Positions 1 through 64,000 of a stretch of 64,000 bases of DNA are shown piece by piece. The notes under the pieces were generated by a model that did not search any database, was not told the origin of the DNA, and saw nothing but the letters and a program-made list of their open reading frames with translations. This DNA is from Elsinoe ampelina. Taxonomy: Eukaryota. The position numbers and the translations under genes were made by a program. Position 1 is the stretch's first letter. Every line of letters starts with the position of its first letter. Where the stretch lies: NCBI GenBank assembly GCA_010093995.1, contig ML992509.1, positions 1,077,850-1,141,849 on the forward strand, read 5' to 3'.

Positions 1-3000
1 CCTTCAAGGGGACCAGACTGGAGATGCGGTAGTGGTCCGAATCGCGTCCCGAGTAGAGGAGCGAGGCCATGTCCTGGACGGTGCCGATGCGCCTGAGCGA
101 GGACACAGCGTCAACGGTGTACTCAGGCTTGGAGCTGAGCGCGGCGTCAATGGTAGGCTCCTCCTCGATGCTAGACAGGTTGTGGAAGCCATCCTTTGTG
201 TGGTCCACGACCTTCTTGCCCTTGTTCAAACGGGCAAGAATGGTCTCGATGGAGACACCATGCTTCTCAGCCTTCCTGGCAACCTTTGCGTCCTTCTCAC
301 GCTTCTTCTCAGCGGCCTGCTCGAGCTCCTTCTTGCGGTTACGACGATAAGTCCCTTCGCTCTCATTGTCGCTGTCGAGGCAAGGGAAGTCGTCACCATA
401 CATGCGATCGCCCTCGTGAAGTGCATAGGAGTTCTTATGGACTTTCTCCAGTGCGTTCACGATGTCGCCAAAGTCCCTGCCATCACGAACATTCGGATTC
501 TCAGCGACCTCGCTCTCTGGAGGTGAGAGCACGGAAGAGGCGATGCTGATGTCAGATCTTGCGGAGCGGCCACTGACTGAACGAGCAGGACTCGATACGT
601 CGCGACGTGAGGATGAAGGCACAATGTTGGGGTCATTCTCGAAGATCCTATCCAAAGCCTCGCCGGAGATTGGGACCGGAAGTGCAGGAGCACGATTGGA
701 CCAATGGATGTGGGTGTGACGGTGAGGGTCGATAATGGTCGCGACTGGAGGGACACCAAAAGGAAAGTTGGAGTCGGCGGCGGGAGCAGGCGCAGGACCA
801 GGGGGAGGGGGAGGCCCCATTGGAATGTCGGGGATGCTCGGAGGTGCTGGACTCGGTGCGCGAGAAGAAAATCCTGCATCAACAGAGTTGGCTGCTGTGC
901 TACCACTGTAGTCACTTGGACTTCTCGTCGATGGGCGAAGAGTGTCTGTGGAAACTGAAGCGTGGGAGCGAGGACTGATGATCATGGATTCAGGCGGACT
1001 GTCGTTGGCGCGATCATCATGCTCGATGTTGTCTGTAGACTGTTCTCCAGTGTTTGTAGCTCGCTCTGCTGTGGTTTCTGTAGCTTCATCTTCAGTGATG
1101 CTTGTGGTCGGCCCCTCGGGAGTATCTGCTGGCTGCTCGACAGGTGTCGAGATACCACCACGCTCAAAGTAAGCGTTAGCCAGTGCAGCACCAGCAGCAG
1201 GCTCATACTCGACAGGCGCTTTCTGGACTTCTTCTGGCTGGGGAGTCACATCTTGTCCATCATGATCTCCTTTGTTGGCTTGCTTCTGCTGACTGCTGCC
1301 CGGGTGGGCCTGCTTTCCCTTGAGCTCATAGCCAAGATCTCCCAGACCATAATCATAGGCAAAGGCGAAAGGACGTTTACTAAGGTCCGTCTCACCAGAG
1401 TCGTCGGAGTCGTCATCTTTCTTGCCAGGGGGCTTGCGATGACCACCACCTGGGCCGCGACGGTCGACACTACCGGCCGTCTCACTGACTCCATGAGCAG
1501 TCGCCGCCTGCTCGGCAGCGGCCAACTTCTTCAACATTGACTGAGTGGCCATTGGACCGCCGGCGAGTGTGTGGCGAGCATGTGTCTCTGTGTTGGTCGG
1601 TCCGAGACTGATAGTCCAGACCTTCAGAGCAGGCTGGGAGATGCGGGACTTTGCCTGGTATGACTTGACGAAATCGTCGGTGCTCTTGGTCCTGTCTCCA
1701 AGGGGACGCATTTTACCGAATTGATGTGGACTACCATCGTCGTCTTCATCATCGTCACCCAAAGTGAAGCTTGCGCCGGGACCCGCTGCAGGCATCTTCT
1801 CGCGACGCTTGCTGGACAACTCTGATGCTTCGCGAGCAGCACGTCGACTGGCCAGATCGGCTTCGGCGGCCTTACTAGCCTTGTACCTGCGCTCAGCGAG
1901 ATCGCGCTCGTCCTCTTCCAGCTGGTTGGCCCATTGCATGACAGGCTCATCTTCTCGTCCATCGCCAGCGACGAGGATCCAATCGTACGGACACTTCTCC
2001 CAAGCGTCGTCGGCGCAAATTTTCTCAATGGCCGAGAGCTTGTTCGTCTGAAAGGTACCGATGATGAGCTGTTTCTTCGGAGTATGCTCCTTGCCGTCCG
2101 GATTGTGGTCAGGTGACTCGATGGCGTAGGTCGCGCGAATGCCCAGGCCTGGACAGATGGTGTTGATGAAAGAGCAGAGCTCAGAGATGTTGAGTCTCGC
2201 CGAGACAGGATGCTTTGCGTCGGTGTAATCAACAACGATGCGGCACATGTCTTCGATGGCGAAAGCGCCTTCAACACGCGAAAGGTGATACGTGAGGACT
2301 TGCTCGATGTCAGACTTCCATTTGCTGACTGTCTGCGTCGTCTCAGCAGCCTCCCACTGATCGGGAGGTGAATATGGATGGCGGACATATGAGCCGTCCG
2401 CGGCGATGAGACCAAGACTCGGGATCTTTCTGTAGAAAGTTGCAAGGGTACCCGGTTCGAGTGAAGATGTGATGTAAACGGTGTTGTGAGGCGAGGTGGT
2501 GAGAATGGTGAGTGTGTTGCACAAGTCGTCGTAATTCAGTCCGCTGGGTGGGAAGGTGCTTAGGGTATCTTCGTTGTCGAGGATGAAGAGTTTGGTTGTC
2601 GCGGACGAGTAGCTCTCCGTGAGAGAATCAGTGTTGAGGCGAGGTAGCCTGAAATGATAACGTGCGCTTTGCTCCGCATAGGCTGCGTCAAGCTTGTGGT
2701 TGATCTCGAGAAGCCACTGTCCTCCACTTGACCTCAAGATTGAGGAGCGCATCTTGTTGTAGCGAGTCTCCTTCTCCTGCGCTGACATGAGGTAGGCTTT
2801 TTCAATGAGCCTCGCGTTACCAGGTATGTCATAGGGATTGCAGGTTAGATCACTACCCTGGAGAAGTTGCGAGGTACCGGTGTTCTCGCTGAGGATGAGG
2901 ACGCCATGCTTCTTTTGCGGGTTCAGGGAGCCATCTTGACAGTAGATGAACTCTTGAGGTGTCAGACCCATACCCTCGCGAAGAGTGGTGACCATCATGA

Positions 3001-4836
3001 CGTCTCCATGAGCTAGGAGGGCAATATAATGATCGAGGGGAATGTCCTGTAGCAAGACACTGACAGAAGGGATGCTTCCAGTATTGTAACGTCTGTTGAT
3101 ACGATTTACAACATCGATGACTGAAGCCTGGATCTCAACCAGTTCGGTCGTGGACGTCGCGAACTGGATGAAGGTAGCCTGTGAGGTGGTCAGTGGGATA
3201 CGTCAATGTTAAGTAGCGAACACTGACCTTTGACTTCATGCTGGGATTGCGGTCTAAGAACATCTCAAAGGAGAGCAGCTTGTGGCGGATGCCGCGGATA
3301 TTGTCGAGCTTGTCGCGCGAGAAGATGAGATAATGGTCTTCGGTCACGTCCGTGATGGTTTCGACCAATTCTTCAACGCGGCTGCCTCTCTTCGTGACCT
3401 CAGCATCGATACGCTGGCGAGTGAAGCGCATGGGTTCGACCGCGACGTTGACGAAACGTCCTTTGAAATAGACTCCGTCCTTGTAGTTGTCCACGCACAA
3501 AAACCGGTTGCAGCAGAGGAGGAAGTGGTCAGCGTATTCTTGGGTCTGGAAGATGACCACATTGGCCCCGAGCATTCCTCTGAGGAGCTCCGCATGAGCA
3601 GGCACACAGCGGAAGACTTCTGGAGATGGGAAGCTGGTGTGCATGAAGAAGCCAATCTTTGCGTCGGGAAACTTGTCGCGAATGAAGCCAGGAACAGCCA
3701 TCAGATGGTAATCGTGGATCCAGATGACATCGCCGCTCTTGTATCGACTGATGATCTTGTCGGCAAAGGCGTGGTTGATGCGTTCGAAATGGACCCAGGA
3801 AGTCTCTTGGTAGATTTGTGACTTTGGATAGTCGGGCATGCGGTAGTTGAGGACTGGCCAAAGGACTAGCTTGCAGAAGTGCTCGTAATAGAGTTGAAAG
3901 TCCTTGTCGCTGATGTACATGATGGAGCAATTGTGGTCCTGCTCGAACTTGAGGCTGATCTCATCTTTGCGGTCTTTGGTAATGCGATCGCTCTCGACTC
4001 TACTGAGGGTGCCGATCCACAAGGTGTGAGACATTTGCTTCTTTCCTTCTGGGCTCTCCGTCAGGGCATTGACCAAAGCTGCATTGGTCAAGACAGGTTC
4101 GCAGACGGTCCACTTGTGATCCTCAAAGGTTGACACCTCTGGGTCAGGGACATTGGGCGGAGCATGTCCAAATGAACCCTTGCGATCGTGCTTCTTGTTG
4201 TGGACCTTGAGATTAGCAGTCTTAGCTTGAGATTTGAGGTCGGTGGAGGACAAACTCTTGAGGTTATCCTCGGAAACAGAAGTGGCGAGTACAGAGTCCA
4301 TTCTTTCCGCCGGTGGAGTGACCGTTCCAGTCAAGATCCATTTGGCCGTCCTGCCATCTCCAGGGAGGCGTTTTGATGCCTTGTGACGGTATCTGCTGTC
4401 CGGAAACAAGAGGTCCTTGACATCACCAGCGCTGATAGTCAGGGTCGAGGGTCCAGCGTCATTTCCAGTATTGTTTCCAGGGTTTCCAGTGTCGATATCG
4501 GCATTGGCAGTAGAAGAGCAAGCGGCGGCGGCGGCGGGCGACGGACGTGGTGTCGAGCGAGGTGAGAGCGGCTCTTCCCCTCCCTCTCCACGGAAAAAAT
4601 CACTCAGACTGTCATGCTTACCATTTTCTGTGTTCTTTCCCTTCTCTGTCTTCAATCGTTCCTCCGCCTCCAGATCCTGCTTCCTCCTGATCTCGTCTCC
4701 TTGCTTGCGGATCTCGGCGTATTCGAATTCGTGAAAATCAATTGTCAAGGGTAGGAAGCTGTGTGAGGTGTTAGCTAGATGCGGTCGCACGATGTGAGCA
4801 GCTAGGGACTTACATGCTGACCACGATGGTCTCCAT
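1..4836 (-). CDS. Trehalose-6-phosphate synthase/phosphatase complex regulatory subunit (TPS3/TSL1-like: GT20 plus degenerate HAD domain); 3' end runs off the window
   Basis: ATG at 4836 gives METIVVSI|FLPLTIDFH (intron 4759-4813, GTAAGT..GCTAAC..CAG). GT20 motifs: YYEHFCKLVLWP, IWIHDYHLM, IGFFMHTSFPSPEVFR, RDKLDNIRG. After a second intron (~3179-3227) the frame continues TTLREGMGLTPQEF, LILSENTG, HAD-like LFILDNEDTL and VAGDGREDE, and stays open to base 1. Confidence 0.9.
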
Positions 4837-6186
4837 CTTGGAAAGGGATTTATTGCGATCAAAATGAATGTGAATTTGATGGTATTTCGTAGGTGGTCGA
4901 ATGGTATGAAGTGTTTGGTGGTTCCAGGTGAGGTCCTCGAACAGCTAGGAATTTAGGGACTGGCGGTGGTGGCGGCGGGCTATGTGCTGGCAGGTCATGT
5001 GAATATCGACGACGATCGGCGATGTACCAGGTGGTCGGACCGTGCGTACGTAGAATCGTCGTCACTGTCACATGTCAGAGAGGTCGATGAAGTGGTATAT
5101 ATGTTTCTCGTTCCTTGGCATAGGTATACGTGAGGAAGGTGCGAAAGCCACTCCTGCCAGCAGCATAGCACGCCGAATGATCAGCCAGTACCGGAAACAC
5201 ATTGTACTTTATGTAAGAGGCGTCGACAGTACTCATAGTGGTTTCACAGGACGTTCGTCAAATGCCGAGTTGCGTTGGACTGGTGGCACGTCGAGAGGTT
5301 GAAGAGGCGGAATACACCACGGGATCTCTTCCGGACAAACTCGACTACCAGGATATGAAACATTTGCCGTATTTGATAGGATGAAAGTCTGTTGACAGGA
5401 TGCAAAAGGTAGTGCAGCATCTGTCATGCGGACATCCAGGTCCAGTAAATTTCGCAGAAATGACGGGCATGTCGGGCCCTCACTGTACGTCCCGGGCACC
5501 TGCGTCAGCACTACCGGTCAACAATCATGTTTGCCACGATCAGAGATCGGATCAGCCTGGTGCCAGGGCGAGAAACGTGGATGGACCTGGTCGCAGCAAG
5601 TCATCCCCACTCTGCACGACATGGCTGCGACTATCGAAGAGACATGTGCGACGCTGGGCATTACGAGTAACACCGAGCGTCAATTTTTCTGCTTGAATTG
5701 GATGGCAAGGAAAAAAAAAAGAAGCGAGTACAATCACATTGTTGGGGAGTGCAAGAGACAAGGAAAAGGGTGGCTCGCTCCAATGAATCTTCATTCAGCT
5801 CGCTCGTAATATGCAGAAAAGTATCCTCCGGCCGTGATTTGATAGTAAACATTGCTGAGCGATTAGGATGTGAAGGGGTATAATTGGTGTTGGTAATCAA
5901 GAGGGATGATCGAAGGAGAAGACACCATGCAACCCAGTTGCTGCCCGAAGGTCTCCATAAGTCTATCGGTGTATCTCAAGCCCAGCCCCCTTATCCCTAG
6001 ATGTCAAATCACCCGTGCACTGTGAGATGTGCAATGCATTGGGGACTTGTCGAGAAGTGTCGCGTCGTCTTGTGCTGTGTCGTGTCGTCATCATAGCACG
6101 GCCGTGCCCAGACAGTCGTGCGTCTAGAATACAATCTTGCTGCCTTCATCTGTTGAAGACAGACAGGGTGAAGTATCGATCATGCT

Positions 6187-7616
6187 TCAGTTGCTCTCTG
6201 TTGGCGCTTCCGTGTTGCGCTCTTGGTCGACCACTTCTCTCGCGTAGAACTCGACCAGCATTGTCCCGTAAGCCTCAAGCTCTTCCACAGGGACTGAGAG
6301 TCGAAAATCGTTAAGAAGTAGAAACTGCAATTCGAGGTGATTAAGCTCTGGGAGAGGGAGTCCTCCGACCTATGGAGAATTAGCCTGTATTTCCGCAAAA
6401 TGAAGCAAGAATGTCTTACCTTCGCATATCGCGAATTGGTGTAGAAAATGTCGGAGAAGAACTTGCTTGCACAGGTGACGCCAGCAATTACCAGTCTGTG
6501 GATGTTGAAGCTGTCCACCACAAAGAAATGTGACAGGTTCAGATCTTGGTCTGCGGGTGCGCTGCCGGATGCTGGAGGGGATTCTTGATATCTGCTGTGG
6601 GGTGTCCCGGGAATCGCCCCATGTTGATCGGACGTCTCGAGATTGCCCGACGCTGGTGGAGTTGCAGTCTGTGATGCCTCTGGCTCTTTTCTGTCCTCCA
6701 TCTGTATGCCCTCTTCGGATTGCCGGCGCTCCTGTGCAGGGCGTGCTTGATTCTGTTGCCTCATGCTTTGAATCGGCCCCGAGTTCACCTTCTCCGTCAT
6801 GCGATCAAAGTAGACCAACAAGCTCAGAAAAACCTCGTAACTCGTCGGGCAGTACTTGTTGATGCGGTTGAGGTAGCTCAGGATTGTGATGCTGGGTACA
6901 TTCTTGCCGTGGAAAGCTAAGACGCTGCTTGTTTGGGGGCTGATCGAGGTGCTGTTGTCGGCAGGTGGCATTTGTCTGTGCAAATGCTCATGCTGCATAT
7001 CGTTTGTGGTCGTGATCTTCGTAAGCAGACCTGCTACCATCTCGATAATATGCTCAATGGGCATACTGCTGATCTCGTATTGCACGTTGAGGTCTCTTTT
7101 GCTCCTAGCTCTTGAACCCATGGCGCTGCCAGGTCTGCTGCTTGCAATCGATTGTATATGCGCCAAGTCACGGACCTGGACTCTATGCGTGTTGTCTGGG
7201 GAGGGATGTGGCGCAGGGAGAGAAATGGTGGAGGAAGACATGGAGATGTTGTTCTCGCCAGCATCAACCTGGGACGGGGTGTCTGTACCAGTGGTGGAAG
7301 AGGCTACAGAGGCAGTATTGGCTTGCGCCATTTGTCTTTCGGGACGGGCACGTTCTGAAGGTGTGCTGTTGTCGGAAGGTACTTGAGCGCGCCTCGGTGT
7401 CGCATCATCTTCTTGTGATTGATAGCTCTGCTGGCTACCAGATGAGCGGGACATGGGCACAAGTGAGTGCGCCACGTCCCGCATGCGCTCGTTATGCGGT
7501 GTGCTTCTGCCTGACCTCGTCGACGTTGCGCGAGAAGAGTGATAGTCTGAATAGTCCCCAGCCTGGTGTGTTGGGGTGAAGAGGTGATTGACGGATTCAG
7601 CCACGACGGCCATCAT
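6187..7616 (-). CDS. Pho85 cyclin (Pcl6/7, Pho80 family)
   Basis: Cyclin box AFHGKNVPSITILSYLNRINKYCP..FNIHRLVIAGVTCASKFFSDIFYTNSRYAK; intron ~6370-6419; last exon VGGLPLPELNHLELQFLLLNDFRL..*. Confidence 0.9.
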
Positions 7617-8939
7617 ACAATATCACTCGTGTCTGTTGACATGTACGTGTTAGTGCTCTGTTCGTCGAGGACAGATATTGCAACAATTGTCTCTCGATTT
7701 CGGCTGGTAGGGCCAGTTGGTTGGGTCGTCCCAGGGTCCGGTTCCGTTGTTCGATGAGATCATGTACTGTCCAGGGGTTGCGCTGAAAGCCTTGGTCTCC
7801 CGTGAAGACGTCGCGTGTGAATGTTGTTCCTCAAAGAAAGTGGTCCAGTATCCAGACTGTCCAAGAGTGGGAGATTAGGAGAGAACAATGCGTTGAGGCT
7901 GTGGAGACAGGCGGTAAAGCGTCATGGTGCAGGGACTGTGAGAGGCAGCGGACGACGGGTGCGACTTGTGGGCGGCGGGCGGGCAGGTTTCGCGCCAGAA
8001 ACACGCAGAGAGACACGTCAAACAATTCGTCGGGCTGAACTTACTCAGATCATGTGAGGCGGCTCCTCCTTGTCGCCCAAATTTATCCTTCTCTGGTGTG
8101 CAGATTGCGCGAGTTGTGCAGTATGCAGACTGCGATGATGAGCGAGTGAAGGCGAAGCTGTCGAGGGTGGAATAATTCTAGACTTGTCGATGGGTGAGAG
8201 GACGGGAGAGGGTGAAGCTGGCCGACCAACATCAACTTTGGACGGCGACATGATTCGCCCCGGCTCTTCCCGGCGAGCCGTCTACCAAAAGTCGATCTTC
8301 GAAACCCTGGAAGCGATCTCCTCATCTCAATGCCAATTCGTCAATTTGCTGCTGGAACGCCCCACGTGTCCCAGATGAGCGATGCCGTGACTTTCAATTT
8401 CACCTCATGACCCTGGCTTGTGTGATGCTCGCTTGGATATCTTGTCAGCAGTCCCCTGTCCGTAGGGAACTTCTTGTGTAACGGTCGGGTATACTTTGAT
8501 AGAACGTCAAACGTAGACAGGCGGTACTGTCAGAGACGTCCGGCAGTTTAGAATACTCATCACTCATGAATAATAAGCATAGACGCTGCAACCGGGTAGG
8601 AAAGGTAGTCAAACAAGCGGCGGTCAATAACGCCACTATGAAAAGCTTCATCCCCATATGCTCCCCGTTGATGTTTACTTATGCCAAAACTACCACAACA
8701 ACATGCTGAGCGCACAGTGAGATTGAGACAGCGTGGACTGCTTGTAATATTTCATGCACGTGAGCCTTGACTACTACTGATACATATATCCTCCAATGTT
8801 GTGCGTCATTGGGAGAGAAGAGAGTACTGTCCCATGCCCATCTCAGACTGTTTTCCTCTGAAGGAGATGAGAGCCCTATCCCGCACCCACGCTATGCCAA
8901 TTGAAAAGCGAGTAAATGTCTTTGAAGGTTGTCCTGTTT

Positions 8940-10863
8940 CTACGCAGCTGGCGTATCAACCTTCTTCCCCTTGATGCTCTTCCACTCGATCAGAGCAGAT
9001 CCAAAGATGCTCAGTGCTGCTGTGGCAACGCCAACGTAGAAAGTCTGAGTGAGGGCTGTGTTATAAGCAACCAGAACGCCCTGCAGCATGTCGGGTGGCA
9101 CAATGTTCCTGATTTCAGTGGCGCCTGTGCGTAATATCATGGACGGCTCAAGCGTTGGTACCTCCTGCTGCAGATTCGAGATCAGCTTGTTGGTGTTGAT
9201 ATTCTGAGCAACTGAGATGAAAATGGCGCCGCCGAGTGTTTGAGAGAACGCGATGATTGCTGTACCGGTTGGTACGTCCTTCTTGGGAAGGACGGTCTGA
9301 ATTGCAATGAGGGTAAGTTGGAGACCGAAACCGACCCCTGCACCATACAAGAGCTGGTAGCCGATCCATTTGCCCGCTACCATATCTATCGACCATGTCG
9401 ACATGAGCCCAGCGCCTACAGCAGTGCAGATACTGCTGGCGATCAACCATGGCGTGTAGTAGCCAGAAATCTGCGTGCCGGCTCCAGAAACGATGGAAAA
9501 GACGGTGACACTCAGCACAAGCGGCAAGTTTCGAATACCTGATTGTGTCGCCGACACACCCATGATAGCTTGAAAATAGATTGGCACGTACTGGTTCATT
9601 CAGCATAAGAATACAACAGGAGAAGTGCCCGTGGTATGCAGGGAGGTTGGGGCAGATGAGGAATGAACTTACGTAGAGCAAGGCGAAAAAGCTCCCGCCA
9701 AGCATGACCGCGAACCACGCCGAAGCACCGACGGTCCGGTTGCGTAAGATATGACCAGGGACTGTAGCGTTGTCGCCCATCTTCCATTGAACTCCGACGA
9801 AACATAGTGCGAGCACGCCGAAGAGGATCAGCAGCGCGATGATGCGGCCACTGTTCCACGGATATTTGCTACCACCCCATTGCAGAGCAAGGAGCAAGCA
9901 GACCACAGTGGGAAGAAGAACCAGAAGACCTGGAATGTCGAAAATGATCAAGTAGTCCTTCCAGGAATTGATCGTCGGACGTTTGCCTCCAGCTGTCGAG
10001 CTCGGGTGGAAAAAGAAGAAGATGAAGATGGCAGTGAGCAAACCGAGTGGCAAGTTGATGTACTGGTTGCATGTCAGTTCATGATACTGTTTAGTCCTGG
10101 TTATCAACCTACGAAGCACAATCTCCACGTCACACTGTCAGTAAAGACACCTCCCAAGAGGGGGCCGGCCACAGAGCTGATACCGTACATGGCGCCAATG
10201 ACACCAGTGTACAGAGGCCTTTGAGCGAGAGGAACGGTGGCGGCGATGATAAGGATGGCCCCACTAAATAAACCAGCGGAGCCCACACCTGCCACTGCAC
10301 GGCCTACGATCAGTGCTTCCGAGTTGGGAGCGACGGCGCAGACCAGAGATCCAAGCTCGAAGAGACCCAGAGCAATCAGGTAGACCCATTTTAGGTTGAG
10401 GAAGGTGTAGAGCTTTCCGAAGCCGAGCTGGAACGCGCATGTAGTCAGGAGGTACGAAGAACCGTACCAGCCAACATCGTTGATACTCCCAAACTGATCT
10501 GTGATCTTCGGGATGGCGGTTGCTAGGATGGTGTCTGGTAGGATGATGGGTCAGCATTTGTTCTCATATTTCGAGAGAATAAATCTCCCGGATAGACTCA
10601 CTGTCGAGGGCGAGACAGAAGATGGAAAAGCAAAGCGACAGTGTGATCAAGAGTTTCTTGAACGCCTTTGGGTACTGCACGTCAGCGTCATCCTCCTCGA
10701 CTTCATCGTCGGTTTTTGTGGTAGTTGGCTCTGCGACCTTTGGCTTCTCGTCAGTCGTCGAGTTGACATCTGATGTCGAGCCGTTCCTTTTCTCGGCCAT
10801 GGAGGGCGTCTGGCTATTGTTCTGACTAGGAGCAAGAGTTGACTGTTCCGAGGTCAAATCCAT
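8940..10863 (-). CDS. MFS drug/toxin efflux transporter, DHA2 (14-TM) family
   Basis: Multi-exon; motifs [82 protein letters not shown]. Confidence 0.9.
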
Positions 10864-12032
10864 GCCTGGGAAACCAGAGACTAGGTATATTTGAAGGTTA
10901 GGTTGGCGCCTAGCGGATTGACGTTCCCAAGGGTAGGTTTTGTTTAGGCAATGCTTGTGAAAATCTTCGCCAGCAACCAGGAATGTTGTTGAAACAAGAA
11001 GCCAAGTCGAATGTTGAAGTTGTATGTCTGCCTAAACAGAGACAGAAGTGAAGGAGTGTCCTTTTCTTAAGATCAAATGAGAAAATGAAAGACTCATCGT
11101 TTTTGCCTGTGCCGCTGATTTCGATTGAACAATCAAGCTTGCATGGATCGAGATGGTGTCGCTTCCTTTGTCGCTTGTCCAGCCGTCAACAGTCGTCAAA
11201 CACCAAAACGGTCGGGACAATTTTCAACCCGGTCAAGCACCGAGCCCCGACATTTTTTTCCTGCTGCGGAAATTGGTCCGTCAATAATATTAATGTTCTG
11301 GTTGGATCATGGGCCTTTTTTCCCAGTCGACAAGCCTCGACGATTCAGGGATGTGAATATTCTTGTCGTGCTAGGATTCTTCCCTGGTCTTTTCTGACGT
11401 CAAGACATTTTTTTTCATCCATGGTCAGGCCTTACCTAAGGTAGTTACCACAAGCGAACTAGCAGAGGAGGTCAGCATGTCGGAAAGACAATCACATGCC
11501 CCATGAATACGGCCCGTTTCGTGTGTGTCAAACATGTTCACGTCAAGGTTCAGGATGTACGACATGTGGGACTGGAAATTATGAGCACATCTGGTAGTTG
11601 ACTTGGTCCCAGATACTACCGGGATTTTGACATGTCTTCACCACCGAGACTTCTGGTAGTACCTGGAGTTGGTGGTAAGGTATGACTGTCTGGCCTTAGG
11701 ATCTTGCATCCGCGTCTGCTGTCACCTATGGAAACTTGACCTAGCCCTGCACGAAGGAATGGTTGAAGGATGTTTGCGTTCATGCTGCCACTGTCCGTAC
11801 GTGATGGGCCTTCTCATCGACCACTTCTAATGCATTGGAAAGTCTGTCTCGATTACAATACCTACCCATGTAGAATTTCTCAGCTGTCAAACCAACGCCG
11901 AATGTCGTCATCACGAACATCGACGCACCCTACGGCTTATCATCAGGTCAACGGACATATATGAGAAGCTATGGGTATCTATTCTGTATGTGCGAACTTG
12001 GTTCCTGCAATCATCCCGGCAAGCCCTTGAGC

Positions 12033-13070
12033 TTATTGCGACATGATGTGAATACGCAGGAACTCCTCTATGTAGTGGAAGTATGCTGACTCCGCAACTG
12101 TGTTATTGTGGTCGCCATGTGGCAGCTCACGCCAGACTTTGGTCCTTGCTTTGCAGAGGCTATACAATTCTTTCATGTGCCAGGGCCTGTGTCTCGATCA
12201 GCTGAAGTATAAACAGTAAGTTAGCCGTACACACGGAACAATTTCATCCTTCAGACCGCTGAGGAAGAGGATCGGCGTGTCCTTGACGACCGGTAGGTAC
12301 TCTTCACTCGGCCACTTCTCATGACACAAAGGCGTCAACCACTTGGCTGCAGGCATGACACTACATCAGGTCAGCTCCGACCCGGATCCTATTCATACGG
12401 AGTCGACGAACCTCGGGATCATCTTTGCTATGCTAAGGAATGTGTTCTCCAGCATTATGCCCGCGACACCCTTCTCCACGTTGGCGGCTGCAAGTCCGAT
12501 GCCCACGGCACCGCCAATGCTCTGGCCGTAGATGACAAGCTTCGTGTTCTTGAGGTCTGCCCTTTGCTTGATGTAATCGAACCCAGCTTGAGCGTCAATC
12601 GCGATGCCCTTTTCGCCAGGGTCTCCAGTTGAAAGACCATATCCACGGTACTGCAGCATGAGGACGTTGCATGTCAGGTCATTCGAAAGCACCTTTGCAA
12701 TAGGCAAACGATGGCCAATGTTTCCAGCATTTCCATGAAACATAAGGAGTGTAATGTTACGTGCATGCTGAGGATTTGGCGGCTTGATGAGGTATGCATG
12801 TAATGTCTCTTGATCGTGCGTGGTGATCCTGAGGTCTTCGTACTCTGTGATTCCGAACTGTTCTGGTTTCGGAACTTCTGTTCTTGCTCCGACGGGCAGG
12901 TTTCGGGGGTAGATAAGTTCACTTCATGTGTCAGCTAACGGCTGATGGGAGAGGTTCTAGGATGTTCCAAGTTACTTTTGATAATAGTATAGGGCCGAGC
13001 TCAGAAGGCCGACGAGCCCACTAGTGGCGAACAAAGGGATTCGAGCATACGACCATAAGACTCCCGCCAT
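12033..13070 (-). CDS. bem46: Bem46/ABHD13-like alpha/beta hydrolase
   Basis: N-terminal anchor MAGVLWSY..LYYYQ; FHGNAGNIGHRLP, YRGYGLSTG, nucleophile GQSIGG, ENTFLSI, GLKDEIVP, HNNTV; three introns. Confidence 0.88.
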
Positions 13071-13447
13071 GGTGGCGCTTGGAAGTGACAGAGCAGGTCA
13101 AGTGAATAACCCTAGGAGCTCATGCTTTTCGTATCATGAACTGTTGCTTGATTATGTCCGCGTCACGACAGTGACCTCCATAGTCCACTCGTCCGAAGTG
13201 GTCACTGCAAACGAGCAGATAGTGGTCGCAGAGGGTGACCTAAACAGGTCGTCGGAAATTCGGGCCGTCGAGCTTAGAGCTCTCAAACGCGACAGCATCG
13301 ACTGCCTGACATCGAAACCACCTTCGCATCACCACCACACCATCTCAATCTCATCTACCACCCCCGTCCACCCAACTCTTCGTTCATAGCATCTCCGGCC
13401 GCACACACTCCGCTCGCTGACAAGAAGCCCCCATCGAATCACACAAT

Positions 13448-14303
13448 ATGATCCAAGGGCATGCGACAGGCATGCTGGGGGAGGGTGAGCGCCGCATCAA
13501 AGACCCATTTCCTCTGCGGCAGACTGATGATTTCAGATGGCATTCACATTGACATGAACCACCTCAAGAGCGGCGAAGTCAAGTAAGCATCTCCTCTCCA
13601 GACCACGATGTCAAATGCTAACACCAGACGCAGCCTAGGCACATCCATGTCAGTACCTTCCCCTTCCTACCACCCAGCACACGCCTAATTCCCCTCCAGC
13701 ATGGCTATCAACTTCAAAGACGGCGTTATTCTCGGCGCCGATAGTCGCACCACAACCGGCGCCTACATCGCCAACCGCGTCACCGACAAACTCACACAAG
13801 TCCACGACACGATCTGGTGTTGCCGATCCGGTTCAGCCGCCGACACCCAAGCTGTAGCCGATATGGTCAAGTACTACCTCGAGCAATACGGCGTGACCGA
13901 AGACGAAGCCCCCACAACACAGACGGCAGCGGCGTTATTCCAGGAGATCTGCTACGGGAACAAAGACATGTTGAGCGCGGGCATCATCATCGCGGGGTGG
14001 GATCACAGGCATGGTGGGCAGGTGTACTCGATACCGCTTGGGGGGTCGTTGCATAAGTCGCCTTACTCGATTGCTGGGTCGGGATCGACGTATATCTATG
14101 GGTACTGTGATGCGAACTGGAGGGAGAATTTCACGGAGCAGGAGGGGATTGATTTTGTAAAAGGGGCGTTGAGGGAGGCGATCAAGTGGGATGGAAGCTC
14201 GGGTGGTGTTATCAGGCTGGTGGTATTGACGGCGAGAGGAGCGCAGAGGCATTTGTACCTGCCTGACAATGGTTACACTGGGCCGGGACCAAAGGATCCA
14301 TGA
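13448..14303 (+). CDS. PRE3: 20S proteasome subunit beta-1
   Basis: Spliced 5' exons rebuild the propeptide ..[69 protein letters not shown]. Confidence 0.95.
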
Positions 14304-14500
14304 GCAGGAACGGAGGTCGAGGTGGCATAACGGATCCAAAAGAGTGCTCAATTAAGGCATGGCATTCACTGGAGACAATTGCGGACATTCTCCACAACCC
14401 ACTAGACGAATGCATTGAACATGAAGCACGGAAGAATTGTTCTATACCAAATTTTGTACCCCGAAAGCTATGCACAGTATTGTCACGGTCGATTGACACC

Positions 14501-15747
14501 CTACTTCCGCCCGGCCTTTGCTCTGCGCTTGCGAGCTTCCCCATTCGCGTTGACACTCGTGGCTGCTTCGACAGCATTCTCTTCTGAGGGCGTATCCACC
14601 ACATCAAACAGATCATCGCCCTCACCATCAACCGCGTCCTTGTTGAGGTACTTGCCCACCGACTTGTTGTACGCCCATCTGGGCAGCTTGAACAGGACCG
14701 TGTCGTAGATTGTCGGCTGAGCAATCTCATTGGGCTATACAGGTCAGCACAACATCCCTCATACATGAATGCACCACTCACATCAAGCAAAAACTCCTGC
14801 ACATCACCCTCCTCCGTCTCCTCCTCCAACCACACATTCCCCACACTGTCCACAATCAACACCTTCCCGTTCTCCGCCACCGTCCTCTTCTTCGCCCCCA
14901 CCGGCCCATCCATCCTCACATCCAGGGGCTCGCTAACACCCACCTCCTTCGCCTTCTGCGCCGCCTCCTTGCTCTTCTTCGGCCTCCTATCCTCCCTCTT
15001 CTTCTCCTTCATCGCCGCCCTCTTCTCCCTCCTGTTCCAATTCATCGCCTGCGCAGGCTCGTCCTCACTATCCTGCGGCGTAGGCAGGCCGGCAGACCCA
15101 CTCCCTCCCAACCCAGGGATGCCGGCAACCGCACTCTCATTTCCCCACGCCATGCGACGGGCGTGCTTGACGTAGCGCTCCACGAACTCGCGCTGTTTCT
15201 TCCACCCGATGTACAAGGCCAGGTAGTGGAAGCCGCCTCCCACGCACACGAAGAGACCGAAGAGCACGGAGCCGAGACCCGGGCGGAAGCGCGCGTAGTA
15301 ATACCCCGTGCCCCGCCATTTGGGGAAGCCGTTGCTGAGGAAGTGGTCGTAGCGAGAGCGTTCGGGCCCGCGGAGGATGTTGGTGATGACGCCGAGGCGG
15401 GCGAAGCGGGCGGAGGCTTCTTTGTTGAAGGCCTTGACTTCGCGCTGGGAGGGTTTCTTGGTGGGGGGCTTTTTCTTGGTCTTGTCGGTGGGCTTTGCGG
15501 CCTTGTCGTAGTTGGAGAGCCAGTTGGCGCGGGCTTTGTCGGGGTGCAGTTGGCGGGATTGCTTGCGGTAGGCGCGGTTGATGTCGTCTTGGGTCGCGGA
15601 GGGTTTGACGCCGAGGAAGGTGTAGAAGGTGGCGTTGGCTCCCTCGTGCTGGATGAGCTCGTCGCGGAGACGGAAGATCTCGTGGTCTTCGGCGGACCAG
15701 GCTGCGGCGAGGAGGAAGAGGGAGAGGAAGGGGAGGAGGAGCTTCAT
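14501..15747 (-). CDS. ER membrane DnaJ co-chaperone (Erj5-like)
   Basis: Signal peptide MKLLLPFLSLFLLAAAWSAEDHEIF; J-domain with HPDK; RYDHFLSNGFPKWRGTGYYYARFRPG followed by a TM helix; intron ~14735-14779; basic C-terminus RKRRAKAGRK*. Confidence 0.9.
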
Positions 15748-16777
15748 GGTGGTGGGTGAGCTTTTGGCTCGGGAATGGTTAGGTGGGGTATCGAGGATGG
15801 AGGTCAATGAAATGGACTAGCAGACTGTTCTGCGTGCCATTCGTGATGCTCAAGGAGAAACTTTTGATCGAGGTTGTGAAAATAATTGTGGTGTTGACAA
15901 CTGGCAGCCTCTCCTGCTCCCTTTTCGTGCGTTCGTCTCGGCTCTGGACCTGGAAATTTTAGGGTTGAGGCTAGCGGGGAGATCTCATGCAGGGCTGCAG
16001 AATGGTCGAGATGGGATGAACAAGAAGCAGGCAAAATACAACCCAGCCCCAAGGAGAAGTTGGGGTCACATTGGTTCAAGCCCTTGATCACCTCTGTGTC
16101 GAAGGGAAAGTCTGCCATTTCATTTGCGGTGCATTGATGTCTGGAAAGGAAAGATTGCTCTGATGGGCATCATGTCTCCTAGCCCATGCTACCAGGATGT
16201 AAGGGTGTAGTAGAATAAGACATCGTACAAGGAGACTTGAGCCAGCCTCCTTGTCCTATTTAGCATACATGATACAGGAAGTAGTACATGTTGTCCATTC
16301 CTCGGTTGTTTCTGCATGAACTGAACTATCGTGCATGAGCTTAATTTTAGGCACATTCGACTAGTCCCATTTTAGCTCGATTGGGTCTTTTGGCTTCAAA
16401 CACGCGGCAGCCCAGAGAAATGTTGACCTGACCGACTCGACCGCAAGGGCACGGCTGCTTTATCACAACCTTTTCTTTCGTTCCTTCACTTTGCTCTACT
16501 TATCTGCCACCTCAACGCCATCGCTCTTTTGTACGACGTAACCTTCACCCGTCGAGACGCTCCCTTCCACCTCACGTTACACCGTTCAGCCGTCGCTGCA
16601 GCCACCAGATAACTGTAAGATCCCCTTAATTTATTCCACCACACATGCCGCATCGCATTTCAAGAAGGCCTTTTCCAGCGCAAAGATGGACTTTATCAGA
16701 CACTGACACAACAGATCAGAATATATTCCATCACAGGACCGCCACCCCAGCATAATTCCATCCATCCCACAACCAGA

Positions 16778-17308
16778 ATGGCAGCAAGACTACAATTCCC
16801 CATCGAGGCGCTGACCTCACGCATCAACTTCTCGCGGTTCGAGGGCATGCGCAATCAAAGCATCTCGAATCGCTTCTCCAACCTCAAGCCTGTATCCGAG
16901 TTCCTCGACTTCAAGCGCTTGTCCAAGCCTGCCAACTTTTCCGAAGCTCAAGCCCGAGTCAACTACAACCTGAGCTATTTCTCCAGTAACTACATGGTCG
17001 TCTTTGCCATGCTTACGATCTACACGCTCTTCACCAACTGGCTGCTCTTCTTTGTCATTCTTCTCGTCACCGGAGGCATGTGGGGAATCGGCAAGCTCGA
17101 GGGCCGTGACCTGGACGTGGGCTTCTTCCGCGCTTCTACCTCTCAGCTTTACACCGCACTCATTTGCATTGCTGTCCCTCTCGGCTTCATCGCAAACCCT
17201 CTTGGCGCTGCTCTGTGGCTCATCGGAGCTTCTGGCGTCTCAATCCTCGGCCACGCAGCCTTCATGGACAAGCCTATCGAGTCGGCTTTTTCCGAGGAGG
17301 CGGTCTAA
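16778..17308 (+). CDS. YIP3: PRA1 family prenylated Rab acceptor
   Basis: 176 aa; EFLDFKRLSKP, RVNYNLSYFSSNY, hydrophobic hairpins, C-terminal HAAFMDKPIESAFSEEAV; probable 5'UTR intron ~16615-16714. Confidence 0.93.
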   Translation: MAARLQFPIEALTSRINFSRFEGMRNQSISNRFSNLKPVSEFLDFKRLSKPANFSEAQARVNYNLSYFSSNYMVVFAMLTIYTLFTNWLLFFVILLVTGGMWGIGKLEGRDLDVGFFRASTSQLYTALICIAVPLGFIANPLGAALWLIGASGVSILGHAAFMDKPIESAFSEEAV

Positions 17309-18693
17309 GTGGTCGTCCGCGAGCTCCACAACCTTTGCCCTATGGGGGAAGACCACATGAGAGACTATCCGATTATGACGGTCCTCAGCTTCGGCGGCGG
17401 CGCAAGTTTTGGGATAATGGAAAAGGTGGGCTACAAATGGTTGACGACGATGATGATTCTGTTCGGCTGGATCCGGCGTATCTTCTGCAGTCTGCAGGGG
17501 AGTATGCTGAATTCGTTGGTGATCAATTACAATTTACTGGATTTGATTTGGGAGGCGCAAGGCGTTCAGGAGGACAGGATATACTAGACGACGGTGCATC
17601 TGTGGCGGACTATGAAGATCAGTGGGAGATTGAGCGTCAGCGGTACGCTTCGCATCTTCGGGCTATGAAGGAGCGAGACAAGGCGCTGGTCAAATCAGCC
17701 AACGACAAGATGAGACGTGCTCGGGAGAAGGGCAAGTCACGGGCTTCACTTAGTCCGGACGAAATTGAAGCTTTGGAGCGACGACGACTTCTGGAGAAGC
17801 AGGAATCGCCACGTTCTTTGGCGACCAAGGATCGGCGCAGCTCATCTGGCAAGAACTCACGATCTACATCTGCAAGCAACCTGGCAGTGGACAAGACACG
17901 ACGCAAGTCTGGGTCGAGATTCTTCTCATCACCTGCGGCCAACTCTTCACGAACTCGGATACCAAAGACCTCGCCCAAGCAGTCTCGTCATGCTTCTCTC
18001 GACAATACTCATGGCCCTCGCGGCGCTCCAGGTTTTGTGGTTCCCGGTCCCGATGGTCAGCCCATGTACTCTCCCTTGCCCTACTACCCACCTTCCTCTT
18101 ATTCTCGGTCCGATGCCCGGTCCACCTCCACCAGCTCGGTGCGCCATATCCCTCAAGACTACCAAGGCGGCTATGTCCCTTACTCACCACGCTATTTCAC
18201 TCCTCAAGACTACAAACCTACTTCAACCACTACCTCTCGCCGAAGTCCGCCTGACGAGCTCCACCTCCCGCGCACTCGGGAGCGTGCGAGCAGCTCCGTC
18301 CCCTACCCTTCTGACCCTCATCTAAGAGCGGGCTCCAGTAGTCATGCGCGACGCAACGTCAGCGGTCCCGCTGGTACAAGCTACGACCGTCATCGGCGTA
18401 CGCCGACTAGCCCGCTGGCCGAGTACCCCGCTCGCGGAGACAGTCTGGGCAAGAGGGCGGAGGACTTCGAAGTGCATGACGAGGACGAAGGGAGTAGCGA
18501 GGGCGTCCTGGTGATCAACGATGAAGGGGAGAGCGAGGGAAGTGATAGTGACGAGGAAGGTGTCAAAGTAGAGGTAAGTCTGGATGGTAGGGATGGGTAC
18601 AAGATCGAGCGTGTGCCGGTGGGTGGGAGAAGGGAGAAAGACCGCGAGCGAGACAGGGACAGGGAGAAGGACAGGAGGAGGAAGCGAAGATAG
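17290..18693 (+). CDS. Low-complexity (Ser/Pro/Arg-rich) ORF overlapping the YIP3 3' end in the -1 frame; possible frameshift extension of Yip3
   Basis: Stop-free frame 17164-18693; first in-frame ATG at 17437; coiled-coil-like ERDKALVKSANDKMRRAREKGK..EIEALERRR; acidic block and RD/RE-rich basic tail. Confidence 0.75.
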   Translation, partial: FRGGGLSGRPRAPQPLPYGGRPHERLSDYDGPQLRRRRKFWDNGKGGLQMVDDDDDSVRLDPAYLLQSAGEYAEFVGDQLQFTGFDLGGARRSGGQDILDDGASVADYEDQWEIERQRYASHLRAMKERDKALVKSANDKMRRAREKGKSRASLSPDEIEALERRRLLEKQESPRSLATKDRRSSSGKNSRSTSASNLAVDKTRRKSGSRFFSSPAANSSRTRIPKTSPKQSRHASLDNTHGPRGAPGFVVPGPDGQPMYSPLPYYPPSSYSRSDARSTSTSSVRHIPQDYQGGYVPYSPRYFTPQDYKPTSTTTSRRSPPDELHLPRTRERASSSVPYPSDPHLRAGSSSHARRNVSGPAGTSYDRHRRTPTSPLAEYPARGDSLGKRAEDFEVHDEDEGSSEGVLVINDEGESEGSDSDEEGVKVEVSLDGRDGYKIERVPVGGRREKDRERDRDREKDRRRKRR

Positions 18694-19041
18694 TGGCTTT
18701 CGTTGTATCGGTAGAGGATGGATTGCATGCCTGGCGTTCATATAGAGTTGCGACAAGAAATGGTGCTTTTGTATTCATACATTGCCTACTCCTGAAATGC
18801 TTCGGTGGCTCCATCATGCTTTTGCCTCTGTCCCTTTGCAATCATCCTCATTCGCGCTTGATATCCTGTCGTGCACGCATCTACTGTCTTGCTTGCCAGA
18901 CGCTCTCATTCCTCCCACTCTTCCCCCTCTATGCCCTCCCCTCGCGCGCATGATCCTCATACTCTTCCTCCCCTCCTCTTCCTCCCAATCACGTCTCCCC
19001 TACCCGCCCCCCCTCACCCCTCCCTTCCTTTCCGTCTGAAC

Positions 19042-19318
19042 TCAAGAAGAAAACCGATCAAAAACCACCCTCACCAACTCAAACACCAATCCCCCGCACA
19101 CGACGAATATGAGCGCGTACACCCACCCCTGACTGATCGGGCTCTTCTGCGGTGCTCGTTTCTGCTTGATCGCGCCTTCAGGCTTGCCACGCTTGCTTGC
19201 TTCGGCTTTGGCGAAGGCTTCGTTTGCGCGGCGTTGTTGGGGGGTTTGGGCCTGGGGGAGGGGGGGTTTAGCAAGTGGCCAAGAGGGAGGGTAGAAAGAC
19301 GGGGGATAGGCGTACCAT
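19042..19318 (-). CDS. RAMP4/SERP1/Ysy6-like tail-anchored ER protein (not in the ORF track)
   Basis: ATG|GTACGC intron ..GCTAAA..CAG|, then AQTPQQRRANEAFAKAEASKRGKP..KSPISQGWVYALIFVVCGGLVFELVRVVF..*. Confidence 0.85.
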
Positions 19319-19805
19319 TGTTGTATGTAGTTGTGGTCGCTAAGGGGGGAGCGAGAGTTGTTGTTGGAGAGCTTGTATTGCGTGGATGTTTGGTTGGGTC
19401 TTTATGGTTTGTTGTATTGATTTAATGACTCGAAGTGAAGGGATGGTGACTGTCCAGGCAGAAGCAATTGGGTCGATTGGGCTGGTATAGAATGCGATGG
19501 TACAGTTAGTCGACCATTTACATGTGGCCCTAGCGTTGTGAACTCAGAGGACAGCTGGACCTCCGGAGCTGTGGGAGAGTTCAGGGTCCGAGGAAATTAA
19601 TTGCGGCTCTGGTTTTACGGTTGGCGATAAGAGGGACGGCGCGGGAACACGGTACGCATGATAGTCAGGTGTGCAGGCATGTGAATTCTTGGTGGTCATG
19701 CGCTATCTGATTAATATCGTGACCACATAGCTTTGCTCACGACGCGAGGGAGCACTACACCATTGCAGCGGGTCCATCTTCAGAGAGTTACCACGGATAT
19801 ATACC

Positions 19806-20658
19806 ATGGCCGCCATCAAAGCAACAGAGACCGTACCGCGATTTTTACTGCCCCGCCTGTCCTGGACCCCTCTCAAGAAACCTTCTGTATGGTCTGGCAA
19901 AGAGCTTCGACGCTCAGCAGCACAGCGCGTGCAAGCAAGAGCTTTGTCAGCCGCGGTGTACCACAATGCTAGGCAGGACAGGCGTTCAAGCAGACCTACG
20001 CCGAACAGCACTCCAGATCGCAGGGCAGCATGGCAGCAACGCTGGTTCTCAGCCTCTGCGCGAAGAGCAAGGGACCACCACTTCGATACGCTCAAGTTTG
20101 TTGAGAGACTACAAGAAGAAGGCTTCAGCGAGGAGCAATCCGTCGCGCTCATGAAGATTCTCGGCGACGTGGTGGAAGAATCGATCTCCAACCTGACACG
20201 AACCATGGTGCCACGGGAAGAGCAGGAGAAAGCAACGTACACACAAAAGGTGGACTTTGCAAAGCTTCGGTCTGAGCTGTTGTCTGCAGATAGCACAGAG
20301 TCGGGTCTGACACGGTCGAGTCACGAGAGGCTGACCAATGATCTGGCAAAGCTGAACAGCAGGTTGAGGGATGAGATTCAGCGGACGCAAGCTAGTGTCA
20401 GGCTGGATCTGAGCTTGGAGAAGGGGAGGATTAGGGAGGAGGCGAATAGTCAAGACTTGAAGATCAAAGAGGTGGAGACTAGGATCGAGCAGGAGACGGC
20501 TGCGTTGAGGGAGAGGTTGGAGCAGGTCAAGTTCTCGACGCTGCAATGGTTGATGTGAGTATCTTGAGGTTTATGGCCGAGGAGAGCTAATGATGTTTAG
20601 GGGCGTTTGTACAGGTACAGCGGCCATCATTCTTGGTGTGTGGAGGCTGTTGATGTGA
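19806..20658 (+). CDS. Mitochondrial CCDC90/Fmp32-like (DUF1640) coiled-coil protein
   Basis: Arg/Ser-rich presequence; HHFDTLKFVERLQEEGF, YTQKVDFAKLRSE, VRLDLSLEKGRIRE; intron 20555-20600; terminal TM GVCTGTAAIILGVWRLLM*. Confidence 0.88.
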
Positions 20659-21317
20659 AGGATACTCGCATGGCATCTATAACATGTCGCAAAGGACGGC
20701 CTTGATGGACTCGGTACTAGAGTGGCATGCAGCTTGTTTCGAGTGCAGCGCTGTGGTGTTGTTGCACTGAGCAGAAAACCCGTGCATTAAGGTTGTAAGC
20801 GCGTAGATAGTGGTCAATGGAACCTAGAAAGGACCGACCCACGAACACAGTTCCTGATAGGTACTGTATCACGAGCGCAAGCACTCACAGTGTCGAGGAG
20901 CGAAGAGAAAGAACAGTGGTGGCGCAGGTCTAACGAATACTTGCATACTGTCGTGTAACAATAGCAATGGAAGCACGCGGTTGCCATCATACAACGTGTG
21001 GCCATGTTATCAAAAAATCAATAAACAGAAGGGTGGAGTGTTCCCAGTTTCTGGACCATCCAATGAGGCGGAGCACAAGCAGGCTCCGACAGGTTCTCTT
21101 CCTTCTTTCGTAAGGTTCGTTCGCGGGGGAAAGACGTGGACGTGATTTCCTTGGCGCTTTGCTTGTGGGAGCCCGCGACCCGTTGTCACTGCAATCTCCC
21201 AAAACGAACATCACCTCTTTCAAAGCTCCCACTCACCTTACGACACATCACACGATCTCCCAATTCAACCTCACTTCTCCTCATCTACAATCCCCTTGAT
21301 TCACAGCGTCAAACACG

Positions 21318-22592
21318 ATGGCTTCCAACGACGTAAGTAGCTCCAGGCCCCTTTGTTCGGTTCAGCTGGCTTCACCCACGTCAATCCTCAACAAAATCAC
21401 GCATATCGCAGTGCTATCCCAATCGCAGAGGCTAACATGATTCGCGCAGAGAGAAAGGTATCACAACCATCAGCGACAAGTCACAAGTCATCCAGAATAT
21501 CTAACACCACTCCAGCAAGACTTTTCTCGCTCGCCTTTGCGAGCAGGCTGAGCGCTACGATGGTACGTCGATTGGTACCCAATCCTCAGGCAAAGTCATG
21601 CTAACGATCCCATAGAGATGGTCACTTTTATGAAGGTCAGTCAACATCAACTCGTCCAGCCTTGAACATAACCACTAACACATTCCCAGGAAGTCGCAAA
21701 GGTATCGCACACCGCAATCCGCGCCCCGCAGTCGTCATGACCCGCCCGCAATAAACTAACATCCCGACTCAGATCGCCGGCGAATTGACCGTCGATGAGC
21801 GCAACCTCCTTTCCGTCGCCTACAAGAACGTGGTCGGGACCCGCCGTGCCTCCTGGCGCATCATCTCCTCCATCGAGCAGAAGGAGGAGCAGAAGGGCAC
21901 AGACAAGCACGTCGGCATCATCCGCGAGTACCGCCAGAAGATAGAACTCGAGCTGGAGAAGGTCTGCCAGGATGTTCTCGATGTTCTTGATGAGAGCCTC
22001 ATCCCTAAGGCCGAGTCTGGCGAGTCCAAGGTCTTCTACCACAAGATGTACGAAATTCGGGATACCAAATAAGAGGAAGCTTCTGACAAGCTTTACAGGA
22101 AGGGTGACTACCACCGTTACCTCGCCGAATTTGCCAGCGGTGACAAGCGCAAGAACGCCGCTACCGCCGCTCATGATGCGTACAAGGTGTGTCAATGCGG
22201 CTCACTTTTCCGCGATAAGACTGACACTCCACCAGAACGCTACCGACGTCGCCCAGACTGACCTGACCCCAACACACCCCATCCGTCTCGGTCTCGCCCT
22301 CAACTTCTCCGTCTTCTACTACGAGATCCTCAACTCGCCCGACCGTGCCTGCCATCTCGCCAAGCAGGCTTTCGACGATGCGATCGCCGAGCTCGACTCG
22401 TTGTCCGAGGAGAGCTACAGGGACAGCACCCTCATCATGCAGCTGCTGCGTGACAACCTCACCCTCTGGACCTCTTCGGACGGTGCCGAGCCCGAGCCTT
22501 CCGGTGATGCTTCCGCCCCCAAGGAGGAAAAGACCGCCGAGGCGCCGGCCGCAGCGGAGACGGAGACCAAGGAGGCTGCCCCGGCTTCCTAG
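21318..22592 (+). CDS. 14-3-3 protein
   Basis: Eight exons rebuild [97 protein letters not shown]. Confidence 0.97.
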
Positions 22593-23775
22593 ATACGACA
22601 ACGACGATTTCTGTCCTAGACATCCGCAGACTGGCTGGGGAGGAGGCAACGGTCCGATTTCTCATCGTCATGGATAATTCGACAGGAGTGCATGATGCAG
22701 TAAAGTAGTCTGGGTGGGACACTAGCAAGATGGATTGCTGCGGAGCGTTTCGGCGTGGAATATCAAGTCTTGATTCCCCAAATTCCTTTCCGATCATACA
22801 CGAACAACCCCCTGCGAGATACTGGCCTGTGCGAACCTTCTTATCACAACCAATACCCTCCTCGACAGCCTTGATGATGATTTCTGATTCTGGTCTTGGT
22901 CAATCGCCAGATCTGGAATCAGGACATTTTGCGCTCGAATCATCCACTCGCCGGATCTTGTCTCCTTTCTGCTCTTTTGTTTTCCGTGCGATTACAGATA
23001 TCACCCAAGTCACTCTCTAAACAACAACAAAACGTCACCGCTTTCGAGTGTGGGCATGAAATTGAAGAAATCACAATTTACTTTTGTTCCAGTGTCCTTT
23101 GGTGATATGGAGGGCTTGTCAAGCATGCTCGCTGATTGTGTTGCCGTCCATCGTGACTGTCTCTGGTTTTGTCCTTGCAAATGCACATCTACTTAGTCAA
23201 TCCGTGAAATTCGCAGTATCGTGGCAAGTCGTGAACAAGGACCATGCACACGTGATCGCCTACTGGTATGATAGTCGCACTGCAGCCTGGGAGAGTATAA
23301 GTTAAGCACTCTGGGGTGATGCTGCAGCGACACCTTGTATTCCTAGAGTGGCACCGCATCACAGGGCACGCACAACGACACCACATTCGGCATGAAAAGT
23401 CAAGCAAACTGCTGTTTCTTCACAGGAATCCCATCATCTGTGACGAACGTGCATATCACTTGTTATTTTTCGCACGAGGTCAGGCACGTTGGTAAGTGTA
23501 ACAACATTATGCTCAGGTCTGCTAATTGCTGCGAAAAAGTGGCACCATCTCTTTTGTTTCTCAGACCAATCAACATCGAAGCATTTCACCAACCAGCGAT
23601 CTGCACCCAACTATATACACTCATTGGCTCATTTGAATATCGATTCACATAGTTTCCAAGCTATACATCTCGTTGGAGCTTGTCGAAGAGACCGGGCAGC
23701 CACTGTGTATTCACGAACGAGGACTGCAATCGCCAGCCAGAGCCCGAACCACAAACACCACTAGCACTGGCCACA

Positions 23776-25300
23776 ATGGCACAGCCAGATGACAATGCTG
23801 CTATACAAGACCAGCTGAATGGATTCAAACCATTCATGGTCTCCGCTCCCGGCAAGGTCATTGTCTTTGGCGAACATGCAGTTGTTCACGGTAAAGTAAT
23901 CATCCCCTGACCTGCATCCATGGTATACAACTGACATCTCGTGAAGGCAGCAATGGCCGCCTCAATATCCCTCCGCTCATATCTCCACGTCTCACCAGGA
24001 CCACGATCGCCAGATCCAACCGTGACGCTCAACTTCCCTGACGTCGCCCTCTCCCACACCTGGACCATCTCCTCCCTCCCATGGCAAGCCTTCGCCCCAA
24101 CCTCCAAGACTCTCCACACCTCCACCCTCCCACGCAACCTCGACTCCTCCCTCGTCGACTCCCTCCAATCAATCCTAGACCCCATCTCCCCGACCGCCTC
24201 CGCCTCGACGCGAAAAATCCACCACTCGGCCGCCTCGACCTTCCTCTACCTCTTCATCCTCCTCCTTCCCTCGCCACCCACCTCCTCCCTCACCTTCACC
24301 CTCCGCTCCACCATCCCCATCGGCGCCGGCCTCGGCTCCTCAGCCAGCATCAGCGTCTGCCTCTCCACGGCTCTACTCCACCTCTCCTCCTCCCTCCCCC
24401 TTCCTTCTCCCTTCTCCCCTTCCCCCTCCCCATCCGCGTCCTCCGAAGCACCCCAAACCCTCGACCGCATCAACGCCCTCGCCTTCCTCGGCGAGAGTCT
24501 CATCCACGGCACCCCTTCAGGCGTAGACAACACCGTCTCCACCCTCGGCAAGGCGGTGATTTTCCGCCGTCCAGCGCCCGGCGCCGCGCCGGTGATAACC
24601 TCCTTGCGCAAGTTCCCGGAGCTGCCTTTGCTGGTTGTGGACACGAAGCAGGCGAAATCGACGGCCGTGGAGGTCGGGAAGGTGAGGGTTTTGCGGGAGC
24701 GGCATCCTGAGGTCGTGGGGAGGGTGTTGGAGGGGATCGATGCTGTTACGGGGAGTGCGGCGGAGCTCATCGCGGGTGCGGCTGAGGATGGGGACGGTGA
24801 GGGAGGAGGGATGGGTGTGGGGAGGGAGACGGTGGAGATGTTGGGGGAGTTGGTGAGGTTGAATCATGGCTTGTTGGTAGCGTTGGGAGTGAGTCATCCG
24901 AGGCTGGAGGAGTTGAGGGAGGTGGTGGATGCGAGTGGGGCGGGGTGGTTCAAGTTGACGGGGGCCGGGGGTGGGGGGTGTGGGTTTGTGTTGTTGAAAG
25001 GGGAGGGGGGGGGGGGGGGGGTGTGGGTTTGTGTTGTTGAAAGGGGATGTGGATGAGGTGAAGCATAAGGGGAGGGGAGGGGAGGATGTGGAGAGGTTGA
25101 GGAGGTTGGAGGGGGTGTTGGATGCGAGGGGGTTTGAGAGGTATGAGACGATTCTTGGAGGGGATGGGGTGGGGATTAGGTTGTTTGAAGAGGGGCAAGC
25201 GGTGGAGCTGGATACGTTTCTGGCGGCAAAAGGGACGGAAGGAGTCGAAGCGCTTTGCGGAGGGGATACAGCGGGCTGGCGGTATTGGAGATTCACGTAA
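23776..25300 (+). CDS. ERG12: Mevalonate kinase (frame broken at ~24973-25047 in this assembly)
   Basis: GHMP motifs SAPGKVIVFGEHAVVHG, IPIGAGLGSSAS, IHGTPSGVDN, KLTGAGGGGC; intron 23898-23946; C-terminus (GFERYETILGGDGVG..GWRYWRFT*) lies in a shifted frame. Confidence 0.92.
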
Positions 25301-25613
25301 AGTGATGGCCACCATGTGTGGCGAATTGATTCAGCTTTGCTACTCCTTTGAGATGCCCCGGACGCCATGCATGAAGCGGTGTGGCGGCTGATAGGTTTTG
25401 CTGGGTATTCTTCCAATCGAAAAGTCCGATGGCATTCGTGCTTCGACAGCATCGCCATTCCGCCAGCTTCGACTTTGTCGAGAGTGCACCATTCTCGCTG
25501 GTAATCTCGTCCATAATATCTGGACCGCTCCACAGCCCGTGCCTTGTCAATCCAGTCCTTGTGGTTCGCAATCGAATAATGCTTTCCTTTCTCTCATGCA
25601 GTCACTTTGTCTC

Positions 25614-26508
25614 TCATCTTCCGCCAAAGCCTCCTGGAGGCGGGAAGCCACGACCGCCTGGTGGGGGCTGGAAGCCCTGCGGGGCGAATCCAGCTACCTT
25701 TCGTTAGTCTCAATTCCTTGAATGGAGGATGATATACTTACCAGGTGCACCGCCTGGAGGACCGCCAAATCCTGGAGGAGGACCGCCGAAACCTGGGGGG
25801 CCACCTGGCGGACCACCACGACCCATGAAGCCAGGAGGACCACCCGGGAATCCACCGGGAAAGCCTTGTGGACCACCAAAACCACCTGGACCTGGTCCAC
25901 CGACACCCACTGCTGGCCCTTGCAATCCTGGGCCTGCACCTCTTCCTGCAGGCCTGCTGATACCTGGACCTGCTGACAACGCCGCTGGTGCTCCCCCAGT
26001 CGGCGCATTAGCATTGCCTAATCGTGCTGCTGGATCTGCTGGTGGTGGTCCCTCGACTGTAGTTGCGACTATGTGTGCGCCGCGAACGATTGTGAGTCCG
26101 AGCATGCGCTTTTCTTCCGACTCGATGAATGCTGGCTGATCTTCTCCTGGCGCGCCCTTGTTTGGCTTTCGTTTTACCCGGCGGAACTCTTCTGTGTCTG
26201 CGAGAACCATGTTCATGTGCTGCAAACATAGTTAGCGCGCTGCCGGAGAGAAACCCCATACCTCGCCCGTACCTTGTCAAATGCGAGCATCTGACCAGCC
26301 ATTTGGCGACCGTCGATCATGGTGATTCGAAGTCGATAGTTGATCTACGGGATGTTAGAGCTGTTGCGCAAGTCGCGACTTGGGGAGCTACCCACCAGAC
26401 CTTGCTGCTACAAGTCAGTGACATGATTGGTACACAATGGCGCGCTTGACCTCAGCCAGCGCAAGAAGTTCTTACCATCTTCCCCTGCTTGTTGATTGAG
26501 GACGCCAT
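25614..26508 (-). CDS. SMB1: Small nuclear ribonucleoprotein SmB
   Basis: Spliced MASSINKQGKM|QGL|INYRLRITMIDGRQMAGQMLAFDK|HMNMVLADTEEFRR..RMLGLTIVRG; Gly/Pro-rich tail. Confidence 0.93.
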
Positions 26509-26823
26509 GCTGGGCGGTACAGCGCGCGAAGGCGGCTCGAAGAGTTGGTGAAGATTCCCGAGCTATTCCAGCAATTTCAGTTCTCGAAGAGCGAGTGTTC
26601 GTAGGCGAAGGACAGTCGTTGGCGCAGTTTGTAATGTCATGAGGTGGTGGTCGAGCATCAGAAAAGTTCACCTGAGCTCGGAGACGTTCAGCCGGCGTTT
26701 TGCCGACCTTGCCAAGCCGCACACTCTCAACCTCAAATCCAAACTTCGACAAATCTTTGGAGAAAGACCACGCCCAGCCAATACCTCTTCACCACATTCA
26801 TTCTCGCCATACCCACCGTCACA

Positions 26824-27551
26824 ATGGTAAGCAATCGCATGCATCATCTCCTTGACGCCCATCGACTGACACAGCACCTCTCAGGCCGAATCCAAGGACA
26901 AGTCCAGCAACCCCATGCGCGAGCTGCGCATCCAGAAGCTCGTCCTCAACATCTCGGTCGGTGAATCCGGTGACAGACTCACTCGTGCCGCAAAGGTGCT
27001 CGAGCAACTGTCCGGTCAAACCCCCGTCTACAGTACATCCCCCCGACGCCCTTCCTCCATCACCCACATCTAACCCCCTCCCCCAGGCAAAGCCCGCTAC
27101 ACCGTCCGCACATTCGGCATCCGCCGCAACGAAAAGATCGCCGTTCACGTCACGGTCCGAGGCCCCAAGGCGGAAGAAATCCTCGAGCGCGGCCTCAAGG
27201 TCAAGGAATACGAGCTCCGCAAGCGCAACTTCTCCGAGACGGGCAACTTTGGCTTCGGCATCAGCGAACACATCGATCTCGGCATCAAGTACGACCCTGG
27301 CATCGGCATCTACGGCATGGACTTCTACTGCTGCATGACCCGCCCCGGCGAGAGGGTGGCCAAGCGAAAGAGGGCGCAGAGCAAGATCGGGGCGTCGCAC
27401 AAGATCAACCAGCAGGAGACGGTGAAGTGGTGAGTTTCTTTCTTCTTTCTTCCTTTTTTTTTCCTACCGGGGACAATCAACCTCGTTGTATTTGTCCCGA
27501 GGCTGACGGTTTCGCAGGTTCAAGAACAGATTCGAGGGCATCGTCAGGTAG
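26824..27551 (+). CDS. RPL11: 60S ribosomal protein L11 (uL5)
   Basis: ATG|intron; [78 protein letters not shown]. Confidence 0.97.
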
Positions 27552-28206
27552 ATATCCTGCGTCAAACAGGATGTTTGTCTGTCTTCGTTTCCTCTTTAGC
27601 ATATTTCCCCCCCCCCCATGGCGGCTAGGCGCACGGGGAATCATCGACCGTAGCTCGATAAGATGAATGCTACAAAATACGTTTTCATGGCCTATCGGAG
27701 AGCACGCAAGATCGTCGTAATGGAGGCGTCACTGGTTGACTGCCGTGTAACCATTGATCGGTGTCGTGTCTTCTTCTTTTGGTGTCCTTGGGCACATGTC
27801 TTGTTGCATTGTTCGATGGTGGTCGACGAAGCCTGTGACCGGAACGGAGATGTTATCGCGTTGCTGGAAGGAAGGACGGCTGGAAAGGTGTGAGTAAAGC
27901 ACTGATGTCGTGTTCCTCATCTCGGGTCAAAATGACGGACGAGCCTTGCTCGCCACCATTCTCCGGGCTACAGAGCAGTGAGTGCCGATGTTCATCTCCC
28001 TGGCCGTGACACGACAGCGCTCATGACCAATCTTGCATTTCGCTCTACGTGACCCAAATGGTGCTCACTCTAACTCAACACCAGCCATGCCCTCCAACTC
28101 CAATGCTCCACACCAGCCTCCTGCTCATGGAACCTCTTCTTCTGCATCACAATCCCGCGCCTATCTTGTTCTTCCATGAAAACTCCCACCCGTAAATAGC
28201 TCAATC

Positions 28207-30787
28207 TCAAAAGTCCATATCCTCATCCTCCCCCGTCTCAATAAACACCAACCTCGTCCCCTCAGCCGCAGTCTGCCAGATCTGTTTCCCGTTAGCCTCT
28301 CATCTCCCACAAACCCCCCGACACTCAAAATCAAGAACTTACGTCCAAATCAGCATACTCATCCAAACACGCCTCCAGCTGCTGCACCGTGAACCCCTTG
28401 GCCAACACCCTCTCCCTCACCCTCCTGAGATCCAACTCGCCCGCCGCCCCTCCCTCGGTCGCCGCCGCCCCCGTCTCCTTCATCCCCCTGATCAGATTAA
28501 ATATGCGCGACGAAACGCTCGCGTCCCCTCTCCTCCCCTTGTCGTCGTCGTACAGACTCGCGCGGCTCACTTCGATCAACCGCAGACTCTCATCCACGTC
28601 TTCCGTGATGACTTCGTTTGCGAAGCGGAGGCGCGCGAGGGCTTGGGAGAGACGTAGCACGCCGAGGAGGGTTCGGGGGGAGGTGTGCGTGAAGACGCGC
28701 TTGGTGCCCTCGTCGCGCTTTTGTTGTTGGCGCATGCGGACGTAAGCGCCGACGAGGTAGTCGGTGACGCTCTTGGGGACGACGGGCCGGTAGGTGCGTG
28801 CGCGTGACACCCATTGGCGGACTTCGGCGGGGGTGAAGAGGTGCGCGCCGCCTGCGGGTTCCGGGTGGCGGTTGTGCATGTGTACGTGGGTGACGTGGCG
28901 GGCGAGTTCTTCGTCCGTGTCGCGGGTGGGGGTGTCGAGGATGAGGAAGAGGATGTCGAAACGGGAGAGGAGGGCGGCGGGGAGGTTGATATTCTCGACA
29001 GGGGAGATGCGGGGGTTGTACCGCCCGTAGAGGGGATTGGCGGCGGCGAGGATGGAGGTGCGGGCATTGAGAGTAGTGGTGATGCCGGCCTTGGAGATAG
29101 AAATGGTTTGTTGTTCCATGACTTCGTGGATGGCGGTGCGGTCTGCGTCGTCCATCTTGTCGAACTCGTCGATGCAGCAGGTACCGTTGTCGGCGAGGAC
29201 GAGAGCACCGCCCTCCAGGACCATCTCATCTGTGACGGGATCTCGCATGACGGCTGCGGTGAGACCGACGCCTGAGGAACCACGCCCGGTAGTGTAGACT
29301 CCTCGAGGGACGACCTTGGTGATGTACTTGAGCAATTGCGATTTGGCCACACCAGGATCACCCATCAAGCACACGTTGATGTCGCCTCGAATCCTCATGC
29401 CATCACCGACTTCCTTGGTGACACCACCAATCAGCTGCAGAAGCAGTGCCTTCTTCACATCCAGATGTCCGAAGATCTCTGGTGCAATGGACCTAGACAG
29501 CGACTCGTACAGCTGGCCTGACTGTTCCAGATCGGCCATTCGTCGAAGTGTCGAAGGAGCCAACACCATCGAGTCGTACGCCTTCTTGTGTTGATGCACA
29601 TACTGCGCTTCGAGGTAAGTGTCTGTGAGCAGACCAGCCCGAATGGCCTTGAATCCCGTGTACGGCGTCGGAAGGAAGATTCCAGCGATATCCACCACGT
29701 CTCCAGGATTGATCTGCCTCGCAAGCGCTCCATGGCAATGCACCGTCAACTGCCGCGGGATATGGCCTACAGGCACCTGATCCGCCATCTCCTGGATCTT
29801 GACCTCTTGGAAAGGCAAGAACTTCGAAGCTCTGGTCGAAAGAAACAGCTGTCCCTTTGCACTCGTCTGTTTGCAGGCTTCCGACGGGCACTGTACCAAC
29901 GGCGTGAACTGCTTCGTCGTCACCGGCTGGAACACCTCCCTTCCACAACGATCGCAAGAGTAAGCATTGACCTGCACCGAAGGCTTGACGTCCGACACCC
30001 TCGTCGTGATACCCCGCACCGTGATCAGCTGTCCCAGATGCTCGCCCTTGACATTCCTCACCGCGAGCGCCTTTATCGATTTCTGACTACTCGCAGCGGC
30101 AGGCATTCTCGGCTTGAAATTCAGCGTGTACCTCCTCGTCAGTGAGGGCGGGAACATGTCGTCTTCTGCCACGCCCTCGCCTGCCTCGTCCATTGCTTCT
30201 TGCGTGGCGTTCCTCCGCGATCGCTGTGTCATGATGATGTCCAGCACGTCGTCCTTGAAGGTCAATTCTCGCTGTGGTTCCGGGAGTACTTTGTCCACCG
30301 CTCGCGAGAATATTTCGATGTAGTGCTGCGCGTTTCTCTCGATCGAAGAAACAAGCTTGAGTTCGTCCGCTTGGTCGCCAAGTGTCTTCTCGTACTGCCT
30401 CTTGTCAGTCAAACTCTCCAATTATGACATGACACACTTACCAGCTCCAGATCATCCAGGTCAATCAACACATTTGATATCCGCCTGTCCGCCACGTCTT
30501 GCAGCATGGTCACATACTTGTGTTTCGACCCCTGCCGTGCTTGACCATTCTGTGCTCCACCCTCTGCGTCATCCATGAAGTCGTAGTCGCTCTCCGCATC
30601 GTCTCCGTTGAGGTGCAGGCTTTGCAGCGCATCTGCAGTCTCATTTGAGGATGCGGATTTGAAGTTTTGGAGAAAGTCCGAGAAAGCAGCTGAGGTCTGT
30701 CAGTGGTATATCTCGCTCTGTTAGAAGACGGCGCCTACTTTGCTGCGCTTCGTAGTCCGCAAGCGCGCGGTGTGTGAGGAGCGCCAT
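28207..30787 (-). CDS. MCM7: DNA replication licensing helicase subunit Mcm7
   Basis: Zn finger [20 protein letters not shown]; Walker [20 protein letters not shown]; arginine finger LLSRFD; final exon [14 protein letters not shown]. Confidence 0.96.
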
Positions 30788-30964
30788 ATTGGCGGAAATA
30801 TGGAAAGAGTAGGGTCAAAAAGTGATCTTCGGTGCAACAGGTAAGTGCCTCGTTGAAGGCAAGATCGTGAGGAGGATTCTGCGCTGCGCTGGGAAGCAAT
30901 GCTGAACACAAGAGCTAAGCCGGTATGGAATTTGGAGATTGAAGTTCCTGGCGGGCCAGGGGCA

Positions 30965-30991
30965 ACGCGCAGAAACGCGTCCGGAACGCGT
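30965..30991. promoter_or_regulatory. MCB (MluI cell-cycle box) elements upstream of MCM7
   Basis: Two exact ACGCGT sites (30975-30980, 30986-30991) plus ACGCGC at 30965, ~190 bp upstream of the ATG; MBF/MCB control of G1/S genes is established in ascomycetes. Confidence 0.65.
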
Positions 30992-31439
30992 AACCCATTT
31001 CGAAGCGGGATGATCCGCGCGTGATGTGGCGTTTCGATCGCTTAGCGCCGACAAGCATCATGGATTGAAGTGGCTGACGATCTTTGATCTGCTGTAGTAT
31101 GACCTGCGAGCTCCATTCCACTCGTCGTTAGCGTCCGAGTGTCACTGCAATATCTCCACACCTAGATTGTTCGGAGCATGGCATTGTTGCATATCATGAT
31201 TGTTTCTATCTTCATGCCTCATTAGAGTTACACATTGTACGAATGTTGCCGTAATCCATTAGTCCGTCCTGTGTGTCCTCCACAACACGCACCCACCCCT
31301 TCACCTCCCTCGTCTTCCATCACCCACGAACCATCCTCCATCCCGACTACCTTCTCCGCTCAACAGTCACCTTCCCTCATCTCCTCCCTCTTTCCCTCCC
31401 CAATCCCTCCCTCCCCATTCGGCTCCCCGTCCGGATCCC

Positions 31440-34400
31440 CTAAATCCTCCTCACAAAAACCGGTACATCACTAAGATCCACCCCAAAGCTCTCGGACAAA
31501 ACCACACTCTTCCTATGCGCCCTCTCGCTCGCACCACTCCTCGTCCCCGCGCTCCCCGTGAACCCCTGCCCTCTATCCCATCCGTAATCCAGCCCGCCGC
31601 CGAAACGATCAAACAGACTCTCCGGCGTGTGCTGCGCGGAGTCGCTCGCGCTGGCGTGGGACCAGCGTTTTTCTCGGTCTGATTGGGCTTGGTGAGAGGA
31701 GGATACGGCGAGGGAGAGGCGATCTTGGTGGATCGGGGTGTGGTGGTGGGGTTTGGATGGGGCCGGGCGAGTGGGAGGGGGTGGCTGGAGGAGGCGTGGC
31801 GTTTCCCTCGTTGGGGATGTGAGTTTGGTGATGGATACGGCATCGCTGGCGCGGTAGGCGCGGTAGGCTCCGTCGGAGTCGTGGTCGGTGGCGGTTTGGA
31901 CGTTGGTGGAGATTGTGGTCAAGGGTGCGTTCTGGCGGGCGGTAGTGGTTGGCTTGGTGTGCTTGCCGACTGGGGCGTGCACGCTGGAGGCCGAGACGGC
32001 ACTGTCGTTACGGGAGACGGCGGACTTGCCCTGAGCGAGCGCCGGCGTAGCCTGCCCGGAGCGAGGCTTGCTGGGCGTGTTGTTGGCTTCCCAAGGAACG
32101 GTGCGAGGTTGGGACGATGCCATGCGATTCGGGTCTGGTGGCGGTGACGAGAAGCGAGAGGCAATGTACGCTGGACTGTTCACGTCTGGGAGTTTGGGCG
32201 ATCGACTGTCGGATCGACTGCCAGATCTTGATGTGCGCTCTTTGGAGCTTTCCCTCAGGAAAATACGCTCAAAGGTATTGCGTCGCTCCTTACGAGGTGG
32301 CTCTTGCGCCTTCCTGGGCTCTGACTGAGTCTCCTGTGGTGTACCAGCAACAGCTTGACCAATGATCTTATTCTTTGGTGTCTTTGGGATGGCAGTGAGC
32401 TCATCATCTGCATCATCCTTCATCGCGCGGTGTGCACTTGCGGCGACAGACCTTGAGCGCTGTCGGCGAGCAGCGTCCTCCTTTGTCGCAGACTCAGTCT
32501 TGGGAATCGTACGCTCTCCAGCCGAGCTCTGTCTCCTGTCTGCAGGCGTCACACCTCTCGGCAGACTTTGCGCACGTTTGTAGTCCTTGATATTCTCAGT
32601 AGATTCCTGAGCCGTCCGAGGAGACCAGCGCTGATCATTGACCCGCTCGATAGGAGGGTAAGCATCAGCGTACTCCTTGACAGAGAACTCGGCGTAGAAT
32701 CGAGGACGGGAAGCGCTCCTCTGACGAGGCGACTTCTCAGCCGTAATGTTGACCTCTTTCGCCCTCATGACCTCTGCGAATTGCGGGACAGTCTCTGCCA
32801 CGGTCGGTGTATCCTGCTCCCTTGGCAAGTTGACTTCGGGACGAGCCAGACTCTTGCTCCTGCTACGGCCACGCAGACGGAAGCGACTCTTCTTTTTCTG
32901 CAAGTCGGGCTCCGCACTATTCGGCTCCGACGATGGTAAAGCAGCCTTGACGGGTGTTGTCATCTTTCCTGCTTTTGGCAACTTGGGTGACATTGGCGCG
33001 TCTTTCGCCTGATCCAGTCGGTCAAGGGACTCGCGAGACATTTGGGCTTGAGCGGCAAATGCATGCTCCGGATGGAACGAGCCTGGAGCTCGACAGATGC
33101 GGCGAGAGAAGTTCACAGACATCTCATCCGGCACAGTCGGGTAGAGACTAGGAGACATTGGTGACGAGATGACTTCAAAGCTGCTGTTCCTGTTGACTGG
33201 TGGCGGCTTGTAGAGCTTCCTCCTTGGTTTGGGTGTCTTTTCTCCCGATTTGGTATCCTGAGAGTCGAGATCGCTCGACACGACAGATGGGATCGATGAT
33301 GAAGAAGAAGCTGGGTTGCGCTGCATGGGTGGAGGGATCAGGTGATCCTTGACAGGTACTGCGGGTGATTTGACTGGATCGGAAAGGTCGCGAAGCTCAG
33401 CTGTTGTAATATCATCGTCTCCAGCTTCGGACGGTACCGAGTGGATATCTGACACGCTGGGTATCGTCTCGAGCTGGCAATTCGACCTCTTCGCGAGTTG
33501 ATAATTGGCTGGCCTCGGGAACATGGGAATTGAGTCGAGGGATTCTTCGTCTGACGAGATGCGTCCTCTACTAACAGTAATCTCGGAAGCATACCCACTG
33601 TCTGCCTTGATGGGTTTCGCGGGACGTGGGTTTGAGTTCAGTGGTGAAAGACGCTGAACCGTTGCCGGGTACAACGAGCTGGAATCTGAACCAGAAGAGG
33701 GTGGTGGGCTCTGTTGAAGTGCGTGACCTGTCAGTCTCTCGAAAGCAAAGGTCGGGCTCTGGATTCGCTCTTCGATCAGGACAGGGCTCTGCGCGCGTTC
33801 GGCGAGAGATTCGTTGTCTTCGATTGTCGACAGTCTCGAGATGACACTGCCCACAGAAACATTGAAGGCAGGTTTCCTATATGGACCGGCGTTCGAAATG
33901 TCATTGTGGTAGTCGTTGTCCGCAAAGGAGACTCCTTGAGGCTTTGGGGTATAGGCGATGATCTCATCTTCCGAAGAGTCATCGTACGAATCCAGACCAG
34001 GTATGATAGATCTCCTGTTCAGATCTTTGACTTCTCTTGAGACGGTGTTGGTGGGTCGTGGCGTGACGGAATCCTCGCGTAGATCCGCAATCTCCTCGAC
34101 GGTCCAGTTGACTTGAGGCTGTGGCTCAGAATGAGATCGGCTATGAGATGGCTTGATCGCAATCGGACTATCATCGGCCTCGGAGATGATGCTCGGCTCA
34201 GGTGAAACAGCTCCATTGGTGACACGCAGGGTACCTAGCTGCAGTCCCCCAATGGCAGAGATGTCGAGGTCGGCGGGGCTGTAGGACCGCGAAAGAGTAG
34301 GAACACCTCGGTGAGGAGGCAGTTCCGTGCAGGAAGCCTGGCGAGGTAGCATGCCGGGCTTCGGAGGGGCGGAAGACGCGATCTGTTGTGAAAGTGGTCG

Positions 34401-35123
34401 GGCTTTTATGGGTTTTTGTGGAAGTGCAGGTGAAGGTGAAGATGTTACATCTTTTGGTGATTTGCCAGGCGACTTGCTTCGAGTGGCAATCCCAGGAGTT
34501 ACCATGGAACTGCGTCTCGAGTAAGGAGTGACGACAGCATCTTGCACAGGACGAGTGCTGGCGTTGCTTGGCTTGGTAGGCAACAATGCTCTATGCAGGG
34601 CGACAAGCTCTTCCGGGCTTGCCTTCTTCTTCAGCTCCTGCAAGAGTAGAATCGCGGCGTCGATGTCGATTCCATCATCCTCACTTTCGCCTTGCTTATC
34701 GCATAGAATGTTCTTTAGCGAAGTCTTCTTCGCCACCGTCTTGAGCAGGTCAGCAGACATGGTATCGTTATCGGGGGTATCTGGGGTGTCGAAGTCGAGC
34801 GGCTCTTCAACGATGCCGGTGGGCCGCGACCAGTATGTACCCTCCGGACTGTTTGGTTCTGAGAATAGCACCGAGCTTCGAAAGCTCCTTCGGTCAAATG
34901 ACTTGCGGGTGAGATCGACCAGACTGTGCCGATTTGGGCGTGAAGTCGAATCCGACCTTTGTGTTCCACTAGTCTCACTATACCGTGATTTCGTGAGTCG
35001 TCGTACGGCACTATTACTCCTCGTAGCAGTCGTTTCGTTCGTTTCGACGGGTGAAAGCAACTCGTCCTCGCTCAGCGATTTCCTAGCGGATCGCCGGCGG
35101 ACAAAGGCAGCTATTTCAACCAT
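31440..35123 (-). CDS. Large Ser/Pro-rich protein of unknown function; true start uncertain
   Basis: 1227-codon ORF with ordered-looking islands LQELKKKASPEELVALHRALLP, LGTLRVTNGAVSP and C-terminal FDRFGGGLDYGWDRGQGFTGSAGTR..FGVDLSDVPVF. Confidence 0.8.
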   Translation of the reverse strand: MVEIAAFVRRRSARKSLSEDELLSPVETNETTATRSNSAVRRLTKSRYSETSGTQRSDSTSRPNRHSLVDLTRKSFDRRSFRSSVLFSEPNSPEGTYWSRPTGIVEEPLDFDTPDTPDNDTMSADLLKTVAKKTSLKNILCDKQGESEDDGIDIDAAILLLQELKKKASPEELVALHRALLPTKPSNASTRPVQDAVVTPYSRRSSMVTPGIATRSKSPGKSPKDVTSSPSPALPQKPIKARPLSQQIASSAPPKPGMLPRQASCTELPPHRGVPTLSRSYSPADLDISAIGGLQLGTLRVTNGAVSPEPSIISEADDSPIAIKPSHSRSHSEPQPQVNWTVEEIADLREDSVTPRPTNTVSREVKDLNRRSIIPGLDSYDDSSEDEIIAYTPKPQGVSFADNDYHNDISNAGPYRKPAFNVSVGSVISRLSTIEDNESLAERAQSPVLIEERIQSPTFAFERLTGHALQQSPPPSSGSDSSSLYPATVQRLSPLNSNPRPAKPIKADSGYASEITVSRGRISSDEESLDSIPMFPRPANYQLAKRSNCQLETIPSVSDIHSVPSEAGDDDITTAELRDLSDPVKSPAVPVKDHLIPPPMQRNPASSSSSIPSVVSSDLDSQDTKSGEKTPKPRRKLYKPPPVNRNSSFEVISSPMSPSLYPTVPDEMSVNFSRRICRAPGSFHPEHAFAAQAQMSRESLDRLDQAKDAPMSPKLPKAGKMTTPVKAALPSSEPNSAEPDLQKKKSRFRLRGRSRSKSLARPEVNLPREQDTPTVAETVPQFAEVMRAKEVNITAEKSPRQRSASRPRFYAEFSVKEYADAYPPIERVNDQRWSPRTAQESTENIKDYKRAQSLPRGVTPADRRQSSAGERTIPKTESATKEDAARRQRSRSVAASAHRAMKDDADDELTAIPKTPKNKIIGQAVAGTPQETQSEPRKAQEPPRKERRNTFERIFLRESSKERTSRSGSRSDSRSPKLPDVNSPAYIASRFSSPPPDPNRMASSQPRTVPWEANNTPSKPRSGQATPALAQGKSAVSRNDSAVSASSVHAPVGKHTKPTTTARQNAPLTTISTNVQTATDHDSDGAYRAYRASDAVSITKLTSPTRETPRLLQPPPPTRPAPSKPHHHTPIHQDRLSLAVSSSHQAQSDREKRWSHASASDSAQHTPESLFDRFGGGLDYGWDRGQGFTGSAGTRSGASERAHRKSVVLSESFGVDLSDVPVFVRRI

Positions 35124-36628
35124 GCTGGAGCGACCGTTGAACTACGTTTCGGGGATGACGAGAGCGTGGGGCTCGGATGGGATGATGCGTGGTGGTCTGC
35201 TGCCGGGTATGATCGTCTTGTGCGCAGTCATGCGTTGGAGATGTCCGGCCAACGCGAACGGCCTTTGTGCAGGACGTTGTTCGGGTGGCTTTCCGTATCT
35301 AACGATGGTGGATGTCTGTAGCGAATGGCATTGATCAGTCAATTGGTCACGGCCTAGGGAGAAGACATGGCTGATGCAATTGAAATGGAATGTAAAGTTA
35401 CAGGGCAGCTAAGCCATGCAAGAGAAGCGGTGAGAATGTAACGACGGTGAATTAGAAGTGAAGCATGTGAAATGTGAAGCTGTCCTCGAAAGTGCACATG
35501 TGCGTTCCCAGCTCTGAAGAAAAGGCACAAGCTCCTTGCTGGACAGGGCGAGATGGAATCGCGCTGGTAGTATAGCTTTCCCTAACACGGGCCAGGGCGG
35601 GCGGGAATATGGTTGGCTGGTGACGAATTAAACAAGGGAAGACCAGGATGGCGGACGATTGCATGATGGCCAGTGGATTCTCGGTGGATCAGGCTTTTGG
35701 AGCATCCTTGATTTCCTGCAAGCCAGCGGGACCTTTGGGACCTTTGGGACCTTGGGGGAAACTCTGGCTGGAGATGTGGCTGGAAACGTGTCGATCGCAT
35801 CTCGACAGAAACACCAAACACCGCGCGTGCTCCCCGACGGACGCAGCACCGTTGAAGCTGACAGTCTCGTGTCCAAAACAAGGAGTCTTCCGCCTGCAAG
35901 CCTCTCAATCCGATAGGCTCTGGACATATCCTTGCCTCTCTGGCACATCGAGGCAGCAGCGCAATGCCTCGGGCTGACAATTGCGTTTGCAGATTTGAAG
36001 ACGGAGTTTGCAGATCGCGGCCGAGAAAGACCAGAGAAGAGACCTGGTGCCGATCGTGCCGCCTCCAGTGGCGGTGCAGCCGCGAGTCAAGGTATGGCGG
36101 TGCAGTTCCCATTGGCGTGTTTCGAGTTGAACAACAGGATCAGCTCTGTCAAGCAAGATTCTGTTTTGATGCTGCCGTCACGATGCGATAAAATCGTGCT
36201 GGTGACCCTGCTCTTTGGTCCGTCTTTCGCCACGACATAACGCCTCAATTTCATTCGCAATATTACAAAGAATTTTGTCGACTCACCAGGATTGTCACGA
36301 CCAGGAATTAGTATCTTTGCGTATCAATGACGGCGCTTATGATACACAAACTATTCGAATCTAGGTTTCTGTGATGCCAGGTCAACGAAGCGGCCTGTCA
36401 AGAATGGCGTTCGCTGGACACCTCAGGCGGGAGCTGAAGCTGAAAAGAGCTTGGAGCTTGAAGCTTCTTCCTCCCCAGCCTCCGACTCGTGCAAAACTGG
36501 CCGTGCGTCGTCAAAGCTTGCATCCCACTATTTGCCCGACACAGTATGTGCACACAAACACCACGTGGAAAAAAACATATCACGACATGACCACATTGAT
36601 TCGCAGACGCCCCACTACCACCAGCCAT

Positions 36629-39600
36629 CTAGTATGGGATCCCGTTCGTCAACAACTGGAACTGATCATAGCCCTTGGTCGAATAGCTTCCTTCACTCTT
36701 GCGGACCAGGAACCGCATGAACTCGGCGGCCTCTCTTTCGGCCTTGCCCAGCACGAATCGCTCCCTGAAATGCTTGATCGTCTCGGGCTTGAAGCACGGC
36801 AGACCGCTCTCCAACATGGGCGTGATCAGACTGGCGAGCTTGTCTACGTATGGTCTGACGGCGAGGAAGGCTTTGACGCATAGCTCCTCGAAGCGGCCGA
36901 ACGGAGCAGCATGCGGTCCCCCCATCACCGCCGTCATCTCGCCGGTGAGCTTGAAGGGAGCGCGCTCGAACTTGACGCCTCCTGGTGCAATGTCGAGCAG
37001 GAAGCCGAAATCGATGTGCAGTACATGACCTTGATCGTCAATCATGATGTTTCCGTTGTGGCGATCCTTGAACTGGAGTAGGTAAGAAATGACGCTGTAT
37101 GCCGCCATTGACTTGATAAAGTTGGCACGAGCTTTCTGAAAGGCAAGACTGTCTTCGCTGCCAAAGTGCGAGATGAAGTACTCGTAGAGACCATTGACTT
37201 GTTCTCGACCCAGCATGTCGCGGGATATGCTGTTAGGTAGCACGTCGATGACACCGCATCCAGGAGCCGTCGCTGTGACTCGGTAGGGGAAGACGTACAC
37301 GTCGAGACCGACGTTGTTGAAGATGCTGCGGAAGGCAGAGATCAGTTGCAGCGCGAGCACATCTTGTCGGCAATCGTCACCGACTTTGAAGATGGCAGAC
37401 TGCCATACCTCCAATGCCAAAGGCGCCATTCGGACTTCACTCGCTCGAGTGTCGACGCTGGCGTTTTGCATATGCGTCTTAGATGGCTGCTTCCTGACCG
37501 CAACTGCCTTCGAATCCGTCTCGTCCTGCTTGATCTCTTTTCGTATGCGGAAAGTAGCCATGTAAGGTGCTTTTGCATGAGACTGTAGCGGCTTGCCCGA
37601 CTTACGATCGATACCGATGACCACACCATCTGGATTCGACGGAAGGTAGACCCCGACGTCAACTTGGATCTTGCGTAGCTCCTCTTCGATCTTCTGCTTC
37701 TTCTCGGGTTTTGGCCGCTTGATGAAGGGTCGGAGCTTGCCAGAAATGCCAGTGACTTCATTGAAGAAGCTGAACTCGCGCTCATAGAAGTCTTTGTCTT
37801 CCGGACTAAACGACGCGATAAGCGCATCCATGACCTTGTCAAGTGTTGGCTTGATTGAATCTGGCACAGTGGCATCTTCATCCTTGTAGGCATTCGCCTT
37901 CATGTTCCAGATGATCTGGTGAGCAAAGAGCTGAGAGAATTTGGCCGTCTCGATGATGTACCGCTCCACGTATCCCAGGTAGTCGTATCGCAATGTCTGC
38001 ACAATTTGCGGCACGTAGAAGAAGGTTATGTCGACTGAGTGCGATTCCAAAGCTCGCACGGCATACTGGATGATGTACGGATGATTTCCAAAGATCGGCA
38101 GGAAGTAGTTCACAGCAGTGATGGGGTTGACCGGCGCCCAATACAAGAGACATTGTAGATAGGTATCGGACAAAGTAGGTGTCGTTCCCTTCGCAAGTGA
38201 TTGTATGTGAAGCTGGTCAGGTGTAGGTTGCTGCCCGGCAATGCCTAGCAAGATCGGAATAGCGTCAGGCTCGTCCAGCGCCTTGACCGGATTGCGCAGG
38301 AGCAGGCCCCGGACATCGTTTAGCAGGCGGTCTGCATGGAAGCGAATTGCCAGCTGGATCGCAAGTGAGGCGTCCTCAGCCCAGGCAACTGGCAAGAGTG
38401 AGGCTACGACGTTCTGTAGCAAGTCAGCTATGATTCGTCCGCAAGATAGACCGACTGACCTCGGCCGCTTTGGCACCATGATGGACATGCAGCACATTGG
38501 TATTTCCAGAGTCCAGAGGTGTCAACCACACGCCCAGGCGATAGATCTCGCTTCTGATCAGAACGAGAAGCAGCTCTTGTCGCTGTTGTAGGGATCTTCG
38601 TGCACTGCTTGAAGAAGCACCGACAGTCGCAAGGTTCTCGATCGCAGCGATGGAGTCTGCAAGTAATTTGAGCTCCGCCTTGACTTGCAATTTGTTTCCT
38701 CCAAATGACCACCTAGGGTTTCTCAGTCGAGCTCAGCCTCTCTTGCCGTCCTATAAACTCACCTCGGCGCATGGACAAACCACCGGAGTCCAACAGACAA
38801 CACGAGGTCTTTCATCATCCACTTCTGTTCGTTATCAAAGATCGTAGAGTTGGCGAGTGTCCTGCATCCTGCTACGAGTAGCCTGAAGTGCAACTCTCTT
38901 GCCAGAGGTTGCGAAGGTGCCCGGCTCATGGCTAGCATGGTGTTGCGAATGTTTCGCAAGAAGAGCTTTTCTGCAGAAGACGAGGTGTAACGACTGGCGT
39001 GAAAGTGACTTGCGATAAATTGGAACAGACGTACGACCGGAGCGATTCCATTGCCAGCGTGCTGCTGTTTCTTGACGAGCGCATCTTTGTCGGTCGGAGC
39101 GAATTCCTGCTTGACATAGAATGGATCGGGATGCCTGCAAGTTTATCAGCATGTATTCTAGTTGGTCAGAATCAGCAATCGTACAAGGTGGCGGGTAGCG
39201 GTGAAAGGTCATTTTCTCTGAGCTTGATCTCCCAACACATCATGACCTCGACAACAATCTGTGTCGATAGTCTGCTATTCTCCCTCAAAACGCCCATCCA
39301 TAACGAGACGCCAAGCTTAATGGTATCGCGAGTGAAGGGTATACAAGGGACCTTGACAAGGAGGTGTACAAGCGTCCTGTTTTCGACATCTGATCGACAC
39401 AGTAAAGCAGCACCTCTGCGCAGAGCTGGACGAAGCTCTTCGATGGAGACGTTCTCATCATCTTCTAGGCGATTTCTAATTTGCTGGAGCGAGTCAAGAG
39501 CATCCTCAACTTCTTGCTTGAGATCGTCATGTGTGATTATGGTGGCTGTCCTATGTCAGTACGCGAGTGAAGACATGACAATATGTACAGACCATGACTG

Positions 39601-42600
39601 TGTAATAGAATATTGTCCTCGTCATCGTCAAATATGGTATCGATTGTTCGATATTCCTGTCTGGTCGTGTACTGTGCCATGAAATCCGAGGCGGAATTGA
39701 TTCCAATATCGAGCCTCTTATCCATGTTACCTATTCGCAGGTCGTGCTTGGGAATGAGACATCCCATTTCCAAGGCGAATGAACGGCCAAGAGCGACATG
39801 ACCGTAAGCGCCTTTGTCCTCGAAGTCGGAGAGATAGGTCTGCAACAATCCCTTGACGTCGAGAGGCATGATGTCGATAACATGAGACACCCAAGCTCTA
39901 CAGTTCTTCAGGAAAATGGTGAGCGTGCCTCGTCGGACTTCAAAGTCGTCAGACAATTGGATCGACACACCACCTTTCTTGGAACTATACTCGTTCTTCC
40001 ACTCGACATCCTCTGTTTCTTCATCCAGGCAGCTCATCCACAGAAGCGTCAACAGCTCCAGCATGGCGAAGAGAGAACTCTTTTGGCACAGAACGGACGG
40101 CACATTGGTGATGATCCGATTGGCAGACTCCGTAGCAATCTGTCGCACCTTTGCGACTCGATGACAGCAGCCTTGCAGGAAAGTGACGAGCTGGTTGGCG
40201 AGCTGGGGAGCAGCATACCTTTGCCGCAAGCTTTCTTGAGTGCGGGTCACATAGGTTTTGACTTCCACTTTTGCGACCGCGACCAGGCAGTCGCTCAACT
40301 TTCCGGCCTTGAATCGGCTGTCGTAAAAGTACTCCATTGTCCGAGTGCAACTACCAGCCTCTGCCCTCAACCCCGCGATCAGATTTGCGGCGTTGAGGAA
40401 GGTGAGCTCGGCGTATTCTAGGTCTTTGATATCGCTCTCATGCTCGGGGAAACAGCTGATCAAGGCCTGTTTCTGTTGCGCCATGTGTGCTGGGTTCATG
40501 TTTCGTCGAAGCACAGTGTTGAGTTCTACTCCTGTTTCTCGAGCGTCTGCTCGTGAATTGTCGACAAGCGAAGGACTGTACAATGCAAGCGTCTCCAACT
40601 CTCCCTGATGCCGTCGGGTAAGGCCGGACTTCAAAGTGAAGTCATGAGCAACGAGATTGTACCACGCATCCCTGGTCAGGTTGCTCAACAAGACAGGATC
40701 TTCGAATTTGGCCTCCTTGCCAGGCTCTGCGGAGATGAGAATTGCAAGGGGTTTTAAGACTTGGCCGATCTCTTCGGAACCGAGTATGCCGCCTTTGATT
40801 GACTTCTTGTCACTCTGAATGGCACCTGTAGTGCTCACGACAGTATCCAGCAAATGTGTCAGATAGATCTCGTAAAGGGGAGAAGTCTTCGGAATGCCAT
40901 TCGCAAGGGTCAGGCGTGCGTCCATCACAGCGTGTAGCAAAGCGTTGTTACCAGTTCTTAGGCACTCATGCGCCACCCTGGCATACAGCCTCAGAAGAGG
41001 TCTCAAGTCGTGGACGGAGCCACGCAGTCCGAGTAGTGCTGAGCCCTGAACAATTTTGATATCAATCGCTACCGAGACACGCCCAATTTTCTGTACCAGC
41101 ATGGAGATGGCTAATGATATGATCTTCTCATCATTCGATCTTGTCGCAATCCTCACAACGGCTTGCACTACAGTGCCATGGACCGTGGCCATGTCGTCAA
41201 TGTCACTGGTTACAAGCGAGATGGAGCTACCATTGCTCTGCTGTGAGTAGAATTGCGCAGTGTTCTTGTTGCCAGGGTTTCCATCGAAAAAGAGATTCGG
41301 ATTGGCACGAGCAGGATCAGTCCCCGCGCTTAGGATATTGCCGAGACTGTACAGAGTGCTGATCTGCATATCCTGAGGCAGAAGTAGGAGAACCCGAGCA
41401 AGACAATCTGCAGCGACGGCAGCAGTCTCTGGAGTCATTTTGCTCTGTACGATGAGCCGCGGTAGAGATCGACCAAGCGTGGAGGCGAATGAGTTTGTTG
41501 CCTTTGCAAGGATCGCCATGCATCGGAGAGTCGTCTGCGCTAGCTCGTCATCGGCGAGTTGTATTTGATCAGCTAGCACGGCCTCGAGCCATCCCATGAG
41601 GACATCAGCATCGGCAGTGTCTTCAAAGAGGGAAAGGTAGAGGAAAGACTTGATGGCATACGCCTTCATCGAGTGCGCTAGTCGTTGTTGCCAGACCGAA
41701 CTGACACGCAAAAAGTCCGCATCAGCCTCGAGAAGCCCAATGGCGTCAACGACGTAGCCTGCAAGCCTGTCGACAGTACCTTCGGCTGTGTCACCTGGGA
41801 ATGTCTGGAATGGCAGAGCCCTGTCGAGCAGGAAATCCAAAGTGCCGTCCCGATCTGACTTGTCTGGAGGCGCAATGAAGAGAGAAGTGGACGATGCTAG
41901 TAGACGCATGAACGAGTGCTGCAGTATCATGGCACCAAGTGGCCGTCCAGTCGAGGCGTATGAGGTCAGTACGCGCTTCCAAGGTCTGAGGTCTTTGTAA
42001 TGTGAGCTCGCATTCCGTAATGAGGACAGTCTCCCCTCGATCTGAATCATGAATTCTTCGGACAGTACAGTATGTAGCTCCTGTAGTATGCTGAACCTCT
42101 CGGACGCTACCAGTGAATCGGTTTTCTCTGCCATGGCTGTCTGGAGGCCCAGCAAAGCGGCACAGAACCTGATGGCTTCACCATCGAGGTCTGTATGATC
42201 ATCTTCGGTGTCTTCGGAAGGGTTCCCATGCGCTTCTTCAATCTTTTGCCCTACCGCTACCCAATCGTCCACCGTGCGTTTGATGTATGATAAGGCGGAG
42301 GATCTTAGGTCTTCGTGGTTGACGCTGATGGCGAGGAGCGCAGTGGTAACGTCGTGTGCGACGAGCTCCCAGGGAGATGGATGGAAAGTCCGTAGGTATG
42401 GCGAGCCTCTGAAGTTCTGAGCATGGATCTCGGTAAGGTATGGGCCGATCTGTTGCACCAAGCGTTCGGCATGAGCAGGATTCCGGACAGCTGGGGCTGC
42501 GCTACATAGTGAGAGGAGATATTCGAGTTCTCGGATGCTCTTCGTAAATGTTAGTTGTATGCGTCTGCTCTTGCTAATCGTAGACTGACCATAGGTGCGG

Positions 42601-42843
42601 AGGTTGTAGCCTTGGGGTGCGCTGTCCCATTGATGCCATTGCTGACAGGATCTCGTTTGTAGCTGTCGCATAGACGGATGAAGCTGGAGTTGCTACTGGA
42701 GCTATGCCCCTTGGATTTTGTCGCAAGTTGACCTAGCTTCTCGAGAGCACGCCGGCGCAAAGTGCTCTCGGTGGGATATCTGGTCTAGTCAGTGCCATGC
42801 AATTGACAATTTGAGGGGATGCTAACGAATCCAGCGACTGCAT
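36629..42843 (-). CDS. STT4: Phosphatidylinositol 4-kinase type III-alpha
   Basis: Long helical N-terminal region; PIK helical domain FFYVPQIVQTLRYD; kinase motifs LQSHAKAP, FKVGDDCRQD, KDRHNGN, HIDFGF; C-terminal FQLLTNGIPY*; several introns, start codon approximate. Confidence 0.95.
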
Positions 42844-43482
42844 AGCTACCTGCCCAGGGTCCGTGGAGGACCTTTGAGTACGAGCGTTCACCCTATGAGC
42901 GCACTGGTGACAGGTGTCAGATCTTGGAATAAACGTAGCTTGCACAGTCAGTCAGGGATTCATGGAGGTAGTGAGGCTCTGCAGAGCACCGACGTCACCC
43001 GCAAACACATGCAGGGATCCCTACAGGACATGTCAAACTCTAGAGATAGCCTATATATCTTATCTCCAATGCTTTTCTCTTGCTTCACATCACATCTTCG
43101 GCGCTCCAAAGCATATTCCGTCATCTCACTATACCATTCCCCATCCAAGGTGTGTCTCCGGTAGGTCAAGAGCTCCATCAGAGACAACCAAGCCCGCACA
43201 GGCACTGCCAATGCTGTTACGTAAAAACATGTCCTCAGGGTCGCTGTTCATTGCGCGAGCAACTCATTTCTCGTCCCACCATTGCAAGTTGCTGTGCGAA
43301 ATCCTTTCCTTCGCCTTCCTCCTCTCCTCTCAGTCACAAGCGACAAGACAAGCACAAACATCTTCCCTGAACAGAAACTTCCGGACCGTTAACAAAACCG
43401 CTGCTTGCCTCATCTTTATTTCGCTCATCCATCTTTTTTCTTCCTCCCCAAGAGTCACGACCAAGACCCGCCCACGCGCACC

Positions 43483-43897
43483 ATGACCTCCAACACGCAG
43501 CAAAAAATCTTCTCCGGCCGCGGCGGCGCAGGTACGTCCCCTCACCCTCCCACCACCATACCCCTCTGACCCAAGTCTCCCAGGCAACGTCGCCCCCGCC
43601 TCCCCCTCCCTCGAACCCGTCGACCTCTCCACCCCCACCATCAAGCAGAACCACTACACCACCGGCCGCGGCGGGTCAGGCAATATTGTCCCCAACGAGT
43701 CGGCGGAGAACGCGCGCAAGGCACAGGATGTCGAGGCGTCGGCGGCCGCGGCGAAGCAGCAGGTTGGGGACAAGCCGGGGTATTTTGGGCGAGGAGGGGC
43801 GGCGAATGTGGTGAAGAAGGCGGTGGAGGGGGTGAAGGAGAAGGTCACTGGGTCGGGGAAAGAGGGGGAGAGGAATGGGAGTGGGGAGGGCAAGTAG
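43483..43897 (+). CDS. Small GRGGxGN-repeat protein (DUF3602/Par32-like)
   Basis: MTSNTQQKIFSGRGGA|GNV..TTGRGGSGNI..GRGGAANV; intron ~43532-43583. Confidence 0.75.
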
Positions 43898-44361
43898 ATA
43901 TGTTTGGCGGGGGAGAGAGGTGAAGGGCAATTTTGGGAAGAGGGGGAAGAGGAAGGAGTTGTTTTGTTGCTTTATACCCAGACTTTTGATGGCCTGCTTG
44001 TGGCTGTACAGACGCATGCAATCGATGTTTATTTTGGAAAGGGAGGGATTGTAATTGATTTTACACCGTGTAGACGCATGCATGTTGATGTTTAGACTAA
44101 TCATCCACACACTCATAATTCGCACCCCTACATACGTACATGGAGACAGAAGGGCGGTCAATCAACGAAGGCAGTCAAGCAATCATCGTACTCCTCCTCG
44201 ATGCCACCAATGAAGCACGAGCACGCATTAGTTATGGAGTGTGTGCACGGTAATACGAATGGTCATGAATTGATCGTAATATAGTACAAAACCCTCTTCG
44301 TAAAAATGTTCAGATCATCCTTAGAGCGCCTGGCTCATCCCAGCCTTCACTTAAATCTCCT

Positions 44362-44812
44362 CTACTTCTGCTCGGATGGTCCATGGCCCTTGAAGACGCT
44401 GTACATGATTAACAGCTGTCTTTTGCAGAAACACCCGCATGAAACCGCCGTGAAGGAGAGTTAAGGCAAACCAGTACAAGGAGGTATGCTCTCGCCAAAG
44501 ACAGGAAGGATAAAAACAGTCCGCAGGTGACAGAGGTGACATGAATCACTTGTCCAAAGGATTAGCCTGGCGGACGTACTTGTTAAACATGCTGCCAATG
44601 AAGCCTGGCTTTTGGCCCGTCTCGGTCAGAGACTGGCGACGTTGCTGGTAGGCTTGGTTGTCTGGGTTGCGCTTGTATTGAGAGAGGCTGGCGAACATGG
44701 CGCCGCTTGACTGAGAAGAGGTTAGTGATGATAAAGGAAAATAGTAGTGGGGAGGGCTTACTCGTCGGCGGGAGCTGTCGTAGGAGGTGCGCTCTGGTGA
44801 TGGGGCAGACAT
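44362..44812 (-). CDS. Small hydrophilic fungal protein of unknown function
   Basis: MSAPSPERTSYDSSRRR|SSGAMFASLSQYKR..RRQSLTETGQKPGFIGSMFN|VFKG..*; canonical donors and acceptors for two introns; last exon less certain. Confidence 0.6.
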
Positions 44813-46109
44813 GGTTGTAGTGGGTGCTTCGGTATTGGTGGTTGTGTGGATGGTGATATTGGTTTTTCTAATGACTTGACGTGAAATCGTGTTTGCTTGC
44901 TTGAGAAACGGATGAGGAGACAGGGCTATCTATATACTCATCCTCCTGACACCTACCTCGCTCGTTTCACTGACACCCTCCTCACTTTCCAACGTCTTCC
45001 ATCCATGGAGGTTAGCCCGAGCTCCCAGCCAGATGCTCGTCATCGAGTCAGTCAGCCAATCAAATCGATCGGAATCGCAGCCATCGTCACTTTACCCCAC
45101 GATAAGGACCCGATCAGCACTAGCGCCGGACGTCGATTTCAAACTCCTTGACATGCGACTCTGCATCGGCCATTTCTTCCTCCCTTCGTCGATGCTCACT
45201 CGTCTGCCTTTCAGCCTGCAACTCGTGGCAGATCTCGGTACGTGCCTATCTGGATCTGCGGCGATGAGACGACTCACATAAGAGATCCAACTTGGCGATC
45301 GGAGGAATTTTCTCCTCGCTTGATCTGGAGACCCTGGTTTTCACATGCTCCGGCCATGTCATGGCTGTCTGTGCGAGGGGTTTGGAGCTCAGGGATGCGA
45401 GGCGCTAAGGAATGACGTCGCGTGCTGCTGTTCATATCTGTCGGGCTGGCCATTGGGTAGGATGGGTAGGGATAAGGAGGGGAAGCTTCGTGCTGCAGTG
45501 GAAGCCTCACACCACGCCTCGTGTCGCGTGCTCACAGCTCTGTCAGCTTCGGACAAGTGCAAGTGATTCCAAAGCAGACATGAATGTGGAATAAGTTAAT
45601 CCTCGACAAAGCAAAGAGGGTCTGCTTGATGTTTCTTGGGTCCGGCACAACCACGTTTGACGTCTACGGCCCACAAAGCGACGTGGTCTAGACCATTCAG
45701 ATCTCCATGTTCCTGACTTTGCAAATGAATGGGTGAAGATCCGCTGCTCAGATCGAGTGTCTTTTCGGCTTTGCCCTACCACACTAGCACTAGCACTAGA
45801 CTATGCTAACTTGATCGTATCGAGCAGAGGAAGGGTAGAGACTCTCTCATCTGCGCTGTTCGTTTGTGTCCAAATGATGGATGACCAGCAGAACGATCCG
45901 CTATGTTTCGACACTGCAGCGGAACCCTGACTAGGCGTCGAACAGTTTCGCATACACATCTACAAAGGGTTTCGACTCTCACCACATTCACGCCTACGCG
46001 ATGCGTAGCATGCCCTCGTGTTATATCGTCTCAATGACCGTGTCACTAGATTCCATAGTCAAACAAGTTGGTATACAATTCCATCTATCGGGTATCATAA
46101 CGCATCTAC

Positions 46110-47842
46110 TCACTTCTCCTCCACCTTCACCTTCTCAACCTCTACACTCCTATCACTCCCCCTCCTCTCCCCATCCACCCCCTCCAAACTCGCCGCGAAC
46201 CTCTCCTCCTCCCAAGCCCTCATCTCCTCCCTCGACACCCTCGCCTCGGGCACCGGGAAAACCCAACTCAGCCCCGCATACACCACGGCAGCACTCATGA
46301 AGCCCCACAGATAATTGAAATTGTAAATCTTCTCCGCGGCCCCGATATAAACACTCGAATCCACATTCCTGATCAACCCGGGCATGTTCGGCCCCAGACT
46401 CACCACCAGCGCCACCACGGCCCGGAAATTCGTCCCCTTCCAGTACCGATACCTCCCCATCGGTCTGTACAGCGCGGGCACGTCGATGCGTCGCCCGCTC
46501 ACGACCCAGTAATCCGTCGCCAGCAACGCGGCGATGGGCGCGAGGAAGACGGCCAGCGCCGACATGAAGTTGATCAGACTGGCCGCGCTGCTGACGATTT
46601 TCCAGGGCACCATGACCCAGGCGCCGATGATGGTGGTGATGATGGCGCCGCGGCGGATGTTGATGTACTTTGGACACAGGGAGGTCATGTCATTGGCGCA
46701 GGAGATGACGTTGGCGGATACGTTGACTCCGATCTGCGCGACGCACCATGCTGCGCCGCAGAAGAAGGCGGCGGCGCGGCCACCGGGCCCGTCGAAGCGG
46801 GACGTGAGTTGGACTGGGTCCCAGATGTATTCTCCGTAGACGACGCGGGAGGCGGATGTGGCGATGATGCCCATTACGCCGATGAAGGTGGAGATGCCGG
46901 GCATGAGGAGGGCTTGGAGGTAGACCTTACGGTCGGACTTCATGTACCGGGTGTAGTCGGCTACGTTGGTGGCCATGGTGGCCCAAGAGCCGGTGAGGGA
47001 GGACATGAAGTAGAGGATGAGCCAGGAGCGCTCGGAACCGGTGTAGCGCGGTTGTTGGTCCCAGATGTCGCCGCTGCCGCCGGCTTTGACGCAGAGGCCG
47101 ATGACCATGGCTACTGCGGCGAGGGTGACGAAGACGGCTTTGAAGAGGAAAAAGGATTTGAGTTTGTGAGGCGGGATGAGGAGGATGGGGAATTGGACGA
47201 GCCAGAAGATGAGGTGGGAGACCATTTGTTGGGTGGTGATGCCGGCCGAGGCGGGGAGGTTGTTCGGGATGAGAAGGTAGGAGGGCCAGATGGAGCGGAT
47301 GACTTGGGTCATGGCGGTGGCGCCGGAGTAGGTTTGGATGGAATGCCAGAAGAGGGCTGTGACCATGCGGATGACGACGGGGACGCGAGAGAACCAGTAG
47401 CCGAAGGAGGAGCGGGAGGCAATGGCGTAGGGGACGTGGAGACGAGCACCGACCATTCCGTTGAGGACGAGGGGAATGGCGATGATAGAGGTACCGAGGA
47501 TGAGGCAGACGAGGGCTTCGCGGTAGGTAAGGCCTATGCTGATGATGGCCGAGGCGCCAGCCCAGGATTGTGTGGAGAGGATATCAGACATCTGCGAGTG
47601 TTAGTTGAAAGGGAGGATAGGTGACGCTGTGGACTTACCCAGTATCCGACGAGTGACCATCCTCCCCAGGTTTGGCGTTCGAGAGGTGTGACATCGTTGT
47701 CGATGTTGACCCAAGTGCCAAGTGGAGCAAAGCTAGATGTTTGCTTTGGTAGCACCCAGGACTCCAAAGACGTGGTCCTGGCTTTGACCTTGGCTTTGAT
47801 GTGGTTGCTCTTGCTGATGACTCGTTCTTTGACAGCATCCAT
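46110..47842 (-). CDS. NCS1 nucleobase/allantoin permease (Fur4/Dal4-like)
   Basis: WVNIDNDVTP..TWGGWSLVGYW|MSD; RSSFGY; WATMATNVADYTRY; VSANVISCANDMTSLCPKYINIRRG; VPWKI; about 12 TM segments; intron ~47591-47638. Confidence 0.92.
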
Positions 47843-48434
47843 GGTGATGGAGTGAGCAGCGAGACTCTGTCAGCACGCTCTGAAAATCCCTTGACCAGAA
47901 ATCAAGAACGGTGTGCATCAAGACATTTGTATGTTCACTCCCTCATCCTCCAGGACGGGCTACTATCTCGCCCTCATCAAGGGAACAGATGTGACGATTG
48001 ATAGGCGTGTGGTGAGCTTCCCGAGGCGGCCGACGCGTATGCTTGTCATGTAGTCTGTGATAGAGGAGTTCATGCATGTCGTGACCGCCTAACAATAGGG
48101 TCCGCGTGCTGAGACAAACTTTAATTGGGTCAACTGCCGACGTGGAGGAAAGGGTTTTGAAGTGAGGAAGTCGATAAGGTTAGTGTTGCCCGAGGGATTC
48201 CGAGGGCCCAACATGCCTTTGAACTTGATGGCATCATCCCACTATTGCATGATATACGAGCCTGACAGCAGGATCATGGACATCAAGTCAAGGGATGATA
48301 GGTAAATCAACGGGGCTATCTCGAGGGTGGCAGTGTCAATGCCCGCCAATCTCGCGAATCATTTCGAATATCTCTCGTCGTGAAGCGTGATTACAGCTAT
48401 GTACATAAGGTACTCTCAATCCCAATCCCAATCC

Positions 48435-50357
48435 CTAAGCGGTATAGAAATCATTGACCCCAGGATTATACATGTCTGGAGTCTGTAAGGCCAGAGGCTG
48501 TAGAAGCATATCCTCGGCAGGCTCCATGTTCTTCCATTTGTCCCACCCCAACGCCTGCAGTCGTGTCAAAGTAAATTGAATCCAATCGCCCATTTTCGCT
48601 TTTATCCGCAATTGCCATTCCAGGTCCTTCATCAACAATCGTAGTTCTTGACTCTCTGCAAGATTTCGGCTCGTGGCATTCATGAGTCCGAGAAATGAGC
48701 CCAGCATGGTAGCACAGCTGCCCGCAGCAGCAATCCAAAAAGCCTCCATATGCTGGGACTGGAGCTGTCGGAAGAAGTCAACAATGGTGCGGACCCGGGT
48801 GAGTTGGGTGGATCTGATGAAGACTATAAATTGGTCGATGTTACCCAACGGATCGAATGGGTCGGTATCCTGAGCAGCCCAGATGAGTCGGCGGTATACG
48901 GCCACGGAGACTGCATGGTGCATTAGATAGAGACAGGCGCTCGCATTCAGTCGTCCTGTCTCGTGATACTCAAATCTCAGCTCAGGTGCTAGATTCTTTT
49001 GGAGCTCCGCCAGCTGCCTGCCAATTGGCTCGACTACAGGAAGCACTTGGGTGTAGAAGTCGTTCACGTTGCGCCTGGCCTTGGATAAATACAGCCCTCT
49101 GACAACCTGGTTCGCAACGATGGCAAGCTTGGCCATTTCCATGAACATGATCTTACCGTCCTCGATGCTGGGCTGCTCCTGCGTGTCTTCATCCTGCCGA
49201 CCTTCCGAGAAGTCCGAGGGTTCAAGTGGTAACACATCCCAGTCCACGAGATTCAGGACCTGGTGATAGCCTTGTGTCAGGGCGGCGAAAGCATCCTGAA
49301 TCACAAGAGCCCAGGCCAGTCGTTTTCGTAGTCCACGTTCCCATGATGGTATCGCCCAGGTTGTACAATCCAAGTGGAGGCCCATCTGCTGGCCTAGAGC
49401 TATGAGTGACGCCAGAAACGTGGCACTCAGTGCACTGCTTGTAGGTGCTGTTGAACTCGGTAAGTTTCGCTGCAGCAGGAGAAGTCCGGCTTGCACCGAG
49501 TTCAGTCGAGGCCTGAGGAAGGACTCCTGTACAGCGCGATACGCGAGAGATGCCAGTGCCTCTTCGTCAAGCTTGCCTTCAGCCAATAGCTCCTCGTCAT
49601 ACATCCACCACTTTGTCGCCAGACAGTACACGGTGCCAAGCAAGTGCGGAGTGATCTCCTTGTAAGTACGTTCATATTTCTCGATAAAAACCTGCTTGTG
49701 GAGTATTGGAAATGATGGATGGACGATGCGAAAGTAGAGTCTGACGAGAGCTGGCCCATGAGGTTTGACGAGATTCTCGATGTCATCCACGGTCACATGA
49801 TTCTTGGATTCCAGGAGGCTCACGTTGTCCGGAACCATGCGGAATAGAGCATCTTCGTCGACTCGTCGGATTTGAGTATACAGGCCTCCTTGCTTGCGCG
49901 GCGGGATGCCAGGTGTCCGTTGTCCGAGGCCATTGACCGGGACGTGCTGGTAATCAACATCGTTGGACAATAACAACCAATCATGACTACCATTGGGTCC
50001 AACGAGCTCGCAGGATCGGCTCTTCTCTAGACCTAATGTCTCGGTGAGAATTGAATGAATTGGATAATCGGGTGAACTCGTCGACGAAGGCGCAATGCTG
50101 TCCTTTGCCTGGCCAGTGACGTTGCTGGTATTGTTTGTATTTGCTTGACTGGGCTGTGAGTTGGCAGGAGATGTATGCGGCGTCACGCGTCGACGCTTTG
50201 GTGGAGGAGGCTCAAGAAAGGTGCATTGCTCTATTCCCAAAGTCCGACACGTCAAGCAAAGTGACGAATCATCCAGCGCTATACATCGCTGTTTTCTCTT
50301 ACGACAGACGTCGCATGCTCTGCTGCTGGGCATGCTCGGGAGCCGGCTATGCGCCAA
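48435..50357 (-). CDS. Zn(II)2Cys6 transcription factor with Fungal_trans domain (Dal81/TamA-like)
   Basis: ACDVCRKRKQRC..CLTCRTLGIEQC; LVRLYFRIVHPSFPILHK; MGLHLDCTTWAIPSWERGLRKRLAWAL; intronless 640 aa. Confidence 0.9.
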   Translation of the reverse strand: MAHSRLPSMPSSRACDVCRKRKQRCIALDDSSLCLTCRTLGIEQCTFLEPPPPKRRRVTPHTSPANSQPSQANTNNTSNVTGQAKDSIAPSSTSSPDYPIHSILTETLGLEKSRSCELVGPNGSHDWLLLSNDVDYQHVPVNGLGQRTPGIPPRKQGGLYTQIRRVDEDALFRMVPDNVSLLESKNHVTVDDIENLVKPHGPALVRLYFRIVHPSFPILHKQVFIEKYERTYKEITPHLLGTVYCLATKWWMYDEELLAEGKLDEEALASLAYRAVQESFLRPRLNSVQAGLLLLQRNLPSSTAPTSSALSATFLASLIALGQQMGLHLDCTTWAIPSWERGLRKRLAWALVIQDAFAALTQGYHQVLNLVDWDVLPLEPSDFSEGRQDEDTQEQPSIEDGKIMFMEMAKLAIVANQVVRGLYLSKARRNVNDFYTQVLPVVEPIGRQLAELQKNLAPELRFEYHETGRLNASACLYLMHHAVSVAVYRRLIWAAQDTDPFDPLGNIDQFIVFIRSTQLTRVRTIVDFFRQLQSQHMEAFWIAAAGSCATMLGSFLGLMNATSRNLAESQELRLLMKDLEWQLRIKAKMGDWIQFTLTRLQALGWDKWKNMEPAEDMLLQPLALQTPDMYNPGVNDFYTA

Positions 50358-50675
50358 TGCATGATTCAGTGTAGAGATCCCGTGTGTGACGCCCTATGTC
50401 GTCCTCGGGGTGTTCGGGGTGTTCGGGGCAGGAGTTGTGGGAGATGTAGAAGGTCAGGGTTGCTCTGTTGGTTAGCTTAAACGGATAAAGGAGCCATGTG
50501 CGTGCGATTCTGGACCTCGGGCTGTCCCCACCTTTCCCGAGGGCAACTTTTGCGACTCTGCTTGACATGCTCCATCAACAAGAGTCCGTCATTAAGAGAC
50601 TGGGCAGTGATTAGATATATGGATCATGACCAAGGTAGAAATCCCGGTAAGTCTCGTCACGTACAATTTCAAGTC

Positions 50676-52874
50676 ATGGCACCTTCATTGGAGGCACATT
50701 CGCCACCTACCACTCCTGATATTGCCCTTTCGAAACAGCTACTGAAGCCAAACTATCAGGATAGCAGCAACGATGAGATATCCTTTGACGCTCTCCCTTA
50801 CCGTTTCTCATTCAACCCGCAGAAATGTGCACTCCTCATCATCGACATGCAGAGGGACTTCCTCCTAACCGATGGATTCGGCCACATTCAAGCCGGCGAC
50901 GCTGGCGTTGATGCCGTACAACGGACCATCATGCCGACTTTAGAAGTGCTAAAAGCATTCAGAGCATCTGGCCTAAAAGTTGTCCACACACGCGAAGGAC
51001 ATCGTCCAGATTTGAGGAATTGCCCAACCACTAAGCTGGTGCGGCAGGCACGCACTCCTGGATCTCGCCACAACCTGGTCATAGGTGACAAAGGCCCAAT
51101 GGGGAGGCTTCTTACAAAGGGCGAATACGGCCACGACATCATCGATGAATTGCAGCCGTTGCCTGGAGAGGTCGTCATTGACAAGCCAGGGAAGGGCAGC
51201 TTCTTCGCAACAGATCTTCACCAGCAACTCGCGGATCGAGGAATCACCCACCTCATCGTTGCTGGTGTCACTGTCGAGTGTTGCGTGGCGACCACGGTTC
51301 GAGAGGCGAATGACAGAGGATTCGACGCATGCGTGCTCAGCGACTGCACGGATGGCTTCGTCCCTGACTTCAAGTCCTCATCACTGGATATGGTATGCTT
51401 CTCGGATGGCCTATTCGGCTTCGTGTCATCGTCACCGTCACTCAAGACCGCACTTGTAGACTATCGGAAGCGAAAGTCTCTCCCCCCTCAATGGAGTGGC
51501 GAGATGGACATTGAGTCCCTCCAGAAAGCTTATGCCGACGGACTCTCCCCATCATCAGTGATCAAGCAGGTGCTGGGCCGCATGAGGGAGGTACAAGCTG
51601 AGCATCCTAACATCTGGATCACCACAGTAGACGAACGAGACCTCTACAATCGGGCCTCATTCCTCGACCATCACACAGAGCGCAATCTGCCACTGTTCGG
51701 CGTCCCCTTTGCCGTGAAAGACAACATCGATGTTGCAGGCCTTCCCACCACGGCGGCATGCCCGAAGTTCAGCTACACCCCTACCGAAAATGCCGAGGTG
51801 ATCGAAAACCTGCTCGCTGCAGGCGCGATTTGCATCGGAAAGACCAATATGGACCAATTTGCCACTGGTCTAGTCGGCGTCCGATCTCCCTATGGTGCAT
51901 GCCACTCGAAGTTCTCAAACAACCATGTTTCTGGCGGCTCAAGTTCCGGTTCTGCTTTAGCCGTAGCACTTGGACTAGTATCTTTCTCTCTAGGCACCGA
52001 CACAGCTGGCAGTGGACGTGTACCAGCCGCTTTTAACAACATCGTCGGTCTCAAGCCCACCAAATTCACAGTATCAAACCAAGGCGTCGTACCAGCTTGC
52101 AAAACCCTCGACTGCGTCTCATTCTTCGCCACCACTGTAGAAGACGCCAGAACCGCATGGCTCAACGCAAAGCACAGCGCAAGCCTCGACTCCTTCACCA
52201 CCTCACCACTACGCCAGCTCCTCCCCACAAATCGCTCAATCCTCCCAGAAAGCGCATCCTACACCTTCGGCCTCCCACCGCAAAGCCTGATTTCGCAACA
52301 CCTCTGCCCATCATACCTCCCCCCCTTCGAAAAAGTCCGCTCATCCATGTCCCTCCTCCCCGGGGCCACCCCTGCACCCTTCGACTTCACCCCCTTCATG
52401 ACAGCAGCCAGCATGCTCTACCGCGGGGCCTATCTCGTCGAACGATCCGGCGCATTCCGCTCCTTCTTCACCGACCCTGTCAACTCGGACGCCGTCTTCC
52501 CCGCCGTGAAGACTGTTCTCGAAGCCGGGCTCAAAGTCACGGGCGTCGAAGCGCTGGACGACATGCACCTCACTGAGGAGCTGACAAAGCAGGTGTATGC
52601 TCAATTCGACACGTGTGATTTCCTCGTGGTGCCGACGGCGCCGAATCATCCCACGTTGAAGGAGTTGGAGGTGGAACCGGTGAAGAGTAACCTTGCGCTG
52701 GGGGTTTTTGCGAGCGCGGTGAATATTCTGGATCTTTGTGCGTTGGCTGTGCCGGCTGGTTGGGCGGAGGTTGGAGAGGTGAGGTTGCCGTTTGGGATTA
52801 CGCTTGTTGCGCCGGCTGGGAGGGAGGGGGTTTTGTTGGAGGTTGCTGGTAGGCTTGGTAAGGTCATGGGGTAG
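50676..52874 (+). CDS. Fusion of an isochorismatase-family cysteine hydrolase (triuret/biuret-hydrolase-like) and an amidase-signature allophanate hydrolase
   Basis: N-domain: IIDMQRDF, HTREGHRPDL, IGDKGPMGR, IDKPGKGSF, GVTVECCV..REANDRG. C-domain: GVPFAVKDNIDVAGLPTTAACP, GKTNMDQFATGLVGVRSPYG, GGSSSGSA, GTDTAGSGRVPA. Likely start MAPSLE at 50676; intronless. Confidence 0.9.
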   Translation: MAPSLEAHSPPTTPDIALSKQLLKPNYQDSSNDEISFDALPYRFSFNPQKCALLIIDMQRDFLLTDGFGHIQAGDAGVDAVQRTIMPTLEVLKAFRASGLKVVHTREGHRPDLRNCPTTKLVRQARTPGSRHNLVIGDKGPMGRLLTKGEYGHDIIDELQPLPGEVVIDKPGKGSFFATDLHQQLADRGITHLIVAGVTVECCVATTVREANDRGFDACVLSDCTDGFVPDFKSSSLDMVCFSDGLFGFVSSSPSLKTALVDYRKRKSLPPQWSGEMDIESLQKAYADGLSPSSVIKQVLGRMREVQAEHPNIWITTVDERDLYNRASFLDHHTERNLPLFGVPFAVKDNIDVAGLPTTAACPKFSYTPTENAEVIENLLAAGAICIGKTNMDQFATGLVGVRSPYGACHSKFSNNHVSGGSSSGSALAVALGLVSFSLGTDTAGSGRVPAAFNNIVGLKPTKFTVSNQGVVPACKTLDCVSFFATTVEDARTAWLNAKHSASLDSFTTSPLRQLLPTNRSILPESASYTFGLPPQSLISQHLCPSYLPPFEKVRSSMSLLPGATPAPFDFTPFMTAASMLYRGAYLVERSGAFRSFFTDPVNSDAVFPAVKTVLEAGLKVTGVEALDDMHLTEELTKQVYAQFDTCDFLVVPTAPNHPTLKELEVEPVKSNLALGVFASAVNILDLCALAVPAGWAEVGEVRLPFGITLVAPAGREGVLLEVAGRLGKVMG

Positions 52875-53600
52875 GGAGGTGGATGGTGAGGTCGTGGTGT
52901 ATATAGATGCAATGTTGATTGGGAGTATGGAGCCATTCACGTCTCTTATACATTAAGCGGTGGATACAAGTCGGTTTGCTCGTGCGCGGCCAGTTTGACT
53001 TACACTACCGTTGCCCCGAGGACTGCTAGCTGCAGTCAAGGAAGCTAGGATGGAGACGCGATATAGTGATGCCAGCATGAGGGAATGGTGCATGTTCCAA
53101 TCAATAAGTTACAGGACAGGGTAGAAATCATCCACCTTCATAGGGCAGCTCGGAAGCGGGAGATTTATTCATCGATACAGTGCTTCTTTACATATAATCC
53201 TAGGCAGCAGGACTGGCCATGTGCCAGTAGACGAGGAATGGTATATTAAGGGCCATGGCTTCGGATGATATGATCCGGGAACCCTCGGATGGTTCGACTA
53301 TATCCCACCATACGCGTATACCAAATGCAGATCCTTCTTTGAAATAGATTGCTCGGAGGAATTTCATCTACATGTGCTGGGGCTTTGCACAAGTTGTTGA
53401 AGAGCTCGTATACTTGATCAGGTCGATGAATGGAAAAGACTGCGGGTGAGAGCGAACTGTCGGGGAAATGGCTCAAAAATGGCTCAGATCAAAGTTGAGG
53501 GTCAAATTTGCCCTTGCCATCTACCTGCTCCAACCTGGAGCTTCTCCAACTTCAACTTTTTGTGCATCCACATCCGACGCGCTGCAGAAATCGAGACAGG

Positions 53601-54055
53601 ATGTCGTACACACCACGAATATTAAGCCGACTCGGCAATGGAGCACGACCAGTCCACATCACAATGCGAGCAATAGTGCGCCAAAGCCGTAGCAATGGCA
53701 CCTATCAACCTCCCACACCACCTCCCACAAAGGACAATCCTCACGTATGTCGTGCAACGCGAGCTCAACCCGAGCATGAACACAGACTGACCTCTCTCGA
53801 CAGCGAAATTTCTGGAACTCATTTGGACGGCCAATCGCAAAGGTCTTTCTCGGTGCCATGGTCACCTACCAGCTCGTCTACTTTACGTGGCTCAAACTCG
53901 AAGCTGTCGAGGAGAAGTTTGACAAGGATGGTCAGTCAAATCATTACAACGGATATCACGGCAGCTCACATCGCACAGCCGAGGTCAAGAGACTGGAAGC
54001 CCAATTGCATGGTCTGACCAAGGACAAGGATGCGTCAAAGGCTCAGAAGAAGTGA
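53601..54055 (+). CDS. Mitochondrial inner-membrane protein, Ina17-like
   Basis: Presequence-like N-terminus; intron ~53746-53803; HRNFWNSFGRPIAKVFLGAMVTYQLVYFTWLKLE followed by a coiled coil. Confidence 0.65.
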
Positions 54056-55436
54056 GGCACGACTTGCATATGAGGAGGTCCTGTCGATCCTACAACCTGT
54101 ACGCCGCTGCATTGAGCTACAGGGTCACAATTGCAATCGAGAAAAGGCTGTTTCAAGGGAGAGGACTATACCAGGATGTCTTGGATCTCGAGGTGGAGAC
54201 AAACAACAGCCCAGGTCATTCGTCAGAGTACCTCCTGCAGTAGCGTACGAGTTGGAAGCGACCACGAGCTCACCGGAATGATACGTCTCGCCCGGGTTTT
54301 GTCCGACTGCTCGAGATGCCTCGGCATGTCGACGGGCAAAATGCTTCTTTACAGGAAGCTTTCGGAACACTCACCATGATCGCCACTGTCTGGGATACAG
54401 ATGGCATCAAATCCATTGATCTCTGGGGAAATTGTGGATCACTTAGCCCTCCCTCTACCCCCCCATTTCATGCAGAAGCAGTGAGCGAGGGGTATGAACG
54501 CGGCACGGAGATATCCAGGAGGAATTCAGGCGCTTTGGGACCCAGTGCTCAGCCTTCCTGCGCGTACTTTGCACCCACTTCTGCATCTGTACGATGCGTG
54601 ATCAATGAGGTGGTAAGAAGCAACAGGTTTCGCCGAGTTTCTTTGCCTCAATGCTTGGACATCGTTGAGAGGTGGACAATCACACCGGAGACTCGGAATT
54701 GACCATGTGCGACATTGCCGTCCTGCGTGTGGATCTGGTCTGTTTATAGAGTAAGATCGTTGGGGCAGGTGGGTCGGGGCGCGGTAGGACAGTGGGCTGA
54801 TGGACGACGCTAGCAGGGGTACCTGCGCATCCGGAACAGGCCGATGATATTCTCCACTTCCCGCGGTCACATCCCACCCCTCCGATCCACTCGATAAACC
54901 CTACATGCATTGCAGACACACTCATGAATGGCAAATGGATCTGTCAAGAAACACGGCTCAGCCAGCTGCATGTCAGCCTTCACCCAGTAGTGGCGTTTCA
55001 AACCAACCAGTCTCGATCAACCAGACATGGGTCTGATCAAATCGATCCACCCACGCAGGACACGATCTGGCTGCTCGAACCCGCTTCTAAGGACGCTCAT
55101 AAGCAGAGACTACGTTAGTGCGGCTACAGATGGTGCTTGTTTCATCTGCATCCTGGACCATCACCTCCTATCAAGCTCTAGATCAACCACCAAGCTAGGT
55201 TTGGGCAGAGATGCATTGCGAGCATCTGTGCTATCCTTGTCTCCAACCGATGGTGCAGTGGCAAGTTGCATTCAGCTCCCTACCACTGCTCCTGATAACA
55301 CTAGCACCTCACATGGTGGCTTTCATAGCAATACTGCAGCTCAAGTATAAAAAACTCCATCTCCTCCCTCCCTCATTCCGATTCCAAACCCTCATCCCAA
55401 CAACCCCATTTACCACTTCCTCCTCAAAAGCACAAC

Positions 55437-56142
55437 ATGCACCTTCCTCCCCTCCTCCTCTCTCTCCTCCCCATCACCCTCGCCTCCCCCCTCCCCCTCC
55501 ACAAGCGCCAAACCTCCTACAACGGCGGCTCCACCGCCACCGACATCACCTCCGGCCTCTGCGCCCCCCTAACCGTCATCTTCGCCCGCGGCACCACCGA
55601 ACGCGCCACCCTCGGCACGGTAATCGGGCCCTCTCTCTTCTCCGCCCTCAAGAGCAAACTCGCCGGCAACGTCGCCCTCGAAGGCGTGACCTACCCCGCT
55701 TCCGCGGCCGGGAACGCGAATCTCGGCGCCGACGGCGGGCCGACGATGGCGCAGTTGGGGAACCAGGCGCTGGCCAAGTGTCCCGGCACGAAGGTGGTGT
55801 TGAGCGGGTATAGTCAGGGGGCGATGGTGGTGCATAACGCGGTGGGGAAGAGTGGGTTTGCGTCTGCGAGTGTGGCGGCGGTGGTGTTGTTTGGGGATCC
55901 TTGTGAGTCTTTTTCCCCTTCGGATGGAGGAGTCATGGGGGTGAGGCGTTGTGCTGACAGGGATAGTATTGAAGCAGTCTGTCGGCTCGGTGCCGGCGGC
56001 TAAGGTCAAGCAGTACTGTGCGACGGGCGATGGGGTGTGTCAGGGGGGTGGATTTGGGATCACGGCCGCCCATTTGTCTTATGGTAGTAGTGCGAGTGAT
56101 GCGGCGGATTTTATTATCAAGACTGCTGGGATTAGTGCTTGA
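55437..56142 (+). CDS. Secreted cutinase (CE5)
   Basis: Signal peptide; CAPLTVIFARGTTE, nucleophile GYSQG, VLFGDP, CATGDGVC, AHLSY; intron ~55903-55966. Confidence 0.93.
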
Positions 56143-56295
56143 GAAGGGGAGGGATGTTGAGGGTGAAGGGGCGGGCTATGGGCGGAGGAGGATGGAGAGG
56201 GGGATTTTCTGCGTAAGCGTGGTAGGATTATGCAATTGAATGATTTGGTCTTCTTACGCTACTGTCTGCGTGCTGATGGCCACGGCGTAAAGCCC

Positions 56296-58943
56296 TTACA
56301 CTCCTGTCCATGTGAACGATGTCGGCAAGGAAACCTCTTTCCTCAGTACTTCACTCTTCGGGTCCGCACTCCTGGCGATGATGACTTCAAACACACCCTT
56401 CTCGGCGGACCACTTGTCCTGTCTCTCATCCCAGAACGACAGAGCGTACTTGTCGAGCTCAATCTCCACGGTTTCCGTCTCTCCCGGTGCGAGATCGACC
56501 TTCTTGAAAGCCTTGAGCTCCTTGTGCGGCCGTATCACGCTGCTCTTCTTGTCCGAAACGTAGACCTGTACCGTCTCCTTGCCTTGCTTGTCACCCACGT
56601 TCTTCACGTCGACCTTGACCGTGACGACATGGTCCGCACCACCAGCCCATTCCTCTGGCACCACCAGATTGCTGTACTCGAACTGCGTGTACGACAACCC
56701 GTGGCCAAAGTAGAACAATGGCGGCCTATCCACTTTCTCATGGTACCTGTACCCAACAAACACACCCTCGCCATACAACAGATCCGAGTCCGCCTTCCCA
56801 AACGTCAAAAAAGCCGGCGTATCCTCCAACCTCTTCGGGAACGTCTGACTCAACCTCCCACTCGGATTCGCATCCCCAAACAAAACATCCACCAACGCCC
56901 TCCCCGTCTCCTGCCCACCAAACCAAGCATGCACCAACGCCCCCGCTCCCTCCAACCAAGGCATCGCAATCGGACTCCCCGCCTGCGTCACCACCACCGC
57001 ATTCGGGTTCGCCTCCACCACCCTCCGGATCAACTCGTCCGTCCTCCCCGGCAGGTCCAAATGCGTACGATCACTCCCCTCGTACTCCCAATCCTTCGTG
57101 AGACCAGTCAACACAACAGGCACCTCCACCTCCTTCGCCAACGCCACGGCGTCATCCATCGCCTTGTCCCCGTCCACGATCTCGTACCCGCCCAACCTCA
57201 CACCGGCAGTCGGCATCGCGCCCACCGCCTTCTCCACCCCTTCGTTCACCACCAGGATCTCGATCTCGTACCCTTTGCCTTCTTCGAGTTGCACGTCGGC
57301 AGTGACTTCGCTGCTCGCGGCGTTGAACATGGGCGTGTCCCCTGTTTTCTCAGGGTGGGAGGTCCAGAGATCGATGACCTCTTTGCCGTCGAAGGACAAT
57401 TTACCCTTGCCGATGACGCACAGCCCAATACGGAAGGCGCAGGTCTTTGGGGCGGTGAAGGTGGTGCGGATGCGGAGGAACCATTGCGGGGGGAGGTTGG
57501 CGGGGAGGGAGTCGGCGAGGAACATGTAGGTTTCTTGGGTGGTGACGGTGGCGATGGGTTGGGCGGAGGGGGAGGAGGTGGGGTTGGTGGGGAACCACTC
57601 CAGGATGAGGCCGGGGTCGGAAGTGGAGGGGATGGTGAGGCCGGTGGTGAGGAGGGGGGCGAAGCGGTGGGCTGGAGAGGTCAGGGTGGTTGGATGGGAA
57701 GGGGGGAGATGACTCACTGTAGCATCCGATTTGGAGCGGGACTTCGTGGCCAACTGCTTCGATGAAGGCATCGTAAGGTTTGCTGATATAGTAGGGATTG
57801 AGATCGGCACTTCCGCCGCCGCTTGCTGCTGGGAGTTGCCAATGAGGTCCGATCAGACCATACTTCTTCCCGGCTTTCTTGTCGAGAGGTAAGATGTTCT
57901 TGTCGTTCTTGAGCAGCACGATTGATTCGGTTGCCACCTGACGGACCAGTGCTTGACTCTCGGTATCGTTTCGTGGTAGATCAGCCGAGCCTGACATCGC
58001 AGGCTGAACCTTGTTGACAAATTCGAGCACGTTTCGGACGCAAGCATCGAGGGCTGCCATGGATACTTTTCGGCTGTTGACTGCCCAAGTAAGGATGTTC
58101 CCTCGCCACTTGGTCGGTCCCGGCATCTCCAGATCAAGACCCGCATTGATGGCTTCGGAAGTGCTGTAGGTACCACCCCAGTCACTCATCACCAAACCAT
58201 TCCAGCCCCAGTCCTTTCTAAGCACTTCATTCAGTAGATGTGGGTGCTCTGCCACATGAGTCCCGTTGATCTTGTTGTATGAAGTCATGTAGCCCCAAGG
58301 GTTCGACTTCTTCGCAGCGATATGGAAAGGCAGCAAATGCACTTCCCTCAATGCCCTCTCCGAGACCACAATATTATCCTCAATGGACCAAGCGGACTGA
58401 TCATGAGCGGCATAGTGCTTGATGATGGCGCCAACTTTGTGCTTCTGCATACCGTTGATCAGAGCAGCGGCGATATTACCACTCATCACTGGGTCTTCGC
58501 CGAAAGCTTCGAAACCACGGCCGATCAGGGGCGATCTCTGGATGCACACAGTAGGTCCAAGGAATGCTTGGATGTTACGGGCTCTGGCTTCTTTGCCGAG
58601 CAGATCACCCACTTGCTCCATGAGCTCGGTGTTGCATGTGGCGCCCATGCCAGTGGCGGATGGTAGCAGAGCTGCCGGCTCCTGTAACAAGATCTGAGCA
58701 TATTACATTTGAGATGTGGTCGTGCACATACACTGTTGAAGAAGCTAGTGCCTCGAAGTCCATGAGGGCCATCAGAAGTCTGTAAGGTCAGTCTGCGTGG
58801 TATTGCTCGGTAGTGATGATACCGACTGTGATGCTCGGTATGCCCAGTCGTTCAATTGCTGCGGTCCTCCACGTATCCACACCTGCGGTCAGCGCCACCT
58901 TCTCCTCGAGCGTGAGCTCCGTGAGCAGCTTATCGATATCCAT
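56296..58943 (-). CDS. Intracellular GH3 beta-glucosidase with PA14 and Fn3-like domains
   Basis: [21 protein letters not shown] (no signal peptide); [17 protein letters not shown]; nucleophile [40 protein letters not shown]; three introns. Confidence 0.93.
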
Positions 58944-59154
58944 GCCCTTGTTTGCTGTATCAACAATGGGTCGGTACCTACCTCTCAACGAGAGCGGTGG
59001 ACGTTCTTAAACGATTCACAGCGGTCGAGTGTGATTTGCCAACAAGTGGTGGTGGTCCACTTATAGGACCACGATAGCGACGATTACTGCATGGCATTCA
59101 TCCGGCGGGAGAGAGAAAGGCAGGCGGCTGAGACCTGACGGAAGGACTGCCTCC

Positions 59155-59178
59155 GATTGATTGATTGATTGATTGATT
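59155..59178 (+). repeat. (GATT)6 microsatellite, read as the LINE 3' tail
   Basis: gattgattgattgattgattgatt at the gene/transposon boundary. Confidence 0.9.
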
Positions 59179-62100
59179 ATTTCCTACAATTCCCAAGCCG
59201 GCTAAAGGCCGGCTTATGAAGGCCAGGTCAAAATATCTCGCTACCAATCAGAAACTACCAAAATTCAGTGCGCATATGTTGAATATCGCTTCCTACAAAC
59301 AAATAAAAGAAACAGAAAATGAGTAAGTACTTCGATAGACTAGGTAACCCCTGTATACCTCCGTGACTACGCCTGTTAGAGGGCGTCTCTAACCCCTATC
59401 GCTGTTGCTGTTACCCCCTAGTTCTGCCTAACTTACCCCCCTCCCCCTTTTGCTCTACTCCCTTCTCTCCTCTATCTCTATACTACCTCCCTAAGGTCCT
59501 TTAGGTACCTAGTAGCTCTAAGCTCCTTAAACGGCATGTCGGGGAGCCTTAACATCTACTTAAGCTATATATAGGACCTTTAGAGGCATTTATTCTTCTT
59601 GCCTTTCTAGTTTATTACTACCTATAACTCGTATATACTCTTATTTCCTTCCTTTATATATTTAAGTAGTTATTGTTATATGCTAATTAGGATGTCCTGT
59701 AGTTATATGCCTTTTACCTACTTCTTAGTTGCTCTCTAGTTATTGTTCTATATAATAAGCTACTTACTCTTTACTAACTTAATAGTAGTAAAGGTATAGT
59801 AGTACTATAGGTTAGAGTTCTACTATTCGTAGCTAACCTAGAAGAAGATCTAGATAGAGTAGATCCTAAGCTAGATATTATATCTACTACTATATAGCGT
59901 ATAGTAGGCCTCTTTAAGTATTGCTCTTTAGTGCTAGTTAGGAATTATATCTCTCTAGTTTGCCCTTATTATTACGTTTTTATAGCTAATAATATTAGGG
60001 TAGACCTATAGCCTATCCTGCGCCGGAGGGTTGTTTATTAAGCTTAATAGAAAGCAGTAGAGATAAGAGGCAAGTATAGAAGAGTTAGTAGGTAGAGAGG
60101 GTAGCGACTCTCTCCCTAGAGTAGTAGCGAGGTGTCTAGTAGCCTCCCTTTCTCTCTCCTAGTTTTATAGAATGCCTGTAGTAAACTGCTATACCTATTC
60201 CTAGTAACTAAGCTTAATAGAGAGTATAAGCCTTAACCTCTTTACTACTACCTAGAGGGGTCCCTCTACTAGGTCTAATATCTCTACTTACCTATAGTTA
60301 ATTTAGCTAGAGTTACCTAGGATACCTACTTTATAAGTTACTTAAGCGCCTATATGTTTCTTTAGTTTACTAGAACTAGGTTTTAGCCGAGGGGTAGCTA
60401 CTAAAATAGCTAGTAATAGAGGGCTACTCCGCGCTTCTAAGGGTATTACTCTTCGATTTACTAGAGTAAACTCCCTACTCTAGCTTGCCTTCTATATTAG
60501 GCGTCTATAGAAGTTCGAGATAGCGCTACTAATCGATTTATATACTATTTGCTTTGTCCTAGCTATCCTTAGTGCTAGAGTTAGAGTTATCTCTTCTACT
60601 AGGCTAGAACTACCTTCTATAGTCTTAGGGATTAGAGGCGTTAATTTCTAAGTGTCTAAACGTATAGAAGAGTATATATTTATCTATGTATTAGTCTATA
60701 ATAATTTAGTTTCGATATGTAAGGAGAAAGAGAGTAGGTTAGTTAAGGAAGTTATTAGGGCTTAATCCCTAGCGCCGAGAGATAAGATAATCTCTTAGTA
60801 CTAGGGCGCGAGACTTATATTCTATATGTATAGTCTATACTAGCGAGGTATTACCTCTTAGCGCTACTATCTTACTATTTACGTATAGTAATCTAAACTA
60901 GCTAGTAGTAAATCTCTATATACTAATAGAAAAGTATACTAACGCTAAGGCCTAATATAATACTACTTTAGTAATTTATATCTAATATTATATTACTTAG
61001 TACATATCGTATAGAGCTTATATTTATGTTATTATATCGCTATCTATTCTTAGAGCGCTATAGCTATAACTATATTAACGTCCTTAAATTACCTAAGGCG
61101 GCGTGTCGTAATTAAGAAGTTTACTATTCTATATATGCTTTATAGGATAGTAAGGAGGTTTTTTATATCGATAGAGTTTAGCCCTTGCTAAAGGTATTAC
61201 TACTAGAGGTCCTCGAACTCTAGGCATTTAGTAAGAAGGTGTCTTATAGTGTCGTTTACTTCTCTATAATATAGGTATATTAGGGTCTCTTCGAGTTATA
61301 GTGTCTATAGGAAATGTCGAAGTTCTATCTTCTCTATACGTGCCTAAATAAGCACTAATAACTCGGCCTTTCGTAATCCCCTATAAAGCTTTAGTATATC
61401 TACTATTAGCGTCCCTGTCTATTTTCTAGTTAGTGCTCTAGCGGCTCCTTTAGCCTATTCTCCTCTCTACGTGTCCTTAATAAGCTAGACAATTGTGTAT
61501 TTAATGCTAATAACGCCGCTATAGAAGCGTACTAAGATAGAATTAGAGGTAAAGGCATCCCGCGATTAAATCGGAAGTATTATTACTTGTTTTACTAACT
61601 TGTCTACCTTCTCGTTACTATCGATGCCGATATAGGCTAGGATCTAGTATAGACTAACCCGCCGTCCTTAGCTATAGATCTTGTCGATAAGTTTAATAAT
61701 TATCTAAAGGATCTACTAGGACGGCCTAGGTTATAGGTCCTATACCTACTTAAGAGCGCTTTAATTATTAGTAAAGATATAGTATATATTAGCTATATAT
61801 TCGAGGAGGTACTTTCTAATGTCCTCTAGCGCTATTATAATAGCGGCTAGTTCCCCTCTATACACCGTAGCGCGGAGTATAGACTCTAGGCCCTACTTAA
61901 GGTACTTAACTTATATTTAGTAGCGAATAACTACTATAGCGCTAACTCTTCTATCCTTTTCTAAGCCGTTAGTATATACTACTATAGCTTCCTCGGTAAG
62001 TGCCTATTACGTTAGCTAGTTATAGTACTCTATAGCTTATTCCTTGCTATCCTCGATTATTACGACAGGTGCGTCCTACTATAGTAGTACTACGAAGAGT

Positions 62101-62287
62101 AGGGGCGTCTTAATAGAGAGTATAATATGCTTATTAATACCTGTGTTATATTACTACACTATAATTATGCCTTTCTACTAACATTCTAGCTGTTAAAGGG
62201 GGCTCTAGTTCCTATATCTACGTGTTTATATAGGTCTTTTACTCTACGCAAGTTAAATTACTAGGTATTTATCTAGCTAGAGAAACG
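59155..62287 (-). mobile_element. RIP-degraded non-LTR retrotransposon (Tad/I-like LINE), 3' part
   Basis: Minus-strand RNase H remnants VYTNGLEK (YTDGS), TVYRGELAAIIIAL, IFTNN*SAL, Y*ILAYIGIDSNEKVDKL (WIPAH..GNE.AD) at ~61590-61990; (AATC)n tail at 59155-59178; strong TpA excess and CpA/TpG depletion. Confidence 0.8.
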
Positions 62288-64000
62288 TGTTACGAACTAG
62301 TAGGACAGCTAGAACGCGGGGACGTTAGGACTAATTAAGCTACCGAGATTATTACGTGACCTAGCCCGACGTTTACCTAGTTCTCTATCTTCTCTAGTAG
62401 CTCTACCCTAGGGACTATAGAGCACGTAGGTTACCGGCGGACATATACTCTATATTGCCTCCGACTCTCGCTATAGAGCATATAGAGTACATAGAGTACG
62501 TAGTAAAGAACATATATATATAGGAGTAGTCCTTACCTTATGTAAGTACTATAGTTAACCTTGTCTAGATAGCGAACACTAGTATTACTAAGGCTAGCCT
62601 TTATAATACTATCTAATTATACTTTATTATCTATAAGACATACCTTCTCCAACTCTTACCTTAGTACTATACTACTATAGAAGTAGAACTACCTCGTTCT
62701 TAGCTTAGCTTAGACTACTAGCGTAAGCTATATTTAGACGGTTTATAACATTTTAACTACTCTTACTATAGCATAGCACGCTACGAGGTTAATAAGTAAC
62801 TCTTGCTCTAAGTTATTATTAGTATCTTTAATCGCTAGTAAGCTAGGAAAGCTTACTATTAACGACATGTCTACTACTAGTTTAACCTCGGGCAAATATA
62901 GAAGGTCTTTTAGTATAGAAGGACAAAGCAAGCCTAAGTTAGAGGTAGAACTCTTCTATAGGGACTATACCTACTTAAGGCGCTTTCTTATTTAACTTAA
63001 AGCCTTCTTCGCCCTAGAGGGGGACAAGTACGTAAACGACGTAGCAAAGGTCCTCTATACCGAGATACACCTTAAAGGCGCTACCTTCGGGTGGTTCGAG
63101 CCTTATATAAGTAGCTACCTAGATAGATAACTAGGCCTAGATATAAAGGCTATCTTTAAGAGCTTTAACATCTTTTAGGCAAAGATTAAACAAGTCTTTA
63201 ACGTATCTAATAAGGAACGCGTCGCCGCGACGAAGATCTAACAATTATAATAACGTAGGTCTATAGCCTAGTACTATTCCTAGTTCTAATAACTCGTAAT
63301 GTACCTAGACTAGGACGATAGTGCTAAACACTTAGTATTCTACTAAGGACTAAGTAACTCGGTCAAAGACTAAATAATACCTAAGCTACCTAATAGCCTT
63401 TAGAAACTAGTAGACACTACAATTGCTATCGATAATAGACTTTATAAACGACATATAGAACGTCGTAGAGGATATAAGGTAAATACTAGATATATACGTT
63501 TCTCTCGAAACTATAGAGACTCTATAGAACTTAATGCTATATACGAAGGCTACCTCTTATAGATACGAGGCTATAGCCGTAGAGGAAAGTTCCTTAGTAG
63601 AAAAGAGAGAGAGAAGTATAGACGAGATAATCTATGTTTTAAGTGTAAAAGACCTAGGCATCGAGCTAGGGACTACCGACAAGGGGCGCTAGCTAATAGA
63701 TTATATATAATAGTTACTAGGCTAGTAGAAAAAAAGGCTAACACTACTATAGAAGACCTAACGACCTTTAGCGTAGGTAAGGAAACATAGAAGGAGTCTA
63801 TAATAACTCGAGAGGTAGTAGAATCCTCTCTAGATGTTATACTTAATATCTCTACGACTAATAGCAAATAATAAAGCTAACACGTAACGCTATTATAGAT
63901 AGCATATTATAATAACTCTTGTTATATTTACTTATTAGACAAGTAGGGATCTAGTTAGTTCCTATATAAGCTATCTAAGCGTAGGTAACTAACGAAATAG
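62288..64000 (+). mobile_element. RIP-degraded Ty3/gypsy LTR retrotransposon (5' LTR ~62288-62750 plus gag), truncated by the window
   Basis: LTR termini TGTTACGAAC...GTTTATAACA; gag remnants LRRFLI*LKAFF..KVLYTEIHLKGATFGWFEPY and DSIELNA (DPMELDA); zinc knuckle LCFKCKRPRHRARDY at ~63633-63680. Confidence 0.82.

Follow-up and report, generated by a model that had tools for sequence, protein, structure and literature searches.

A very probable programmed -1 ribosomal frameshift joining YIP3 to a 466-codon extension in Elsinoe ampelina, orthologous to the Podospora anserina PaYIP3 recoding system

The stretch of Elsinoe ampelina DNA analysed here, 64,000 nucleotides in length and hereafter called the window, carries on its plus strand a gene with two overlapping open reading frames. 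The 5′ ORF (16778..17308) starts with the ATG at 16778, codes for 176 amino acids and stops with TAA at 17306-17308; its 3′ end reads GCT TTT TCC GAG GAG GCG GTC TAA. Its product matches the PRA1 family (PF03208) over residues 32-172 (E 2.6e-38; 131 bits against a cut-off of 30.1), and we refer to this ORF as YIP3. The protein is 58-80% identical to that encoded by the upstream ORF in those 30 metagenome loci, described below, in which this ORF is almost complete, three further loci holding only the 3′ part of YIP3. The 5′ untranslated region comprises a first exon (16474..16614, +), the start of which is a minimum, no RNA contig extending further in the 5′ direction, and an intron of 105 nt with GT..AG ends (16615..16719, +). 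YIP3 is overlapped by an ORF in the -1 frame, hereafter ORF2, that is open from stop to stop over 17110-18693; the end at 18693 is that of the initial annotation, whereas the opening lies 54 nt before the position given there, 17164. The first ATG of the -1 frame is at 17437, leaving a gap of 128 nt from the YIP3 stop, as had been noted. The 3′ untranslated region extends at least over 18694..18772 (+), two of the RNA contigs coming to an end at 18772 (X1) and 18773 (X6).

Contigs of four public runs, which come from three studies and for which the library type is not on record, were placed on positions 14000-21000. Since their contigs skip four introns, the ends of which are GT..AG or, in minus-strand genes, CT..AC, we take these runs to be RNA-derived. 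In each run a single contig extends over both ORFs (16474-18772 in X1, 16507-18668 in X3, 16511-18670 in X5 and 16489-18773 in X6), a contig across two ORFs being no proof of one molecule and its depth not being comparable along its length. The first exon piece ends at 16614 in all four, having started at 16474 (X1), 16489 (X6), 16507 (X3) or 16511 (X5), and the sole joint in each spanning contig is 16614/16720, where the 105 nt of the 5′UTR intron are skipped. Across both ORFs, the spanning contigs of the four runs contain no inserted, deleted or differing bases. No splice was found in them at the junction of YIP3 and ORF2, in line with the unspliced transcript expected in the initial annotation, nor at the GTAAGT at 18577. 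Rare variants are lost in contigs, and a minor edited or slipped mRNA could therefore escape notice. Low-depth, separate contigs extend in the 3′ direction to about 19000, and the stretch from about 15880 to 16470 has little or no cover in the four runs.

Near the end of YIP3, and in phase with it, lies the heptamer T_TTT_TCC (17287..17293, +), formed by the last base of codon 170 and codons 171-172; a direct reading of the DNA gives the heptamer and the YIP3 end exactly as first annotated. The heptamer is followed by a spacer of 2 nt, GA (17294..17295, +), before the stem considered below. A ribosome slipping back by one base at this site would go on to read 466 codons plus TAG in the -1 frame (17293..18693, +). 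The -1 reading from C17293 is RGGGLSGRPRAP... and is 466 residues long, so that the slip product would have about 638 aa instead of 176, the size initially estimated. Since TTTTTCC is found 10 times in the 64-kb window, five times on each strand, the heptamer by itself is not above chance; a conserved motif of 22 nt that takes in slip site and stem occurs a single time in the window and not once in 100 shuffles. When set against X_XXY_YYZ, T_TTT_TCC has TTC rather than YYY at positions 4-6, and the spacer has 2 nt instead of the 5-9 nt of canonical -1 frameshifting. The A-site codon, UCC, is a misfit to YYZ, an imperfection pointed out from the start, and its re-pairing on UUC needs a G-U pair.

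Comparative evidence was drawn from metagenomes, a scan of which with the ORF2 alignment returned 36 loci. YIP3 lies directly upstream of ORF2 at 33 of them, and these were analysed for phase and heptamer; a YIP3 match is absent at L023, L024 and L034, the last two of which begin in the middle of ORF2. The phase of ORF2 with respect to YIP3 is -1 in all 33 loci, many of which are close to each other and come from few related sample sets, the number of effective lineages being smaller than 33. From the slip site onwards the -1 frame is open in every one of the 33, either for 332-460 codons or, in four loci, off the end of the contig. The heptamer is TTTTTCC in 32 loci and TTTTTCA in one (L008). 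When the loci are reduced to 18 distinct junctions, no variation is seen in 50 of the 78 columns, GCTTTTTC at the slip site is unchanged in all 18, and the last base of the heptamer is C in 17 and A in one, L008 again. The invariant TTTTT together with the single C-to-A change at position 7 would fit both tandem slippage and slippage at the P-site only. Synonymous variation is suppressed over the slip site and the structure: among 24 distinct sequences aligned over 762 nt, third positions of the YIP3 frame have identities of 0.48-0.73 along the gene, against 0.84, 0.96 and 0.86 in the successive 30-nt bins of 17264-17353. Only three invariant runs of 8 nt or longer are found in the 762 nt, at 17285-17294, 17296-17307 and 17346-17354. 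Thus, the three signs of frameshifting that the initial annotation had suggested looking for in an alignment of YIP3 3′ ends, namely a conserved heptamer, a consistent -1 phase and reduced synonymous change, are all present, the first with the exception of L008.

The first in-frame ATG after the slip site is found at codon 15, 49 (the window), 76, 79, 105, 109, 110, 129, 134 or 162, depending on the locus. As the position of the first ATG wanders in this way, no initiation site is conserved; the peptide upstream of these varied ATGs, in turn, is conserved among the loci, and a conserved peptide ahead of shifting ATGs is a strong argument against independent initiation of ORF2.

A stem begins 2 nt past the heptamer. 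Its 5′ arm, GGAGGCGG (17296-17303), is formed by GGAG and GCGG, which pair with CTCC (17324-17327) and CCGC (17317-17320), respectively, leaving a GAG bulge at 17321-17323; this predicted stem 1 (17296..17327, +) is both the minimum free energy (MFE) fold and the centroid fold of 17294-17330, at -10.8 kcal/mol. All eight pairs are unchanged across 15 distinct rows of the alignment, and there is likewise no change in the loop or at two of the bulge's three bases (G and A), a degree of constancy beyond what base pairing needs. A candidate pseudoknot stem 2 (17309..17356, +), read by hand, would pair GTGGTC (17309-17314), in the loop of stem 1, with GACCAC (17351-17356). In the proposed stem 2, 97.8% of the cells pair, the figure for the alignment being 99%; changes in stem 2 are one-sided only and occur at two pairs, the outer pair (25-72) being GU in seven rows, GC in four, AU in three and another combination in one. 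Covariation in stems 1 and 2 does not stand out, the observed score being matched by 298 of 500 shuffles and stem 1 being without variation, and the fold energy of the 37-nt hairpin does not differ from that of shuffles (z -0.13), so that thermodynamics by itself is no evidence. A longer stretch of 79 nt (17287-17365) was set aside as a test, since its MFE fold pairs the U run with GGGGGAA and is another fold than stem 1; it gave z +1.15, with 179 of 200 shuffles folding at least as well, in a calculation that does not model pseudoknots. The stem and pseudoknot are compatible with the data and match the verbal description given by Malagnac et al. (2013; see below); because stem 1 is invariant, stem 2 varies on one side only and shuffles reach the observed score, this amounts to compatibility and not to independent proof. 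Dual coding by the two overlapping frames could contribute in part to the conservation of the stretch.

ORF2 is coding, as judged by 32 homologues with E <= 1e-3, the best at 8e-259. The best match is a 418-aa hypothetical protein of E. batatas (P0001) with 97% identity, which starts at the equivalent Met, and a hypothetical protein of E. fawcettii is 85% identical; after Elsinoe, the matches are to other Myriangiales and to Dothideomycetes. Seven database models of 574-641 aa, P0013, P0023, P0024, P0026, P0027 and P0029 among them, contain PF03208 and the extension together. In the six of these fused models that were aligned (P0013, P0023, P0024, P0026, P0027 and P0029), the junction reads ..FFRGGGLGGRPR.P.., the same peptide that a -1 slip would give in the window. 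The extension is rich in Arg, Ser, Gly, Asp and Pro, with 67% of its residues being S, P, G, R, Q, E, K or D and with 86 K+R against 73 D+E, and it ends in a basic tail, ...DRRRKRR. Neither ORF2 nor the stretch before its ATG matched a Pfam family. AlphaFold2, run on ORF2 with a 22-row alignment, returned an overall mean pLDDT of 50.9; the sole confident part consists of two predicted helices, at extension residues 104-145 and 155-171 (17602..17805, +), with pLDDT 88-96 over residues 110-170. The majority of the invariant columns of the extension are located in this helical hairpin (L132, A136, A143, G147, L153, E157, A160, E162 and R165). The model thus suggests an extension that is mostly disordered save for one conserved helical hairpin. 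In the Atlas, the nearest clusters are relatives of ORF2 that carry the name 'Prenylated Rab acceptor 1' without having a Pfam family in common, and no functional lead for ORF2 came from these clusters.

The initial annotation mentioned a frameshift proposed for the YIP3 homologue of Podospora anserina, and this precedent exists. Programmed -1 frameshifting gives PaYIP3 (Pa_1_8470) a long form (Malagnac et al., 2013, PLoS One 8:e73772; PMC3777964); the case had first been noticed in the paper on the P. anserina genome (Espagne et al., 2008, as cited in Malagnac et al., 2013). According to the 2013 paper, the mRNA consists of the YIP3 ORF and a larger 3′ ORF confined to Pezizomycotina, and the sole intron, of 173 bp, is in the 5′UTR. 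Slippage was proposed to take place on U UUU UCC, at codon 170, a site that by the authors' own account also departs from X_XXY_YYZ; only 2 nt downstream there is a stem-loop or pseudoknot, the stem 1 of which has a G-C base and a conserved 3-nt bulge (Malagnac et al., 2013). Twelve independent cDNAs were identical to the gene, the long form was seen as a GFP fusion of full size made from the wild-type allele, and with a yeast reporter 1% frameshifting was measured for the element and 0.3% for the control placed out of frame (Malagnac et al., 2013). The deletion was not complemented when only the long form was supplied, the short form was sufficient by itself at the native locus, and the long form was reported as not detected in the perithecial centrum. 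According to the proposal made by these authors, who also raised the idea of a trans-acting factor, either the tRNA-Ser(IGA) moves from UCC to UUC, with a G-U pair in the new position, or only the P-site tRNA slips. The YIP3 arrangement is kept across the Pezizomycotina except in Arthrobotrys oligospora and Ascosphaera apis; in Capnodiales and Ophiostomatales the extension is in the +1 frame, the Capnodiales being without the UUUUU and the pseudoknot (Malagnac et al., 2013). No later experimental follow-up of PaYIP3 was found in a literature search with thin coverage of subscription journals; one review of 2022 mentions PaYIP3 once.

The window carries the orthologue of this published recoding system, the mechanism of which, as well as its conservation in Pezizomycotina, is already known. 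Like PaYIP3, this gene has a PRA1/YIP3 5′ ORF and, in the -1 frame, an extension found only in Pezizomycotina; a U UUU UCC that precedes the stop by a few codons, 2 nt of spacer, a bulged G-C stem and possibly a pseudoknot; and its only intron in the 5′UTR, with an mRNA that carries no correction by splicing. It differs in belonging to another class and order (Dothideomycetes, Myriangiales; the name Myriangiales has 0 occurrences in the text of PMC3777964), in the length of the 5′UTR intron (105 nt versus 173 bp), in the site of the slip (codons 171-172 versus codon 170) and in having no in-frame ATG near the slip site. PaYIP3 is known from experiments, the present gene from sequence and RNA contigs. 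The +1 genes of Capnodiales and Ophiostomatales are the same gene with the same two ORFs, whereas the window keeps the full -1 apparatus. Elsinoe belongs to the order Myriangiales and to the Dothideomycetidae, a subclass shared with the Capnodiales (NCBI taxonomy); with the window in -1 and the Capnodiales of the same subclass in +1, the frame change would fall after the split of the two orders. With the viral signal of IBV (U_UUA_AAC, a 6-nt spacer and an H-type pseudoknot), and with the cellular cases Edr/PEG10 and Ma3, the window shares a heptamer for -1 re-pairing and a downstream structure; the Edr pseudoknot likewise has a 3-nt bulge (Malagnac et al., 2013). The element is, unlike these cases, of no retroviral origin. 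Coupled to the IBV heptamer, the Podospora structure could not raise frameshifting to levels like those of IBV (Malagnac et al., 2013).

As the window matches the sequence features of the PaYIP3 system, the pseudoknot as a candidate, the programmed -1 frameshift first annotated between YIP3 and ORF2 is supported, and we consider it very probable that, as in PaYIP3, ribosomes on a single mRNA connect the two ORFs by a programmed -1 shift at 17287-17293. One mRNA, with its sole intron in the 5′UTR, would carry YIP3 and ORF2. Most ribosomes would make the 176-aa PRA1/YIP3 membrane protein and stop at the TAA at 17306-17308; a minority would slip back one base on U_UUU_UCC (17287-17293), presumably because a bulged, G-C-rich stem, possibly a pseudoknot, is met only 2 nt downstream. 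Slipped ribosomes would then read 466 codons in the -1 frame and yield a protein of about 638 aa with a tail predicted to be mostly disordered apart from the conserved helical hairpin. That the long protein is produced in this species is inferred from the work in Podospora, as is actual slippage at low efficiency, such as the 1% seen in the yeast reporter. By the same analogy, the long form would be a minor isoform, found at the same ER/Golgi-like foci as the short form and unable to replace it.

Three other explanations for the overlap of the two ORFs were weighed against programmed frameshifting. ORF2 could be an independent gene, expressed from its own ATG at 17437 through an internal promoter or reinitiation, its overlap with YIP3 being incidental. 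The closest database entry, P0001, is indeed a free-standing protein from the equivalent Met, the Atlas holds the ORF2 sequence from residue 49 on, and an internal transcription start is compatible with the contigs. However, the 48 codons that separate the slip site from the ATG at 17437 are open and conserved at the protein level: RGGGL.GRPR.P is found there in all loci, and the pre-ATG peptide of the window, RPHERLSDYDGPQLRRRRKFWDN, has its counterpart in P0006, RSQERLTNYDAAQLRKRRNFWDI. The first ATG of the relatives ranges from codon 15 to codon 162 and in L036 comes after conserved motifs, the -1 phase is the same in 33 of 33 loci, and just 128 nt are available between the YIP3 stop and the ATG. 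In Podospora, moreover, a full-size GFP fusion of the long form came from the wild-type allele (Malagnac et al., 2013). Independent expression of ORF2 thus appears very unlikely.

The two frames could also be joined at the RNA level, polymerase slippage on the T5 run or editing adding a base in a minority of the mRNAs. A homopolymer run does lie exactly at the junction, and a species accounting for a few per cent would be invisible in assembled contigs; yet the contigs of the four runs show no indels. The known sites of transcriptional slippage are runs longer than five, which also counts against a joining of this kind. It would explain neither the invariance of the stem that begins 2 nt after the heptamer nor the fall of the reporter to 0.3% with a slippery site out of frame, and the 12 independent Podospora cDNAs were identical to the gene (Malagnac et al., 2013); we regard joining at the RNA level as extremely improbable. 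The third alternative is a single ORF broken by a one-base error of assembly or sequencing, in favour of which it can be said that indel errors typically arise in homopolymer runs. Against this, the T5 run, the stop of YIP3 and the -1 phase recur in 33 of 33 independent metagenome loci and the RNA contigs from three studies equal the window base for base, so that an error is effectively refuted.

A more tentative proposal, and on balance a doubtful one, treats the element as something other than a simple tandem-slippage signal: a trans-acting factor on the bulged stem may set the ratio of long to short YIP3 as a regulated switch, with the hairpin encoded by 17602-17805 serving as a functional module, for example for binding of a partner or as a degradation signal. 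It would fit the invariance of the stem 1 loop and of the two bulge bases beyond the needs of pairing, and also a spacer shorter than the classical mechanism calls for.

Among eukaryotes, the extension of a protein through cellular -1 frameshifting of non-retroviral origin is very rare, with YIP3 as the published example. The locus adds no new mechanism. What it adds are 33 environmental loci which, together with the window, are all in the -1 arrangement with slip site and stem 1 constant apart from one TTTTTCA, a quantified drop in synonymous change across the signal, and transcript evidence from a second fungal class. That the -1 form persists in a lineage whose subclass also includes the +1 Capnodiales is a point of minor novelty. 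In public databases, ORF2 is annotated as a separate 418-aa hypothetical protein in the closest entry, and most of the other ORF2 entries are free-standing models that start at whichever ATG is available. Models that split the gene into PRA1 and a free-standing hypothetical protein are probably wrong, as are the fusions made through small introns: several of the fused models are without a few residues directly before the junction, and these missing residues look like small introns invented to bridge the two frames.

An in-frame ATG lies 15 codons past the slip site (heptamer T_TTT_TCC, 17287-17293), between stem 1 (17296-17327) and the proposed stem 2 (17309-17314 with 17351-17356), in nine of the 18 distinct junctions of the junction alignment, that is, of the non-identical slip-site-region sequences, including that of the window. 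The metagenome loci with this ATG are L001, L002, L004, L005, L008, L009, L013, L026 and L035, and it is the codon at which gene callers start their models of ORF2, the -1 frame extension (MPPWGRP..). Codon 15 is TTG in the window, and GTG or TCG in the other loci that lack the ATG.

The window also differs from the other distinct junctions at 17316 (column 32 of the alignment), which is T in the window but G in all 17 others. In these, the column-32 G and the G preceding it could add two pairs, U-G and C-G, to stem 1; this possible extension is interrupted in the window by the T. The heptamer deviates from TTTTTCC in a single locus, L008, which has TTTTTCA (L008:334-340); the remaining signal is as in the other loci.

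Contigs of four public sequencing runs (X1, X3, X5 and X6), taken as RNA-derived from their intron joints, showed no difference from the window over the 2.2-kb YIP3 transcript in any run. Eight single-base mismatches were found at 14608-14960 in contigs of X1, X3 and X6, and none in X5; they are a local cluster of strain differences within the minus-strand gene at 14212-15816, whose translation contains a seemingly J-domain-like stretch (..LHPDK..). The contigs also revealed a short minus-strand transcript (19065-19544) with one 64-nt intron (19251-19314, minus strand; CT..AC ends on the plus strand), and this transcript had the highest contig depth within 14000-21000 in X1, X3 and X5.

Follow-up and report, generated by a model that had tools for sequence, protein, structure and literature searches.

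An NCS1 permease, a Zn2Cys6 regulator and a TrtA-type hydrolase-amidase fusion form a conserved fungal gene cluster with a probable role in the use of small ureides as nitrogen source

Why do an NCS1 permease gene, a Zn2Cys6 regulator gene and a divergently transcribed hydrolase-amidase fusion gene lie side by side in Elsinoe ampelina, the grapevine-anthracnose fungus, and which compound might they serve? The first two genes are on the minus strand and the fusion is on the plus strand of a 64-kb stretch of DNA (hereafter, the window), where they occupy positions 46110-52874; the best match was E. ampelina itself, at 99% identity. The gene identities given in the original prediction were correct, with strong Pfam and NCBIfam statistics at the coordinates named, and its interval, 46110..52874, covers all of the refined gene models (Table 1).

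The exon structure and transcription of the three genes were observed in spliced RNA-like contigs from runs X2-X4, which cover all three; the runs come from a single study, their type was guessed and their contigs cannot rank expression. The permease intron was read from the sequence, and one spliced X4 contig skips the same 47 nt; the splice joint of the fusion was crossed by one X2 contig and one X3 contig. RNA-like contigs spanned the regulator region 48467-50463 without a break and bridged the hydrolase-amidase domain boundary (records 5, 21, and 26). The fusion product is identical to the deposited protein P0002, "putative amidase [Elsinoe ampelina]."

Table 1. Coordinates of genes, exons, domains and intergenic regions in the window
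Feature	Position	Strand	Details
NCS1 (Fur-type) permease gene	46110..47842	-	561 aa; Pfam, NCBIfam, intron joint
Permease exon 1	47842..47639	-	
Permease intron	47638..47592	-	47 nt, GTAAGT..CTAAC..CAG
Permease exon 2	47591..46110	-	includes stop
ORF with permease Pfam match	46110-47600	-	Transp_cyt_pur
Permease upstream region, to regulator stop codon	47843..48434		6 HGATAR + 2 CCTCGGG sites
Zn2Cys6 transcription factor gene	50333..48435	-	632 aa, single exon
ORF with regulator Pfam matches	48438-50393	-	Zn_clus, Fungal_trans
Bidirectional promoter, regulator/fusion	50334..50625		292 bp ATG to ATG, genes divergent
Tandem GTGTTCGGG repeat	~50403-50428		inside regulator/fusion promoter
Fusion gene	50626..52874	+	711 aa; join(50626..50646, 50760..52874)
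Fusion exon 1	50626-50646	+	
Fusion 5' intron	50647-50759	+	113 nt, GT..AG
Fusion exon 2	50760-52874	+	
Single ORF with both fusion domains	50481-52871	+	Isochorismatase, Amidase
Isochorismatase-like cysteine hydrolase domain, TrtA type by sequence	50826..51392	+	PF00857 2.7e-37
Allophanate-hydrolase-type amidase-signature domain, N domain only	51588..52838	+	PF01425 3e-76

The N-terminal half of the fusion was compared with characterized ureide hydrolases. Its best match among solved structures was the isochorismatase-like cysteine hydrolase TrtA of Herbaspirillum sp. BH-1 (6XIX/6XJ4/6XJE; Tassoulas et al. 2020, PMC7948467), with 2.9e-62 and 214 bits to 6xix, and BiuH (Rhizobium leguminosarum 6AZO and others; Herbaspirillum 6XJM), which has the same fold and catalytic residues, scored lower (6.3e-54 to 6azo). 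The catalytic residues are Asp36, Lys149 and Cys182 (P0002 numbering, which equals P0001 numbering minus 21). This triad, together with F29 and K132 (TrtA numbering), was invariant in all 30 fungal homologues bar one row gapped at the Cys, and the core ureide-binding residues of TrtA and BiuH (D24, F29, K129, and K132) are all retained in the fusion. Position 187 is aromatic as in TrtA, and F35 and E160 also agree with that enzyme. In contrast, it lacks the BiuH signature Y35/Y41/D160/T187/V205 and the key Gln, has only S134 in common with BiuH at the signature positions (Ala in TrtA, where the change to Ser is neutral), and fell below the cut-off of the NCBIfam BiuH equivalog model (220.9 versus 370). 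A FastTree phylogeny (70 sequences; root, BiuH type) placed the fungal hydrolase domains in one clade (33/33; support, 0.98), which branches with the TrtA type at the TrtA/BiuH split (0.92). These sequence comparisons assign the hydrolase half to the TrtA (triuret) type and not to the BiuH (biuret) type; it differs from TrtA in being eukaryotic, intron-bearing and fused to an amidase. Among 40 metagenome hydrolase matches with at least 190 aligned residues, drawn from 80 loci, the full TrtA signature F35/N41/E160/Y187/Q202/I205 was present in 24 (46-57% identity to the query) and the BiuH signature Y/Y/D/T/Q/V in 11 (42-47%), with three fungal-like and two aberrant matches remaining.

The substrate pocket departs from that of TrtA, as N41, Q202 and I205 are replaced by Gly, Ser and Leu, respectively; N41 and I205 serve to position Q202. 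Leu occupies the I205 position in 30/30 fungal homologues, and the Q202 position holds Ser in 19 of them, Tyr in 6, Gln in 3, and His and Phe in 1 each. According to Tassoulas et al. (PMC7948467), this Gln (Q202 in TrtA, Q215 in BiuH) is critical for biuret/triuret binding, and the TrtA single mutants N41Y and Q202E each lost >90% of activity. Since three TrtA pocket residues are changed, the substrate could be biuret, triuret or another small ureide, and the replacements, read with the activity losses of N41Y and Q202E, mean that it may be a compound other than biuret or triuret. A triuret/biuret-like substrate, as originally predicted, was thus not established, given the shortfall at the BiuH cut-off and the absence of the critical Gln.

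The amidase half scored above the cut-off of the allophanate hydrolase (AH) subfamily model PRK08186 (NCBIfam; 513.7 versus 487), with a match spanning profile positions 6-445 of 600, and missed the AH equivalog TIGR02713 (466.9 versus 511.05) because the C-terminal domain of known AHs is absent. This domain is likewise lacking in 30/30 homologues, whose tails measure 7-24 aa; the stop codon of the fusion lies 9 residues past the last aligned residue. As described in PMC5770610, one school assigns the second half-reaction of AH to the C-terminal domain. The N domain is ~41-45% identical to solved AHs, namely the G. bethesdensis enzyme (4GYR; 3.3e-98), AtzF (4CP8; 1.3e-94) and the AH part of Dur1,2 (4ISS/5I8I; 6.7e-88 to the yeast-type 4iss), and its bit scores are slightly higher against the bacterial AHs (332 and 321) than against the yeast Dur1,2 AH (299). 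In common with these enzymes, it has the Ser-cisSer-Lys triad (Ser nucleophile), invariant in 30/30 homologues, and a Tyr/Arg pair, aligned with G. bethesdensis AH Y299/R307 and kept in 30/30. Its partner is a cysteine hydrolase and not the urea carboxylase of Dur1,2. The domain matches bear out the earlier comparison of the fusion to bacterial TrtA or BiuH plus an AtzF-type AH, distinct from Dur1,2.

These features bear on the view that the fusion acts on some other amide, such as guanylurea, an acyl-urea, oxalurate, malonurate or another plant or microbial ureide, and that the amidase substrate is not allophanate. At least four fungal subclades (FS[DE]G, WSQG, SYDG, and [AC]QNG) each show their own remodeling of the distal pocket, which suggests diversified specificity; in the clade of the query, an acidic residue directly follows the Q202 position and could pair with a cationic group, and the NCS1 family transports many heterocycles and ureides. 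We nevertheless regard this view as rather improbable, because the amidase half exceeds the AH subfamily cut-off, the Tyr/Arg pair is kept throughout the homologues and the core ureide-binding residues of TrtA/BiuH are all in place.

The permease matched PF02133 (Transp_cyt_pur; 1.3e-96) and the NCS1 subfamily model TIGR00800 (360.4 versus a cut-off of 353.1), in line with Fur-type NCS1 transporters (yeast Fur4/Dal4/Fui1, Aspergillus FurA-G; bacterial Mhp1), but was far below the cut-offs of the allantoin-permease equivalogs (193.7 versus 620; 147.5 versus 800). Its closest solved structure was the hydantoin permease Mhp1 (1e-20), and hydantoins are cyclic ureides. No characterized orthologue of the permease was identified; source annotations name its homologues allantoin, uracil or uridine permease. 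The latter two names, and a detectable relationship of the hydrolase half to RutB (2.4e-22; TIGR03614, 2.2e-24), would fit a pyrimidine (Rut-like) or nicotinamide-type pathway with a ureidoacrylate amidohydrolase or nicotinamidase and a uracil/uridine permease. This is very improbable, as RutB scored 83 bits against the 214 bits of TrtA, no other Rut or URC genes were found in the 64-kb window and an AH-like fused partner falls outside any known pyrimidine route.

The regulator carries Zn_clus (23.2 bits; cut-off, 21) and Fungal_trans (8e-20) domains, and its orthologues (44-56% identity) adjoin the fusion in other fungi. Its nearest paralogous group, at 33-36% identity over ~92% of the length, bears the names of TamA (Aspergillus) and Dal81 (yeast), general nitrogen-catabolic Zn2Cys6 co-activators; these labels (OTam/DAL81) are source annotation names, and the comparison covered proteins so annotated. 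The window factor groups apart from these proteins, with other cluster-linked factors, in a clade of 12 rows (support, 100), and Capronia coronata has one gene in this clade and one in the OTam/DAL81-named group. On this sequence evidence the regulator is a paralogue of that group and not an orthologue, so that the predicted likeness to Dal81/TamA stands for its nearest relatives by name and not for orthology.

Zn2Cys6 factors and permeases often adjoin unrelated genes in fungal genomes, and the adjacency could in principle be a coincidence of three genes with unrelated roles; the upstream neighbors of the cluster in the window are housekeeping genes, as such a coincidence would allow. A fungal synteny survey, the check proposed beforehand, found the linkage in many fungi of three Ascomycota classes. 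The permease, a regulator or both are found 1-3 genes from the fusion in Dothideomycetes, Eurotiomycetes and Sordariomycetes. The complete trio fits within 4 gene positions in Macrophomina phaseolina (as consecutive accessions in two assemblies), C. coronata, Cirrosporium, Paecilomyces lecythidis and Talaromyces atroroseus, and one 25,317-nt contig also carries all three. The permease is found 2-3 positions from the fusion in Oleoguttula, Clonostachys chloroleuca, Xylariomycetidae sp. FL2044 and T. proteolyticus, and the two genes are divergent neighbors in metagenome locus L028; the fusion is 2-3 positions from an OTam-named regulator in 5/5 Pleosporales checked. Gene order varies by lineage and the linkage is kept. 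The cluster is therefore a conserved linkage across fungi, and coincidence, already disfavored, is scarcely credible.

Analogous biuH or trtA groupings with a permease and a regulator, which also argue against coincidence, are described for bacteria and archaea in PMC12625717. In seven bacterial loci (L013, L022, L049, L060, L061, L071, and L075) the hydrolase gene adjoins an AH gene; two of them, L013 and L060, match the domain order of the fusion, with a TrtA-type gene immediately upstream of AH. The prokaryotic biuH/trtA-atzF clusters (PMC12625717; L013, L060, L071, L075) place the same enzyme pair side by side, frequently accompanied by a regulator and by a permease such as NCS1-family codB. 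Unlike the fungal cluster, these have separate genes, usually both TrtA-type and BiuH-type hydrolases (eight metagenome loci hold both), a full-length AH, and GntR-type instead of Zn2Cys6 regulators. No characterized fungal example was found in the searchable literature, as the original prediction had held; PMC7948467 makes the brief remark that trtA is "also present in some fungi."

The intergenic regions contain candidate control elements. HGATAR occurs 136 times in the window, or ~1.3 expected per 592 bp, and 6 times upstream of the permease, which we take as a candidate GATA-factor (AreA-type) control region. The promoter between regulator and fusion has three CCTCGGG sites, a CGG-containing motif that may be a Zn2Cys6 binding site. 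Contigs extend to 50463 on the regulator side; those across the fusion joint have 27 and 37 nt 5' of it and therefore reach ~50609.

Taken together, these data favor a conserved fungal cluster that breaks down a small ureide or acyl-urea as nitrogen source, and we consider this its probable function. We infer substrate, flux direction, regulation and transporter specificity as follows. The Fur-type NCS1 symporter would import the ureide compound, and the N-terminal cysteine hydrolase, of bacterial TrtA lineage, would release a terminal amide nitrogen as ammonia, leaving either allophanate itself or a carboxylated ureide that breaks down to it. The fused AH amidase domain would convert allophanate to ammonia and CO2, so that neither urease nor Dur1,2 would be needed. 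The adjacent Zn2Cys6 factor, a TamA/Dal81-group paralogue, might activate both the divergent promoter and the permease promoter.

As to the substrate, we rank biuret as most likely, followed by triuret and then another ureide. The product of BiuH, allophanate, is the exact substrate of the fused domain, and the fusion may therefore act as BiuH and then AtzF; the TrtA scaffold would have been adapted to give a product that the fused domain accepts. It is possible, if unlikely, that the fusion is a true triuret hydrolase of the TrtA kind: its product carboxybiuret would decay to biuret, an unlinked biuret hydrolase or a promiscuous activity of the amidase half would handle biuret, and the amidase half would finish allophanate. 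The hydrolase half does group with TrtA and not with BiuH; PMC7948467, besides noting fungal trtA, ties triuret to urate oxidation around plants; and AtzF has measurable activity on biuret, which served as its assay substrate (PMC3944691). Yet all three residues credited with shaping the triuret pocket (N41, Q202, and I205) are altered, and neither a BiuH-type nor a TrtB gene, both of which the full bacterial triuret pathway also employs (PMC12625717), was found within the 64-kb window. Fusion to an AH is also most sensible if allophanate is the product of the first domain, which points to biuret. The many molds that keep the cluster can thereby probably draw nitrogen from small urea-like compounds.

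Genes were called from stop-to-stop ORFs in the 46- to 53-kb part of the window, followed by scans with Pfam and NCBIfam profiles. This identified three neighboring genes: an NCS1 permease, a Zn2Cys6 regulator, and a fusion gene that joins, in a single ORF, an isochorismatase-like cysteine hydrolase half of the triuret hydrolase (TrtA) type and an amidase half of the allophanate hydrolase (AH) type. The ATGs of the regulator and the fusion are divergent and 292 bp apart. In a protein search, the large ORF was 99% identical to the deposited protein P0002, "putative amidase [Elsinoe ampelina]," and the window is fungal. Unrelated genes flank the cluster on both sides; those upstream encode a trehalose-phosphate synthase, a cyclin, a proteasome subunit, MCM7, and a PI4-kinase. 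No cyanuric acid hydrolase, urease, or urea carboxylase gene was found within the 64-kb window. The cutinase and GH3 beta-glucosidase genes just 3′ of the cluster are of kinds typical of the secreted enzymes of plant pathogens. The low-G+C stretch at the end of the window may be repeat-rich or RIP-affected, bordering a gene-dense region.

Features of the cluster and its surroundings (window positions)
Feature	Position	Strand	Details
NCS1 permease	46110..47842	-	PF02133, 1.3e-96; TIGR00800, 360.4 against a cutoff of 353.1, from exon 2 alone
Permease intron	47592-47638		47 nt, GTAAGT..CTAAC..CAG
GGGATT, three tandem copies	48417-48434		Just beyond the regulator stop codon
Zn2Cys6 regulator	48435..50333	-	Zn_clus PF00172, 23.2 bits against 21; Fungal_trans PF04082, 8e-20, 71.4 against 23
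Gap-free contig cover of the regulator	48467-50463		
Tandem GTGTTCGGG	50403-50428		In the divergent promoter
Fusion CDS	join(50626..50646, 50760..52874)	+	711 aa; Isochorismatase domain, 2.7e-37, then Amidase domain, 3e-76
Fusion intron	50647-50759		113 nt, GT..AG
Downstream flank	55329-58702		Cutinase (PF01083, 3.9e-30); multi-exon GH3 beta-glucosidase with PA14 and Fn3-like domains
Low-G+C stretch	60000-64000		G+C 0.36, against 0.47-0.61 in the rest of the window

To examine the gene models we used contigs from four runs of one study (X2 to X5), whose kind is guessed to be RNA and which can be read for splicing and presence, not for expression rank or for comparing conditions. The permease intron, read from the sequence, was confirmed by one X4 contig that skips it, and the fusion intron was skipped in one X2 contig and one X3 contig. 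The regulator was covered without gaps, and contigs bridged the boundary of the hydrolase and amidase halves of the fusion. Because spliced or contiguous contigs cover them, all three genes are transcribed in these samples, the contigs being taken as RNA. The resulting fusion protein has the same form as P0002. An earlier 732-aa model, P0001, with its start at 50676, was ruled out, since the spliced joint places that site within the intron. Public records differ at this 5′ end: the E. ampelina record has the intron, and the Elsinoe batatas record P0368 reads through it to give 751 aa starting with MDHDQGRNP. The spliced contigs support the intron in E. ampelina.

Against solved structures, the hydrolase half gave TrtA as its top match (6xix, 2.9e-62), followed by the biuret hydrolases (BiuH; 6azo, 6.3e-54, and 6xjm, 7e-52), with RutB far weaker (2.4e-22). 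According to Tassoulas et al. (PMC7948467), D24, F29, K129, K132, C162, and Q202 (TrtA numbering) are common to TrtA and BiuH, and roles are described there for the Asp-Lys-Cys triad and for the ureide-binding F29 and K132. The same paper gives consensus residues F35, N41, A134, E160, Y187, and I205 for TrtA versus Y, Y, S, D, T, and V for BiuH, and terms Q202, which is positioned by N41, E160, and I205, "critical." We mapped these positions through HMMER alignments to the solved structures. The E. ampelina protein keeps the D, F, K, K, and C of the core, that is, the triad with F29 and K132 that marks the TrtA/BiuH group; D, F, K, and K are invariant in 30/30 fungal homologues, and the Cys is present in 29 of the 30, with one row gapped. 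The full TrtA pocket signature is absent: at F35/N41/E160/Y187/Q202/I205 the protein reads F/G/E/F/S/L, with F35 and E160 retained, a conservative Phe at 187, and the remaining three changed (N41 to Gly, Q202 to Ser, and I205 to Leu). The BiuH signature (Y35, Y41, S134, D160, T187, Q215[202], and V205) is matched at S134 only, and the score against the BiuH equivalog NF050097 was 220.9, below the cutoff of 370. Among the 30 fungal homologues, position 205 is Leu throughout, position 202 varies (S in 19, Y in 6, Q in 3, H in 1, and F in 1), and the motif of the pocket loop differs among at least four subclades, being FS[DE]G in that of the E. ampelina protein and WSQG, SYDG, or [AC]QNG in others.

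A metagenome scan confirmed 613 stretches, of which the best 80 loci, mostly bacterial, were kept; 40 hydrolase matches from these loci, each with at least 190 aligned residues, were typed by their signature residues. Within this best-80 set, the full TrtA signature was found in 24/40 matches (46-57% identity to the E. ampelina protein) and the full BiuH signature in 11/40 (42-47%), and the published consensus residues thus split these uncharacterized sequences cleanly. Three matches, in loci L001, L012, and L028, were fungal-like (47-59%), and two, the second copy in L075 and the one in L080, were aberrant (50% and 42%, respectively). Eight bacterial loci (L013, L014, L041, L054, L060, L070, L071, and L075) each carry one TrtA-type and one BiuH-type hydrolase. 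In a FastTree phylogeny of 70 domains, rooted on the 11 BiuH-type sequences and with reference types assigned by signature residues and not by named sequences, the fungal domains were monophyletic (33/33, support 0.98) and fell on the TrtA side of the TrtA/BiuH split (support 0.92). Because of the signature classes and this tree position, we assign the hydrolase half to the TrtA lineage, as an enzyme with an altered distal pocket.

The amidase half matched AH structures best (4gyr of G. bethesdensis, 3.3e-98; bacterial AtzF, 4cp8, 1.3e-94; yeast type, 4iss, 6.7e-88). The match to 6c62, deposited as "Biuret hydrolase" and which we take to be AtzE, the carboxybiuret hydrolase, was much weaker (8.5e-27). 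Its score was 513.7 against the AH subfamily model PRK08186 (cutoff 487), over profile positions 6-445 of 600 only, and 466.9 against the full-length AH equivalog TIGR02713, below the cutoff of 511.05. The half contains the amidase-signature N domain with the Ser-cisSer-Lys triad of AHs, whose residues K348, S422/S423, and S446 (P0001 numbering; P0002 numbering is lower by 21) are invariant in 30/30 fungal homologues, as the Lys of AVKDNID, the Ser-Ser of GGSSSG, and the nucleophile Ser of TDTAGS. Y582 and R590 (P0001 numbering), eight residues apart, are likewise invariant in 30/30 and correspond in the alignment to LLYGG and WVAER of 4gyr. These are presumably Y299 and R307, which bind the allophanate carboxylate in G. 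bethesdensis AH, a role reportedly traced to work by Lin and St Maurice in 2013. The TDTAGS nucleophile aligns with Ser177 of yeast AH as described in PMC5770610. The AH C-terminal domain (∼14 kDa) is absent from the fungal fusion family as a whole, since the tails past the amidase domain measure 7-24 aa in 30/30 fungal homologues. An AH domain that works as an enzyme without its C domain is plausible.

In the bacterial loci L013, L022, L049, L060, L061, L071, and L075 of the best-80 set, hydrolase genes adjoin full-length AH genes, and in L013 and L060 the TrtA-type gene lies directly upstream of the AH gene, the order of the fusion halves. L022 and L075, contiguous in tblastn, were considered as bacterial fusions and ruled out, each consisting of two adjacent ORFs split by a stop codon. 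Atlas clusters with both domains were 100% eukaryotic, mostly from Ascomycota. The simplest reading would be that a trtA-atzF pair fused once, in an early ascomycete that had possibly acquired it by gene transfer. One family member, P0022 of Talaromyces marneffei PM1, has 1277 aa, almost double the usual length, and is probably a gene model merged with a neighbor.

The original prediction had grouped the three genes as a cluster for uptake and breakdown of a ureide-type nitrogen source and proposed a synteny survey across fungi. Among the best 80 metagenome loci, the complete fusion was present in L001 and L028 only, and a fungal-like hydrolase in L001, L012, and L028 only; with the full fusion in just two loci, a DNA-level survey was not feasible. 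We read linkage from locus tags, consecutive accessions, and shared contig sizes, which give gene-number order without strands or distances. Linkage was borne out in at least 15 named species of the Dothideomycetes, Eurotiomycetes, and Sordariomycetes, and also in metagenome locus L028, where an intron-rich NCS1 gene lies divergent from and upstream of a WSQG-type fusion.

Fungi in which all three genes are linked by locus tag or accession
Species	Permease	Regulator	Fusion
Macrophomina phaseolina, assembly 1	KAH7018633	KAH7018635	KAH7018634
Macrophomina phaseolina MS6	EKG18635	EKG18633	EKG18634
Capronia coronata	A1O1_09259	A1O1_09261	A1O1_09262
Cirrosporium novae-zelandiae	M1834_006948	M1834_006950	M1834_006947
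Paecilomyces lecythidis	Plec18170_004242	Plec18170_004240	Plec18170_004239
Talaromyces atroroseus	UA08_01344	UA08_01346	UA08_01347

The permease, regulator, and fusion proteins are also all recorded on a contig of 25,317 nt, and the fusion and permease are close neighbors in Oleoguttula mirabilis (LTR36_007315 and 007317), Clonostachys chloroleuca (V2G26_004797 and 004799), Xylariomycetidae sp. FL2044 (KAH9889733 and KAH9889735), and T. proteolyticus (KAH8689069 and KAH8689072). In E. fawcettii, Sphaceloma murrayae, P. variotii No. 5, and T. stipitatus, the fusion and a regulator of the cluster clade are on contigs of the same size, which is weak evidence because those contigs are large. Gene order varies by lineage and linkage is kept across distant species, as in fungal metabolic gene clusters. 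The ORFs upstream of the fusion in L001 gave no Pfam match and no similarity to the regulator or permease of the window. One more cluster gene separates the regulator from the permease in Capronia (A1O1_09260), T. atroroseus (UA08_01345), P. lecythidis (Plec18170_004241), and Cirrosporium (M1834_006949) and, by accession order, the fusion from the regulator in Pleosporales. This gene could belong to the pathway as well; in the window, the 592 bp from permease to regulator leave no space for it.

The regulator carries the Zn(2)-Cys(6) cluster and the fungal transcription factor middle domain of the Zn2Cys6 family. Its orthologues, with 44-56% identity outside Elsinoe and Sphaceloma, are those linked to the fusion. 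The next group, at 33-36% identity, bears the source names "nitrogen regulatory protein OTam" or "DAL81" and has one member per genome, from Yarrowia to Pezizomycetes and Pleosporales. In a quick IQ-TREE analysis of 34 rows, a 12-row clade of cluster-linked regulators including that of the window stood apart from the OTam/DAL81 clade with a support of 100, and Capronia coronata has one gene in each clade. Because of this separate clade and the presence of both genes in C. coronata, the window's regulator is a paralogue, not an orthologue, of the TamA/Dal81 group. The earlier label "Dal81/TamA-like" fits in that the related group is named OTam/DAL81; the quick tree places the regulator outside that one-per-genome clade. 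In five of five Pleosporales (Melanomma, Lophiostoma, Decorospora, Corynespora, and Lentithecium), a member of the broad, OTam-named clade lies 2-3 genes from the fusion (fusion/regulator pairs P0037/P0307, P0041/P0287, P0055/P0324, P0090/P0276, and P0082/P0278), and no cluster-specific paralogue was found beside the fusion in these five. This position of a broad-clade member suggests that the dedicated regulator was born by duplication of a neighboring TamA-like gene. In yeast, Dal81 takes part when allophanate or oxalurate induces the DAL and DUR genes, a role that would fit the theme of the cluster.

The permease belongs to the NCS1 (Fur-type) family by its matches to TIGR00800 and PF02133. 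It scored below the cutoffs of the allantoin-permease equivalogs NF008476 (193.7 versus 620) and NF047713 (147.5 versus 800), and its closest solved relative is the hydantoin permease Mhp1 (1e-20). The 592-bp region upstream of the permease holds 6 HGATAR sites versus ∼1.3 expected from the 136 sites in the 64-kb window; this is compatible with GATA-factor nitrogen control, and we treat it solely as a lead. The sequence CCTCGGG, a motif picked post hoc, is not enriched in the whole window (13 seen versus 9.7 expected), 5 of the 13 sites lie within the two cluster promoters, and none was seen upstream of the fusion in L001. As a candidate common promoter motif of the cluster, it too is only a lead.

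These observations lead us to propose that the NCS1 carrier would import a small ureide, which the TrtA-lineage domain would deamidate. The fused AH domain would then split allophanate, or a product decaying to allophanate, into ammonia and CO2, and the adjacent TamA-type paralogue would control the cluster genes. We consider this pathway, taken as a whole, somewhat probable. With regard to the substrate, the fusion of the hydrolase half to an AH domain points to allophanate as the intermediate and therefore to biuret, the TrtA lineage of the first domain points to triuret, and the loss of Gln, Asn, and Ile from the pocket points to a changed specificity. Among several candidates, biuret is the most likely. 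According to Tassoulas et al. (PMC7948467), the substitution Q202E in TrtA raised biuret activity tenfold, and the clade of the E. ampelina protein has Asp or Glu next to position 202; for these reasons a TrtA scaffold re-tuned toward biuret would be our first choice.

A more far-reaching reading is, in our judgment, a tentative one and on balance doubtful: that a eukaryote-specific bifunctional enzyme, derived from a bacterial trtA-atzF pair and having, through its N41G/Q202S/I205L pocket, a specificity unlike that of TrtA or BiuH, forms, along with an NCS1 importer of its own and a TamA/Dal81-type regulator that arose by duplication, an unrecognized nitrogen-scavenging pathway, independent of urea and urease and widespread in Ascomycota, which may perhaps serve for urate-oxidation products of plant defense. 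Biuret and triuret are impurities of urea fertilizer, biuret is toxic to plants, and triuret also arises from the oxidation of urate by peroxynitrite. To our knowledge, the breakdown of biuret and triuret is known only from bacteria. The literature that we searched described neither the fungal fusion nor its cluster, nor any growth of fungi on biuret; Robinson et al. 2018 and Aukema et al. 2020, which are likely to be the richest on fungal homologues, were outside this search. The enzymology is already known, from bacteria. What is new is the occurrence in eukaryotes of a fused enzyme that lacks the AH C domain, its remodeled pocket, and a conserved cluster in which it is joined by a dedicated permease and a TamA-type paralogue.

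If the proposal is true, the conserved fungal cluster, equipped with an importer and a regulator, would represent a eukaryotic route that bypasses urea for biuret, triuret, or a related natural ureide. It would also give a function to a protein that hundreds of fungal genomes label variously as "Glu-tRNA amidotransferase subunit A," "amidase," or "allophanate hydrolase." No single mutant achieved the interconversion of TrtA and BiuH in the work of Tassoulas et al. (PMC7948467), and the fungal fusion would represent a natural experiment on the substrate switching in the TrtA/BiuH pocket that those authors left open. Beyond the enzyme itself, the cluster would suggest a substrate for an orphan Fur-type transporter, and it would exemplify a TamA/Dal81 paralogue specific to one pathway.
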